Shown: positions 1-64,000 of the stretch, one piece after another | Layout of the letters: each line of letters starts with the position of its first letter | Numbering within the stretch: position 1 is the stretch's first letter | DNA from: Octopus sinensis | Taxonomy: Eukaryota | Assembly: GCF_006345805.1 (NCBI RefSeq) | Contig: NC_043001.1 | Location: 40,920,001 to 40,984,000 of the forward strand | Reading direction: 5' to 3' | Length of the DNA: 64,000 nt | Position numbers and translations under genes: made by a program | The notes under the pieces: model-generated | What the model was told of the DNA's origin: nothing | Databases searched by the model: none | Seen by the model: the letters and a program-made list of their open reading frames with translations, nothing else

Positions 1-9
1 CTTTAAAAA

Positions 10-90
<81 letters not shown>

Positions 91-92
<2 letters not shown>

Positions 93-605
93 TCATCATT
101 TAACGTCCGCTTTCCATGCTAGCATGGGTTGGACAGTTCAACTGGGGTCTGAGGAGCCCGAAGGCTGCACCAGGCCAGTCAGATCTGGCAGTGTTTCTAC
201 AGCTGGATGCCCTTCCTAACGCCAACCACTCCGAGAGTGTAGTGGGTGATTTTATGTGCCACCGACACATGTGCCAGACGAGGCTGGCGAGCGGCCACGC
301 TCGGATGGTGTTTTTTCTTTTTTTTTTATGTGCTACCGACACAGTGCCAGACGAGGCTGGCAGACGGCCACGCTCGGATGGTGTTTTTATGTGCCACCGA
401 CACAGGTGCCAGATGAGGCTGGCGAACGGCCACGATCAGATGGTGTTTGTTACGTGCCCACAGCACGGAGGCCAGTCGATGCGGTACTGGCTACAGCCAC
501 GTTCGGATGGTTTTCTTGTATGCCACCGGCACTGGTACCACAAAGATACAAATTCCATTAATGTTCATCTATTTTGATTTGATTTGATTTTGATTTTGAC
601 TTTGA
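91..605 (-). mobile_element. 3' UTR/tail fragment of the RTE LINE family, with ~61-bp internal tandem repeats
   Basis: Reverse complement matches the RTE 3' end at 4380-4553 (ttaggaagggcatccagctgtagaa...catgctagcatggaaagcggacgttaaa(tga)n). Repeat units start near 251, 325, 386, 450 and 517. Confidence 0.8.
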
Positions 606-631
606 TTATATATATATATATATATATACAC

Positions 632-663
<32 letters not shown>

Positions 664-699
664 ATGCATATATATATATATATATACCTTTTCAATATT

Positions 700-1865
700 T
701 ATGGTAAAATATGCATTAATCATTACATTCTAATGTTATTTTTTCTCCCTTTATAGATTACTTTTTACCATAATGGTTAAATTCATATCTATTTTACCCT
801 TTAAAAATGAGTTTAGATGAGACTCCCATCAGACACTGCATATTGTATGAATTCAAAAAGGGCTCTTTAGCAATGGAAACAGATAGTAGTATTTACTCTG
901 TCTACAGAAATGAAGCTTCAAGTGTTTAGCCAGTTTTGCTTGGGACATTTTTCTCTTGTAGATTTCTTTTGACCTGGATAACCAAGTTCTGTCAATATAG
1001 ATCTTTTGAAAACCATAGTTGAGGAAAATTCCCAGCAAACTACACAAGAATTAGTAAAACAATTGAAGTCACACTTTAATCATAAATCATCCTCATAAAC
1101 TAGGAAAAGTGTCTAAACTTGGTCAGTGAGGCCTTCATCATCTGACTTGTCCATTTAATCACTATGCTTATCACTGAAGAGTAGACTTGCTACTAAAGCT
1201 TCCCTAGGTAGAATCATCACAACTGATATTAAGTATGTTTTCTATAAGCATGTCTGATGAGATGAGACCAACAATGGTTAGCACTCAATGAAAAAGGAGA
1301 ATTTATCCCCAAACCAGGACAATACCCAAAAATATAATTATGCTCTGTGATTAGTGAGATATGAAGGATGTCATATACCATAAAGTATTAAGCCAAAATG
1401 AAAGTTGACGTGAAGAATTATTTTTGTCAATTGGAAGCATTATACAAAAATTAGTGGAAAAAGTGCTAGTCATAAAAGAGTGTTGCTATTTACATGATAA
1501 TGTAGGACCACATATTGCCCAAGTCATTTAGGAAAAGATTATGGCATTGAGTATGAAAGTGTTACCTCATCCTCCTTACACTCCTGCCTTTGATCCAACA
1601 ATCATCTTTTCAGGTCATAGCAAGATTATTTAGAGGGAAAATAGTTTATTAATGTTGAAGAGGTTAAAAATGATATTCAGTGTATCTATGCTTTGAAACC
1701 CAAGGAATTTTATACCTGAGAGATTAACAAGTTTCCAAATAGATGGGATTATGTTAAAAATAATGAAAGTAAATATTATCTCAATTAAATATATCAATTA
1801 AAACCATAAAAGTATTTGTTTCTTTCCCATTTTGAAATATGAATGGACTTTCTATCCACTCACTG
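700..1865 (+). mobile_element. Decayed mariner (Tc1/mariner DD34D) transposon
   Basis: Frameshifted remnants of mariner motifs: IRHC.LYEFKKG (~830), GQ*.PHHL like WVPHEL (~1121), LGRIITTDIKYVFY (~1205), LHDNVGPHIA (~1490), VLPHPPYTP like YSPDLAP (~1560). Element ends are approximate. Confidence 0.85.
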
Positions 1866-2084
1866 CACTTTTCATTACCTTAAGCATTGAAGAGCCACAA
1901 GAGCACATCATTTCCATTATCAATCTCTTTGCAACTTTTACAAATCATTCTACCCCTCTTCTACTAAGTGTGAGTACCCATGTAGCTCTTCTACAAGAAC
2001 CTGCAGTGCATCCCTCCCCAGCTGCCATTTTACATACTTTAACCCCTCATCCCCTAACATAAAGCAGAACCTCACTACCTTGAA

Positions 2085-2280
2085 CTTTGTAGTTTTGTGA
2101 GCTACTTCACAACTTCAGTAGTGCTGGCAGCATGGAAAAAGCACCCAGTACATACTATGCACTAAAAAGGGCATCCAAGTGATAGAATTTATACAAAACT
2201 CGTCTTTGAATCCATCAGATTCTATCAAACTTTCCAATCTATGCCAGCATGGAACTTGGAGATCAGATGGTAATGATGAT
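2085..2280 (+). mobile_element. Degraded RTE-type 3' tail fragment
   Basis: aaaaagcacccagtacatact...gggcatcc...ccaatctatgccagcatggaa...gatgat resembles 4380-4553. Confidence 0.55.
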
Positions 2281-2508
2281 TGCACACACACACATGCACA
2301 CAGGTATATATATGCATGTGTGTGTATGCAAGGTATAACAACATCTGAAAGTCTGGTCGATGCAGGTGAGCATCATCATCATCATTCAGCATCTGTTTTC
2401 CATGCTGGCATGGGTTTCATATATGTATATATACACACACATATCAATATATATATATATATACACACACATATCGATATGTATATATATATATATACAT
2501 ATATACAC

Positions 2509-4553
2509 AAAGGTAAAGGTGACACTTTAGATACAAATAATTACAGAGGTATCAAGTTGTTGAATTAGGTAATGAAGGCCATGGAGAGGATCATAGCCCA
2601 AATAATTAGGTAGAGAGTCAGTGTAGATGAGGTGCAGTTTGGTTTCGTGCCAGGGAAAAGCACCACTGAAGCTATATTTCTGGTAAGATAGCTGCAGGAG
2701 AAATACCTACCCAAAGACAAACCTCTGTACCTAGCTTTCATTGACGCAGAGAAAGCCTTTGACAGGGTCCCCCGATCCCTTATCTGGTGGTCAGTGAGAA
2801 AACTAGGGATAGATGAATAGTTAGTGAGAGCTGTGCAAGCCATGTACAGGGATGCCGTCAGTAAGATGAGGGTTGGCAACGAGTACAGTGAAGAATTCCA
2901 GGTAGAGGTAGGGGTCCACCAAGGTTCAGTCCACAGCCCCCTCCTATTTATCATAGTCCTTCAGGCAATAACAGAGGAATTCAAAACAGGATGCCCCTGG
3001 AAGCTCCTCTATGCGGATGACCTTGCTCTAATTGCTGAATCACTATCAGAACTAGAGGAGAAGTTTCGGGTGTGGAAACAAGGATTAGAATCAAAGGTCC
3101 TTAGAGTCAACTTGGCTAAAACCAAAGTCCTAATAAGTAGGAAGGCAGGCAAATCACAAATCCCTTCAGGTAGATGGCCCTGCTCGATCTGTAGAAAAGG
3201 CATAGATAGAAACTCTATAAGATGTACCCAGTGTAAGCTATGGACACATAAGAGGTGCAGCAATATCAAAGGAAGGCTAACTGGGAAGATAGTTTTTGTA
3301 TGTGGCAGATGCTCAGGAGCAATAAACACTGAAAATGTGCAGAGAACAACTTCTGCCACATTCCAAGGAGAAAAACTAGAAGTAGTTGATAGCTTCTGTT
3401 ACCTAGGTGACCAAGTCAGTAGTGGAGGTGGGGGCTCTGAAAGAATAAGAATAGCTTGGGCAAAGTTCAGAGAGCTCTTACCTCTGCTAGTGAAAAAGGG
3501 CCTCTCACTCAGATTAAAAGGTAGACTATATGACGCATGTGTACAAACAGCCATGCTACATGGCGGTGAAACATGGACCATGACTGATGAGGACATGTGT
3601 AAGCTCGCAGGGAACGAAGCCAGTATGCTCCACTGGATGAGTAATGCCAGTGTGCATACACGACAGAGTATAAATGCCTTGAGAGAAAAGTTGGACCTAA
3701 GAAGCATCAGATGTGGTGTGCAAGAGAGACGACTGCGCTGGTACGGTCATGTGGTGAGAATGAATGAGGATAGCTGTGTGTAAAAGTGTCACACCCTAGC
3801 AGTTGAGGAAACCTGTGGAAGAATTAGATCCAGAAAGACCTGGGATGATGTGGTGAAGCATGACCTTTGAGCCTTAGGCTTCACAGAGGCAATGACAAGT
3901 GACCAAGACCTTTGGAAATATGCTGTGCTTGAGAAGACCCAGCAAGTCGAGTGAGACCATTACCTGTGGCCTATGCCAGTAGTGTAACCAGCCCACTTAT
4001 GCGTACCTTTCCTACATTGGACACAAAACTCTACTTGTGAAGATCTGTTGAGGCAAGTGAAATAAAAATTGAAATCGAAATCAAATTCAATGACAACACT
4101 GCATGACTGGCATCCATGCCAGTAGAGCACTATGAGCACCATCTGAGCGTGATCGTTGCTAGGGCCGCTGACTGGCTCCCATGCCAATGATGTGTAAAAC
4201 ACACCATTCATGCATGATCATAACCAGCACCGCCTTACTGGCACGTAAAAAACAACATTTGAGCGAGGTCATTGCCAATGCCGTTGGAATGCCTCCTGTG
4301 CAGGTCACATGTAAAAACACCATTTGAGCATGGCTGTTGCCAGTACCACTGACTGGCCCTCATGCCAGTGGCACGTAAAAGCGCCCACTACACTCTCAGA
4401 GTGGTTGGTGTTAGGAAGGGCATCCAGCTGTAGAACCTCTGCTACATTAGATTAGAGACTGGTGCAGCCATCCGGCTTGCCACTCCTCAGTCAAACCATC
4501 CAACTCATGCCAGTATGGAAAGTGGACATTAAACGATGATGATGATGATGATG
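2509..4553 (+). mobile_element. 5'-truncated RTE-clade LINE: RT pseudogene 2509-~3954, 3' UTR, (GAT)n tail
   Basis: KGKGD..NYRGIKLL, QFGFVPGKSTT, FIDAEKAFDRVPR, GVHQGS..SPLLF, LLYADD, FCYLG and RRLRWYGHV motifs, interrupted by in-frame stops. Ends in ttaaacgatgatgat. Flanked by TA-rich microsatellite. Confidence 0.95.
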
Positions 4554-4652
4554 ATATATATATATCTCAATGTGTATATATATATATATTATATATCAAT
4601 GTATATATAAACATATATATCAATATATATATAACATATATATATATATATG

Positions 4653-4870
4653 TGAAGGTGCGTGGCTTAGTGGTTAGGGCATTTGGTTCATGATTGTAAG
4701 GTCGTGAATTCAATTCCCAGGGACACGTGTCCTTGAACAAAACACTTAATTTCACGTTGCTCCAGTCCACTCAGCTGGCTGTGGAGTGCTCAGCCACTTA
4801 ATTTCACGAGCAAGCTGTTATGCTGATCATATCAGCTGGGACCCTCGTCGTCGTAACTGACGGAGTGTGC
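4653..4870 (+). mobile_element. tRNA-derived SINE
   Basis: A box tggcttagtgg and B-box-like aattcaattcc, followed by gtgtccttgaacaaaacactt..ttgctccagtccactcagctg, a core shared with 8727. Confidence 0.75.
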
Positions 4871-4920
<50 letters not shown>

Positions 4921-5239
4921 GGTGGTGCCCCGCATGGCCGTGGCCTTCGGGATAAAACATTTTTAAGGATTTAAGGATATAATATATATATATATATCAA
5001 TGTATGTATATATTATATATATCAATGATATGTATATATATATATATAATCAATTTATATATATATATATCAATTTAATATATATATATCAATCTATTAT
5101 ATATATATCAATCTATATATATATACATATCAATCTATATATATACATATCAATCTATATATATACATATCAATGTATATATATATATCAATGTGTATAT
5201 ATATATATATATATGTGTATATATATATATATATTTTTT

Positions 5240-5460
5240 TTGTACTTGTTTCAGTCATTTCGACTGCGGCCATGCTGGAGCACCGCCTTTTAGAGTGGTG
5301 AAAGAGTACAGCAGGGATCACCACCATCCCCTGCCGGAGCCTCGTGGAGCTTTTAGGTGTTTTCGCTCAATAAACACATACAACGCCCGGTCTGGGAATC
5401 GAAACCGCGATCCTCCGACCGCAAGTCCGCTGCCCTAACCACTGGGCCATTGCGCCTCCA
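5240..5460 (-). mobile_element. tRNA-derived SINE (ggaggcgcaatggcccagtgg head) with CR1-type tail
   Basis: Head shared with 39413 and 61023. Tail ggcggtgctccagcatggccgcagtc..gactgaaacaag resembles the CR1 3' end at ~46605. Confidence 0.85.
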
Positions 5461-5524
5461 TATATATATATGATTGATTGATTGATTCCAGTTTCAGCTC
5501 ATGAGCTGTGGCATGCTGGGGCAT

Positions 5525-5734
5525 ATTATATATATATATATATATATATACTACATTGATATACATATATATATACATTATATATATATATATATATAAT
5601 ATACTACATTGACATACATATATATATATACATATATATTATATATATATGTATATATATATATATATATATACTACATTGATATATAATATATATATAT
5701 TATACAACATTGATAATACTATATATATACATAT

Positions 5735-5766
<32 letters not shown>

Positions 5767-6172
5767 CATTGATATACATATTATATAATATAATATATAT
5801 ATATACATTAATATATATATACTACATTGATATACATATATATATACATATAATATATATATATATATAATATTATATATATATATATATATATATACTA
5901 CATTGATATACAATATATATACATATATATATATACTACATTGATATACATATATATACATATATATATATACTACATTGATATACATATATATACTACA
6001 TTGATATACATATATACATATTATATATATATATACTACATTGATATACATATATATACAATATATATATATTACTACATTGATATACATATATATCTAT
6101 ATATATATATATATACTACATTGATATACATATATATACATATATATATATATATATACTACATTGATATAC

Positions 6173-6209
<37 letters not shown>

Positions 6210-6217
6210 ACATTGAT

Positions 6218-6256
<39 letters not shown>

Positions 6257-6318
6257 ACATTGATATACATATATATACATATATATATTATATATATATA
6301 GATACTACATTGATATAC

Positions 6319-6349
<31 letters not shown>

Positions 6350-6502
6350 CTACATTGATATACATATATATACATATCTATATATATATATATATACTAT
6401 ATATAATATATATATACTACATTGATATACATATATATATACATTATATATATATTATACATATTTATATTATATATACTACATTGATTACATATTATAT
6501 AC

Positions 6503-6548
<46 letters not shown>

Positions 6549-6714
6549 TATATACTACATGATATACATATATATACATATATATATATACTACATTGAT
6601 ATAATATATATACATATATATATATACTAACATGATATACATATATATACATATATTATACTACATTGATATACATATATATACATATATATATATATTA
6701 ACACAATGATATAC

Positions 6715-6762
<48 letters not shown>

Positions 6763-6821
6763 TACATTGATATACATATATATACATATATATATATTAT
6801 ATATATAATACATTGATATAC

Positions 6822-6854
<33 letters not shown>

Positions 6855-6987
6855 CTATATTGATATACATATATATCACATATATATATATATATATATT
6901 ATATATACTACATATATATACATATATATATATATATATTACTACATATATATACATATATAATATATATATATATATATATACTAC

Positions 6988-7018
<31 letters not shown>

Positions 7019-7076
7019 CTACATATATTACATATATATATATATATATACTACATTGATATACATATATATACAT

Positions 7077-7108
<32 letters not shown>
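5525..7108. repeat. TA-rich compound minisatellite with recurring ctacattgatatacat anchor
   Basis: Dozens of tactacattgatatacat units separated by (TA)n of variable length. Confidence 0.9.
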
Positions 7109-7109
<1 letters not shown>

Positions 7110-7332
7110 GGTGGCACATGGCCTAGTGGTCAGAGCAGCGGACTCACGGTCAAGGGATCGCTGGTTCAAATCTCAGACCGGTTGACGTGTGTGTTTATGA
7201 GCGAAACACATAAGCTCCATGCGGCTCCAACAGAAGGTAATGGAGAACTTCTGCTGACTCTTTCGCCACAACTTTCTCTCGCTCTTTCCTCCTGCATCTT
7301 GCAGTTCACCTGCGAAGGACCAGTGTCCCGTC
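7110..7332 (+). mobile_element. tRNA-derived SINE related to the 5240/39413/61023 family
   Basis: tggcctagtggtcagagcagcggact..ggttcaaatc head; body ctctttcgccacaactttctctc shared with ~39565 and ~61176. Confidence 0.8.
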
Positions 7333-7372
7333 AATATATAGCATAAATATATATATGTACATATATATATAG

Positions 7373-7429
<57 letters not shown>

Positions 7430-7743
7430 CAATGTATGTATATATGGATAATATCAATGTATGTATATATATGTATATATTCATGTATATATATATATAT
7501 GTATATATAATGTACATATATATATATGTATATATACATGTACATATATATATGTATATATACATGTATATATGGATATATATCAATGTATGTATATATA
7601 TATGTATATATATCAATGTATATATATATATGTATATATACATGTACATATATATATGTATATATACATGTATATATATCAATGTATGTATCTATCTATA
7701 TATATATATATATATATATATATTAATATATATATAATATGTG

Positions 7744-7775
<32 letters not shown>

Positions 7776-7849
7776 AATGTGTATTTATATACATCAATGT
7801 GTGTGTGTGTGTGTGTATCAAGACAGAAGACTGGTTAAGTTTGGTTTAT

Positions 7850-8215
7850 GTTTATGAATTTTCAATTGTTATGTAATGTTACGTATCTCTCATTCAAAAT
7901 AAAATATCTATATACAAACAGTTCATTAATGTGAGAATGCAGATGTGTTTCACTGGAATTTCAACATCAACAACAGGGTGTTTTAGTTCGAATGTATGTA
8001 TATGTGCAGATTTTTATGTTTTGTTTTATTTATGTTGCATATCTAGAGATACTCATATATACTTAAATTACAAACTTTTGGAAAGTTTTACAGAATTTTA
8101 CAGTTCCACTGATGGCTTGGGTCTGTAGTCTTCGAATCAGCTTTCTCGTTTCTGGTTTTGAGAAGCGTACCTTCTCAAGATTGGTATTTAATCAATGTGT
8201 TACATATTCCAGTGC
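7850..8215 (-). mobile_element. 3' fragment of an R4/Dong-like (REL endonuclease) non-LTR element
   Basis: Reverse complement aligns by eye to 15550-15930 (taccaatcttgagaa..gaagactacag..ggaactgtaaaa; accctgttgttgat.ttgaaattcca). Confidence 0.7.
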
Positions 8216-8245
8216 CCCACTAATTACATGTATGTATTATGGGTT

Positions 8246-8585
8246 CAGGTGTGGCTATGTGGTTAAGAAGCTTGCTTCCTAACCATGAGGTCTTGGATTC
8301 ATGTATATATATTTGTGTGCATATACTTGTGTATGTATATGATATGTATATGAAGCCACGTCTAGACATCACATGATGATTGTAAATGAGCATGATCATC
8401 ATACAAGCTAGGTTGTTCCTTTGGAGTCTTCTAGGAAAAACATATCTGGTCATGGGGAAATATTACCATTTTGGAAACAGATGAGGGTTAATGAGAAGTG
8501 GGCACCAGGTTTCTTCCAAACCCACCTCATCAAATTCTGCTTGAATCATTCAAGCATCAAAAGGTGGATGTTAAACGATGATTAT
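8246..8585 (+). mobile_element. OK-like tRNA-derived SINE with RTE-type tail
   Basis: gtggctatgtggttaagaagcttgcttcctaacca head; ends ggatgttaaacgatgat. Same layout as 22012-22493. Confidence 0.7.
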
Positions 8586-8726
8586 GCTATGTAAATATAT
8601 GTATGTTGACCCTAACACCTCATCAAGACTATTGTTTTATCGCTTTCCAGCTCTTAGCATTCTCTTGGACTCTAAAAGGTGAGTAATCAGGAAGCTCCCC
8701 TACAGCAAGAAAGCTGTCCTGCTCTG

Positions 8727-8965
8727 TGGAGGTGTGTGACTTACTGGTTAAGCTGTTGGACTCACAATCATAAGATTGTGGTTTCGATTCCTGGACCGGG
8801 CAACACGTTGTGCTCTTGAGCAAAACACTTCATTTTAAATTGGTCCAGTCCACTCAGCTGGCAAAAATGAGTAATCCTGCAACAGACCAGTGTCCCATCC
8901 AAGTAGGGAATTTATACACTACAGAAACCAGCCCTTGTGAGTCGGTGTGACTCGAGGAGGTAACT
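8727..8965 (+). mobile_element. tRNA-derived SINE
   Basis: B box ggtttcgattcc; core cttgagcaaaacactt...ccagtccactcagctg shared with 4653. Confidence 0.75.
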
Positions 8966-9039
8966 TTTTTTTTTACTTTTCTGCTCCTGCTCTGTTCTCT
9001 CACACTTTATCCCACTCTACTCCTCCTCTCCTACTATAA

Positions 9040-9246
9040 AGTTACATGGTGACCTTACAAGTGCTCGTGACATGAAAAAATACCCAGTACACACTCTAAA
9101 GCAGTTGGCATTGGGAAGGGCATTCAGCTGTAGGTACCATGCCAGAGAAAACACTGGAGCATAAAGTAGTCCTTGGACCCATCAGATCCTGTCAAACCAT
9201 CCAACCCATTCCAGCATGAAACAGGCATTAAATGACGATGATGATA
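9040..9246 (+). mobile_element. RTE-type 3' tail fragment
   Basis: ttggcattgggaagggcattcagctgtag...ccatccaacccattccagcatgaaa...ttaaatgacgatgatgat. Confidence 0.7.
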
Positions 9247-9308
9247 AACAATGGTGTCTTTTATCTTTTACTTTTTTATCTTCTCCCTCCATATTTTTAA
9301 GAGGTTGT

Positions 9309-9396
9309 GGGCCAACAGGTTTTGGGATCTGACGATACGCCATAAAGCTAAGCCCTTTATGGACGGGAAACCTAAGGTAATTCCATAAACCGGCCT
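9309..9396 (+). ncRNA. Type I hammerhead ribozyme motif with extended, bulged stem I
   Basis: GGGAU-CUGACGA (9329-35), stem II CCAUAAAG/CUUUAUGG, GAAA (9367-70), stem III ACC-UAA-GGU, cleavage triplet GUA (9377-79), then AUUCC. Stem I continues GGUUUU/AUAAACC and GGGCC/GGCCU around an AACA bulge. Confidence 0.75.
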
Positions 9397-9402
9397 TCCC
9401 CA

Positions 9403-9447
<45 letters not shown>

Positions 9448-9659
9448 TACACACACGTCTATGTATGTATACACATAAGTACACATATATATATATATAT
9501 ATACATAGATGTATATATGTGTAAACATATATGTATACACGCACAGATACATACACAGGTATACATATACAAATATACACATAGATATACAAACATTTAT
9601 ACTGATTTTGACAGAAGGAAACAAATTCATAGATATATACATAAATGTAGATACACTGA

Positions 9660-10283
9660 CACACATATACATCCGTAAAAGAGAGGGCGGGAAAGGGAGA
9701 GAAAGAGATCGGGGTGAGTCAAGGATTCGTCTCGAAGATTGTAATGCATAGCAAAGCTTCAATGAGCTCCTGTTATACATCCATAGCAACAGATCAATTC
9801 TCGGGTAATAGGTTGAAAAAGGTGGGGTTCAAAGGTAAGTCGATACAGTTGAGCAATGAAGCCATGCAGAGGTTGTTAGACCTTTATCTAGCTGCACGTT
9901 CGATTCTTGAACATACACAAAATACACCTAAACATTATTAGTTTAGCGATTTAATTTAACGGGAAAATCAACACATCCAGTTGGTGCACGAACTTATTCC
10001 CTATCGTTGTTCATATTAATGATTTACCGTCGTAATTAATATCTCTTTCTTGCATTGGTATGAAGCGAATGTTCTTTAGAGGGAGTGGGTGGAATGTAAT
10101 GACTAGGATATAGTGATATGGCTCCAACGAGGGATTGAACCGGAATCGTGGATGATGCTCGCCGGCAGCTTTCCTTCGGCGAATTGACTTTGTCTTTCCG
10201 GGTTCTATTACACGATTACGAGAAATAATTTACTAAAAATCTAAATAGAACTATGATACATATAAGCGCGTCGCATTGTGTGT

Positions 10284-10322
<39 letters not shown>

Positions 10323-11509
10323 CACACATTAGACAGGCTAATTTTATAGGATTTCTGGTGTAAGATTGTATAAAAAGGAAACAAACATGACTTGAGAAGA
10401 AGTGAAAGGGGACAGAAAAATAAGCAGATTATCTTCAATGTATTACAAATTGGAGGACCAGTTTGTAACACATAGAATATCATAATTTGTTCCCCCAGTT
10501 TGTAACCATATAGTAGCCGACGTCTATCAATTAACGTTACGGCAAATATACTCAGACACGTCTACACACACAAACATACGCATACAATAGTCAATTTAGC
10601 GTATCAGTCATCGACTATAAGCTACACCGTGACCGATGCTGAAAAACTCAGTCACCAGAGCATAAAGTTTCTCCGTGAAAAATAGGAAATTACATTTCAC
10701 TGCATAACCCATACAAAACGACGATCTTGTTTTGGATTTAAAAACAAATTATGGTGGTGATAATGATGATGATCTTGATTAGAGATGATGTTAAAGAAAC
10801 AATATGTATTCGTATAGAAACAGTGACAGTATGACACACACATACAAACACATATTCAAATATATATATGCATGAGTATGTTTATTAAAATCGAGAAGAG
10901 GGAAAGGTAGAAAATATGTAACAATTGCTTTTATATTTATTAATTTTCGTAGAATGACTGAGAGTAAAGATAAGAAAAGAGTAGTTGGTAAGAAAGTTGA
11001 CTATCTTGGATAGGAATAGATAGCATAAATCGGTTAATGGTGTGGCTTTTGATGAGAAAATAATATCGCAAGAACAGAGATTTACCTGGTTCCTTGTCTT
11101 TTCTGTGAGTCATCAGCAGTATCCACGGTAGCCATTTAGTCCTCCTGTGTTTGGGTTTTAGAGTTTGTTGAAGAAGAATTATGAGAGAATATGACAGGGC
11201 AGATGTCTGAACTAAAGATCAGCTAAATAAAGAGAGAGAGAGGGAGGGGCGGAAATGAAAGACTAAGATGGATAGATTGAGGGTGAGGCGCAGGCAGAGA
11301 TAGACTGATAAATTAATTGAAAGCAAGGGAGTGACAGCTAATGCGCGTATCTATCAAGACGAGTTCCTGGTTCGCTCTCTCACTCACTAAACGTAGAATT
11401 GGTGTTTGTATCTGTGTGTGAGTATGCGTGGATGTCATTACGCACACATACATACATTCATACATATATACATACATACATACATACCTACACACATACA
11501 TACATACAT

Positions 11510-11561
<52 letters not shown>

Positions 11562-11760
11562 TACATACATATATATATATATAAATAAAATTCATCCTTT
11601 TCTACATTCAAGAATATGTGTATTGATTTCCTAGTCAGGCAGTTTTTCGAATGCAAGAGGAGATTACGACATTCTGTGACATTCATGCCTTTCTCTCTCG
11701 TTAATCACCGTAAATAATATTGCTACAAGGGAGGATCGAAACAGAACCACAGTCGTTTAA
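9660..11760. promoter_or_regulatory. CpG-retaining, TE-free, promoter-like region
   Basis: Visibly more CG dinucleotides than the flanking unique DNA. GC box plus ETS-like ggggcggaaatg at ~11246, gggcgg at ~9684, gcgc motifs, and several strong splice donors. Confidence 0.45.
11086..11135 (-). CDS. Putative first coding exon (MATVDTADDSQKRQGT), product unknown
   Basis: aaATGG start context, 50 nt open, ends at a CAG|GTAAAT donor, just downstream of the GC/ETS motifs. No homology recognised. Confidence 0.3.
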
Positions 11761-11861
11761 TGGAAATCTTTCTGATATAAATTCGTTTTGAATATCTTTT
11801 TAGTTAAATATAACATGTAAAGAATTATATATGCGTGTATCTCTCTTTCTCTTTATATATA

Positions 11862-12212
11862 TCTTTTACTCGTTTCAATCATTAGATTGCGGCTATGCTG
11901 GGGCACCGCCTTGAAGTATTTTCAGTCGAATGACTCGACCCTACTACTTATTTTTTTGAAGACTGGTACTTATTCTTTCGGTTTCTTTTGCCGAACCGTC
12001 AGGTTTCGGGGACGTAAACACACCAACACCGGTTGGCAAGCGGTGGTGGAGGACAAACACGGATACACACATATACTCGACGGGCTTTCACCAAATTCCC
12101 TCACAAGGATTTGATCAGCCCAAAGCTATAATAAAAGACATTTGCCCAAGGTTCCACGCAGTGGGACTGAACCCGGAACTATGTGGTTGGGAAACAAGCC
12201 ACGTCGGCGCCG
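11862..12212 (-). mobile_element. OK-like SINE with CR1-type tail
   Basis: Reverse complement: ttcccaaccacatagttccgggttcagtcccactgcgtggaaccttgggcaaatgtc...ataagtaccag...aaggcggtgccccagcatagccgca. Confidence 0.85.
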
Positions 12213-12234
12213 TATGTGTTTGTTAAAATGGGGA

Positions 12235-12322
12235 AGGCCGGTTTATGGGATTATCTTAGGTTTCCGTCCATAAAGGATTTGGCTTTATGTCATATCATCA
12301 GATCCCAAAAACCTGTTGACCC
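12235..12322 (-). ncRNA. Second copy of the type I hammerhead motif (stem III damaged)
   Basis: Reverse complement: GGGAU-CUGAUGA-uaugaCAUAAAG ccaaauc CUUUAUG gacg-GAAA-CCUAAGAU-A-AUCCC. Homologous to 9309-9396. Confidence 0.65.
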
Positions 12323-12399
12323 ATGACCAGTCCTGAAAACTCTTCACAGCCTTGGCTTTGTTATCTCATTTTGTCTCATATAAATAGAAATATTCGTTT

Positions 12400-12797
12400 A
12401 TCCTTTTATTTGTTTCAGTCATTTGACTGCGGCCATGCTGGAGCACCTCCTTTAGTCGAACAATTCGACCCTAGGACTTATTCTATCAATCACTTTTGCC
12501 GAACTGCTAAGTTACAGGAATGTAAACACACCAACATCGGTTGTCAAGTGATGGTATGGGGACAAACACAGACACACAAGCATATATATATATATATATA
12601 CACACACACGCACACACATATTTATATATATATTATGACGGGTTTCTTTCAGTTTCTGTTTACCAAATCCACTCGCAAGGCTCTTTGGTAGACATGAGGC
12701 TATAGTAGAAGACACTTGCCCAAGGTGCCACACAGTGGGACTGAACCTGGAATCATGTGGCTGGTAAGCAAGCTACTTACCACACAGCCACTCCTGT
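12400..12797 (-). mobile_element. OK-like SINE with CR1-type tail
   Basis: Reverse-complement head caggagtggctgtgtggtaagtagcttgctt..ggttcagtcccactg; internal (TG/TA)n; tail ggtgctccagcatggccgcagtcaaatgactgaaac. Confidence 0.85.
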
Positions 12798-13351
12798 ATA
12801 TGCATGTATGTATGTGTGTATATATATATGTCCTTGTTTGTGCCCTCTATGTTTAGCCCCTTGTGGGCAATAAAGAAATATATATATATATATATGCTAT
12901 GTATAAAAACTTACATATGGTTTGACCAAAGATTGGTCCAGGCCATGTCAAACTTAATAGCACCACCTGATAAGATTATCTAAATCCTTTTTAAGTCAAG
13001 TTTTGTGGTATTATGGTTCATTCAAGTAGTGAGTTCTTGTTGAGTGAGTTGTATCCAGGTATGGGTGGCTTATCTGATATTCCTTTATATACTATATATA
13101 TATCGCTTTATACATAGTGATACTAATACATATGCTTCAGAACAAAGTGTCAGTCAAGTACAGAGCAGTAACTAGATAAGCAGCTCATTTTAAGATAGAT
13201 ACACAAGTAAAATTACTAACAGAGAAACGAAAATAAATTTTGGAAACAGCAACGCCACCATAGGCATATATTTATATATATATGTGTATGTGCATATATG
13301 TTTGTATGTGTGGTGTGTATATATATCTATCTATCTATATATATATATATT

Positions 13352-13387
<36 letters not shown>

Positions 13388-13388
<1 letters not shown>

Positions 13389-13510
13389 TGTACAAGACAT
13401 TGTAGATCTTTAGCTGGGCTAAAAAGTCACATTTGATCACAGCACCAGTAACAGTTAAGCTTCGTGCAGTGGCCATACTCGATAACGAGGGGGCAGCCAT
13501 AATAATAATA
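13388..13510 (+). mobile_element. Extreme 3' end of a second RTE-type LINE family
   Basis: Encodes CTRHCRSLAGLKSHI*SQH (C-terminal Cys/His knuckle seen in RTE ORFs), then a ctcg-ataa-cgag hairpin and a (TAA)n tail. Confidence 0.6.
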
Positions 13511-13527
13511 TATATATATATATATAT

Positions 13528-14135
13528 ACTAGCAGCTAAGCTCGGTTTCACCTGGTCAGTTTGGATGGTGTGGCTGTAAAACCTGTTGTGTGTAAGCATT
13601 CAGCTTATTTGGGCACGCTTACATTAAAAAATAATTTTAGAATTATATTTTTTCTGTCAAAACAATAAAAATAACTGACCAATAAAAAAAAAACCAACCA
13701 AGATTCAACCAAATCAAAAAACAGACCCAAATACTAAGCAAACAAAAATGAACCATCCCAGTTCCATTGCACAAGCACATTCACATACCCCCATCCCTTT
13801 TACATACATGCACATATAATCCCACAGAATTGAAATGCTGTTTGATTTATTTTTTTCAGCATACAATTTTCATCATCCCACTACTAGGTATGATATCACC
13901 CCATCCTTCCTTATTCATCTATCACCCATTCATTTCTCATTCATAAACACAAGAGTATTATTATAGTAGATTATCTCGGCAACCATGGGAGCTATGAAAA
14001 ATACAAAGCCCAGCATCACCACCAGATCATTCTACACATCTGTGTAATTTTTTGCGCAATTTCACCCAGACGCAATTTCACCCGTGAATCTCAAGACAAG
14101 AAAGAATCGACCATGTCAAATTTATATGTATAGAT
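13528..14135 (+). mobile_element. Non-autonomous Helitron-like (Lep1/DINE-type) element
   Basis: Begins ACTAGCAG..ctcggtttcacctgg and has termini ttattatagtagat (13971) and tttatatgtatagat (14135), inserted in TA context. Based on terminal patterns only. Confidence 0.4.
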
Positions 14136-14140
14136 ATATA

Positions 14141-14196
<56 letters not shown>

Positions 14197-14414
14197 CAAA
14201 TTTACAGAAAACAAAACACAAAGACAGGTGAGGGAACAACATAGAGGTGTATAAGTTTGATGCTCATGAAGAATGGAAAAGTCTTCGGTGTTTCTTTGAC
14301 AGAAAGATCTGAGAGAAAATGTTGTATTTTGGGATGGTCATATTTTTTTTCTTTTTTTGGTCACTATATATTCATTCTTCACTCATTTATTACTGTTCTT
14401 ATTCTAACTTATGT

Positions 14415-14464
14415 CCATTGTCCAGAAATCTTTCGTCACACATCTGTGACCTCTTCAGCAACAC
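14415..14464 (-). ncRNA. Degenerate hammerhead-like motif
   Basis: Reverse complement: CUGAAGA-g-GUCACA gaug UGUGAC-GAAA. Stem II is perfect, but stem I and the cleavage site are poor. Confidence 0.45.
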
Positions 14465-14726
14465 TTTCCGTCTTGGAGAAAGAATGACAAAAAAAGGGAG
14501 AGAGAAAAATATGTGTAGGGATTAATGGTTCAACATGATGATATGACCGGAATGGGTTGACATTATTTGATGGGCCCAAGGACTGCATTGTACTCCAGTG
14601 ATTATTTTAGCATGATTTCTACAACTAGATATTCTCCCCAGCACAAACCACTTTACATCATGTACTGGATGCTTTTCTTGTGCACTAGTGAGGTTGCCCA
14701 TTAGATAGAAACAATGAACCCAAATT

Positions 14727-14956
14727 GGCGAATTGACAAACAAGTTAGCACGCAGGGCGAAATGCTTAGCGGTATTTTGTCTGCCATTACGTTCTGAGTT
14801 CAAATTCCGCCAAGGTCGACTTTGCCTTTCATCCTTTCGGGGTCGATAAATTAAGTACCAGTTGTGCACTGGGGTCGATGTAATCGACTTAATCCCTTTG
14901 TCTGTCCTTGTTTGTCCCCTCTATGTTTAGCCCCTTATGTGCATTAAAGAAATAAG
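14727..14956 (+). mobile_element. SINE with Nin/Deu-like central domain
   Basis: B box gagttcaaattcc then gcctttcatcctttcggggtcgataaattaagtacca. Many copies in the window. Confidence 0.85.
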
Positions 14957-15269
14957 GAACAATGAACCCAAGGTGAGGGTATGGGTGATGAGGATTTGAA
15001 GTATGAGTGAAGGGGCCAGACCAGAGCAGATTTCTCGGTGTAGAGGAGCCACATGGCTTCTCACATGTAGGATAGAGAAGGAAAGTGATTGGGTGGAACT
15101 GGAAAGAGATAAAATAGGGGATGAAGGAACTGGGTAGTCTCCTCAAGATACAAGGAACAAGGTGAGTGGGTTGAGAGGAACCAGGAGTGTAGGTGGATAC
15201 ATACATACATGCACACTGTATAACAAGATCTGTCGGAGGAATAATCTTGAGGATAAAGAAATAACAACC

Positions 15270-15935
15270 CACAGTATGGTTGAAGTCATAGCCACTCATA
15301 ATAAAATGGAGTATTGATGGAATGTCCCTGTGAAAAGCTCAATGAAATGTAAACACAATAGACCTGATATAATGATTTGGGATAAAGAAGAGAAACTGTG
15401 TACAGTTGTGGAATTTAGCTGCCCAGCAGATGTTAACATAAAGCTGAAGATCAGTGAAAAAGAGAATACCTATGCTGAACTACTGAAATATCTGCATTTA
15501 CTCTATCCAGATTACAAGTTCAGGTTTGTACCTGTAATTATTGGAGTCTTGAGATATGTAACACATCGCCTAAATACCAATCTTGAGAAATTAGGCTTCT
15601 TAAAACTAGAAAGGACAAAGTTAATTTGAAGACTACAGATCCAATCTGTCACTGGAACTGTAAAAATCTGTAAAACTTCCAGACGTTTATCACTTAAATA
15701 TATATGAGCATGTCTAGATATACAACTATATGCATGAGAATACATACATAAAGCAAAACATACAAATCTGCACACATACTTAATACATACATATATATAC
15801 ACACATACATACATACACACAAAAATACCCTGTTGTTGATATTGAAATTCCAATGAAGGAGCCTTAAATATTGGTTAGAAACTGGCTCTTTCTCTATTGG
15901 CAAGAAATCTTGAAATAAAACTGAACAATGATGTA
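15270..15935 (+). mobile_element. R4/Dong-like non-LTR element 3' fragment (REL endonuclease)
   Basis: HNRPDIMIWDKEEKLCTVVEFSCP..KENTY..FVPVIIG matches the PD-(D/E) restriction-like endonuclease C-terminus. Confidence 0.85.
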
Positions 15936-16384
15936 CATACATTCATACATACATACATGCATGCATACATACATACATACATACATACATACATACATAC
16001 ATACATGCACACACACATTCAAAAATACATATATATATACATACATGATGGTTGATCCATCTTCACAGGGGATTGCTATTTCCTTGTACTTCTTACTTGT
16101 CAGTGGCATTTTTTGCTTTCTGTCCGTAACCTCTCAGATGACTATTCAATCTCACTGCATGGTTTGTGGCTTTAGTGACAGATGAAAGTTGTGAGTTACT
16201 GCGCACTTCAAACTGGTTGTCTGCACACTTCACCATTGCCATAAGGTTTCCAGTAGATGAGATGACGAATGAGGTCATCATAAAGAGACATCTGTACATT
16301 ATTGGATTACAATGATAGATGCATGTACAATATGAACGCCACTCTCTGAGTTTCCGTCATTTGTTTTTTTTTTGTTTGTTCCTT

Positions 16385-17565
16385 ACTGATACCTTACTGA
16401 CAGCATCCCTGTACAGGGCTTGTACAGCTCCTACCAACCACTTGTCTATCCCTAGTTTCCGCATTGACCACCAGATAAGGGATCAGGGGACTTTGTCAAA
16501 GGCTTTCTCCAAGTCAACAAAAGCCAAGTACAGAGGTTTATCTTTGGCTAGATATTTCTCTGCAGTTGCCTTACCAGAAATATAGCATCAGTGGTGCTTC
16601 TCCCTGGCACAAAACCAAACTGCATCTCATCTAGGCTAACTCTCTCCCTAATTAGTTGGGCTATGATCCTCTCTGTAACTTTCATCACCTGATCCAATAA
16701 TTCAATACTCCTGTAGTTATTTCTATCTAATGCATCACCTTTACCTTTGTAGCAGCTGACTATGGTGCTGCTACACCAGTCATTGTATATGACTCTTTTG
16801 TGAACTACTTGATTTACAATGTGGGTGACAAGACCATAAACCACACTACCCGATATTTCAAGCATCTCAGCAGTGATTCCTGATGGGCCAGGGGCTTTCT
16901 CTGTCTTCATATCCTTAATTGTTTTATCTACCAGGGTACTGTCAATTTGGGTAGCTGGTCCCTCAATTGGGTCAACATTTGGCAGACCCTCCTCCTCCCA
17001 TTCATTCGCCACATTCAGCAGTCTTTCATAATGGTATCTCCAAGCCTCTTTCTTCGCAGAATCACTAAATGCAAGGGCACCATCATCCATGCAGGCACAT
17101 TTTTCTCCACTGTTTTGCAATCCAAAATACTTCAGTTCTTTGATCCTCACATCTCTGAACAATGGCAAACTTCTTTTCTGCTACTCCCTTGGCTATATAT
17201 ACCTATTTCTTTATTACCCACAAGGGGCTAAACATAGAGGAGACAAACATGGACTGACATAGGTATTAAGTCGATTATATCGCCCCAGTGCGTAACTGGT
17301 ACTTAATTTATCGACCCCCGAAAGGATGAAAGGCAAAGTCAACCTCGGCGGAATTTGAACTCACAACGTAACGCAGACGAAATACCACTAAGCATTTCGC
17401 CCGGCGTGCTAACATTTCTGCCAGCTCGCCGCCTTGGCTACATATACCTGTCTCCTAGCTTCCCTTCTGGTTAACTGATACAGTCCCCTGCTACCCCCAC
17501 TCTACTAGGCCTTCCAGGCCTGTGTCTTTGCCCTAATGGCCCTGTCTACAGCATTGTTCAACCAC
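16385..17565 (-). mobile_element. RTE LINE internal fragment, interrupted by a SINE
   Basis: ORF 16548-17168: KAPGPSGITAEML, YKGKGDALDRNNYRSI, QFGFVPGRSTTDAIF. Confidence 0.92.
17205..17433 (-). mobile_element. Full-length Nin/Deu-like SINE with target-site duplication
   Basis: Homologous to 14727. Flanked by ccttggctatatatacct (17187-17204) and ccttggctacatatacct (17432-17449). Confidence 0.9.
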
Positions 17566-18862
17566 CACACACACATACATATACGCACATATATACATAC
17601 ATGCATGCTTATATCTATCTATCAATCTATGCACATACATGCACATATGTACATTTGCATGTATGTAGGTATGTGTTTGTGTGTATGTGCATTTGTATAT
17701 ATAAACACTGAAATTGGTTTTCATTAATTATTGATATGATGATGATGATTGGTTTTTGTGTATCATGAGATATGTTTACATTATAGGCATATATTGATTA
17801 TATGTATGTAAGATGTAAAATCCTTGTGAAATTGATTGAATCTTGGTAAATTGCATTCATTCAGTTAGAGTGGATGTAGATAATGCCATTCGTGTGAATA
17901 ATGTGTTGAATGTTATTATCCTCATTGAAGTAAATGTATTGCTATTAGGGTAAATGAACTGTAAGCTGTTGAACTGGGGGCTATGAACTGTGAAATTTAA
18001 ACGCAAACATCCTCCAAGCTACTTCTGAAAGCAGTGAATATCTTGATATCTTTCAGCTCTGATTTTTTTTGTGATGATATCTAACCCACTATAACCTTGA
18101 TTCTTGAATTTTAGCATACATATTGCAGTTGTATTCTTAAGTTGAATTATCTGAATAAAAATGTAAATGGGAATCATCTTGAAGAATCATGAGCCAGTAT
18201 TTGTGGCAATTCATTTGTTTTATTTTATAACTTTAACCTTCGATGTCAAATGTTAAACCAAGTTTCTATCCTCTGAAAATTCTGTTGAAATTCCTATGAA
18301 AATTTCTGTGAGTCATGATCTGTAAACATGGAAAATTGATATTTTCAAGGGAAGACTCTCCTGGAACATACAACTGCAACTTCTACAGTTGATTGATTCT
18401 ATCAGCTATTGCACCTGAAATTGTGATTTTGTTCATGAATAATCATTGAGAAATCTTAAGTGTTAAAAAAATTTAAGTATCTTTTTCAGTGTTTAGTAAA
18501 ATAAAGTCACAAATTGTTATCATAGCTTGTGTCCTATGTATTACTATTTGTGAATCCTGTTGATGTCCTGTATCATAAATGCATGGTTCAATAAATTATA
18601 ATTTCTGATTGGTGGATACAATTAAATCTGAAGGTTATCAATGCAAGATTTAACCAGGTATTGTATGTTCACACAACCCTAATCTATTGAGATTATATCC
18701 TTTAGTGCCTGTGACATTTGGTATTGTGAAAGCTAAAACTGAGTTATTATAAGTCCTGATATTAAATCTGAATTTGACATGTTTGTTATTAGCTGAAATT
18801 AAGAGTTGTCTAAGTTGAGGAGATGGTTTGGGAACAATTGTTAGTAACTCCTGTTCATCACA

Positions 18863-19300
18863 ATAGAATTGTTAGCATGCCAGAAAAAATACTTCGTGGC
18901 ATTTTGGCCATCCTTACATTCTGATTTCAAATTCCATTGAGATCAACTTTCCCTTTCAGGGTTGATAAAATAAGTACCAGTTGAGCACTGGGATCGATAT
19001 CATCAGCTTGTCCCTCTCACAAAATTTCAGGCCTTGTTCCTATAATAGACAGGATTATTATTATTATTATTGTAAAAGCATGAAGCTGGTAGAATCATTA
19101 GCGTGCCAGACAAAATACTTAGCAGCATTTCATCCATCTTTACATTCAAAGTTTAAATTCTTCTGAGGTTGACTTTGCCTTTCATCCTTTCAGGGTCAAT
19201 AAAATGAGTACCAGTTGAGCACGGGGGCTGGGGTCGATGTAATTGACTATCTCGTTTTCTAAAATTTTAGGCCTTGTGCCTATAGCAGAAAGGATTATAA
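18863..19300 (+). mobile_element. Two tandem older Nin/Deu-like SINEs
   Basis: Two gttagcatgccaga..aaatactt..ttcaaattc..taaaat(a/g)agtaccagttgagcac units, each ending in attatta. Confidence 0.7.
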
Positions 19301-22011
19301 TAATAGCACAAATAGATCTGTGGGGTTCTGTAGCAGCACTTGGAAATTTTTTCTTCAACTACAGTAATTCCCCACCCCACCCCCAATTTACCTATTTAAA
19401 ACATTTCTTATCCATCTCTTTCATATTGTTTATTTGAATTCTGTATTTGAAATTGTTGATTGTCTGATGTTTGAACAGGGCCTAAAGAGTCTTTTGTCTC
19501 TGTTTTCTTTTCAAAGCATCTATTGTTATTTGTATTATGAAAGCTTTTCCTTTTTGTTGATGAGTGATATTTGTATCCTGTGATCTGCATGCTCACATTC
19601 TCTTGGAACAGCCTGTCATGTTCCCTCATCCTGTTGTACTTGGAGTCTTTGTTCTGTCGTTAGTAAGGTGTGGCATAGACGTCATCATACATTCATATGA
19701 TACCTCTTGTCAGTAGTTGACATAGTATTATTTCCGTCATCTGCCACTTAGCTAATTGTTATACTGTTCCTGCTCAATTGTAATGAAATTGCTTCCTTCT
19801 GGACTGAAAAGAAAATGTATGTAAAACTTCAACAAAGGGGTTTTCAAATATTTGTTGGAATTATTGAGCATATACTGATGAAAAGTATGTAATGCAATGT
19901 AATGACTGATGACGTGTCAAAACTTATGTTTGTTGATGTTAACTGTAGCAATGGGTGATATTATTATGTTGGGAGATGAAGCATAGGTATCATGTGTTAG
20001 TAATACATGTAATACATTACATGACCATTGAAAGGCTTCTGTGTGTGGATATGCAATCTATGCAACTTTGTAGCAAGAGCTACAAAATTGCAGAATGCAG
20101 AAGAATAATGACAAAAGTAATATTTTGGGGAACCAAATAAATTTCTTAACGTGATTTGCCTTTTGTAGCAACCCCTTTGACCTTAGTGACTTTTTCCTAT
20201 TGCATTCACTTCCAATATTTCTAAGATAATAAAGACAGCCATTTGCAATAGCATCCTCCAAAACCTTGAATTTCTGTTTTTCTCCCAGTACAGTTTCTAT
20301 AAATCTATCTCAAATGATGATCTACTGTCCTATGTCACCTACCAGTGGGCTCTCAACTTGGAGAAATTTGGTCAATGCAATGTTGTTGATTTTGACATCA
20401 GAAAAAATTGCAGATGTGTCCAGCATGTAGATTTTCTATTGGAACTGCCTACCCATGAGCTCCACCTATCTATCATCTCTTGCATTGGTTGCCTTTTATC
20501 AGTTTTCACTATTGTGACATGTACAGATAGAATTCTTCCTGTTCCTCATTCTATCAACTCTAAAGTTTTCAGGGTTCAGTTTTGTCCCCATACTTTTTTT
20601 TCTTATATACATCATTGACTTACTTGCTGTCATGACTAACAACATTCATTTTTACAGATCACAGGATGACACTTACTGTTCTAGCCTTCCCTGATCATGC
20701 ACAATTTACTTACAACCAGTGCACTACACACTTAACCTGCACCAATTCTATAAATCAAAATACTGAAAGAATCCTTGAATGCAGATATGCCAGTTTTGTC
20801 TCTCTTAACTACAAGAGAAACAAATGTTATTTATATCAAGAAAACATCATCACATTCCACCTCATTTAATAATGAGTAGCACAGAAGTAGAATTTTCACA
20901 ATCACTTCAAATGCTGAACTTTATAATCACTGAAGATCTCTCCTGGTGAAAGTACAACATTTGCATAAATATAAGTTCCTGTCTGTTTTGGTTTGGTTTC
21001 TAGAGCTGGATGCTCTTCCTAATGCCAACCACTTTACAATGTATGCTGGGTGCTTTTAATGTGGCACCAGCACGAGTGCCTTTTACACAGTACCAGTACA
21101 GAACTCTTGTAGGCCAATCTTCTTCACTAGGGGATGAGGTATTCCAGTGATAACATTTGAAAAGAAGAATTTTTCTGAACAAAAACTTGGCAGACTGCTG
21201 CATGTTTTTCTCTCATGTACAGAAGTTATGTGCTGAAATACAATCAAAATTTATCTGATACATTGCAGCTCCATGACAGCCATAGCAGAGAAGTATGACC
21301 AAAAAACATGTTAACTATCCTTTTCCTGTTGTTTTCTTCTTTTGTTATTCAAAAATGTTTTCCCCTATAACTATGAATGAAAGAGCCATAACAGTGAGGA
21401 TACAGAAAGGAGGCTATGATTTGGACAATTTAAATGCTTCTGTTGATTTTCTTTTCTTGATCAGATCCAGTATATGCAAGAACTGAAATGAAGGAAACTA
21501 CTGACTTTTATAGGATTTGTGCTGAGCTGTCAAGTCTTGCATACTCATTCTGGTGAGTGTGTGTGTGTGCACGAGTGCAATCTTTGGATGATTTTCTTAT
21601 AGAGGGGTTAGGGAGTTGGTTAGTTTATTTTTAGTTTGTTTGCTTTTGTTTGAATTATTGGAGTTGTACATTTAAAATGGAAGATTTGGATGTTTATTGT
21701 GTGGATTGTGGGTGTGTTTATATATGTTCAAACATAATCACACCCATAATCAAACAACACAATCACTGAAAATTTCCATATTAAATATAAAACCCAAAGA
21801 TATCAAACAAAACCCAAGTGACTTCAAAATAAATAAACCAACACTACCACATTCCAATAAGGAAAATCTTCCAAACCATCCCTGAATACAACATAACACC
21901 TGCAGCTCACTTAATTCATATCTGGTTCAAAGACATCCCACTGGTGATGAAACCACTGGTCACTCTGTACAATTGAACCATCCAATTACTTCAATAATAT
22001 ACATACATAAG

Positions 22012-22493
22012 CAGTGGCATGGCTGTGTGACAAGAAGTTTGCTTCCCAACCACACAGTCCTGGGTTCTGTCCCTCTGCATGGTACCTTGAGCAAGTACCT
22101 TCTACTATTGCTCTAGACCAACCAGAGCCTTGTGAATGAATTTGGTTGACAGAAACTGAAAGAGGCCTGTTGTGTGTATGTGTATATGTGCATGTGTGTG
22201 TGTGTGTGTGTGTGTTTGTAAATTCATGCACATGTGTGTGTTATATTTGTGTCTTCTTGTTTTGGCATCACATGATTATTGCAAATGAGTATTCCTGTCA
22301 TACAAGCAGCATTAGTCATTTCCAATATTCTGCAACATGTCTGGGTATGGAGAAATATTACCATGAACAGGAAACAAATGCAAGGTTGGCAATAGGGAAG
22401 GCATCCAGCCATAGAAAATCTGCCTCAATAAACTCCATTTGATCCATGTAAGTATGGAAAAGGAGATATTAAAATAATGATAATGATGATGAT
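22012..22493 (+). mobile_element. OK-like SINE with RTE-type tail
   Basis: ggctgtgtgacaagaagtttgcttcccaaccac head, (TG)n, then gggaaggcatccagccatagaaa..(gat)n tail. Confidence 0.8.
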
Positions 22494-22585
22494 GGCATAC
22501 ATTACATACACATAGGTGCTGTCAAGGTCATACATGTAGGCATTTTCTTCTACAATTATGCTGTCTACCTACTTATCTATCTATC

Positions 22586-22749
22586 TAGGTAGGTAGGTAG
22601 GTAGATAGGTAGGTAGGCAGGCAGGTAGGTAGGTAGGTAGGTAGGTAGGTAGGTAGGTAGGTAGGTAGGTAGGTAGGTAGGCAGATATGTAGGTAGGTAG
22701 GTAGGTATATATGTATGTAGGTAGGTAGGTAGGTAGGTAGGTAGGTAGG
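22586..22749. repeat. (TAGG)n microsatellite
   Basis: Read directly from the sequence. Confidence 0.95.
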
Positions 22750-23204
22750 AAGACTGAGTGATAAATTGATGGAAAGATATGTAGATAGCTTGATAAACAG
22801 ATAGAAAGATATATTACAACAAGTATACAGTGAGAATGTCTATCAACAACAAAATTTGTACCTTCAGCACCTAGGGACTATTGTTAATGCTAAATTTGTG
22901 GTAATTTTAAAAATGAACAGGTTGAGTTATGTCGCAGCTTCAATTTACTTAATGCCTTGAAGTGTGACAACACCTGTCACAGTACATAGACAGACACAGT
23001 GTCATGCACACATACACAAAGTTCCATACAGTTTAATATATGAATATAATTATGGACAATTAAAGAAAAATACTTCATTATGTACTATAATTTAGAAACC
23101 TCTGTGGGATTGTTATGCATATACAATATGATTAAATAGATATTTTCTCACCTATGTTGTACAAAAAAAAAGCTTAACTTGTGACTGTTTAGTAAGATTT
23201 AGAT

Positions 23205-23385
23205 GCAGGTGTGGCTATAGGTGCAGGCAAGGCATGCAGGTGAGAAGTTTGCTTCCCAACCACATGGTTTCATGTTCAGTCCCACTGCATGGTACCTTGG
23301 GCACATGTTTTCTGTTCTATTTCCCAGTTGACAAAAGCCTTGTGAATGGATTTAGTAGACAGAAACTGAAAGAAGCCTGTAGTAT
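23205..23385 (+). mobile_element. OK-like SINE 5' half
   Basis: agaagtttgcttcccaaccacatgg..gttcagtcccactgcatggtaccttgggca..cagaaactgaaagaagcc. Confidence 0.75.
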
Positions 23386-23592
23386 ATATATCATGCTTTC
23401 CTGGTCATTTTTTCCTTCTCCAGACCTTTCCTTTCTCTTTCTGAAGAGCTACGCTTGAAATGTAAAAAAAAAAAAACCACTCTTTTTTACACTTTCACTG
23501 AGTGTCATGCTAATATATTCCATGTGTACATCCTTTTGTTGTTTTGTTATTGGTTATATTTAATGTTAAATTTGACTATATATATATAGCTA

Positions 23593-23626
<34 letters not shown>

Positions 23627-23643
23627 TATATATACAGCAGCTA

Positions 23644-23709
<66 letters not shown>

Positions 23710-24087
23710 CTAGCTCCTGTGGAGGGCTCTTCATTGGGCTTTGCACCCTACAATGACACTTCATGCATTGAGTACATATTAAATTTTATTAAACTTGACC
23801 AATATTTTTTTGTCTTCCCATTCGGGAGTCAGTGCAATTTTCTTTCCTGTCTAACCCCTTTATTTCTCTCTCTCTTTCTGTTGATTGTTTTCAAACATCA
23901 CCATCACTAGTACCACCACCATCGCCACCACAACTGCCATACACACACCATTCAGACTTCTGACGCCACCACCTTCAATACCATTTACTTCACCACCTTC
24001 CCTTCCACTACCATCACCACTGTCTTTTACATCACTTACTATCACCATCATCCTTTACCACCAACACCACCACTATCATCTCTGTGG

Positions 24088-24875
24088 TGATTCCTGATGG
24101 ACCAGGGGCTTTCCCTGTCTTCGTACCCATAATTGCTTTATCTAACAAGGTACTGTCAATTCGGATAGCTGGTCAATTCGGATAGCTGGTCAATTCAGAT
24201 AGCTGGTCAATTCGGATAGCTGGTCAATTCAGATAGCTGGTCAATTCAGATAGCTTGTCAATTCAGATAGCTGGTCAATTCGGATAGCTGGTCAATTCAG
24301 ATAGCTGGTCCCTCTGTTGGGTCAGTATTCGGCAGACTATCTTTCTCTCATTCATTCTCTTTATTTAGCAACCTTTCATCGTTGCGTCTCCAAACCTCTC
24401 TCTTTGCAGCCTCATTTAATGCAAGTGAACCATCATCTATACAGACACATTTCTCTCCTACGACATCACGTTACTCTCTCACACACTGTCTTGCAACACG
24501 AAATGCCTCCAGTCTTTGGTCCTCATGGTGCAGAACATTGGCAAATTTTTTCTTATCTGCTTCCCTTCTGGCTAAATAAACCAGTCTCCTAGCTTCCCTA
24601 CTGGCAGTCTGATACAATTCCCTGCTACCACCATTCTTCCAGTCCTTCCAAGCCTGTTTCTTTACCCTAATGGCCCTGTCAACAACATTGTTTCACATTA
24701 CCTTGGGTCAAGAGGGGACTTTGCACCATCCACAGATCTGGTCAGTGGCTCTCAGCAGGTTGTCCCATAGAAACCTCCAGTTGTCTTCCACATCATGTGA
24801 TGCTATATCCCCCTCTATTTCATCAAAAGCTTCAAGTAATATGTCTCTAAATCTCTGTCCATTTGCAGGATCTTT
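24088..24875 (-). mobile_element. RTE LINE internal fragment
   Basis: Reverse complement homologous to 35000-35610 (KAPGPSGIT; KKKFANVL; QICGWCKVPS). Confidence 0.88.
24155..24307. repeat. 17-bp minisatellite x9 (gtcaattcrgatagctg)
   Basis: Nine head-to-tail copies, 153 bp in total. Confidence 0.95.
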
Positions 24876-25387
24876 CACTAGATCTCAAAGGATCCATTTT
24901 TTTCCAGTGACAGGAAGCAGGATTTGATCTCAGAATGAACAAAGTGCAACATATCCAGCCTGTTCAATGCTCTAATAATTCGGCCAATCCATACCCTAGA
25001 CTGGCACTTTATTTATAAACCCCAAAAACTGAAAGGCTAAGTTGGTTTTGGCAAGGTTTGAACTCAGAGCATTAAGAGCCAAATCAAATATTACAAGACA
25101 TTCTGCCCTATGCACTAATGACTACCATTTTGCTAACAAAAGCAATAATAATAACAACAGCAAAAACAACAACAATAATAACCCTTTCTACAATGGGTAC
25201 AAGGCCTGAAATTTTGTGGGAGTGGGATAGTTGAGTACATTGACCCCAGTACACAACTGGTACTTATTTTATTGATTCCAAAAGGATGAAAGGCAAAGTT
25301 GACTTTGGCAGAATTTGAACTTGGAGACTTTGGAGTTTGGATAACTCACCCCTGGAAACATGGGTTTTTTTCATTCCTCAACATTAA

Positions 25388-25566
25388 GCCATTAGCATTT
25401 AAATTGGCCATATCTAGCCTAAATATTCTACCTGTTTTATGTTTGTCATTCTAAAAATATAGTCGCATCATCAAAACCTCAAAGCTATGAGATAATGCAT
25501 GATTAATTCAAAACAATATGAATAAATAAGCTTTACATTTGATAGAGTGAGATAAATGCTAAAAGA
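25388..25566 (-). mobile_element. TTAA-flanked MITE (piggyBac-like)
   Basis: TTAA on both sides; ends ..ttagcattt / aaatgctaa.. Inverted homologue of 30928-31117. Confidence 0.65.
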
Positions 25567-26061
25567 TTAAACAACACTTATTCAGGGACCTTTGAAGCAG
25601 GATGGACTAATTGACTTGAAAAAATTTAACTGGGTCCTACCTGCAAGACCATGTGTTGTTTATATGAGGTTACCGTATTATGCACATATGGTTGTAATGC
25701 ATGTCCCTAGTGTACCCTTATCAGACTAGTAGTCATAATGAGTATATTGGGCTTTACATGTTTGTACCCCAGCATCACTTTGATGACATGCATTGCTCTC
25801 TCACTCAATAATAATAATGACACCTTATCATCAGTTTTTCTCTGCATGAGAGTAATGGATAAAATAATTAATACAAACAATGGCACAAATGAGGACGGAA
25901 CTTCAGGTGATGGACTCTTGCCTGGTAGGTGCCCTCTTGGGTGAGCAGCATATGCCCAGTCATCATTCTATGGTTGCCACAACAAAATGGTCTAAGGCAA
26001 TAAATATAGCTGTCATAGGCATGAGGGTAGAACATGCTCAAAAGGTTACATAAGGGTAGAA

Positions 26062-26221
26062 CATCATCATCATCATCGTTTTACATCCGCTTTCCATGCT
26101 AGCATGGGTTGGATGGTTTAACTGGCTCTGGGAAGCCAGAAGGCTGCACCAGGCCCAGTCAGCCTTCTGGCTTCCCAGACCCAAGTTAAACCGTCCAACC
26201 CATGCTAGCATGGAAAGCGGA
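26062..26221. repeat. Fold-back made of two inverted RTE-tail fragments
   Basis: Arms 26086-26146 and 26160-26221 are near-perfect reverse complements with a 13-nt spacer. Confidence 0.9.
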
Positions 26222-29200
26222 CATGTTTAAAAATACTGCTCTGTTGGGAACAGTGAGGATTTTGAGATTGGTGCTTGAGTGTTAAGTATCATGGACAGAG
26301 ACCTTGTGAGACTTTTGACAACAGGTCACTATCTGCTCTCACACTTTCTCTGAGAAATAAAATATAACAACAACAATAATAACTGACTTTACATGTAATT
26401 TTTTGACAGATGTGATTGCACTTAGTCTGCACAATATATTTCTTATGTTAGATATAGCTCTCTCTGATCTGATGCAGCTGTCTCAATTCAAGTCTATCTT
26501 ATGGTTCAACTGCTGTGATGATACTTTAATAGTGACTTGTAGTTTTTTTATCAATCATTATATGCACACACTATTTATCACCTTTACATATATGTTGTTT
26601 AATGTTTCTAATATTCAAGACATTTTCTCAATTAATTTACATTCCTTCTTTTTCTCAAGTTCCTATAGCATATTCAACAAATTATTCTTTCTTATGTTAA
26701 TCATGTCTTGTTACAGCTTGTTTTTCAAGCTCTACTTCTATATTTTGCTGTTATATCAAACAAGCTTTTTGTAAATTACTTAATATGCACGTAGCTAAAA
26801 TCTATTATTCTTTTACTATTTTACTGGTTTCAGCCAGAGGCTGGGGCCATGCTAGAGCACTGACGTTCATCTGTTAATTTTTGTGAAAAAGTATTTCTCT
26901 AAATGTCTGCATTCCATTTATTTTTATAGTTACTACATTGTAAACTGGGCTCAAACATACATAATAAAATGATCTACTGTATCTGGTCTACTAGATGGTT
27001 AGTGGATAGTCTTCTAACTTTAGTTAGTCGTTCTCAGTTACTGCAATCATATAAAATATTTAGAAGGGAAGTTGCTAACAGTTTACTTGAGATTACACAG
27101 CAACAATGTAAACTTATTTAACCCTTTTGTTACTAACCTGGCCAAAACTGGCTCTGGCTCTGTGGTAAAATGTCTTGTTTTCTTAAGTTTTGAATTAAAA
27201 TATTCCACCAAGCCTTAGTCACAATTTACGTTCCTAACATTAGCTTAATGATAACTAAGTTATTTTACTAAATTCTTTGTTATCATCATCATTTAACATC
27301 CGTTTTCGATGCTAGCATGGGTTGGACAGTTCGACCGGGGTCTGGTAAGCCATGGAGGCTGCACCAGGCTCTAGTCTGATTTGGCAGTGTTTCTACAGCT
27401 GGATGCCCTTCTAACACTATCCACTCTGTGAGTGTAGTGGGTGTTATTTAAAATAATTGAAAGAAACACAGAGCATCTCAAAATAAATACAGTGATGACG
27501 AGACATTTAATTCTTCTTATATATTGAGCTCAGTTATTCCTTATGGTGTTGGGCTGTTGAGTCTTCTCCCATAAGCTAATACCTTAGACTTGATGTGAGG
27601 GTCTCTGTATGGTTAGCAATAACAGCCGAATAACATGATAACATCTTACCATCTTCAAAAAGGAAGAAAACATTGAATATTGTAGTCCTGAAAATGAAAA
27701 GACTGGATAACCAAGCTAGAATGTTTTTGATCCTAAATTTGCTCAGTTAAGATTGCTCTGAGACTAAACAATTATCTTAGAAATGTACTAATTTTTTCAG
27801 GTTTCAACTCTTTTGTAGCACCTAGATTAATTCTTCATTGAATGACTGGTTATCTGCACACAAGCATTTCAACAAATAGTTTGCCTGGAGTTATTTTGTT
27901 TGGGCTTTAAGAATAAATATGTAAACCAATGTATGAGAAGAATTGATTGAACTTGAAACACTGCAGTGAATGTACTTCTGATCTTGGTTCAACATTTTAC
28001 TATTTCATACATGAAGAGGGATACAAGCAACTTGTATTTTCCGTGCATCCATACTTCACTTGCTTCTTGCTTATCAAACAATAGCATATGAGATCATACC
28101 AAGTATTATGTTAATTAATTTCAGATAAAATTGTTTTGTACCGTAACAAGATTCGAACCTGAGTCACCACATAATGGACTTCAAGTCATGACATGGCTCG
28201 ATTCTTTCACATGTGAAGCCAAGTTATCAACCAATTGGTGGCTGTTTTTTATGTGATAGTTTCTCTAAAGCTTTCTTGATTGTTCTCCATAATAAACCAA
28301 TAAATAAAGATGGTTTTAAGTGTCAATGTGCAGTCTGATATACACACTCCATCTTACATAGTCTTTCTAACAATTGCATGCTCATCCAGATATGCACTAT
28401 GTGATGGCAGATATAAAGCGATGTGTATCTATGTTACACTGTTTAATCTAGCCTTTATATCCAGCCACCATGAATGTGACATTATGTTCCATGCATCTTG
28501 TTGACTCTAAGTGGAGAGTTTTGTAATTCATAACCAATTTGTGCAGTGTAAATAAAACCATATTTAACTTTTGGAATGATGCTTGTCTAAATTACACTCT
28601 GCCTCATGTTCATAACCAGCCAATAACTCACAGTTACAGTACTTTACTAAACAGGGTGACTTTCCATTACCTCAACCAGTGTGTTCCAGAATTAGCTATT
28701 ATGTTCTCTACACTCTTTTACACAACATTTCAAACTAAACATCAACCTCATTAGCCAGTGTGGAAGGGGCTACAAGGATGATGAGTGCCACTGCTGCTGC
28801 TGCTGCTCCCCCTCCTCTGGTTAACTAATCTTTTTTTTTTGCCACAATAGGCACAAGGCCTGAAAGTTTGGAGAAGTGGGCTAGTCAATTATATTACCCC
28901 ATATGCTCGATTAGTACTTATTTTATCTATGTCAGAAGGATGAAAGACAAAGTGGACCATGGTGAAATTTGAACTCAAAATGTAATGTGTCCAAAGAAAT
29001 ACATTTTGTCTGAAATGCTAATGACTCTGCCAGGTCACTGCCTTCTCTGACTAATCATAAATGCCTTTTGTTTTAGTAATCGCACTAGATATACAACATT
29101 GGCCTTGCCACAACAATGACCTTCACCACAATAGAGAAATAATAAAATAAAATAAAATAAAAGTATTCTAAAAACTAGAAATAGTGTTTGTTCTTATTTA

Positions 29201-30927
29201 ATGACATGAAGTTACACATTATTTTCTGATTAAGACAATATTAGAAGTTTTAGCTTTTCTCAAAGACATTGATGAATCAAAGGAAGAGGATTGGCAGAGT
29301 CTTCATAACATCAAACAGAATTGCTTGCAACATTTTTTTCTGGCTCTCAAATCCTGCTGAGGTCAACCTACCTGTCTTTCATCCTTCTGGGTTGATAAGT
29401 AAAATTTCTCTCAAAAGACAGGCCCGTACTGTGAAAGAGTTTGCTTTGCAACCATGTGGTCTCAGGTTCAGTTGTCTTCTACTACAGCTTCAAGCTAACC
29501 AATGCTTTGTGATTGAAACTGAGAGATGAAAACTGTGTGGAAGATCATGCATGTGCATGCGTGCATGTATGTGTGTGTACAAAATCGAGCAAGACTTTCA
29601 GCAGCTACCATATTTTGTTACCTTATGTCAATTAAAACATGATTAATGGAAGCTGAATGTATCATTTAACACATGATTAATGAAAGCTGAATCTAAATAA
29701 AACCAATATTAAAGTTAATCCTTCCATTAAGCCTAGTGTTCCCTAGGGCTTGACTACAGTTTTGTAGCGCTAAGTAAATAAGAGATAAATTTCCTCTTAG
29801 ATATGATGTTAGTTTATTGCAAATAACATTTACCAAAAAATACCTGATACCTGCAATGTAGCATGGACTCATGAACATGAGCTGGCAAACCAATGCTTTA
29901 TCCATCTAATCATCTTACAATAATATAAAAATAAACTTCACTTGTAAGATATAGAGATGAATGAACTTGATATTGACACATGTAATACTCAATCATTAGT
30001 AAATACACAGTTATAATAACGAATATGAGACATAATTTGGAAGAAAACATGATATGCTAAAAACTAACACAACAGGACCAAATGAAAGAAATACAATTTA
30101 AAGTCACATGTAAAGGAAGAGAAAGAAAGAAAATTGCATGGTAAAGAGAAGACATCAGTGTCAGAAAAGGAACCTAAATCACAGTTAATAAACCAGTAGC
30201 TAAACATTACATATTTTGAATATTAATCTAATAATATATGTGAATAAAAGCACAGACAAATTAGGCTAAACTATTGATGTAAATAACTAGAAAACATTTC
30301 CGTTCATCAACCAGAAAGTCGTAATCCATGTCCAGTTAAAAATAGAGGTAACTAAAATAATGGTGAACACAGATGTAATTGAAAAATTACCATTTTGAAT
30401 ATTGATTTCTATATTCATTGGATCCAAAACCAAATGTTGCTATGAAAGTGACATAATGATTAAATAACTTCGAATCTATTACTGGTTGTTTTATTATAAC
30501 AGAAAGAGTCGTTAGGGTATTGGATAAAATGCATTGCAGTATTTATGGCTTTTTATGTTTTGAGTTCAAATCTACTAAGGTCAGCTTTATCCTTCATCAT
30601 TTCATGGGCAATAAATAATGTCCCAGTCAAGTACTGGGTGTGAAAACAAAATTTGTAGCCCTGTGCAAATGTAAAAAATCTGTTTTAAATCATACATAAT
30701 TGAAAATTAATGGTATTTATTTGCATGTTTGCTCAGAAAATAAGAAATATGAATACGACCATGCTAAAACGTAACTTTACCATAGCCTCAAGTTGACCCA
30801 AGTTATATGAATGAATCTGAATGGACAGAAACTGTGCAGAAGCCCACCAAATGGACAATACCTGTAATTTGAAGGTCTAGTCATATTGCTCTTGTCTCAT
30901 ACTGATTCTACTTAAGAATTACATTAA

Positions 30928-31117
30928 CCTTTTAGCATTCAGATAACTCAGTCAAATGTAATGGTTATTTATTTACATTGTTTTGAGATTTTGATGGCGT
31001 GAGTGTTATTTTTAGAATTACATTGTAGGATAGGTGCGAGAGGTTGGATCCAGCCACTTTGAACTTAAAATATGTAGAACATTTTGGCTGGATATGGCTG
31101 GTTTAAATGCTAACGGG
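30928..31117 (+). mobile_element. TTAA-flanked MITE inserted in a SINE body
   Basis: TTAA|ccttttagcatt...aatgctaacggg|TTAA. The flanks rejoin to tacattaa..gtacac, as in the uninterrupted copy at ~61271. Confidence 0.75.
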
Positions 31118-31929
31118 TTAAAAGTACACATGTTTGAGAAATATTCAGTCACAAAGTGGATGAGTATTCCATGAGTAGGTCATCAACTTAATCAAACAAA
31201 TGGATGAAAAGCAAAATTCACCTTCAGAGGATTTGAACTTGTAGCACGGAGAGTCAAAAATATATATTTACAATCCTGCTAATTCACCTCAATTTACTAA
31301 GACCCCACTAATTAATTCTACCATTAAAACATTGCCAGATCAGACTGGGCCTGGTGCAGCCTTCTGGCTTTTCAGACCCCAGTTGAACCGTCCAACCCAT
31401 GCTAGCATGGAAAGCGGACGCTAAACGATGATGATGATTAAAATATCATCATTGTCATTATACTATCTTTTTTGTCCTTCTTTCATTAACTCATTCTCAG
31501 AGTGTTGGTTATTGCAGTAGTTCTCATTAGCTACTAATTTCCCACTTCTGGCGATAAGATCTGGAGTCAATAAGTAAGTAACTTGATGTAAATTTATATG
31601 TGAAATTGAAGATAAAAGTTATCTGTGCAAACTCCAACTCATAACCAATAGCCAATGGGCAGAGTATTTCAGATGTTATGCTTTTTTACCCCCTTATCAA
31701 TCTATGACATGTCACTGATGAATTTGTTGCTTCGTGCAACTGAAAATATGCATGATATCTTTGCCAGTTGTTGTCATTATCATTGTTCCTGTTCAGCCCA
31801 AGATAACCCTAATAAAGCAAACCTATGATAAAAAGATACAGGTTCCAGATATGACTACACCAACTTTTTTCTCAGACATGTACAACAACATTATTCAATG
31901 TATCCTTCTATTGAGTTCTAAAATATGAT

Positions 31930-32130
31930 AGTCTTTAATTTGCTTCATTCGTTAGACTGTGGCCATGCTGGGGCACTGCCTTGAAGAGTTTAGTCAAACA
32001 TATCAACCCCAGTACTTATTTTTAAGCCTGGTACTTATTCTATCTGTATCTTTTTACCAAACCACAAAGCTACAGTGATGTAAACAAACCAATACAAGTT
32101 GTCCAGTGGTGGTGGTGGTGGTGGTGATGG
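31930..32130 (-). mobile_element. SINE 3' half with CR1-type tail
   Basis: gactgtggccatgctggggcactgccttgaag..cctggtacttattc, as at 11862. Confidence 0.7.
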
Positions 32131-32154
32131 ACTAGCAAACACAAAAAACACACA

Positions 32155-32230
<76 letters not shown>

Positions 32231-32234
32231 AATA

Positions 32235-33122
32235 AAGGGGTGTCCGAAAGAAACCAAAATTTTGCAACATTATTTTATTCACTTAGTTTTACATGTTTAC
32301 AATTTTATCACCATCAAAGTATTCTCCATTTGAAGCAATGCATCAGTCCAAACGTGTTTTCCACTGTTCAAAGCAGTGCTGGAACTCTTGTGAAGTGATG
32401 CCTTTTAATGCCTCCATCATTTTTGATTTCAACTCTCCCACATCAGCAAATTCTGTAGCACCAGTTTTCATTACCAGTGATCACCTTTGAAAAACAGTCC
32501 AGATCAACTTTCAGTTCACAGCACGCATTCAGTCATAACTGCTTTTGATCTTCTGTGAGCAAGCAAGGCACAAATTTTGCTGCAAGTCTTTTCATTTGCA
32601 ATTCCTCGTTCAAAATCCGTTGGCCGGAGCTCCAGGACACACCAGTAATATCAACAAGAATGTCAATTATTTGGTGATGATCCTCCAAGATTAGTTCGTG
32701 AATTTTTGTGATGTTTTCATTCATTTGTGAGGTCAACAGTCATCCTGAAGGAGGTTGGTCTTCAGGCAACAGGTGACCATCCTTAAAGTGGGAAAACCAC
32801 TCATAAGCTTGTGTTTTGCTCATGGCAGCGTCCTTGTAAGCAGTTTGAAGCATGACAACTGATTCAGCTGCTGTTTTCCCAAGCAGAAAACAGAATTTCA
32901 CAGCAGCACATTGTTCCTTTGTTTCAGCCATCACAAAAATCAATGAGCAGGGGAGAAGCACTGCAAAACAAAGATGCACCATGTGGCAGTACAATCCCAC
33001 CCAGTAACACTGGTCAGCAGAATGATACCTGAGGGTCTCATCAAGTGGCTTCTAGTAGCAGAAGCCTGAACTACAATGGGCTTGTCCCACAGAGGACGTT
33101 TCCGGTTACTTTTGGGTACTTC

Positions 33123-33127
<5 letters not shown>
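32235..33127 (-). mobile_element. Internally deleted mariner transposon
   Basis: EQCAAVKFCFLLGKTAAE..YEWFSHFKDG, AAKFVPCLLTEDQK and KVITGNE joined directly to the C-terminal FQHCFEQWKTRLD*CIASNGEYFDGD. Diverged TIR-like ends. Confidence 0.9.
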
Positions 33128-33175
<48 letters not shown>

Positions 33176-33318
33176 TATATATACATACATACATATATAT
33201 ATATATATACATACATACATACATAAATACATACATAAATACATACATACATACATACATACATACATAATACATACATAAATACATACATACATACATA
33301 AATACATACATACATAAA

Positions 33319-33410
<92 letters not shown>

Positions 33411-34199
33411 ATATACATACATATATGGGTACAGGACGTCGACATCACCAACAGTAAACAAGATGAAATGCGAAAACAGATATGCAAATAACGAAAGAAT
33501 AAAAGGACAAATAATACAAAGAATGACCCTTCATCAGTTGTCAGATGTCTATCTGCTCCCCATTTTGAGCAATAAAGGACAATATGAGTCTTTGAAGACA
33601 ATTGCCCCATATTACCAAAATAAAATTTTAGATTTATGGTGGGTCAAAATTAGGAACAAAAACAGAACAGTAGAGATATACAGGGAAACCAAACAAAAAC
33701 AAACATGGAGGGTCATAGACCCAAATAAGGGGAAAATAGTGAACACTACCTTCAGCTGGAGTTGAACTCAATACTTTGAACAAATGAAATATCCATCAAT
33801 TTCACAGTTCCACTGCTTTCTGCAGTGATTGTCCTTATTTTGAAGTTTCTGTTTTCAGATAAACTTAGCCATTTAAGAGCTAAGTATCTTAGTCATGGAA
33901 ATCAATATAGTACTGCTGGTTGCATGTGAATTGCCTAGTCCTTGCTTCCTAGAGCGTAATCTTCCTGGAATTTACTCTCTGCCTATATGTTTTCCTGCAG
34001 TTCATCAACTTGTAAATATTTAAGAGGATCATTAATAGTGTTAATCTAATCACTCCTGGAGGGCTTTCCAAACCAAACCAATAAATGATAAAATTTTAAA
34101 AATACTTTTAAACAAAACCTTTGGCTGATTTTCGAATATTCTCTTGACATATCTATATCTCTCTGTTTGAAGGTGACTTTGCAGCTTCTGTCACATATA

Positions 34200-34497
34200 C
34201 GAGGTGTGTTCAAAAAGTGTCCAACTTTATTTTTTCCCACCAAAACCAATGTCATATGGGCAAAATTCTTCAGGTGGAAGGTGATACCACCCTTCCTGCA
34301 CATATGTGGAAATTTTTGTGCTAGTAGTTCATGTCAGTTCCCAGCTGTTATGCCTAGAGGTCAGACATAGTGCATACTCATCAGATTTTCATTTTCACAC
34401 AAGATAATCAAAAGCATTGAGCAGAGACCATGTTTACCCTATGTTGCATTAGTTTTAGCAGGAAAAGTAAACCAGGATACTTTTTGAATGCACCTCG
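34200..34497. mobile_element. Mariner-type MITE
   Basis: TIRs cgaggtgtgttcaaaaagtgtcc / ggatactttttgaatgcacctcg with TA target duplication. Confidence 0.9.
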
Positions 34498-34696
34498 TAT
34501 ATGTAATAGATCCAGTCTTCCTCTTGACATATAACAAAACTTTCAATGATTCGCAGGTGCAGACTAAGGAAATAGTGGTTAGTTCAGTCACAACAGGCAT
34601 TGGTATATAATGCCACATTATTATAATCACTGCCATTCCAATGGTCATCAAAATATTTGGTGTTATTGTTACAGCACCTGCATAAGCTTTACTTAC

Positions 34697-34745
34697 TGGA
34701 GACATTAATCTCTGTACAATGGAATACATTGAATATTTCTGCTGC
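34697..34745 (-). CDS. Putative internal exon (49 nt) of an unidentified minus-strand gene
   Basis: ctctattgtAG acceptor and CCA|GTAAGT donor; stays open when joined to 36439-36519. Confidence 0.35.
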
Positions 34746-34989
34746 CTACAATAGAGGAATTCTTTGTGGTCGTTCAACTAGCAAGAAATAGCAATCAAAT
34801 TTCTCTCAAATCACACCCTACTATTAGATAAACATATTAGATTATGTAGGCCTTGTCACACCATACTATTAGAAAAACTCATTTGGTCATGTAAGCCTAG
34901 ATATATTGAATCAAATCTAAGCATATAAAGTCTTCAGTGTGAAATTAATGATATATAATTATAATTGCAAGTATATAAATTAAATATAA

Positions 34990-35730
34990 ACCTTTGACAA
35001 AATAGAAGGGGATATAGCTTCGTACAATGTGGAAAACAACTGGAGGTTTCTACAAAACAACCAGCTGAGGGCCATTGACCAGATCTGTGGATGGTGCAAA
35101 GTCCCCTCTCGACCCAAAATAACGTGGTGGTGGAACAATGTTGTTGCCAGGGCTATTAGAGAAAAGAAACATGCTTGGAAGGACTGGAAGAACGGTGGTT
35201 GCAGGGAATTGTATCAGATTGCCAGAAGGGAAGGAAGGAGACCGGTTTATTTAGCTAAAGGGGAAGCAGATAAGAAAAAATTTGCCAATGTTCTGCGCCG
35301 TGAGGACCAAAGACTTAAGGTATTTCGTGTTGCAAGACAATGTGTGAGAGAGAATTGTGATGTCGTAGGAAAGAAATGTGTCCACATGGATGATGGCTGA
35401 CTTGCACTAAACGAGGCTGCAAAGAGAGAGGTTTGGAGACACCACTATGAAGGTTGCTCAATAAAGAGAATGAATGAGAGAAAGAGAGTCTGCCGAATGC
35501 TGGCCCAACAGAGGGACCAGCTATCCAAATTGACAGTACCTTGGTAGAAAAAGCAATTAAGAGTATGAAGACAAGAAAAGCCCCCAGCCCATCAGGAATC
35601 ACCACAGAGATGCTCAAAATATCTGGCAGTGTCAGCTATAGCCTAGTCACCCGTATAGTTAACCAGATGATACACGAAGGAGTCATACCCAATGACTGGT
35701 GTAGCAACATAATAGTCAACTGCTACAAAG
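34990..35730 (+). mobile_element. RTE LINE internal fragment
   Basis: TWWWNNVVARAIREKK, KAPSPSGITTEML, IPNDWC; ends abruptly in (GAT)n. Confidence 0.9.
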
Positions 35731-35941
35731 ATGATGATGATGATGATGATAAATTAAATATAAGAATGTAAATACATTCCCTCTAAGCCTTTGATTTGCA
35801 GAAAAAATTGAAAATAGTGGGGACCCATCCGACTGTCAGAAGGACCAGTTCACAATTAGTGAATCAATCATCAGACAAGATATATGTACCTCTTACCTTT
35901 CCTCCCCAACTATTTTAGCATCCTTAGAAAATTTGCTTAAA

Positions 35942-36150
35942 TAGGCACAGGTGTGACTATGTGGTAATAAGTTTACTTCTCAACCATGTGGTTCTGGGTT
36001 CAGTTCCACTGCATGGCATCTTGGGCAAGTGTCTTCTGCTATAGCCTTGGCCAACCAAAGTATTCTGAGTAGTTTTAAAACCCTTCAAGGTGCTGCCCCA
36101 GCTTGGCCTCAGTGAAATGACTGAAATAAGTAAAATGTAAAAGACAAAAG
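35942..36150 (+). mobile_element. Short OK-like SINE joined directly to a CR1-type tail
   Basis: Head ..caaccatgtggttctgggttcagttccactg; tail aaggtgctgccccagcttggcc..atgactgaaataagtaaaa. Confidence 0.75.
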
Positions 36151-36438
36151 ATAGCAGTTAATGACTTGTCACTATAGGGGTTAGCTAAAATTAGCATACT
36201 CTACTTTAGACAGTTCATCATTAATTAAACAATATACATTTAGATCTTGATAGGAGTGGTTATGTCTAGAATGTTTCTCTGTTAGAATTAATTTGGGTCT
36301 AAATAATCACAACTACAATGAATCAACAACAAAAGTTGTAGTAAGAACAACAATAAAGTTGCACTAGTCTTTCCATAGTGTGTATCTTAATCCAAAGGAA
36401 TAATTGCTAGTGTTGTTTTACTATCATCCTCTTCTTAC

Positions 36439-36519
36439 CACTTCTGATAACACCTGATGCTGTGAGGAGATGGGATCAAATAGCTGGACGCTTGTATTGC
36501 TGACATCGTTGTTGTCATC
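36439..36519 (-). CDS. Putative internal exon (81 nt) of an unidentified minus-strand gene
   Basis: catttttAG acceptor and GTG|GTAAGA donor, with a local rise in GC/CpG. Open in two frames (MTTTMSAIQASSYLIPSPHSIRCYQK or DDNNDVSNTSVQLFDPISSQHQVLSEV). Confidence 0.4.
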
Positions 36520-37008
36520 CTAAAAATGCTATTTGGACGTATAATGTAAAGAAGAAAAGAAACTCAAACAAACAACTGTATATTTCATTAAAATATGTAC
36601 TTCCCTTGTTTATTCATTGTGCCATAACTGTAATATTAAAATCAGCTAAAAATAAAAATTGTGAAAAAAAGTGTTTAGAATCATGAGTTATGATGGAAAG
36701 ATTTACCTATTGTATTGTGAAGGTCTGCCATTAAAACATCAATTTTTATAGGTCTCAAAAATTTTTTTTAATTATACGAAACTGAAACAAGCTTGTCTTG
36801 TGGGGAAGTGGAGTGTCTATTTGTCTTTGTATCTGTTTTTGTCTGCTATCACTGCCTGACAACTGCTGTTGGTGTGTTTATGTCCCTGTAACTTAGTGGT
36901 TCGACAAAACAGACCAACAGAATAAGAACCAGGATTCAAAAATAGTAAGTACTGGGGTCAATTGGCTTGATAAACATCTCTCTCTCTCTCTCTCTCTCTC
37001 CTCTCTCT

Positions 37009-37058
<50 letters not shown>

Positions 37059-37069
37059 TATATATATAA

Positions 37070-37100
<31 letters not shown>

Positions 37101-37247
37101 GTATATACATATATATATATATATATACATATATATATACATATATATATACATATATATATATATGTATGTATGTATATATATATATATATATATGTAT
37201 ATACATACATATATGTATATACATATATATATACAATATATATATAT

Positions 37248-37303
<56 letters not shown>

Positions 37304-37320
37304 CATATATACACATACAT

Positions 37321-38897
37321 AGGAAAGAAATGTGTCCACATGGATGATGGCTGACTTGCACTAAACGAGGCTGCAAAGATAGAGGTTTGGAGACACCACT
37401 ATGAAAGGTTGCTTAATAAAGAGAATGAATGAGAGAAAGAGAGTCTGCCGAATGCTGACCCAACAGAGGGACCAGCTATCCGAATTGACAGTACCTTGGT
37501 AGATAAAGCAATTAAGAGTATGAAGACAGGAAAAGCACCCAGCCCATCAGAAATTACCACAGAGATGCTTAAAATAACTAGTGATGTCAGCTATAGTCTA
37601 GTCACCCGTATAGTCAATCAGGTGAGACATGAAGGAGTCATACCCAATGACTGGTGTAACAGCACCATAATCAGCTGCTATGGTAAAGGTAAAGGTGATG
37701 CATTAGATATGAATAATTATAGAGGTATCACGTTGCTGGATCAGGTAAAGGTAATGAAAGTCACTGAGAGGGTCCTAGCCCAACTAATTAGGGAGAGAGT
37801 CAGTATAGACAAGATGCAGTTTGGATTTGCACCAGGCAGAAGCATCACTGAAGCTATATTTCTGGTAAGACAGCTGCAAGAGAATTACCTAGCCAAAGAT
37901 AAACCTTTGTACCTGGTTTTTGTTGACATGGAAAAAGCCATTGACAGAGTCCCCCAATCACTTATCTGGAGGTCAATGCGGAAACTAGGGATAGATGAGT
38001 AGTTAATGACGTCTGTACAAGCCCTATAAAGGGATGCTGTCAGTAAGGTGAGGGTTGGCAACAATTATAGTGAAGAATTCCGGGTAGGGGTAAGGGTCCA
38101 CCAAAGATCAGTCCTCAGCCCCCTCTTATTCATCATAGTCCTCCAGGCAATAACAGAGGAATTCAAGACAGGATGCCCTTGAGAGCTTCTCTATGCTGAT
38201 GACCTTGCTCTAATAGCTGAATCACTACCAGAACTAGAGGAGAAGTTTCAGGTGTGGAAGCAAGGGCCAAAGTCTTAATAAGTAGGAAAGCAGACAAATT
38301 ACAAATCCCTTCAGGTAGGTGGCCCTGATCGATCTGTAGAAAAGGTGTAGGTAGAAACTCCATAAGATGTACCTGGTGTAAGCTATGGACACATCAGAAG
38401 TGCAGCAATATCAAAGGAAGGTTAAATGGGAAGATAGTTTTTGTGTGTGGCAAATGCTCAGGGGCAATAAACACTGAAAATGTGCAGAAAAAAGCCTCTG
38501 TCACATGCCAGGGGGGAAAACTAAAAGTAGTTGATAGCTTCCGTTACCTAGGTGATTAAGTCAGTAGCAGGGGTGGATACTCTGAGAGTGTAGCTGCTAG
38601 AATAAGAATAGTCTGGGCAAAGTTCAGAGAGCTCCTACCTCTGCTGGTGACAAAGGACCTCTCGCTCAATTTAAAAGGTAGACTGTATGACGCATGTGTG
38701 CAAACAGCCATGCTACGCAGCAGGGAAACAAAGGCCATGACTGCTGAGGACATGTGTAAGCTTGCAAGGAATGAAGCCAGTGTGCTCTGCTGGGTGTGTA
38801 ATGTCAGTGTGCATACATGACAGAGTGTAAGTGCCCTGAGAGAAAAGTTGGACTTCAGAAGCATCAGATGTAGTGTGCAAGAGAGATGACTGCACTT
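37321..38897 (+). mobile_element. RTE LINE RT pseudogene fragment
   Basis: NNYRGITLL, QFGFAPGRS, FVDMEKAIDRVP, LYADD, PHD remnant and FRYLG, with several stops. Confidence 0.93.
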
Positions 38898-39303
38898 CAT
38901 CCTCTTTTACCTCCCTTCCTATATATCTACTTCCCAGATCTATGTGCATCACATCTAATTATCATTTCACATAGCTCCACCTACCCCAGAAAGTCAACTT
39001 GCCAAAAGCTGTATAAAACCAAAAAGGAGGTCAAGTGTGGTATAGTCTGACAAAAACTAACTGGTCAAAACTATCATCCTTCTACTTTTAAAAGTTAAAT
39101 AAAAATGTATTCTACTAAAAAGATGTCGAGTAATTTTTCAGATTAATACTAAACTGTTTTTGTATATAATTTCACATAAAAAGAAACATAAAGATATATA
39201 TAGTTAATCCAAACATGAAAACATAAAGAGAAAACACAACAACGCGAGGACATGGAACAAATATAGTATTATTGGACGCTCAGGAAGGAAGGGAAGAAGG
39301 AGG

Positions 39304-39338
39304 GTTTAACGTTTCAAGCGGAGCTCTTCATCAGAAAC
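39304..39338 (-). ncRNA. Minimal type I hammerhead motif (Penelope-type)
   Basis: Reverse complement: GUUU-CUGAUGA-a-GAGC ucc GCUU-GAAA-CGU-U-AAAC. Palindromic AACGUU helix III and a 4-bp stem I. Confidence 0.65.
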
Positions 39339-39412
39339 ATAGGAAAAGGAAAAATCCAGAGAAGGGAAGGCGGAGGGGAAAAAATCGCCAACAGTACACA
39401 CGCGATATATAT

Positions 39413-39723
39413 GGAGGCGCAATGGCCCAGTGGTTAGGGCAGCGGACTTGCGGTTGTAGGATCACGGTTTCGATTCCCAGACCAGGCATTGTGAGTGTTT
39501 ATTGAGCGAAAACACCTAAAGCCCCACGAGGCTCCGGCAGGAGGTGGTGGTGGTCCCTGTTGTACTCTTTCGCCGCAACTTTCTCTCACTCTTTCTTCTG
39601 TTGGCCTGCTCGCTTAGCCAGCGAAGTGGCATCATTTGAAGGCTAAAACAATGTGAAGCGCATTGTGACCAGCAATGTGTAGCAACATCTGATAGCCTGG
39701 TCGGTCACGGTGATCATGGTGAT
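39413..39723 (+). mobile_element. tRNA-derived SINE, same head as 5460/61023 but a different tail
   Basis: ggaggcgcaatggcccagtggttagggcagcggact..gtttcgattccc head; ends ggtcacggtgatcatggtgat. Confidence 0.85.
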
Positions 39724-42689
39724 ATATATATATAGGTGATGTATAATCTTTATTTCTAAATCAAGATGATTTTATTTCTCTAATTTTCCATAATGACAAC
39801 CAATAGTTGTTAAAAAGATTTATTTGTTGATTTAATTAGCCACTAATAGAAATCCATTGTGAAGCAAATCTGGTTATTCTTTAAATGAGATATTAGTAGG
39901 CATATTGACATAATTGCAGATAAATTATTCGTTATTACTAGATCACTAGATACATTGTCTGGAACAAATCTATAAAATAACTATTGGAAGTAACTGCCAG
40001 ATATGATCACTTGAATTATTCAATTAAAGAAAACTTTATCCTAGACATAATAAAGGTATTGCTTACAATTCTTCTGTATCATTGTAGAACACAAAAAGGT
40101 TTGAAAACTAGCAGCTGCTGTAAATGACTTTATGACTTTGCAATATATAGAATCTAGAACAAACAAAATTATAAGATACTTTTCGGGGTGTTTGGCCAGA
40201 GCCAAGTATTTGTGTTTGAGTATGGAAGTGTATACAATTCATAGACAGCAAGCATGGTCAACAAGTAGTACATGGTGTACTCTGTACTACATGTTTTTTA
40301 AAAATATTCTTTTTGTGGTGGACTCTGATTTATGAATAGTAAAGGTCTATTGTTAGAAAGAGTTTTCCAATGTCTGGCTTATCGATTTCGATATTCAATG
40401 ACCTTTGGAAGATCAACCTGATCTGCAATATTTTGGCAATTAAACCTGTTATAATGTTACTTTCTTTCAGCATATTTATATCTTTCAAAGTTGCAATGTA
40501 AACATTTTTTTTATGTAACAATATCTTTCAAAGTTCTTGAGTAAAATTGTAAGATTTATTGTCAGAGCGCAATTATTGTTGATTCCATATTAACTTTCTT
40601 TAAAGGAAAGTTGTTTTATTCTGTTTTTTTAATCATATCAATAGTAGACTGGAAGCAATACCATTTTGTTTTATTCATTAGATATTATGTTATTTTTTGC
40701 CAAAATTATTCTCTTTTAAATTAAATGTTTTCATGTATGCATATATCATGATTAAAAATCAAGTTTTCTACAAACATAGTCATAGGATTTGATTGAAATA
40801 TCAACAAAATCTTTTGTTTTATTCACGCTGTCATTAAATTCACTGATCAAAGTTGTGGAGTAGTTAATAAGTGCATTGAAAACTGAAATGTTGTTTGATG
40901 GTTTATAATATTAAAACATTGAATGCTTTCATATGATTTTAAATGGTAAAATCTGTCTAATTTTACTTTGTTTAATAAGAAATTATCACTACCAAAGCTA
41001 TTTGAATTTAATAACATAAGACATGTACAAATAATCACACTTTAATTTCTCAAAATATATATCTTGTGCACAAGATTCAACTTGTCTTAGTATTAATATT
41101 GCAGATTTCTTATATCACATGTATTAATTATGTCCATCATTGCAGACATTAGTGGCAGTAATGATAATGCATGAGATGTTAGTTGAGTTGGAATTTTTAT
41201 AAGTTTGTGAGCCTTTTTAAATAAGAGTCAACAATTCATGTCATGCTCTTATTACTGTACTGTTTCTGACAAAATGCTAAACTCTCAATGGCTCACATTA
41301 CATGTCTTTAATCCCATTTGAACCAGAAGATCCAGAGATAGCACACAGATTTGTTTTCTCTACCACTCTCCCATAAAGCATGTTAAAGCTACATCCTTCA
41401 CTCAAGAGGATGCCATACAACTGTAGGGAACCATTTTCATAAGAGGACTTGAACTCAGGGTTTCAATGTAATGAACAACAATGGTGAAATATGTGAGAGC
41501 CCCAATGCAGTCATTTAGCTTACAAGAAATAACAGCCAAATCTCCCGCTAATCAACCCATCTACCTTAAAACTGAATGCATTTCTTAATGTGAACTTCTA
41601 TGCACTAAGTTCACAATAAAGATAAACTAGCCATGGCCAGGAGATCTTTGATCATAGATCTGCTTGGTAAGAGCTGGCTTGTGGCTAAATAACAATAACA
41701 ACTAAATAGACTCAATAGTTAAAAGTTAAATGATCTTACCATTGACATAATACTGTGCTAGTGATAACACATGAGTAAGAACACTAGTCAATCACGAAGA
41801 GATTGACTAGTGCACTAATAATTTAGCCCATTATGTAGGTAAATACTCATTATAGAGAAGTATACTTTATTGCCATGTGTTGTCTAGTCCCACAACAATC
41901 CTAACTGAACAAACCTGTGATTATAGACATTTCAGCTGTAAACATTCCATCTTTTTGCAGACATACACAGCCCAATGTCTTTTAATTTTTATTTCTTTTT
42001 GAAGGCAACATGAAGGATGTGATTTGAAGGGAGATTTGACAAGTATTTCTAGCAGGCCAAGTAACTGTATAGAGACTCCCTCTCTGTTTTGCATTGCTGT
42101 ATGTATAGGTAATAGTTATACTGTGTAATTTTGGTAATTTGAAAGACTAATGAGGAAAACCTCTCCTTAATAAACACTGTTTAAAAAAAACCCACTTTAA
42201 TAACAATAACACTAACACATTCACATTTCAAAATACATGAAATTTACATAATTCAAGTGCAATAATTCTTAAACTGCCAAATATCAGACCATACTGGAAA
42301 AAAAATTAAGGGAAACTTTTAGCTCTAATTCCTCTTTATTATTGAGAAAACCAAAGACACTTTCCAGCCATTTTATTCCTCTTTCTTCATCATGTTGCTA
42401 GACAAAATTATTTCATTTTATTAATTCTTAAAATCCTCCTGAAAATTTTCTAAATCAAAATTCTCATCCTACAATGATTCTGTTACAGAACAGAAATAAA
42501 TATTAGTAGAAAAGGGGATTGGAGTTTTCTCTGTTACATTAGCATGTTCTTCACATTCTTCAAAAGAAATGTGAACAAAGTCAGTACAATTCTAGTGATA
42601 TTATGTGTTTCAAGATTGGTTGACAAATAGAGCTGCGTGTTGGACTATACCTTACAGATAGTCAAGAGTTAAACCTGGCAACTTGTCTG

Positions 42690-42930
42690 CCAACTTTTTA
42701 GTCCTCACTGACAAGTGTCCAGTGTAACAGCTACAGTCCTGAAGTTTACAATTTTCAGTTTTACAGTCAAATTTATAGATCACATTGGCCACCCACAGGT
42801 TGTTTTCAAGTTTACATGCTTGTGGAATATTCATGATGAGGAAGTTTTTGGTTTTGATGTTTTCATAGTATATCATATTGTGTAACAAGTTTTAATTTTT
42901 TTTTTTGTCTTTGGTCAGTGTTATTTCCAA
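42690..42930 (-). mobile_element. Penelope-like GIY-YIG endonuclease remnant
   Basis: IYYENIKTKNFLIMN..NVIYKFDCKTENC....YTGH fits the PLE pattern NVVY.F.C..C...YIG. Confidence 0.65.
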
Positions 42931-43987
42931 TTAGCTTCTATTTAGAAATCAAAAGAAATTACTACCATTCCCTTCAAACTTTGCTTTTGTGAGCTGGACA
43001 CCAATGTTTTAAAACTGACCTATTTTCCATTACATTTCAGACAGATTCAGCACTGAATTGCTGAAGCAGAAATATTGTTATAGCAAATATTCTGCTCAAT
43101 ACCACATATTTGCTTGTCAGTTGTTTGACCTTAACCACTTGAGCATGTCCCTTAGTGGCTGACAATATGTGCATCTCTGATCGTGAGCAGGAGTAGTGGA
43201 GGAGGCCTCATAGCTATGTGTTGAAAGGCATTCTTTGGGGTTTGAATAAATGTAACAAAAGAAAAATTTGAAAGAAATATTAACCATTATTCACACTTTC
43301 TAGGGATAGCAAATTGGAAATAGCAGTTGCCACCCAAGGACAAAAATCATGTTACACAGTGTTATTAGTTTATGTCTATGGTCTAGTGTGATGCATTTTG
43401 TGTTCTGTTTTATGAGGGTTTTATTTATTATATGTTCATCTGTTCAATAGTTTTTGTGCATTTGGTCCATGTTATAGATTTTATGTGTGCTTTGTGTTAT
43501 TGCACACAAAAACAGAAGATTAGTTATGGAAACTATATTCATATCACAATACAATGCCAAAATTAACACACAAACACACACATCAAAAAATTTATAAATG
43601 GCCACTGACATAAAAAAAAATAATAAAACATAACATCAAAGTTTGACCATGACAAACAAATCAACATGTGACTGCTGATGCATGAAGTCAACAATCAAAA
43701 CACCTTTGGCAGGAAAGTCTACTCTAATTCAACCAATATATAGCAAACACAGATACCAAATATATTCGTTTCTTGAAAATGATACTGAAGGTCTGGAAAC
43801 ATTGAATACAAATAAAAAGGATAAAACTTGAACACAATCATGTGTTTAATGAAACACACACAAAACATATATAATATATATATATATATATACACACACA
43901 CATATATACACAATCACTCACACACACATGCATGTACGCACGCACGCACACACACACATGCACAAACACACACACATATATATAAGC

Positions 43988-44135
43988 ATGCCTGTGAGGT
44001 AAGAAGCCAGCTTCCCAACCACATGGTTCTGGGTTCAGTCTCACTGCATGGCACCTATGGCAAATGTTTTCTACTATAGCCTCAGGCTGACCAAAGCTTG
44101 GTTTGTAGATAGAAACTAAAAGAAGCCCATCATAT
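43988..44135 (+). mobile_element. OK-like SINE 5' part
   Basis: cttcccaaccacatggttctgggttcagtctcactgcatggcacc. Confidence 0.75.
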
Positions 44136-44154
44136 ATATATATATATACACACA

Positions 44155-44200
<46 letters not shown>

Positions 44201-44204
<4 letters not shown>

Positions 44205-46666
44205 TGGATCTCTGCTTCACAAATAATATGGATCTCATCCATAATGTGAAAGTGACGCCGACACTACTCTCGGATCACAACATGGTAGAGCTGACTATGT
44301 ACGGGCCAAAGGAAAGCATGGACATGCAGCCTACAAGAAACTCTCAGAATCTTTCCCGCTTGAACTTCCATAAGACAAACTGGAAACAAATTGAGAAAGA
44401 GATCCTCAAACAAAACTGGCCTGAATGTCTATCCTCGCCAGACATCGACATGAAACTTCAACAATTCATGTCTGTAATGCAAGCCATATGCTACAAGTAT
44501 GTCCCAGAGAGAAAGGCCACTGCACACAAGAGCAAAATCCCCAGAGAGAGGAAAATTCTAATGAGACAGCATACAAAAGTTTCAAATCGCCTAAACAAAC
44601 AAATTGAAAGCAGTGAAAAGTTCCGCCTGAAAATAAAACTGTTGGAAATTGAAAAATGTCTGCAACTCTCCCATGAAAAAGAAAGAGCAGACAAAGAAGC
44701 CTGGGCTATAGACAACATAAAATCTAACCCCAGAACTTTCTACAGGTATGCCAAAGAAACAGCTACGGTGCACTGTAGGATAGGGCCACTCCTTGAAAAG
44801 GATGGCACACTCACAGGAAATCCAATGAGGGTAAGTGAAATACTAAATGAGCAATTCAAGATTATTTTCACTCCACCCCTAGGGCATTTTCAAGTCAGCA
44901 ATCCAACTGACTTCTTTACCACTGCAGATATAAAATCAGAGGCATCGATGATTGATTACATCAATATAAAGGAAGACGATGTAATAAAGGCTATTGATGA
45001 AATGAAAACAAACTCAGCTACTGGCCCCGATGGATTCTCAGCAATCCTTCTAAAAGTATGTAAGAGAGTCCTAGCAAGACCACTGCAGTTCCTCTTTCAG
45101 AGCTTCCTTGCAACTGGCAAACTTCCAAGAAAACTGAAGGAAGGTAAAATATGCCCTATTCATAAAGGAGGTAGCAGAGCGGAGGCCAAGAACTACAGAC
45201 CTATCTCTCTGACCTCACACATCAGCAAGGTCATGGAACGAATAGTCAGAAGGAAACTAATCACCTTCCTTGAAGAAAATGACTTGCTGCCTGACACCCA
45301 ACATGGTTTCCGACCAGGAAGAAGCTGCTTAACTCAGCTCCTACCACACTATGACTGGGTGCTGAAACGACTGCTCAACCACTCAAATGTGGAAGTCATA
45401 TATCTCAACTTTGCAAAGGCCTTTGATAAAGTCGATCATGGAATGATATGTCACAAATTGCGTGATCTTGGCATAGTTGGAAAATTGGGAGAATGGCTTC
45501 ATGACTTTCTGAAGGATAGAAGTCAGGTGGTAGTAGCCAATGGGGCCACTTCCATTAACACGCAAATAGTGAGCGGTGTTCCGCAAGGCACTGTTTTGGG
45601 ACCACTACTGTTCATAATGGCCCTCTCAGACATGCCCTCAGCCACGCAGAGAGCCACGATCACAAGTTATGCAGATGATACAAAAGTTTCACAGGCAATA
45701 CAGAACCCTGAAGACACTAAGCACATGCAATGTGAGCTGGACAAAATATACAAGTGGGCTGAAAAGAATAGCATGCAGTTCAATGCTGAAAAGTTTCAAG
45801 CTTTATACTATCAGCATGCAAAACTAAATGCAATACCCAATAAATACACTGGACCTGGAAGGATTGCAATCCCAGAGGCACAATCAGTGCGAGACCTGGG
45901 TATTTACATGAGTGATGATGCAACCTTTCATGTGCATGTTGCTAAATTGGCAATGAAATGTAGGCGGCTGACCGGATGGATTCTTAGAACCTTTAGAACA
46001 AGAGACCAGGAAACCATGATGGTCCTCTGGAGGACATTTGTCCTAAGCCACTTTGACTATTGCTCTCAGCTATGGTCACCATCCAGTGTCAAGTTAATCA
46101 CAGAACTTGAGGCGATCCAACAAAGCTACACGAAGAAGATAACCTCTGTGCAGCATATAAGCTATTGGGAAAGACTCAAGAGATTGAGACTCTATTCCTT
46201 AAAGCATAGGCAAGAAAGATATGCCATAATATACATCTGGAAGATCCTAGAAGGACTTGTCCCAAACTTTGGCATCGAGAGTTACACAAATGCCAGAACT
46301 GGGCGCCACTGCATAGTGCCAAGGACTCCAAATTTGCCATCAAGATGTAGGACAAGATACTGTGATAGCCTGGGCTTCTGAGGTCCACAGCTCTTCAATA
46401 TCCTCCCGAAGAACCTAAGAGACCTGCATGGGGTGGATGCAGATGTCTTTAAAATGAAACTGGATTTCTTCTTGTCAGGTGTTCCAGATGAACCAACTTC
46501 ACGGCAGGAGGTGCAGATGAGGGCAGCTGCATCGAACTCTCTCATGCACCAGATGGCAATTGCTAAAAAGCATTTGTGAAGTAAAATCATGTAGCAACAC
46601 CAAATGGCGGTGCCCCAGCATGGCCACAGCTTGTGAGCTGAAACTAAATAAATAAATAAAAATAAA
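44201..46666 (+). mobile_element. 5'-truncated CR1-like LINE (end of APE domain + RT), ORF 44228-46381
   Basis: LDLCFTNN and SDH endonuclease end; ATGPDG, NYRPISLTS, QHGFRPGRSC, SGVPQGTVLGPLLF, YADD, RDLG. Premature TGA at 46379, with the reading frame continuing to 46579. (TAAA)n tail. Confidence 0.95.
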
Positions 46667-47024
46667 TATATATATGTATATATATTTATATATTATTAGA
46701 TAGTAGATAATAAAACAAATGGTTTATACCTGTTACTTTACTGGTAAAGCACAGTCACTTTCACAGTGTTCGTTATGTATCCGGTTAATGAGAGACAGAA
46801 GATGGAAGATATGAGAGTTTTTATTAATCACTACAATTGTTTCAACACATCTAGCATCGATCCTTCACAGATGGGATACTTAACAAATGGTTCAGGAGGA
46901 ACTGGTGGTGCAGATATAACTCTTTAAAATAACAGTTCCACAATGTATCCTCTCAGTTCTTGAGAAGAAAAGCAGCAAATTGAAGGATATAGCTTCATTT
47001 ATATAGAAGATCAATAATTTTTTT

Positions 47025-47250
47025 TTCTTTACTACTCACAAGGGGCTAAACACAGAGGGGACAAACAAGGGCAGACAAAGGGATTAAGTCGATTACATCG
47101 ACCCCAGTGTGTAACTGGTACTTAATTTATCGACCCCAAAAGGATGAAAGGCAAAGTCGACCTTGGCGGAATTTGAACTCGGAACGTAACGACAGACGAA
47201 ATACAGCTACGCATTTTGCCCGGCATGCTAACATTACTGCCAGCTCGCCA
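47025..47250 (-). mobile_element. Nin/Deu-like SINE
   Basis: Homologous to 14727 and 17205. Confidence 0.88.
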
Positions 47251-47657
47251 CCAACAGATGCAAAAAAAGAAACCAACGCAACACAGCTAAAAATGTATTA
47301 AATATAATCATTAATGAATATGGATGTATAAACACCTTCACGTAGCTTGTATGATACATGTACACTCGCTCATACAAACAGCCACAAAGATGTAAGCATG
47401 TGATTTGGTACACATACATTCTCATAGTGAGTTAAATAGCTACTTGGTGTTTATAAGAATGGGGAGCCAAATTTAATTCATCCCTACCTTATGGTGGATT
47501 ACGTTAATAGTTATTCAAAGGCATTCTCACTGCATTGTGCGAAAGTGCATTTATATGCATGTAAGCATCTTGAGAGTCTTTAAGAAATTCTATTAATGAT
47601 CTTTTCATTGGTCCACAGAATAGACAAGGATTCCTCAGAGCAGAGTTGTATCTGTTT

Positions 47658-47763
47658 ATCACCCAAAGAGACACATCTGCATTCTCGGATGCTTCTGAAC
47701 TAATTGTTAAGTATCCCACCCATGAGAAATCGATACTAGATGTGTTGAAACAATTGTAGTGAT
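47658..47763 (+). ncRNA. Hammerhead-fold motif with mutated core
   Basis: AUCAC-CCAAAGA-GACACAUCU...AGAUGUGUU-GAAA-CAAUUGU-A-GUGAU. All three stems pair, but the core differs from CUGANGA at two positions. Confidence 0.5.
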
Positions 47764-48070
47764 TAATGGAAAACTCTCATAATGTCCATCTTCCATTCTC
47801 ATTAACCATGTATGTGTGTGTGTGTGTGTGTGCACGTGTGCATGTGTGTGCATGCATGCGTGTGTGTGTATATATATATATATATAAAAGGAAAGTTTAC
47901 GAAAATAAACAAAGATGAAGGCAGGTGGTGTATTAGTATAGCGCTCAGGAATAGAAAAAGTCTTTTATATTTCAAGCCTACACTCTTCTACAGAAAGGTA
48001 CACAGAAAAAACAAAGAGAGAAACAAGGAGAGAAAAAAAATGTGTGTAGTAGCTAACGATCTATCATGGC

Positions 48071-48105
<35 letters not shown>

Positions 48106-48185
48106 TGTATGTATGTATGTATGTATGTATGTATATATGTATATATATATATATATATGTGTATGTATATATATATATATGTATG

Positions 48186-48246
<61 letters not shown>

Positions 48247-48419
48247 ATATATATATAATTAATAATATCAGGGTAATAAAGATTTTAGAAATTTTTACTA
48301 CAAGTGGCCTAGTGTATAGAAAAATTAGTCAATAGACTATATATTATTCATATAAAATACAGTGTACATTAAAACACATTAAGAGGCTTCCATCATAGGA
48401 ATCCTTTATGCTAGAAAGA

Positions 48420-48746
48420 ACAGTTAAAGTCCAAACCACTAATTAGGGATAAATTCTCAAAGGGAATGAAAAATAAAAACATTTACCATCTAATTCCTGA
48501 ACCATGGTTTCTGACCTATTTTAGTAAATAAAAATTATTATTCACCAGGCGAAGTCTTCATCAGCAGGGACGCCATAGATTAAATATATAAACAATGAGG
48601 CCAATCCAGCATGTGTCTCGTTGCTTATACATTTTAATTTTTTTCAAATTCACTGCGCAAGTGCATTAGTAATTAGATGGTAAATGTTTTTATTTTTCAT
48701 TCCCTTCGAGAATTTATCCCTAATTAGTGGTTTGGACTTTAACTGT
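48420..48746. repeat. 76-bp inverted repeat (one mismatch) enclosing a hammerhead motif
   Basis: Arms 48420-48495 and 48671-48746. Confidence 0.9.
48496..48568 (-). ncRNA. Type I hammerhead-like motif
   Basis: Reverse complement: CCUG-CUGAUGA-a-GACUU..AGGUC-a-GAAA-CCAUGGU-U-CAGG. Palindromic ACCAUGGU helix III. Confidence 0.6.
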
Positions 48747-48849
48747 AAAAATCTTTAGCCAACATCTTACAGGTTTTTAGAAATTGAAAATTAAACTAAA
48801 AAGAAACATAAAGTAATTTCCCTTGTAGATCACATGCCAAAGTAGCACC

Positions 48850-49574
48850 AAAATAACTTATTTACCTAAGTTTTAACATCATCTCTTTCAAAATAGTCAT
48901 CTTGTGCAGTGATACAATGGTCTCAGCATTCTTGCTATATTTGGAATCTGGCCTGGAAGTCATTTTCTGCAAGTGAGTCAAGATAAAGGTGCCACTTTGG
49001 CATGTGATCTACAATTTGCTTTGGATCTTGCCAACAGTGTTAAAAGAGTGACCTTTGGGATGCATTTTCACCTTGGGGAAGAGATGGAATCCTGCAGATG
49101 CTAAATGTGGTGAATAGGGAGGGTGCAGTAGTGATGTCATGTTTTTAGTGAAAAATTCATGAGAGGAGAGCTTGGTGATGCTCGTGGCAGGTCTTCCAGA
49201 TCACTTGTCATCTTCCAGGGACATTCTTCTACTTTTGACATGCTTGTGCCATTTAAACATCGCATACAACCCATTACCTTATCACTACAAGCTTGCTGAA
49301 GCATGCTCAATGTCTCTGTAGTAAACTTCCCAAGTTTATTGCAAAATTTCACGTTGGCTCTTTGCTCCAACTTCCTGTCCATGACAAAATCACAGACTAC
49401 AGTATACATATGATCATAAAAACACAAATTTCCCAACTTGCAAAATAAACAGTGATGTCTCTCAGTACACTGCCTCATGAAGACCACTGCTAGCTGTCAC
49501 TGTGCACACAACCACATGCTGCCATCTATTGGTGCAGTACAGAGCTAAACTGGGAACTTTTTAATACCACCTCA
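48850..49574 (-). mobile_element. Internally deleted mariner remnant
   Basis: LEQRANVKFCNKLGKFTTETLSML N-terminus; C-terminus CITAQDDYFERD; terminus aaaaagttcc/ccacctcata. Confidence 0.85.
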
Positions 49575-49998
49575 TAGATCTACTCTCTTATATGATAAAA
49601 ATCTCAATTCTGAATTCTACACAGTCAGATATTCTGGTCACACATACTAAGTAATGGTATTTTCATTGTTTTTACATAATTTCTTTATTTTTTGAAACTA
49701 TTTCACAATCCCCCAAAGAGTTATATTTTTATTAAAATAGTGCCATGTTTTTATTACATAAGGATATACTCAAAGCAATTTTACTGAAAATATCTGTTTG
49801 AAATACTAGTTCCTCCAAAATACCTCAATACCAAAGGGAATTCCCTTATGTATGCAAATCCAATAATGTTGAATTTTTCTATTTTCTAGAAAAAACATGT
49901 GATTTTTTTTATATGCAACTGATTTATAATAATATATAATATTGTATAGTGTTTGTGTGTGTGTGTGTAAATAGATAGATAAATAGATATGCATATGC

Positions 49999-50046
<48 letters not shown>

Positions 50047-50073
50047 GCATATATATATGTATATATATGTATG

Positions 50074-50112
<39 letters not shown>

Positions 50113-50245
50113 GCACATATATATATATATATAATTTAAAAATAGGATAAAATCTTTATAAGAATTTATCAAGCAGTTAGTGTGAAAAACCTCATAAGAG
50201 AAAAAAATCCACCAATTTTTTCACTTAAATATATATATATATATA

Positions 50246-50374
50246 TATTATATAGATGGCATTACTATACATAAATGCCACACACTAGGAGGGACTCTTA
50301 AAGTCAAAACTACCGACTTTAAGAGTCCCTCCTAGCGGGTGGCATTTATGTATAGTAATGCCCTCTATATAATA
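50246..50374. repeat. Near-perfect 60-bp-arm palindrome with 9-nt loop
   Basis: Arms 50246-50305 and 50315-50374 with three mismatches. Confidence 0.92.
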
Positions 50375-50412
50375 TACATATATATATATATATACAAGTA
50401 TGAAAGTATATA

Positions 50413-51120
50413 TAGCGAGTGTAATAGCAAGAATTAGAATAAGATGGAGAAAATTCAGAGAGCTTTTACCTTTGTTAGCAACCAAAGGTTTCTCTCTTCG
50501 TGCGAAAGGAAGATTGTATGATATACGAACAGCAATTCTACATGGTAGTGAGACATGAGCCCTGAATGCAGAGGACATGCAAAAGCAAGAGAGAAATGAG
50601 GCTAGTATGCTCTGCTGGATGTGTAACGTAAGTGTACATGTTCGACACAGTGCCAATGCATTGAAAGAGAAGTTGGGCGTAAGGGGAATTAGATGAGGTG
50701 TGCAAGAGGGAAGAATGTGCTGGTTTGGTCATGTGATGTGAATGGATACCAACAACTTCATAAAGAAGTGCAGATCTCTCAAAGTGGATGGATCATGTTG
50801 AAGAGGGAGACTCAGGAAGATGTGGGACGAATTACTGAAGGACGACCTCAGGGTGCTGAACCTTTTAGATGAGATGACAAAGGATCAAGATACCTGGTAC
50901 TTTGCTGTACTCATGAAGACATGTCCTTCACAGTAGAAGCATTAGGGCCACTCACTGGTGAAGAGCACTGGCCTGTAAGATTTGTGTGCTAGTACTGCAT
51001 AAAAAGCACTCATGCTAGTGCCACCTATAGGCACTCATGCAGTACTATGCTAAAAGTACCCAGCACACACTGTAAAGTCGTTGACATTAGGAAGAGCATC
51101 CAACTGTAGAAACCAAGTCA
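50413..51120 (+). mobile_element. RTE LINE 3' fragment (older subfamily)
   Basis: ARIRIRWRKFRELLPLL, RMCWFGHV, RGRLRKMWD, then tail ttaggaagagcatccaactgtagaaacc. Confidence 0.88.
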
Positions 51121-51139
51121 AATAGAAATAATAATAAGA

Positions 51140-52040
51140 ATAGCTCAACAAATATTACATGGTATAATGCTCCATTTTCATTTTCAATAGCTTCTAATAT
51201 CCCTCATAAATTCTTTGCAGCACTAGATTGGTATTTCCTACCTACAAGTAAATATGGAAAATCATTTAAAAGACACAGTGTTAAGTTTTTGTATTCAATC
51301 ACTTAGAAATTTAGCCAAGATTATTGCAGTACAAAATAAACAGAGAATTAGAAAATAGCACAATTCTAAATCTATAAATAATTATAGAACTGATAATATG
51401 TATAGTGAAATTAATGTTATTGATAATCATTCGGAACAAGGTTTAGATTCTATAATTTATCAAAATGCTGATAATATAGTGAGACTTTTACCTTGTACTA
51501 ATATTAATTCTAATAATAATAGTTATTATAATCCAACATTAACACCTATTTTACAGATGGGTGCTAGTGGATATTCTTATAACTATGAGGGCAATTTACA
51601 AGTGGACTTAATCCATGTGTAACTGTATAAACAAAACTTAATGTCCTTTAGGTAATCAGTATTTAAAGAAAAATATATTGTATCAGTCTGAAGTAATAAC
51701 TAGATATCTTAAGTATTGGTACATTGATTCTTCTGCTACTAATTGGAAATCTAGATTTTATAATCATTCTAATTGCTTTAAATATAGAAGAAAATGTAAT
51801 TCTACTAACCATAGTAAAAACATTTGGAATTTAAAGGATAAGAATATTAAATATGATTTAAAGTGGTCCTTTATTACTTATGCACCATCGTATAATATTG
51901 GAAATTCTACTTGTGATCTTTGCCTTGAAGAATTATATTTTATAATTACTTATAAATCAATTTTATTGAATTTTAATGGGCAATTAACTTTAAGACATTG
52001 CCATAAATTTAGAAAGACATTCAAATATTTCAATTATTAA
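51140..52040 (+). mobile_element. Penelope-like element C-terminus (linker + GIY-YIG endonuclease), decayed
   Basis: ITWYNAPFS..NIPHKFF..YFLP (like WFNPPFS..HFP); YQ..V..WYID..WKSRFYNH..F..ST..SK.IW.LKD..CDLCLEE. Confidence 0.88.
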
Positions 52041-53035
52041 TTATAATATATTTTTAATTAATCATTATATAATAACGTTAATTCCTATTAAAGTGTTTAA
52101 TATAATGAGTAAGTACTTCATTATAGTTATGTAAAGTATCCAAGCTTCAATTAAGCATAACATAGAATCCTTATCAATAATTTTTATTCTTTAACTATCC
52201 ACTGAGATCGTCAAGAATTGTTTATTTTATTAATTATGCTTATTATCTAATAATCTTAATTCCTATAAAAGGGTGTGATATACCCTTTAAATAGGTATTT
52301 AGTTACCTTATCTGTTATTTTTATTCTTTAGGTATCCAGCATAGTCATCAATAATATACTATTATTAATTATAATAATTTTCAGTTATTATATAATAAGG
52401 TTAACTCTTATATAAGAGCTTATTATAATGAAAAATAAGTATTTGGTTGTCTTTTCGGTAATATTTATTTTTTAATTATCTAGTGAGGCCTTCGATGGTT
52501 GTGTATGTTGTTGAATACAATATTTTTTCAGTTATTATAAAATAAGGTTAATTTCTGTAGAAAGGTTTATTATATTAAATAAATAAATATGTAATTAATT
52601 ATTGTGATGTAAAGTATCTAAGTTTCTATTAAGTATTAGGTAGAATTATTGTTTGTAGCTTTTATTTTTTAGTTATCTATTAAGCATTATGTAGAATTCC
52701 TGTCTGCAGTATCCAGTGACATCATCAATATTTGTAGATAAATATATTCATTTTTTACATAATGTTTTAGGGTTTTTATTTTTCTATGTAAATTTCAAAT
52801 TGTCAAAAAATATGGAATTAGTATGGTATTTTTTATATTTTATTTTTATAAAGTAAATTAGTTATTGAAAGACGTCACTCTTGGTTGACTGAATGAATGT
52901 CTATAGTTAAATTTGATTTTGTGTTTCTTTTTGTTAGCATTTTTTAACAGCTAAAACTTTTTCAGATGTTCAGTTAGAATTTCACATGTAAAAAGATAAG
53001 GCAGATTTAAAATTTTCAGATGATTAATAATCAAG

Positions 53036-53066
<31 letters not shown>

Positions 53067-53068
53067 GC

Positions 53069-53637
53069 TTGAGGAGACCTATTGTGTCAAGTTCATCAAC
53101 ATCAAAATAAAAATTGTATGGATATTGCAGTTGTGATACCTGTGCCGGTGGCATGTAGGGCCTCACAGAGGAAATGACGAATATCAAGACCTCTGAGATA
53201 TGCTGTGAAGACCTGACAAATAAAGTGAGTTCATGGCTCGCAGGACGGCCTGCTATGCTAACCTTGGATAGTAGAGTGACCCGCTGTTCTTGAGGAGACC
53301 TATTGAGTCAAGTACATTAACACCAACATCAAAATAAAAATCAAATGGAAATTGTAGTTCAGATACCTGTGCCGGTGACACGTAAAAAGCACCGTCCGAA
53401 TGTGGCCATTTGCCAGCCACCTCTGGCCCCTGTGCCGGTGGCATGTAAAAAACACCCACTACACTCATGGAGTGGTTGGCGTTAGGAAGGGCATCCAGCT
53501 GTAGAAACACTGCCAGATCAGACTGGAGCCTGGTGCAGCCTCCTGGCTTCCCAGACCCCAGTCGAACTGCCCAACCCATGCTAGCATGGAAAACGGACGT
53601 TAAATGATGATGATGATGATGATGATGATGATGGTGG

Positions 53638-53682
<45 letters not shown>
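53069..53682 (+). mobile_element. RTE 3' end with partial tandem duplication and long (GAT)n tail
   Basis: 53069-53157 is repeated at 53290-53385, with the ORF terminus GLTEEMT between the two copies. Standard RTE tail. Confidence 0.8.
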
Positions 53683-53683
<1 letters not shown>

Positions 53684-55973
53684 ATTGCAATAGAGTAAAC
53701 TTACTCAGATTACATAGACTCAAAGAATTAGAGGGGACAAGGTATGGCATTACAAGTCTGACAGCTGTTTCTGGGGGCTTGGAGTTACTTCATAATGTTG
53801 GCAGATGTAGTTCATCAAAAATTTGCAGCCAGTAATGGAAGCAAATAGTCATTGGTAAAATCCAGAGACTCCTTCATCAGAGTGGATAGATAAGAGTCTC
53901 CATGCCCATCAGGAAGAAACACTGCAGACATTCTGAGGATGTCATGATACCCTAAATTTTTGGACAAGGTCTTAGGCTTACTTCAGACGTCGTGTGAAGC
54001 TGTTGGAGACTGTAATCAAACCCTAACAGGAGAAGGTTACTGCTGGCAGGCTATATGTGAGGCAACAAAATTCAGTTTCTTGCCATTCCTCCGAAAAGGT
54101 TTAAAACAGGTTGATGAAGAATTTCTACAACTTCACCAGCCCCAATTTTTGACCTCCTAATTCCCCTAGTTATAATCTCATGGATTACAATGCGTGGTGC
54201 AAGGTTGAGGAAGGAACTCAACCACTCTGTGTCTAGAGTAGAAAAGAATAATGTATATACATGTGTGTGTGTGTGTGCCTTGACAACCAGTTTTGGTTTG
54301 TTTATGTCCCTGTAACTTAGTAGTTTGGTGAAAGAAATAGATAAAATAAGTACCAGACATAAAAGATAAATACTGATCTGTTTTGTTTGACAGAACCTTT
54401 CAAGGCAGTGTCCCAGTATGGATGCAGTCCCATGACTGAAACAAGTAAAAGAAAAAAAAATCACCTTTGATATTTCTTGATATGTTTTTTAGATCCATTA
54501 TCTTGCTGGATTGTTGTTACTATGCTGTAATCCTATTTCATCTGTCTTGTAATATAAATGTCTCTAAAAAAGGGTACAATGACCCAAAAACCTCAACCTC
54601 CAATGAATAGCAACTAAATCTCCCACAATTCACACCCTGCCATCTTACAAAAGGAAGGATCCATAAAGCAATTCATTCTTAGATGCATTTTACCTGAAAA
54701 TTAGATAAAGTCAGAACTCCCCAACTCATAGGTTTACTTCAACAAAGTTAACCTGGAGCTAAGCAGTAACAACAAAAAAATTCAAACATTACTACATCAC
54801 CTAAAAGGTTCTGAAACCCTTCTGTTTACAAAAGAAATCAATAATAATTTCCTCTTGGTGGCAGCAGATGATTGCCATAGTCTAGTTTGTCAAAATACTT
54901 CTGTCTGATATCTTTATATTCTTCCTTTAATTTTGATAAAAAATTAAAAAATGTTCAGTGCTTGCAAAACAATCATTGAGTGATTGACTGAGTAACTGCA
55001 TCATCAGTTGTTTATTTGATTGATTGTCTGATAGAACACTGGGGAAAATAAATTAAAAGAAAACTAATTTTCAATATAGCTCTTGATACAATTAACTATT
55101 TGACAAACTAATTTTTGCTCCTTCACTTTTTAATTTTTCTTATTCAGTTCCATGCAGAATTATCCTTAAGCAATATCTATGGAGCTTCACTGAAATTATT
55201 TTTTAATATTTAATGTAAATGTGTCTGGTGGTATTTATTGATATTTATAATCTCCATAATCATATAGGTTCATAATACTAAACACATGAGAGGAAATAAA
55301 CCATCAACATAATGTCCCCCTCATTTTGTCTTTTTTTTTGGTGTAATGATAAGACATGTAATCAACTATAAAATGCCAAAATAGGTCAAGGACAAGACAT
55401 TTAGACTAGTTTTTTTACTGCTCAGTTACACAGAACAATGTTGTTACCACATACACATTAACATCCTAAAACAACCATCCAGCTGATTAGCAAACATTTA
55501 CTTACCAACATTCTACACCCACTAGTCTACAAATGTGCTGTTTCTTCTGTGCCTTTTCTGAAACAGCATCTTCTTCTCTGAATGAGAGAGTTGCATTCCA
55601 CTTCCACTCATAATCCTTCCATACTTTCTATTGTTATCCCCACTGTGCTGTGCCTCAATATCCTCTCCTAAACCTGGCACTCAATTCTTCTCATTCAATT
55701 CTTCTCCTACGACTACAGTCTTTTCAAATTCTCTCTTTGATTTCCATCTCCCCTTATGTGCATCAATCAAAAGAGCTTCAAGATTTCCCCAGACTGGAAG
55801 GACCTACACAGTATATAGGTGCCACCCCTTCCCCCTCCTCCTCCTCACCACCACCACCACTACCAACTCTATCATTTGACTCTAAAAATAATTTTAAAGA
55901 ATGGTTGTAGGGATTAGATTTCTAATGTCAAGTCGATTATTTTACAAAACTGACATTTTATAATCCTCTAGAA

Positions 55974-56100
55974 CAGTGGTTCTCAACCATTTTTCACCTG
56001 TAGACCTCTTTGATTCCTATTTCACCCTGATGGACCCTTTGAGCCATTCAATGTTTTAAAAATCATATTATCTTAAATATTATTAGGAATTGTATAAAAA
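55974..56100 (+). mobile_element. Left end of a hAT (Charlie-like) non-autonomous element
   Basis: CAGTGGTTCTCAACC terminus preceded by CTCTAGAA (NTCTAGAN target). Right end not found. Confidence 0.55.
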
Positions 56101-56904
56101 AAAATAGTAGGATGATGTTTATACCAGTGCATATCTGAGGTGATAGGCTGCACACGTGAATTTCTTTGTTGGAAACATGGTGGTACCATCTGATGTTCTC
56201 AATAATTCTAATCCAACACAGTAGCTTCAGGCTAGAAGAGGCCTCTTGGCAGGCCCCACACCAGATAGCTGGATGTGATTGGGAAAGATCTTCGGAGCAT
56301 GAACGTTACCATGGAGGATGCAAGGGGGCTGGCATTGGACTGCCAGTGATAGAGAGACCTGATATGTAATTTAAATATCTTATGGTCGATGATGATAGCT
56401 ATGGCTGGGATACAGGTTAAAATGCCTTGTTTAATTAATTACTCTCTTACTAACTAGGTTTGTCAAGCACAGTTGTACCAACAACAAAAACAACAAGCAA
56501 TAAAGGATTAGAGGTTAATATCAAATGGTAAGATACTCCTGAAGCATCCAAGAAAACTTACATTCTACCATCTAGATGACATAACTATTACTGGAAAAGA
56601 ATATGTCAATCTGTCTAATAGTGGTTTAGGATTAGAAGAGATGGAATACATTTCAAGATCTACTGCCTCTGTTGGAAACAGCAGTTCATGTTTATTTTTC
56701 TTTCCCTTCTGATAAGAATGGCATTTTATTTAAGGTAGTGGAAGTATATATAAGAAGAGAGTTGTTATTTGGCAATAAAGCATAACCAGCAGTTGCTGGA
56801 AGGTGTGGATGATGAGGAGGGGCTAAGAAGCAATGTTGGTTATGATGATGATGATGATGACGACGACGACAACGACGGGGAGGAGGGAGGAGGGGAGGGG
56901 AGGA

Positions 56905-57027
56905 GGACCCTGAAAGGATGAAAGATAAAGTCAGCCTCAGTGGAATTTGAACTCAGAATATAGTGACAGACAAAATACCTCAAAGTATTTTTCCTGGTGT
57001 GCTAATGATTCTGCCAGCTCACCGCCT
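56905..57027 (-). mobile_element. Nin/Deu-like SINE 5' half
   Basis: gaaaggatgaaag..gaatttgaactcagaa..ctgccagctcaccgcctt. Confidence 0.75.
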
Positions 57028-57289
57028 TATACAGAAACAATTTTGAGATGATGGAATACATATCACAAAAGAAACAAACAAAAACTTAAGCAGAAAACAC
57101 CAACAGACTGCTATTGAAAACATCATCAGACATCTAAAGGACACATAGGATATTTTGATGTTTTGCCAGAACATAAAATTAAAAAGACCATGATTCACAA
57201 TGAATATGTGATTAAGCATCCTTCAACAAGACCTTTCCAAATGACCTCTTTCACTTTCTTTTTCCTGGCCAATATGACAATACTCACAG

Positions 57290-58825
57290 AAGGATGCATA
57301 AATGTAAGTGGTCTTGGTTCAGCTTAGAGGAAATGTCATTTGTTTAATGATCTCAAATCACTAGATAGATATAATAGACATCAAAAAGATCAAGATTTCT
57401 GAGATGAATGCATTTGCACCCAACTTCAATAACTACAAAGTGTGTGCATCTTTTAGCCAGGATCAGAAGGTGGAGTGGTAGTGTTGTTTCAGTAAAGTTT
57501 GGATTTCAAGGGGTGGATGAGCCTCTTAGGCTTGGAAAGTAGGTTAATAGTGCTGGACACAAACTGCTGCAAAGATAATAGGAACAGGACTACCAAACTT
57601 CTTCAGATCTCTGAAAGCTTTTCTGAGAATTTCCTGCTCTTTAGTGAGAAACTGGAATGGCATTTTAGATGCATACAAGGATTGTATATGGTTAGCTGAT
57701 AGGAGAGGGTCTGACTAGATTTTTCAGATGGTGCCCAGGAGCAATTACATCGGGTCATCCAAATCATATCTAGATAGGTTAGGTTGGCACATAGGGATAG
57801 TGCAGGGTGTGTACAACTTAAAGTGGATGGCTACACAGATCACAGGTTTGTGGTTTGCATGATAAACCAAGGCAAAACTCCTAGACAGGGCCTCAAATGC
57901 TAGATTAGTAAAGTTTAGTAAAGAAGAAGCAATAGAGAAAAATAGTTTAGGGTGGGGAATAGTGAACAAATTTGGGGAGGAAAGATATAACCAATGTGCT
58001 AGTTATCAGAATGGCACTCAACCATTTATTCAGCAGTAAACAGAAAGTTTGTATTGTCAGAGTTAAGGTGCATACTTTTAGCCATGAAGGAATGAATGAA
58101 TGCTGGGTGAAAGGGGTGTGAAGTTGCAACAAAGCTACAATCCAGTCTTTAATGGACTTGAATTGGTGTGTAATATTTGATTCCAAAAAGCTTTATATGG
58201 CTTTCCAGTGACACCTTGTTCAACTGTTCAAGGTGAATAGTGGACTGGAGTTAGTAGTGGACTTTACTACCGACTTTGATAGCCTTTTGTAGCCTTCAAA
58301 GAAGATGTGGAATTCTGTAACAGCAACTAGGATGCAAATGGCAGCAAGTGGCTGCACAAGGGGTAAATTGCCTGGTTTAGATGGTCTTTCTAATGAAATT
58401 TATGAATATATGCTCAATTTGTTTTCTATCTCTTGACAGATATCTGCTGCAATTGGTAGCAGAACAGGAGAATTTCTAATTAACTGAACCATTGAATAGT
58501 AGTTCTGTTGAAGAAGTACTTGAACTATGGGTATATTATTGATAGTTTCTGAATGCAGAGTTTAAAATTTTGACCAAGGTGTTAGCAAAGAGGTAAGTGA
58601 TTGTTGCTGATAGATTAGTGAATTAAGTGCCAACCTGCACAATCTTAAGTAAATCTACCTGTGGCAACCTCCACAAGTGCCAACCTGCACAATCTTAAGT
58701 AAATCTACCTGTGGCAACCTCCACCTCATGCAATACATCATAGACAGGGTTACAAGTTCAACATGGTAGAATTCTGATCAATTTGAACTAATCAAAAGCC
58801 TTTGTTAGAGTTAATCATCCAGCAT
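57290..58825 (+). mobile_element. Highly decayed L1/Tx1-clade LINE ORF2
   Basis: In order: INVSGL, RLIVLD, WNGILD, SYLDR, GYTDHRFV (APE); GKLPGLDGLSNEIY, NAEFKILTKVLAKR, SKAFVRVNH (RT). Exact 50-bp tandem duplication at 58625-58724. Confidence 0.8.
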
Positions 58826-59369
58826 AAAATTCTCATCCAGTTTTTCAAAAGCTAGCATCTACATCGTGGACCCAAAAGTTAAGTTTTTTTGCCTGACAGA
58901 GTTATTTTGCAAATCCACTGCCACTTCAATTGTCCACACCATACAATTAAGTCAAATCCTAAGTCTCAGCTTTTGAAAATAAAATAGATTTGTACTGACA
59001 TAGGAAATTATTGAAAACATGCAAATGATGTTGAGTGCCATTATATGAAATGCATTTATAGTGAACCACAACTGAAGGAATTCACAAATGACATAGCTAG
59101 AATTAACCATGACAGTCAAACTTTCATACCTAATTATACCAGTCAAAGTAAAATTTCTGACTGAAATCCTTTAGTTAATAACTGACGCTGAAATTTTACT
59201 GGTGTTTCGAAAGTGTTGCATGACAGTTATCAACATATTTCACATATCCTCATTTCAAAGAAATACTTACTTATCCATCTATTGTAGCCTTTAGATGTAG
59301 GAAAAATACAAAATAAATACTAACTAGTACCTCTAGTCATAATTAAAACCTCATTAGATTTTCTGAGTG

Positions 59370-59770
59370 CTGTGCCCCTAAAAGCAGTCACAAAAGAGTT
59401 AAGCCCCTTTTCATTATACAACAGCATGAGTCAGGTCATCCTCATCACAAATTCTAACAGAAATGTTATGAATTATACAGGAGATGGGACCAGTAATAAT
59501 TCCCATTTAGTGTGTGCAGCTGAATGCACCAAACACAACTGGATTTATGTTGATTATGCAAGAGAAAAATTAAACAAAAAATTTAGTGGGCATAGGTATG
59601 ATGTCGGAACTTGCTGAATATTTCACATCAAACAATTGTAACTCTGACAAACACTTGAAAGTATGCATTCTCAGAAAATATTCTGACTCCACTGAAGTCT
59701 CACTTTTCAAAATTCATGAGGATAAATATATTTGTGAATTACTAATGTCTCACCCTTGAGAGATGAATAA
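59370..59770 (+). mobile_element. Penelope-like GIY-YIG remnant (different family)
   Basis: LVCAAECTKHNWIYVDYAREKLNKKFSGHRYDV fits IYA..C......Y.G.T...L..RF..HR; downstream LKVCIL. Confidence 0.65.
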
Positions 59771-60272
59771 AATGACAGGAGAGTTTCATTAGATATATTA
59801 AAAACTTTTTGTCTAAGTATTCTCTTCCTTTTTTGTTTTTCTTTTACTATTTTCTTTATTCTCTTTTACTCCTTGTTTTGACCAGTTACGAACAAGCAAA
59901 AATTGATGACGTCTTTTTTTATCTAGGAAGGAACACAGGATAGTCCAGTTGAAATTTATTTTTTCATTTTCCATTAGTCTTGTTTCATTTTGAAAATGAA
60001 GAAGATAGACAAACTGTTCAAATATTGTTCAGATCCATAAATAATGTCAATCTGTGTTTTGCTACAAATCACATCATCCCCTTCTAATTGTGAGTTTACT
60101 TTCCTTAAGAGTTGTATCAATCTTCATAAATTATTGTTGACTTTGCCTTTCATCCTTTTGGGATCAATAAAATAAATACCTGTTGAGCACAGGGACCAAT
60201 GTAATCAACTATCCCCTTGTCCACAAATTCCAGGCCTTGTGCCTATAGTAGAAAGGACTATTATTATTATTA

Positions 60273-60312
<40 letters not shown>

Positions 60313-60544
60313 GGCGTTAGGAAGGGCATCCAGCCGTAGAAACACTGCCAGATTTGACTGGGCCTGATGAAGCCTTCTGGCTTCACAGACCCCAGTAGAA
60401 CCGTCCAACCCATGTTAGCATGGAAAGCGGACGCTAAACGATGATGATGATGATGATGATGATTATAAATGTCACACAGCATACAATATTGTGAGGTTGT
60501 TGATTGAAAATATAGTGTCTGCCAAGGGTTTATACTGTTTGTCA

Positions 60545-60720
60545 AGTACAACAAGGACCTCAAACAGACAGTACATTATGCAATATACATGAAGTTCCAA
60601 GTAATGCTGACTTTTGCAATACATCAGGAATGTAGGGTATTTCTAAGGTTTTTAGATGGGTTTTTTTTCAAATTGGGTGGTATTGAATCCAATGCTCCAA
60701 TGACTATAGGGATAACCTTA
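60545..60720 (-). mobile_element. R4/Dong-like REL element C-terminal fragment
   Basis: Reverse complement encodes KVIPIVIGALDSIPPNLKK..VLQKSALLGTSCIL. Confidence 0.7.
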
Positions 60721-60904
60721 TCATTATTATTATTATTTTTTATTATTATTATTATTTTATTATTATTATTATTATTTCTCCGAGGTCAACTTTACTGTTC
60801 ATCCTTTTGGGGTCGATAAAATAAGTACCAGTTGAACACTGGGGTCAATGTAATCAGCTCATCTCCTCCCTCAAAATTGCTGCCCTTGTGGCAAAATTTG
60901 AAAC

Positions 60905-60961
<57 letters not shown>

Positions 60962-61022
60962 ATTTTATTATTATAAGGCTGGTGGATTGGCATAATTAGT
61001 TAAGCCGTATTTAGATACCCAT

Positions 61023-61515
61023 GGAGGCACAATGGCCCAGTGGTTAGGGCAGTGGACTCGCGGTCGTAGGATCACGGTTTCGATTCCCAGACCAGGCATT
61101 GTGAGTGTTTATTGAGTGAAAACACCTAAAGCTCCAAGAGGCTCCAGCAAGGGTTAGTGTTGAACCTTGCTGTACCCTTTCACCACAACTTTCTCTCAAT
61201 CTTTCTTCCTGTTTCTGTTGTACCTGTATTTCAAAGGGCCAGTCTTGTCACACTGATTCTCCCCAAAAACTACATTAAGGGTACACGTGTCAGTTGAGTG
61301 CTCAGCCACTTGCATGTTAATAATTGAGCTGCAACGTCACTGGTGCCAAGCTGTATCAGCCTTTGCCTTTCCCTTGGATAACATCGGTGGTGTGGAGAGG
61401 TGAAGCTGGTATGCATGGGTGACTGCTGGTCTTCCATAATCAACCTTGCCCAGACATGTGCCTCAGAGGGTAACTTTCTAGGTGTTATTCCATAGTCATT
61501 CATGACCGAAGGGGA
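61023..61515 (+). mobile_element. Long tRNA-derived SINE, same head as 39413 with a third tail type
   Basis: Head nearly identical to 39413; the body then diverges after ctctttcttc. Confidence 0.85.
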
Positions 61516-61720
61516 TCACAACACGATTTAGTTACCCATTACGTTCTAATTTCTAATTCTGCTAAGATCACCTTCGCCTTTCATCCTTCTGGAACAGTTA
61601 AATAAAATACCCCAGTCAAGTATTGGGGTAGATTTAAGTGACTCATCCAACTCAAATTTTAACATTGTGCCCATATAAAAAATTATATATCAGTATGTAA
61701 AACATTTTTATACACTTACA

Positions 61721-61764
<44 letters not shown>

Positions 61765-62397
61765 CTTATATGTGTGTGTGTGTGTACACATATCCCTAAG
61801 TTTATTCATTTAAAAAAAAATTTGTCTTGTTTAAACTTTATGCAAGGCAAAAAATCTAGATCGTTTTCTGATTAAAATGTTTATTTTCGCGAATTTTGTT
61901 GTCTTTTTTTTTTTGGTTGTATTTTTCTTACATATCCTGAAAAATATTTCTATTGTCTGTAGGATGTGTATGTATGTCTATATATCCCATATTGAAAACA
62001 ACTTTTGTAGGAGTGCTGTGACTTTTGATAAGCATTCCTTTGTCATATTGTAAGTTGAAAGGCTCTCCTAACTGAACAAATTGTGGTGGGTTGGTAGAGG
62101 GGATGAGAGCCTCTGGGTAGAGATTAACAACTGGAAGTGGAATAGTTTGAATGTAGAAGTAGGAGCAGGGAATAAGTCATTTGCATAATGACAGTCTAAG
62201 GTTTAGAGAGGGAGAAAGAGAGAGTAAATGGGAGAATAACAAAGACAGAGAGAATGAAACAGAGAGAAAGAGCTTAAGGGAGATATAAATGTAAGTGGGT
62301 GAATTAAATGAAAATGAAGAGCAGAAAGTGTGAAAAGTTTTCAGAAAAGAAATTAGAGAAAGAGAGAGAGAGAGAGAGAGAATGTGTGTGTGTGTGT

Positions 62398-62436
<39 letters not shown>

Positions 62437-62646
62437 AAAAAGTGAGAGAAAATTATTGAAAGATAGAAGAAAAAGGAGTGTAAAGTAGAAAGTAATAGGA
62501 AGAGAAGGAATGAATGGAAATAAAAAGAATAGGAAGTGTGGGCAACTTATTGATTCATGTGTGTGTGTGTGTGTGGTGTGTGTGTGTGTATGTGTGTGTG
62601 TGAGATATATCCACAAATATATAGATGTGTATGTATGCATGCATGC

Positions 62647-62742
<96 letters not shown>

Positions 62743-62789
62743 GTATATATGAATATAAATATTTATCAGACTATGACGCTATCACTGTA

Positions 62790-63240
62790 TCAACCGGACC
62801 ATCAGATGATGTCATACACTGCTGGTCACAATGCTCTTCCGATTCTGTCTTCATTCTGCCTTTCTTTACCATCTTGACCCAAATTTCTTGCCTAAATCGT
62901 CTTCTCATAATCATGGAGGCCTTCCAAGTGGCGTTTTCTGATATCTTGGTTACCACTATGCAACTGAACAGCTTCATCTGTTGCCTGTGAACTTTGCAAT
63001 ATGTTTGGCCCAGCGGAACTTCTGCTTTCAATTCTCAAATTATCTCATTTAGACTATGCTCTATCAATGATATTCTTAGCATGGCTCTTTCCATGGTCCT
63101 TTGCATCATAGTCAATTGATGTTCTATCCTTTTTCATAGTAGCCCATGTCTTACTTGCATATAAGAGCAAAAGTAGGATGGTGCTATTGAACAGTCAGGC
63201 ACGTATCACATTGTCTAACTTTGCTTGGAGCACATCCTTG
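62790..63240 (-). mobile_element. RTE-clade LINE C-terminal fragment (different family)
   Basis: Reverse complement encodes LFNSTIL..LLYASKTW, RTMERAMLRISL, KFRWAKHIAKFTGNR. Confidence 0.8.
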
Positions 63241-63242
63241 AT

Positions 63243-63243
63243 G

Positions 63244-63277
<34 letters not shown>

Positions 63278-63686
63278 TGTATGTATGTATGAATGTATGT
63301 ATGCATGCATGCATGTATGTATTTGTGTATGTATGTATGTATGTATGTATGAATGCATGCATGTATGTATGTATGTATGTATGTATGTATGTATGTATGT
63401 ATGTATGTATGTATGTATGTATGTATGTATGTATGTATGTATGAATGTATGTAAGTATGTATGCATGTATGAATGTATGTAAGTATTATTTATGCATGTA
63501 TGTATGAATGTATGTAAATATTATTTATGCATGTATGTATGAATGTATGTATGTAAGTATGTATTTATGTATGTATGCATGCATGTATGAATGTAAGTAT
63601 GTATGTATGTATGAATGTATGTAAGTAGTTATGTATGTATGTATGTACATATGCATGTATGTATGTATGTTTGTATGTATGTATGT
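63243..63686. repeat. (TATG)n degenerate microsatellite
   Basis: Read directly from the sequence. Confidence 0.95.
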
Positions 63687-64000
63687 ACACAGTATAGTTA
63701 CAAAATTTGCAACCACATAGTTTCAGGTTCACCCCTATTGCTTGACACTGTAGGAGGTTGTCCTCTACTATAGCCTTGTGAACAAAACTGGTTGGTGGAG
63801 ACAACAAAGAAGTCCATTGTATCCATATGCATATGCACGCACACACACATACACACAATAATATATATATGTGTGTATATATGAGGGAATGAGGGAAGTG
63901 GTAGTGAGAGGAGCACTGTACTATGATTAGCACCATCAAAGCAAAAGATGGTAACATTGTTTACTTTATCTGTGGATTACATTCTTCATGCTTCAGCAGA

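Follow-up and report, generated by a model that had tools for sequence, protein, structure and literature searches.

Results

The window analysed here is a stretch of 64,000 nucleotides of the Octopus sinensis genome. The layout of a type I hammerhead can be read directly in its sequence at 9309-9396 of the forward strand (Table 1; residues follow the standard hammerhead numbering). C3 U4 G5 A6 N7 G8 A9, G12 A13 A14, the A15.1-U16.1 pair and H17 are all found there, and three covarying stems surround a core that is open at stem I, which is the arrangement of the type I class. The list of core bases is that given in PMC3088659. Judged by sequence and covariation, 9309-9396 would be a type I hammerhead with a predicted cleavage after GUA. 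The preliminary description had named it so, and the invariance of the core together with the covariation bears this out; its account of core, stems, bulge and triplet stands, but its "short dispersed repeat" does not hold as a stand-alone unit. Stem I has 15-16 bp in total, with its AACA bulge at 9314-9317. The catalytic core is canonical and the only non-canonical point is the pair 10.1-11.1 (U-G). In the window copy the base of stem II is made up of U9336 and A9337 facing G9366. This had been written as "UA...G" and taken as a variant core; it is indeed non-canonical, but it reads as a probable U10.1-G11.1 pair with a bulged A, and precedents for such a closing occur in the available part of File S2 of PMC8557442.

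Table 1. Features of the hammerhead, its insertion and the second copy in the window.
Position	Strand	Feature	Remarks
9309..9328	+	Stem I, 5' strand	GGGCC / AACA bulge / GGUUU / U / GGGAU; pair probabilities 0.4-1.0
9329..9335	+	Catalytic core C3-A9, CUGACGA, N7 = C	Same in 8/8 subfamily consensuses except N7 (C, U, A)
9336..9366	+	Stem II	U10.1-G11.1, bulged A9337, 2 bp, bulged A9363, 8 bp, 7-nt loop II at 9348-9354
9367..9369	+	Core G12-A13-A14	Identical in 8/8 subfamilies
9370..9378	+	Stem III, palindrome ACCU-A-AGGU	3 bp (ACC/GGU) as monomer; 8 bp and A.A mismatch as dimer
9379..9379	+	H17, A of GUA; predicted cut 3' of A9379	Position from the hammerhead consensus
9380..9396	+	Stem I, 3' strand	A1.6-U1.7 at 9385-9386 identical across all 8 subfamilies
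9286..9411	+	5'-truncated, tail-less 3' end (3' UTR/pLTR), assigned to a Hydra-clade PLE, family A, subfamily S8	Similarity to long copy L029
9410..9560	.	(TA)n/(CA)n microsatellite, likely insertion target	Sequence; 57/73 S8 copies end in a (TA)n run
12225..12328	-	Second 5'-truncated S8 copy, stems II and III damaged	Convergent orientation; likely separate insertion

The minimum free energy structure of 9309-9396 as a monomer includes all three stems. In the predicted monomer ensemble the U10.1-G11.1 pair has a probability of about 0 and stem III of about 0.3, and the predicted fold is not more stable than shuffled sequences (z = -0.56, with 58 of 200 shuffles equally stable). Rfam scans, a check that had been suggested with the hammerhead models, gave no hammerhead among the 8 matches at E<=10 for 9200-9410, none among 150 of the 200 rows listed for the window and none at gathering score for four loci of other subfamilies. 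The missing Rfam match is a matter of model coverage and not a biological criterion. The motif is judged not to be a product of chance because of its genomic family, its invariant core and its covarying stems, and not because of fold stability or Rfam.

The parent element

A search of the 2.72-Gb genome with a 121-nt query gave 1917 first-look candidates, 40 of which were scored, and a 24-nt degenerate pattern had 187 exact matches as compared to 0 for the control. The genome-wide search that had been proposed therefore does reveal a large dispersed family, here called family A. Its copies have a common 3' end and a variable 5' truncation and often lie head-to-head: 29 head-to-head pairs (28 in one subfamily) were counted among the fetched loci as against 4 same-strand pairs. 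A tail of about 60 nt is present in 35 of the 73 copies of S8, the subfamily of the window copies. Long copies encode a reverse transcriptase (RT) thumb, a CxCX5C linker and a GIY-YIG endonuclease, which ends 100-210 nt upstream of the motif. When loci were selected by the endonuclease alone, the motif lay downstream in sense at 67 of 80; these 80 were taken from the top scores of 150 listed matches and spread by hand. The 3' UTR motif that directly precedes the hammerhead is likewise missing from 12 of the 13 loci without it. It should be noted that 60 of the 220 loci-type sets were chosen by motif similarity and are hence biased. A full-length but broken copy, L079, has an estimated length of about 2.9-3.0 kb, carries RWK, DKT and YRDD, shows part of a further copy in inverted orientation at the 5' end and is without a direct 5' pLTR. 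The single ORF with RT and C-terminal GIY-YIG is broken but complete in L079 and L082.

Among the Hydra-clade marks given in the accessible literature, family A has RWK, DKT, the CxCX5C linker, and CxxC and CxH around the E/N residues. The anatomy of the clade is also found, namely (TA)n insertion, 5' truncation, an inverted 5' copy, an optional tail and a hammerhead ribozyme (HHR) near the 3' end. Another locus of the same genome, L085, is nearly identical to the HHR row of Hydra-1_oBim in the available part of PMC8557442. The family A RT is 59-61% identical to L085 and 50-55% to a young intact family, B; these are pairwise identities to in-genome relatives, and the clade was assigned by protein marks and anatomy. 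By these two lines the host of the motif appears to be the 3' end of an autonomous Hydra-clade Penelope-like element (PLE), which sharpens the earlier notion of a PLE-derived family. The companion notion of a retrozyme-like repeat is not supported because the motif is linked to an RT-endonuclease ORF and the copies are arranged head-to-head and not in tandem. A Pfam search of two ORF fragments gave 0 families at E<=1, and a repeat search of the 64-kb window was dominated by microsatellites. Four of the 24 runs listed, two of which were guessed to be RNA, have contigs with related copies; as contigs give no ends, strand or level, they speak neither for nor against expression. No paper on family A was found in the octopus literature on hammerheads, Penelope and Hydra elements, though Repbase, Dfam, supplements and subscription papers may hold it. 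Family A seems to be a separate family, a new member of the already known Hydra-clade kind of PLE.

In family A the predicted endonuclease would also carry a low-complexity insert, rich in Asn, Ser and Thr, that separates GIY from YIG. The distance from Cys to YIG is about 39 aa in family B, 47 in L085 and 106-285 in 16 copies of family A, with about 190-285 aa in S8.

Subfamilies and covariation

Motif matches were reduced from 252 to 202 by removing duplicates and those with fewer than 70 model columns, and to 200 by removing two gapped rows. The 200 copies sort into 8 subfamilies. The labels track a tree of endonuclease DNA (83 rows with enough sequence, only two of them S1), requiring 10 changes where the minimum is 8 and the shuffled mean 53.8. 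The order of the tree is S1 (basal), S4, S6, S3, S8 and then S11/S10/S9, on a root placed at family B over a long branch and with a bootstrap not fully settled.

In the subfamily consensuses none of the 11 core columns varies, as compared to 59 of the 94 other columns (Fisher p=5e-5). Both N7 (C, U or A) and H17 (A in seven subfamilies, C in the basal one, which has GUC) vary within the allowed set. The five proximal pairs of stem I covary (GGGAU/AUCCC, GGGGU/ACCCC, AGAGU/ACUCU, AGGGU/ACCCU), with A-U/G-C swaps at three positions, and stem I pairing is retained in 8/8 subfamilies with duplex energies of -15.8 to -23.9 kcal/mol. The pair 10.1-11.1 reads G-C (S1, together with GUC), A-U, U-U, U-U, U-G, U-G, U-A and U-A, and is followed by one bulged base in every subfamily. 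Read along this series, the U10.1-G11.1 closing with its bulged A is probably a real pair derived from a canonical G-C ancestor. In 28 raw copies, which are hand-picked rows, 45 cells are double-changed, when shuffling gives 20.6 and the slid controls 2-13; two of the five measures (pairs with a double change, and pair types) were not above shuffles. The bulge of stem I varies (AACA, AGCA, CUCG-like), loop II has 3 to 7 nt, and the two have no mutual complementarity, which speaks against the contact between AACA bulge and loop II that had been assumed. The bulged A of stem II was considered as a universally conserved residue and rejected, being base-paired in the basal subfamily S1.

Selection on source elements and decay of inserted copies

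Compared with their consensus, copies carry 79 core changes as against 118.5 in base-matched controls. Head-to-head mates, which would derive from one insertion event, show 30 differences at non-CpG core positions where 31.3 are expected, in a test of modest power. The deficit against the consensus is read as an effect of unresolved source lineages and ascertainment because it is gone in this paired test. Preferential conservation of the core, which the preliminary description had made a condition of its reading, is thus present across subfamilies and absent between paired copies. The neutrality of the paired copies indicates that selection acted on active source elements during retrotransposition and that inserted copies decayed neutrally afterwards. 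As 215 of 220 copies extend at least 7 nt beyond the cut site and only two end at it, insertions were mostly copied from uncut RNA. The two, L160 and L132, end exactly at the predicted cut site and run into (TA)n and (GT)n, one each; they may have been copied from RNA that was cut, or their ends may reflect microhomology to the target that arose by chance.

The two copies in the window

The insertion in the window aligns with positions 1497-1627 of the long copy L029 at 91.6% and has no match further upstream; its right end is blurred by the (TA)n run. The hammerhead copy within it has 4 differences from the S8 consensus, all of them ordinary changes. It has neither its own promoter nor its own ORF, and around 9309-9396 no host exon could be recognised. 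The core is intact in 38 of 73 S8 copies, so an intact window copy is unremarkable; its intact core can be put down to the chance of a young-ish age, and the copy is likely without function.

The second copy is 89% identical to the first over 100 nt and differs from the S8 consensus at 10 positions. Its existence had been described correctly but the list of its differences was incomplete: G16.2->A, which breaks stem III and turns the cleavage triplet into AUA, the deletion of a G at the boundary of stem II and core, and a C->A change that disrupts one stem II pair had been left out. The differences between the two copies had been taken as a sign of selection on the structure; as inserted copies decay neutrally, they represent decay. 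The contrast of C7 and U7 at the N7 position arises because CpG sites change about twice as fast (U7 is present in 22/73 S8 copies, and other CpG cytosines are changed in 17-24%), and the contrast of G-U and G-C in stem I is a C->T change within the first copy itself.

Discussion

Our data establish the family membership and anatomy of the hammerhead, the invariance of its core, the covariation of its stems and its neutral decay after insertion. How it was cut is suggested by stem III. On its own this stem does not fold (0 kcal/mol), and two copies of it form a duplex of 8 bp with -8.2 to -11.6 kcal/mol, -8.2 being the value for the window copy. The innermost pair of stem III cannot close round the 1-nt loop of a monomer, yet it is Watson-Crick in 8/8 subfamilies (A-U, C-G or U-A) and has undergone at least 3 double changes along the endonuclease tree, which points to cleavage as a dimer, although some of this covariation could also have been produced by lineages recombining or by template switches within short palindromes. 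The hammerhead was probably cut as an RNA dimer and not as a fast single ribozyme. A palindromic stem III with dimer cleavage is a described PLE pattern in the available parts of PMC4209133 and PMC6765202, and by analogy the family A hammerhead would be comparable to these dimer-type PLE hammerheads.

It is likely, in our view, that the motif is a decayed 3'-end HHR of a Hydra-clade PLE, left by a 126-nt truncated insertion into (TA)n, that underwent dimer cleavage, likely with the aid of a protein, while the element was active. Two palindromic stems III would pair between RNA molecules to give an active dimer, in which the element RNA would be cut after GUA as long as source elements were active. 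The element's own protein could be assisting this cleavage; in the portion of PMC11167929 at hand, cleavage by the anole PLE HHR depended on the protein of the element, and insertion was templated by uncut RNA. Such a cleavage could be of use in the processing of multi-unit or read-through transcripts. Several observations weigh against this reading. There are few direct tandem copies from which dimers in cis would arise (the 4 same-strand pairs), the full-length L079 has no direct 5' pLTR, Rfam gives no hammerhead match, insertions come mostly from uncut RNA, and the comparison with the consensus shows fewer core changes than expected.

It could also be that the HHR of the same element works efficiently as a monomer, its long stems I and II docking by a tertiary contact that stabilises the 3-bp stem III. 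The partners in this contact would be the AACA bulge and loop II, or else the unpaired U1.7 and one A in stem II. All 8 subfamilies keep a long, paired stem I, when minimal PLE HHRs have a stem I of only 4-5 bp (available text of PMC4209133). The bases A1.6-U1.7 do not vary, and elsewhere, according to the accessible part of PMC9217987, a U located 7 nt beyond the cut pairs with an A of the stem II loop. Long stem I and invariant A1.6-U1.7 may thus be compatible with a tertiary contact, and the predicted minimum free energy structure agrees with a monomer in holding all three stems. We nevertheless consider an efficient monomer unlikely: bulge and loop II vary without complementarity, the bulged A of stem II is base-paired in the basal subfamily, the probability of stem III is low at about 0.3, and the covariation of a pair that forms only in the dimer is left unexplained.

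A further and quite doubtful suggestion is that the hammerhead acts as a concentration-dependent brake, in which two RNAs pair by stem III and remove the 3' end where the RT starts, with relics acting in trans. The truncated relics, which number in the hundreds to thousands, would then, provided that they are transcribed, be dimer partners that cut the RNA of active elements. The octopus Hydra elements seem to be without tandem pLTRs. Were there such a brake, the loss of G10.1-C11.1 and the U4C of family B would be escapes from it.

The fold might instead have been kept as an RNA structure that binds protein or positions the RT, cleavage being negligible or incidental, which we hold to be very improbable. 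The derivation of insertions from uncut RNA is in line with it, as are the drift of pair 10.1-11.1 away from G-C and the amplification of the young sister family B with U4C, a change reported to lower activity (PMC3088659). The available part of PMC11167929 also describes HHR mutants of the anole PLE that had no effect on insertion in vitro, and RNA-seq without ends at the site. Against this, exactly the 11 catalytic bases are invariant and N7 and H17 vary as allowed, which is the pattern expected of catalysis.

That the motif belongs to a non-autonomous retrozyme or SINE-like repeat, or to a copy domesticated by the host, is scarcely credible and already largely refuted: the window copies are short and dispersed and retrozymes have been proposed to come from PLE pLTRs (bioRxiv 10.64898/2026.07.22.740005, in its accessible part), but a fixed 5' end and the tandem monomers of 170-400 nt that define retrozymes in the available text of PMC7229834 are absent, homology is continuous into the ORF, and decay is neutral, with the first copy only 4 ordinary changes from its consensus.

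Hydra-clade PLEs are known to carry HHRs and one octopus case is published, as far as the available part of Craig et al. 2021 (PMC8557442) extends. With Hydra-1_Obim, as described there, family A shares RWK, DKT, CxCX5C, a C-terminal GIY-YIG, (TA)n targets and a length of ~3 kb, and with Hydra-clade HHRs a type I motif near the 3' end and a 4-bp palindromic stem III with a 1-nt loop. The stem III of S1, ACCA-U-UGGU, resembles ACCA-A-UGGU in the Hydra-1_oBim row, and the stem II base of S1 is likewise similar. Family A differs from Hydra-1_Obim, within the same portion of the source, in its longer stems I and II and in a GIY-YIG split by the Asn/Ser/Thr-rich insert, and its sequence is absent from the searched rows of File S2. 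Those rows hold Hydra-clade HHRs with U10.1-U11.1 or other non-G-C closings and palindromes with 1-nt loops.

The minimal PLE hammerheads of Cervera and de la Pena 2014 (PMC4209133, available part) likewise have the type I layout, a pLTR, a palindromic stem III, the dimer model, a long stem II bulged near its base and close copies on opposite strands. Family A departs from them in possessing a true stem III and as many as 15-16 bp in stem I; its bulge follows 10.1 where theirs lies between 9 and 10.1, and G10.1-C11.1 is lost in 7/8 subfamilies. Hammerheads of Schistosoma Sm-alpha and of non-LTR retrozymes (PMC7229834, in the text available) share with family A the type I layout, the canonical core, a bulged stem I and a short palindromic stem III. 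In contrast to these, the helices I and II are not 6 and 4 bp, the element bears an ORF and there is no tandem non-coding monomer. The fast Sm-alpha-like architecture proposed earlier does not fit, as the stems are far longer (helix II 10-12 bp against ~4 bp and helix I 15-16 against ~6 bp, canonical values from the accessible part of PMC4209133) and the palindrome in stem III suggests that a dimer is needed; no contact of loops 1 and 2 of the Sm-alpha kind was recognisable in the subfamily consensuses of family A. The U10.1-U11.1 core variants of Perreault et al. 2011 (PMC3088659) share a non-G-C closing of stem II, U-U being found in two subfamilies; unlike them, the position in family A runs through G-C, A-U, U-U, U-G and U-A in one lineage.

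The identity of the motif is in itself ordinary. Its value lies in a natural series by which dimer dependence and the loss of G10.1-C11.1 become testable. Eight successive subfamilies in one genome suggest that the bases specific for catalysis and a pair formed only in the dimer were held by selection during retrotransposition. They also provide matched natural variants (G-C to U-G at 10.1-11.1, and GUC to GUA) for monomer, dimer and protein-assisted assays. The purpose of such a motif is a wider question, since the role of PLE hammerheads is called unclear in the available text of PMC8557442 and the cleavage of the anole PLE HHR was dispensable in vitro (PMC11167929, part available).

Other hammerheads and retroelements

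Family B is a young Hydra-clade family with intact ORFs of ~717 aa. Its type I hammerhead is distinct from that of family A, in that the core reads CCGAAGA (U4C) and GAA is preceded by one additional U. In L071 its hammerhead lies at 2191-2104 (-) and its ORF at 4538-2388 (-); further loci are L066, L070, L072, L073 and L084. A family B pattern had 2156 exact matches, mostly C4 among the 100 listed. In family B the core is able to pair with a CUUCGG of stem II, and the fold predicted for the motif is not the hammerhead. A search of the literature on the hammerhead U4C change found only PMC3088659. In L066 a hammerhead-like motif with a palindromic ACGU-ACGU stem III is present at 1965-1922 (-), immediately upstream of and opposite to a family B ORF.

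The window contains a minimal hammerhead at 39334-39307 (-), with a 4-bp stem I, CUGAUGA, a short stem II and GAA-ACGU-U, in a further dispersed repeat that ends in (TA)n. It has 32 exact genomic matches and is likely the end of a different PLE family; a decayed relative may be present at 23441-23470 (+). An AT-rich decayed Hydra-like RT-thumb/GIY-YIG ORF at 51154-52037 (+) is 32-36% identical to family B, and no hammerhead was seen by eye downstream of it. At 4270-6201 (+) of L082, a third Hydra-like RT is inserted just downstream of a family A copy; it is more distant, with 33-39% identity to the others. The window also holds LINE-type ORFs, RT/endonuclease-like by eye and presumably RTE-like, at 2821-3780 (+), 37433-37999 (+), 16551-17180 (-), 34990-35397 (+) and 44120-46378 (+), the last of which has 753 codons.

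Follow-up and report, generated by a model that had tools for sequence, protein, structure and literature searches.

A 5′-truncated hammerhead-bearing repeat, likely of Penelope-like type, joined head to head to an inverted copy of its own interior in Octopus sinensis

The locus lies within a 64,000-nt window of the Octopus sinensis genome (contig NC_043001.1, positions 40,920,001 to 40,984,000), and all coordinates below are positions in that window. An inverted-repeat search identified two 76-bp arms at 48420-48495 and 48671-48746, separated by a 175-nt spacer and differing at a single position (48459/48707), as an earlier note on this DNA had reported. The chance expectation for an inverted repeat of this length with one mismatch is ~3e-32 at local composition, and it is the longest of the 7 short-range inverted repeats recovered in the 64-kb window with exact 20-mer seeds. 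The arms differ as CG versus CA, a CpG-type change that, to judge from the letters, is typical of later mutation. To the left, a (TATG)n/(TA)n microsatellite occupies 48073-48257. To the right, the second arm is followed at 48747-48822 by the interior of another repeat.

The left arm is contacted by a hammerhead motif. A descriptor search returned one type I match in the window, on the minus strand at 48496-48568, as compared with 1 match in total in 30 locally shuffled windows; its end at 48496 is the first base inside the left arm, in agreement with the earlier description. The CUGANGA and GAAA boxes, three helices and an NUH triplet are all present. Helix I (48565-48568/48496-48499) pairs CCUG with CAGG, the core (48558-48564) reads CUGAUGA, an A.A pair of unpaired bases is found, and helix II (48552-48556/48513-48517) pairs GACUU with AGGUC and is continued, according to the descriptor and to folding, by a 10-bp AU-rich extension (48538-48547/48522-48531), followed by the GAAA box at 48508-48511. 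This copy carries the triplet GUU and an extra A at 48512, between helix II and the GAAA box; the best-supported family variants listed include none at this place, and mismatched bases at the foot of helix II have been described before (PMC7229834). Cleavage is predicted between 48500 and 48499, 4 nt from the left arm. No Rfam model reached its gathering score in the window, the 4 weak matches obtained at E≤10 include no hammerhead family, and the hammerhead strand folds no better than shuffled sequences (z -0.56).

Helix III (48501-48508, minus strand) is the palindrome ACCAUGGU, as had been noted previously. Folding assigns -11.2 kcal/mol to its 8-bp self-duplex between two molecules, which makes the intermolecular pairing favourable, while the pair probabilities in the monomer are ~0.15 for helix I and ~0.01 for helix III. 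The model thus predicts that helix III can form only as a dimer.

Copies at other loci were recovered by aligning contigs of 4 public runs, taken from 24, to 48262-48990 at 80% likeness. Part of the stretch is present in 20 of the 24 runs, with a best share of 0.53 of sampled words. Between 4,084 and 5,241 contigs per run aligned, including those from the repeats right of 48747, and 142-160 contigs per run extend past an end of the aligned stretch; in 3 of the 4 runs the bin at its right end is empty. Summed depth over the arms reaches 10,000-280,000, as compared with 6-77 for single long pieces; although summed contig depth is not a copy number and each table lists its best-supported rows, this difference indicates an abundant family, probably of thousands of copies.

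On a single strand, 48264-48660 is spanned by pieces of other copies that overlap one another (for example 48264-48407, 48308-48488, 48355-48514, 48420-48653 and 48475-48660). The hammerhead, the left arm and the next ~160 bases, as far as the (TA)n tract, thus form a single uninterrupted native copy of the repeat, which we refer to as the main copy (48258-48660, minus strand). The earlier note had treated the contact between hammerhead and left arm as an inversion breakpoint. Pieces from other loci cross both borders of the left arm, so the contact is native and no breakpoint lies there; the left arm is the interior of the main copy. Family contigs align down to 48264, which places the element's 3′ end at the (TATG)n/(TA)n tract, likely the insertion target.

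Toward the 5′ end of the element, depth falls ~30- to 40-fold from 48493 to 48620 in all four runs, as expected of 5′ truncation in a minus-strand retroelement, although the variable helix II region also loses alignments. A further drop of 2.5- to 4.7-fold occurs between 48575 and 48596, just upstream of the hammerhead. Three long contigs cease matching at 48660, and one contig of 703 nt runs ~516 letters beyond that point, with no second long piece among those listed.

Within the main copy, motif reading predicts a 76-nt spliceosomal intron at 48411-48486 (minus strand), with a GTAAAT donor, a TTTAAC element, a pyrimidine tract and a TAG acceptor; the pseudo-LTR of D. virilis Penelope contains a 75-bp intron (PMC8557442). 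As a separate observation, the family majority has a possible splice acceptor at 48569-48580 (minus strand), 5 nt before helix I, and this copy differs from 70-89% of family depth at three positions there (48575, 48572 and 48569). In D. virilis Penelope, too, an intron ends at helix I (PMC4209133).

The hammerhead is preserved in the family. A GUC triplet is present in 94-97% of family depth (position 48500), where this copy has GUU, and 90-96% of family depth has a Watson-Crick pair in helix II at 48516, so that the family majority has a fully paired 5-bp helix II. Core position 7, which the hammerhead permits to vary, does so in 43-54% of family depth. In the copy studied here, three minority letters upstream of helix I favour another fold in folding predictions and, with the GUU triplet, would probably have weakened its hammerhead. 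At core position 3 (48564), 35-50% of family depth has U in place of C; a Schistosoma hammerhead variant with a U3-A8 pair has been described (PMC4209133).

The right arm is the only inverted piece at the locus. It is an inverted copy of element positions 48495-48420, on the plus strand at 48671-48746 and truncated at both ends: its first base lies 4 nt to the 3′ side of the predicted cut, and it ends in mid-element, ~160 nt short of the 3′ end of the main copy. The family continues past this outer end as in the left flank, with loose ends behind 48724. The true junctions of the locus are at 48661-48671 and 48746|48747. The inner one is a zone (48661-48670) with short hairpins (48651-48663 and 48664-48672) and an ATTAG duplication, and the outer one joins the right arm to a repeat with a depth of 1,000-10,000, possibly through an imperfect 8-nt microhomology. 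This microhomology is based on 7 contigs of one run that carry other sequence before 48747, with a consensus agreement of only 0.53. Among the best 8 pieces listed per run in four runs, no contig bridged 48670|48671 or 48746|48747. A test for snap-back microhomology at the inner junction was negative: for the last 6-12 bases before it, 55-106 of ~350 other sites offer pairing at least as good as the observed site. The spacer DNA likewise shows no excess of structure over shuffled sequences (z -0.57). Neither a target-site duplication nor a right-hand (TA)n was found at the locus; the right side looks truncated, and the original end may be lost.

Both arms share minority letters at 48424 and 48493, positions at which 79-85% and 71-82% of family depth differ, respectively. 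The shared letters point to one template, or to near-identical siblings. Since the same letters occur in 15-29% of family depth, they fit a subfamily, and the inversion could be as old as the insertion itself.

Head-to-head joints recur in the family. The best 27 of 130 joint rows were considered (15 of 93 in one table and 12 of 37 in the other, with partial overlap), and after exclusion of 9 of the 15 and 3 of the 12 (plain skips, go-backs and an opposite-strand row that represents a deletion) and of one duplicate, at least 14 distinct head-to-head joints at other loci were counted. Their 28 ends spread over 48340-48522. Many of these joints have sides shorter than 30 nt, called at 80% likeness, and the sample is biased, because a joint can be seen only when one of its sides begins within the arm.

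The ends were plotted against the predicted cleavage site, as the earlier note had proposed, and two groups were seen. Four of the 28 (48495, 48496, 48497 and 48499) fall within 4 nt of the cut on its 3′ side, where 1.55 are expected (P 0.072), two of them being bounded by the arm end and one having been reassigned by hand from 48492 to 48497 on the basis of five "between" letters that match the family majority. A larger group, with 9 ends where 1.86 are expected, lies at 48476-48481, where a T-run of the predicted intron begins, ~20 nt downstream of the cut (scan-corrected P ~0.01 or lower, for at least 8 ends in any 6-nt window). In several T-run joints the sides measure 21-25 nt and lie in DNA of low complexity; the cluster may be a real priming hot spot or an alignment effect. 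At a further locus, seen in 3 of the 4 runs, a joint leads from 48361 to exactly 48420, where the arm has its outer end. This joint may reflect a deletion that arose by chance, or may hint at a second 3′ end 80 nt past the cut, as in PAc (Poseidon of Anolis carolinensis).

We next consider the class of element. The shape of the hammerhead, the predicted 76-nt intron, the 5′ fall in depth and the at least 14 other head-to-head joints argue that the family is likely a Penelope-like element (PLE), represented here by a 5′-truncated pseudo-LTR with an inverted truncated copy. This is the class that the earlier note had named, and it is supported by the hammerhead traits, the recurrent joints and a helix III predicted to form only in dimers; no reverse transcriptase or GIY-YIG reading frame is linked to the repeat, and six-frame translation of the copy gave short frames only. 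Pattern scans for the repeat gave 0 matches in metagenome contigs, viral contigs and prokaryote genomes. In an octopus genome 190 Penelope-like families have been described over 6.83% of the sequence (PMC13282606), which makes a hammerhead family of this kind unsurprising. A repeat library may already contain the family; the motif was not found in one supplementary file of PMC8557442 or in the supplement of PMC13282606, as far as these sources are accessible.

The traits of the locus can be set beside those of EN+ PLEs (Penelope/Poseidon, Neptune, Nematis and Hydra), as described in PMC8557442 and PMC3846280. Common to both are a head-to-head inverted copy, strong 5′ truncation, a hammerhead and a predicted short intron in the terminal repeat, and an AT-rich or (TA)n target. 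An inverted 5′-truncated copy beside the pseudo-LTR is common or typical in PLEs (PMC8557442), and head-to-head junctions have been described, with self-priming as a proposed origin (PMC3846280). Inverted copies combined with frequent 5′ truncation are seen here at the locus, in the at least 14 other joints and in the depth gradient. In contrast to the published elements, the octopus insertion has no ORF and no target-site duplication, and its inverted copy ends ~160 nt short of the main 3′ end, whereas the published "tail" measures 30-40 nt. Such a 30-40 bp tail and a target-site duplication are described as optional in PLEs or hard to see at microsatellites (PMC8557442 and PMC3846280).

The hammerhead itself is of PLE type when compared with those of D. 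virilis Penelope, rotifer, shrimp and mosquito in PMC4209133: it is of type I, with a 4-bp helix I, a long helix II, an extra base 5′ of helix II, a G10.1-C11.1 pair and a palindromic helix III that requires a dimer. It differs from them in the extra A between C11.1 and GAAA, in an unusually long AU-rich helix II extension and in the GUU triplet. PLE hammerheads can occur in pairs 100-700 bp apart on opposite strands (PMC4209133), but no second hammerhead lies nearby here.

It is reasonably probable, in our judgement, that the locus is a 5′-truncated PLE-type pseudo-LTR copy that meets a 76-bp inverted piece of its own interior head to head. A template switch in the course of the insertion itself would be the likely origin of the join, with the hammerhead probably a passenger. 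The element's endonuclease would have nicked the (TA)n tract, and reverse transcription would have proceeded for ~400 nt along an unspliced, uncut RNA, crossing the predicted intron and the hammerhead and halting near 48660-48670. Close to the 3′ edge of helix I, the new strand may then have taken its own cDNA, or a sibling RNA, as a new template, so that at least 76 bases were copied back. The copied end could have joined the neighbouring repeat by microhomology, or a longer arm could have been shortened later by deletion; either a later trimming of this kind or repair-type copying would fit the end of the right arm at element position 48420. The CpG-type change in the left arm and decay of the triplet from GUC to GUU would have followed. 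The template-switch step is suggested by the family pattern and the literature, not by this particular junction.

We doubt, as an alternative, that the ribozyme fixed the 5′ end of inverted copies, either because the inverted copy was reverse transcribed from hammerhead-cut RNA, following dimer cleavage, or because reverse transcriptase stalled at the 3′ edge of helix I. The earlier note had proposed in this vein that the inversion point may record RNA ends defined by the ribozyme. The start of the inverted copy at 48495 would agree with this, as would the excess of joint ends near the cut, one of which falls at exactly 48499 and which include 2 of the 3 joints with sides of at least 40 nt. 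Most of the family depth is lost within the 3′ half of the motif (16-36% is left at 48516), and the retention of GUC and helix II in the family suggests selection on cleavage. However, the inverted copy does not contain CAGG, the four bases that follow the cut and with which a cut RNA would start, and the main copy passes uncut through the hammerhead. At 48500, immediately 5′ of the cut, depth is still 53-83% of that at 48493, 7 nt downstream, and the larger fall has occurred by 48516. The excess near the cut is weak, two of its four ends being limited by the arm end and one moved by hand, and the T-run holds the stronger cluster.

PAc also speaks against this alternative. Its ribozyme mutants inserted normally in vitro, the RNA used as substrate was mainly uncut, and the RNA-seq data contained no reads with an end at the cut (PMC11167929). 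PAc and the octopus repeat have in common a hammerhead shortly upstream of the element's 3′ end, and the start of reverse transcription in PAc, 85-92 nt past the cut, can be compared with the end of the octopus inverted arm 80 nt past the cut (PMC11167929). They differ in that the octopus main copy ends ~240 nt past the cut, and in that no ORF starts in its motif.

About equally doubtful is an origin by host repair after insertion, in which a break near 48670 was healed by a templated inverted insertion of 76 nt from the resident element, with microhomology rejoining and loss of flanking sequence. Polymerase-theta-type fold-back can generate short templated inverted insertions during break repair. 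A right arm truncated at both ends, a right flank that begins in mid-repeat, the imperfect 8-nt microhomology at the outer junction and the minority letters common to both arms are all consistent with such an event. On the other hand, the recurrence of head-to-head joints in the family points to the element's own mechanism, a subfamily template explains the shared letters without late copying, and the consensus behind the microhomology is poorly agreed.

We consider it improbable that the repeat belongs to the non-coding tandem retrozymes or is a SINE-like monomer, or that the 327-bp fold-back represents a MITE whose terminal repeats are the 76-bp arms. The retrozymes of molluscs carry type I hammerheads and measure 350-390 bp (PMC7229834), which is close to the ~400 bp found here, and no ORF is linked to the octopus repeat. 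Metazoan non-LTR retrozymes share with it a type I hammerhead and an AT-rich repeat of a few hundred bases, and they are thought to derive from PLE pseudo-LTRs (PMC7229834 and bioRxiv 10.64898/2026.07.22.740005). The octopus repeat differs from them in that it is not tandem and has inverted junctions and a 5′ gradient: the window contains a single motif and no tandem copy, no 5′-to-3′ tandem joint was present among the best 27 of 130 rows, and depth is steeply uneven, not flat. The 703-nt contig that continues past 48660 is also at odds with a short monomer, although no second long piece was among those listed. A MITE was rejected because the family continues past 48420, the outer end of the left arm, and no target-site duplication was found, so the arms are not terminal repeats. 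Finally, it is most improbable that the inverted repeat is a fold-back chimera of the assembly. In favour of a chimera are the absence of a listed contig that bridges either junction and the share of 53% of sampled words in the best run. Against it, the absence was judged on the best 8 pieces listed per run, the arms have a CpG-type difference, a 175-nt spacer and distinct outer flanks, and similar joints occur at other loci in several runs.

The locus is a real but ordinary element remnant. Pseudo-LTR hammerheads and head-to-head inverted copies are already standard for PLEs, and a single locus therefore matters little, although the family may be of greater weight. The role of PLE hammerheads has been called unclear (PMC8557442). 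We think it unlikely that the hammerhead sets the starts of copies in this family, so that inverted or truncated copies pile up at 48495-48499 as a genomic record of the PLE ribozyme cutting, or blocking reverse transcriptase, in living cells. If it did, the likely thousands of copies and the many head-to-head joints would make the family a test bed for what these ribozymes do. Since the family is high in copy number, retains GUC and helix II and leaves many inversion junctions, the genome alone can be asked whether cut RNA ever serves as a template. A literature search covering few subscription papers found no mapping of PLE breakpoints against the cut, and nothing on cephalopod hammerheads beyond PMC8557442.

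The window is otherwise AT-rich, animal-type DNA with many microsatellites and LINE remnants. A 132-aa frame at 51642-52040 (plus strand) has no Pfam match, and its features lie close to GIY-YIG clusters (0.95). We take its CDLCLEE motif and HCH end to be those of PLE endonucleases, and the frame is likely a decayed piece of another Penelope-like element. It was rejected as the ORF of the hammerhead family: its best local alignment with the repeat scored 46, a value that microsatellite regions also reached, and downstream of the frame a hammerhead core flanked by helices was looked for and not found. LINE-type reverse transcriptase frames are present at 44120-46381 and 2821-3783 (both plus strand), the latter with a PHD finger after the reverse transcriptase piece. 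Next to the locus, a 27-bp inverted repeat pair lies at 48823-48849/48988-49014, in a segment (48823-49014) that we presume to be mariner-like, and loose ends before 48850 in more than 200 contigs per run mark a repeat border. Further inverted repeats were found at 26086-26221 (28 bp) and 46823-47767 (32 bp). A near-perfect hairpin at 50258-50362, with 48-bp arms and a 9-nt loop, lies between two (TA)n tracts; it may represent a small fold-back element, or else a further insertion of the head-to-head type.
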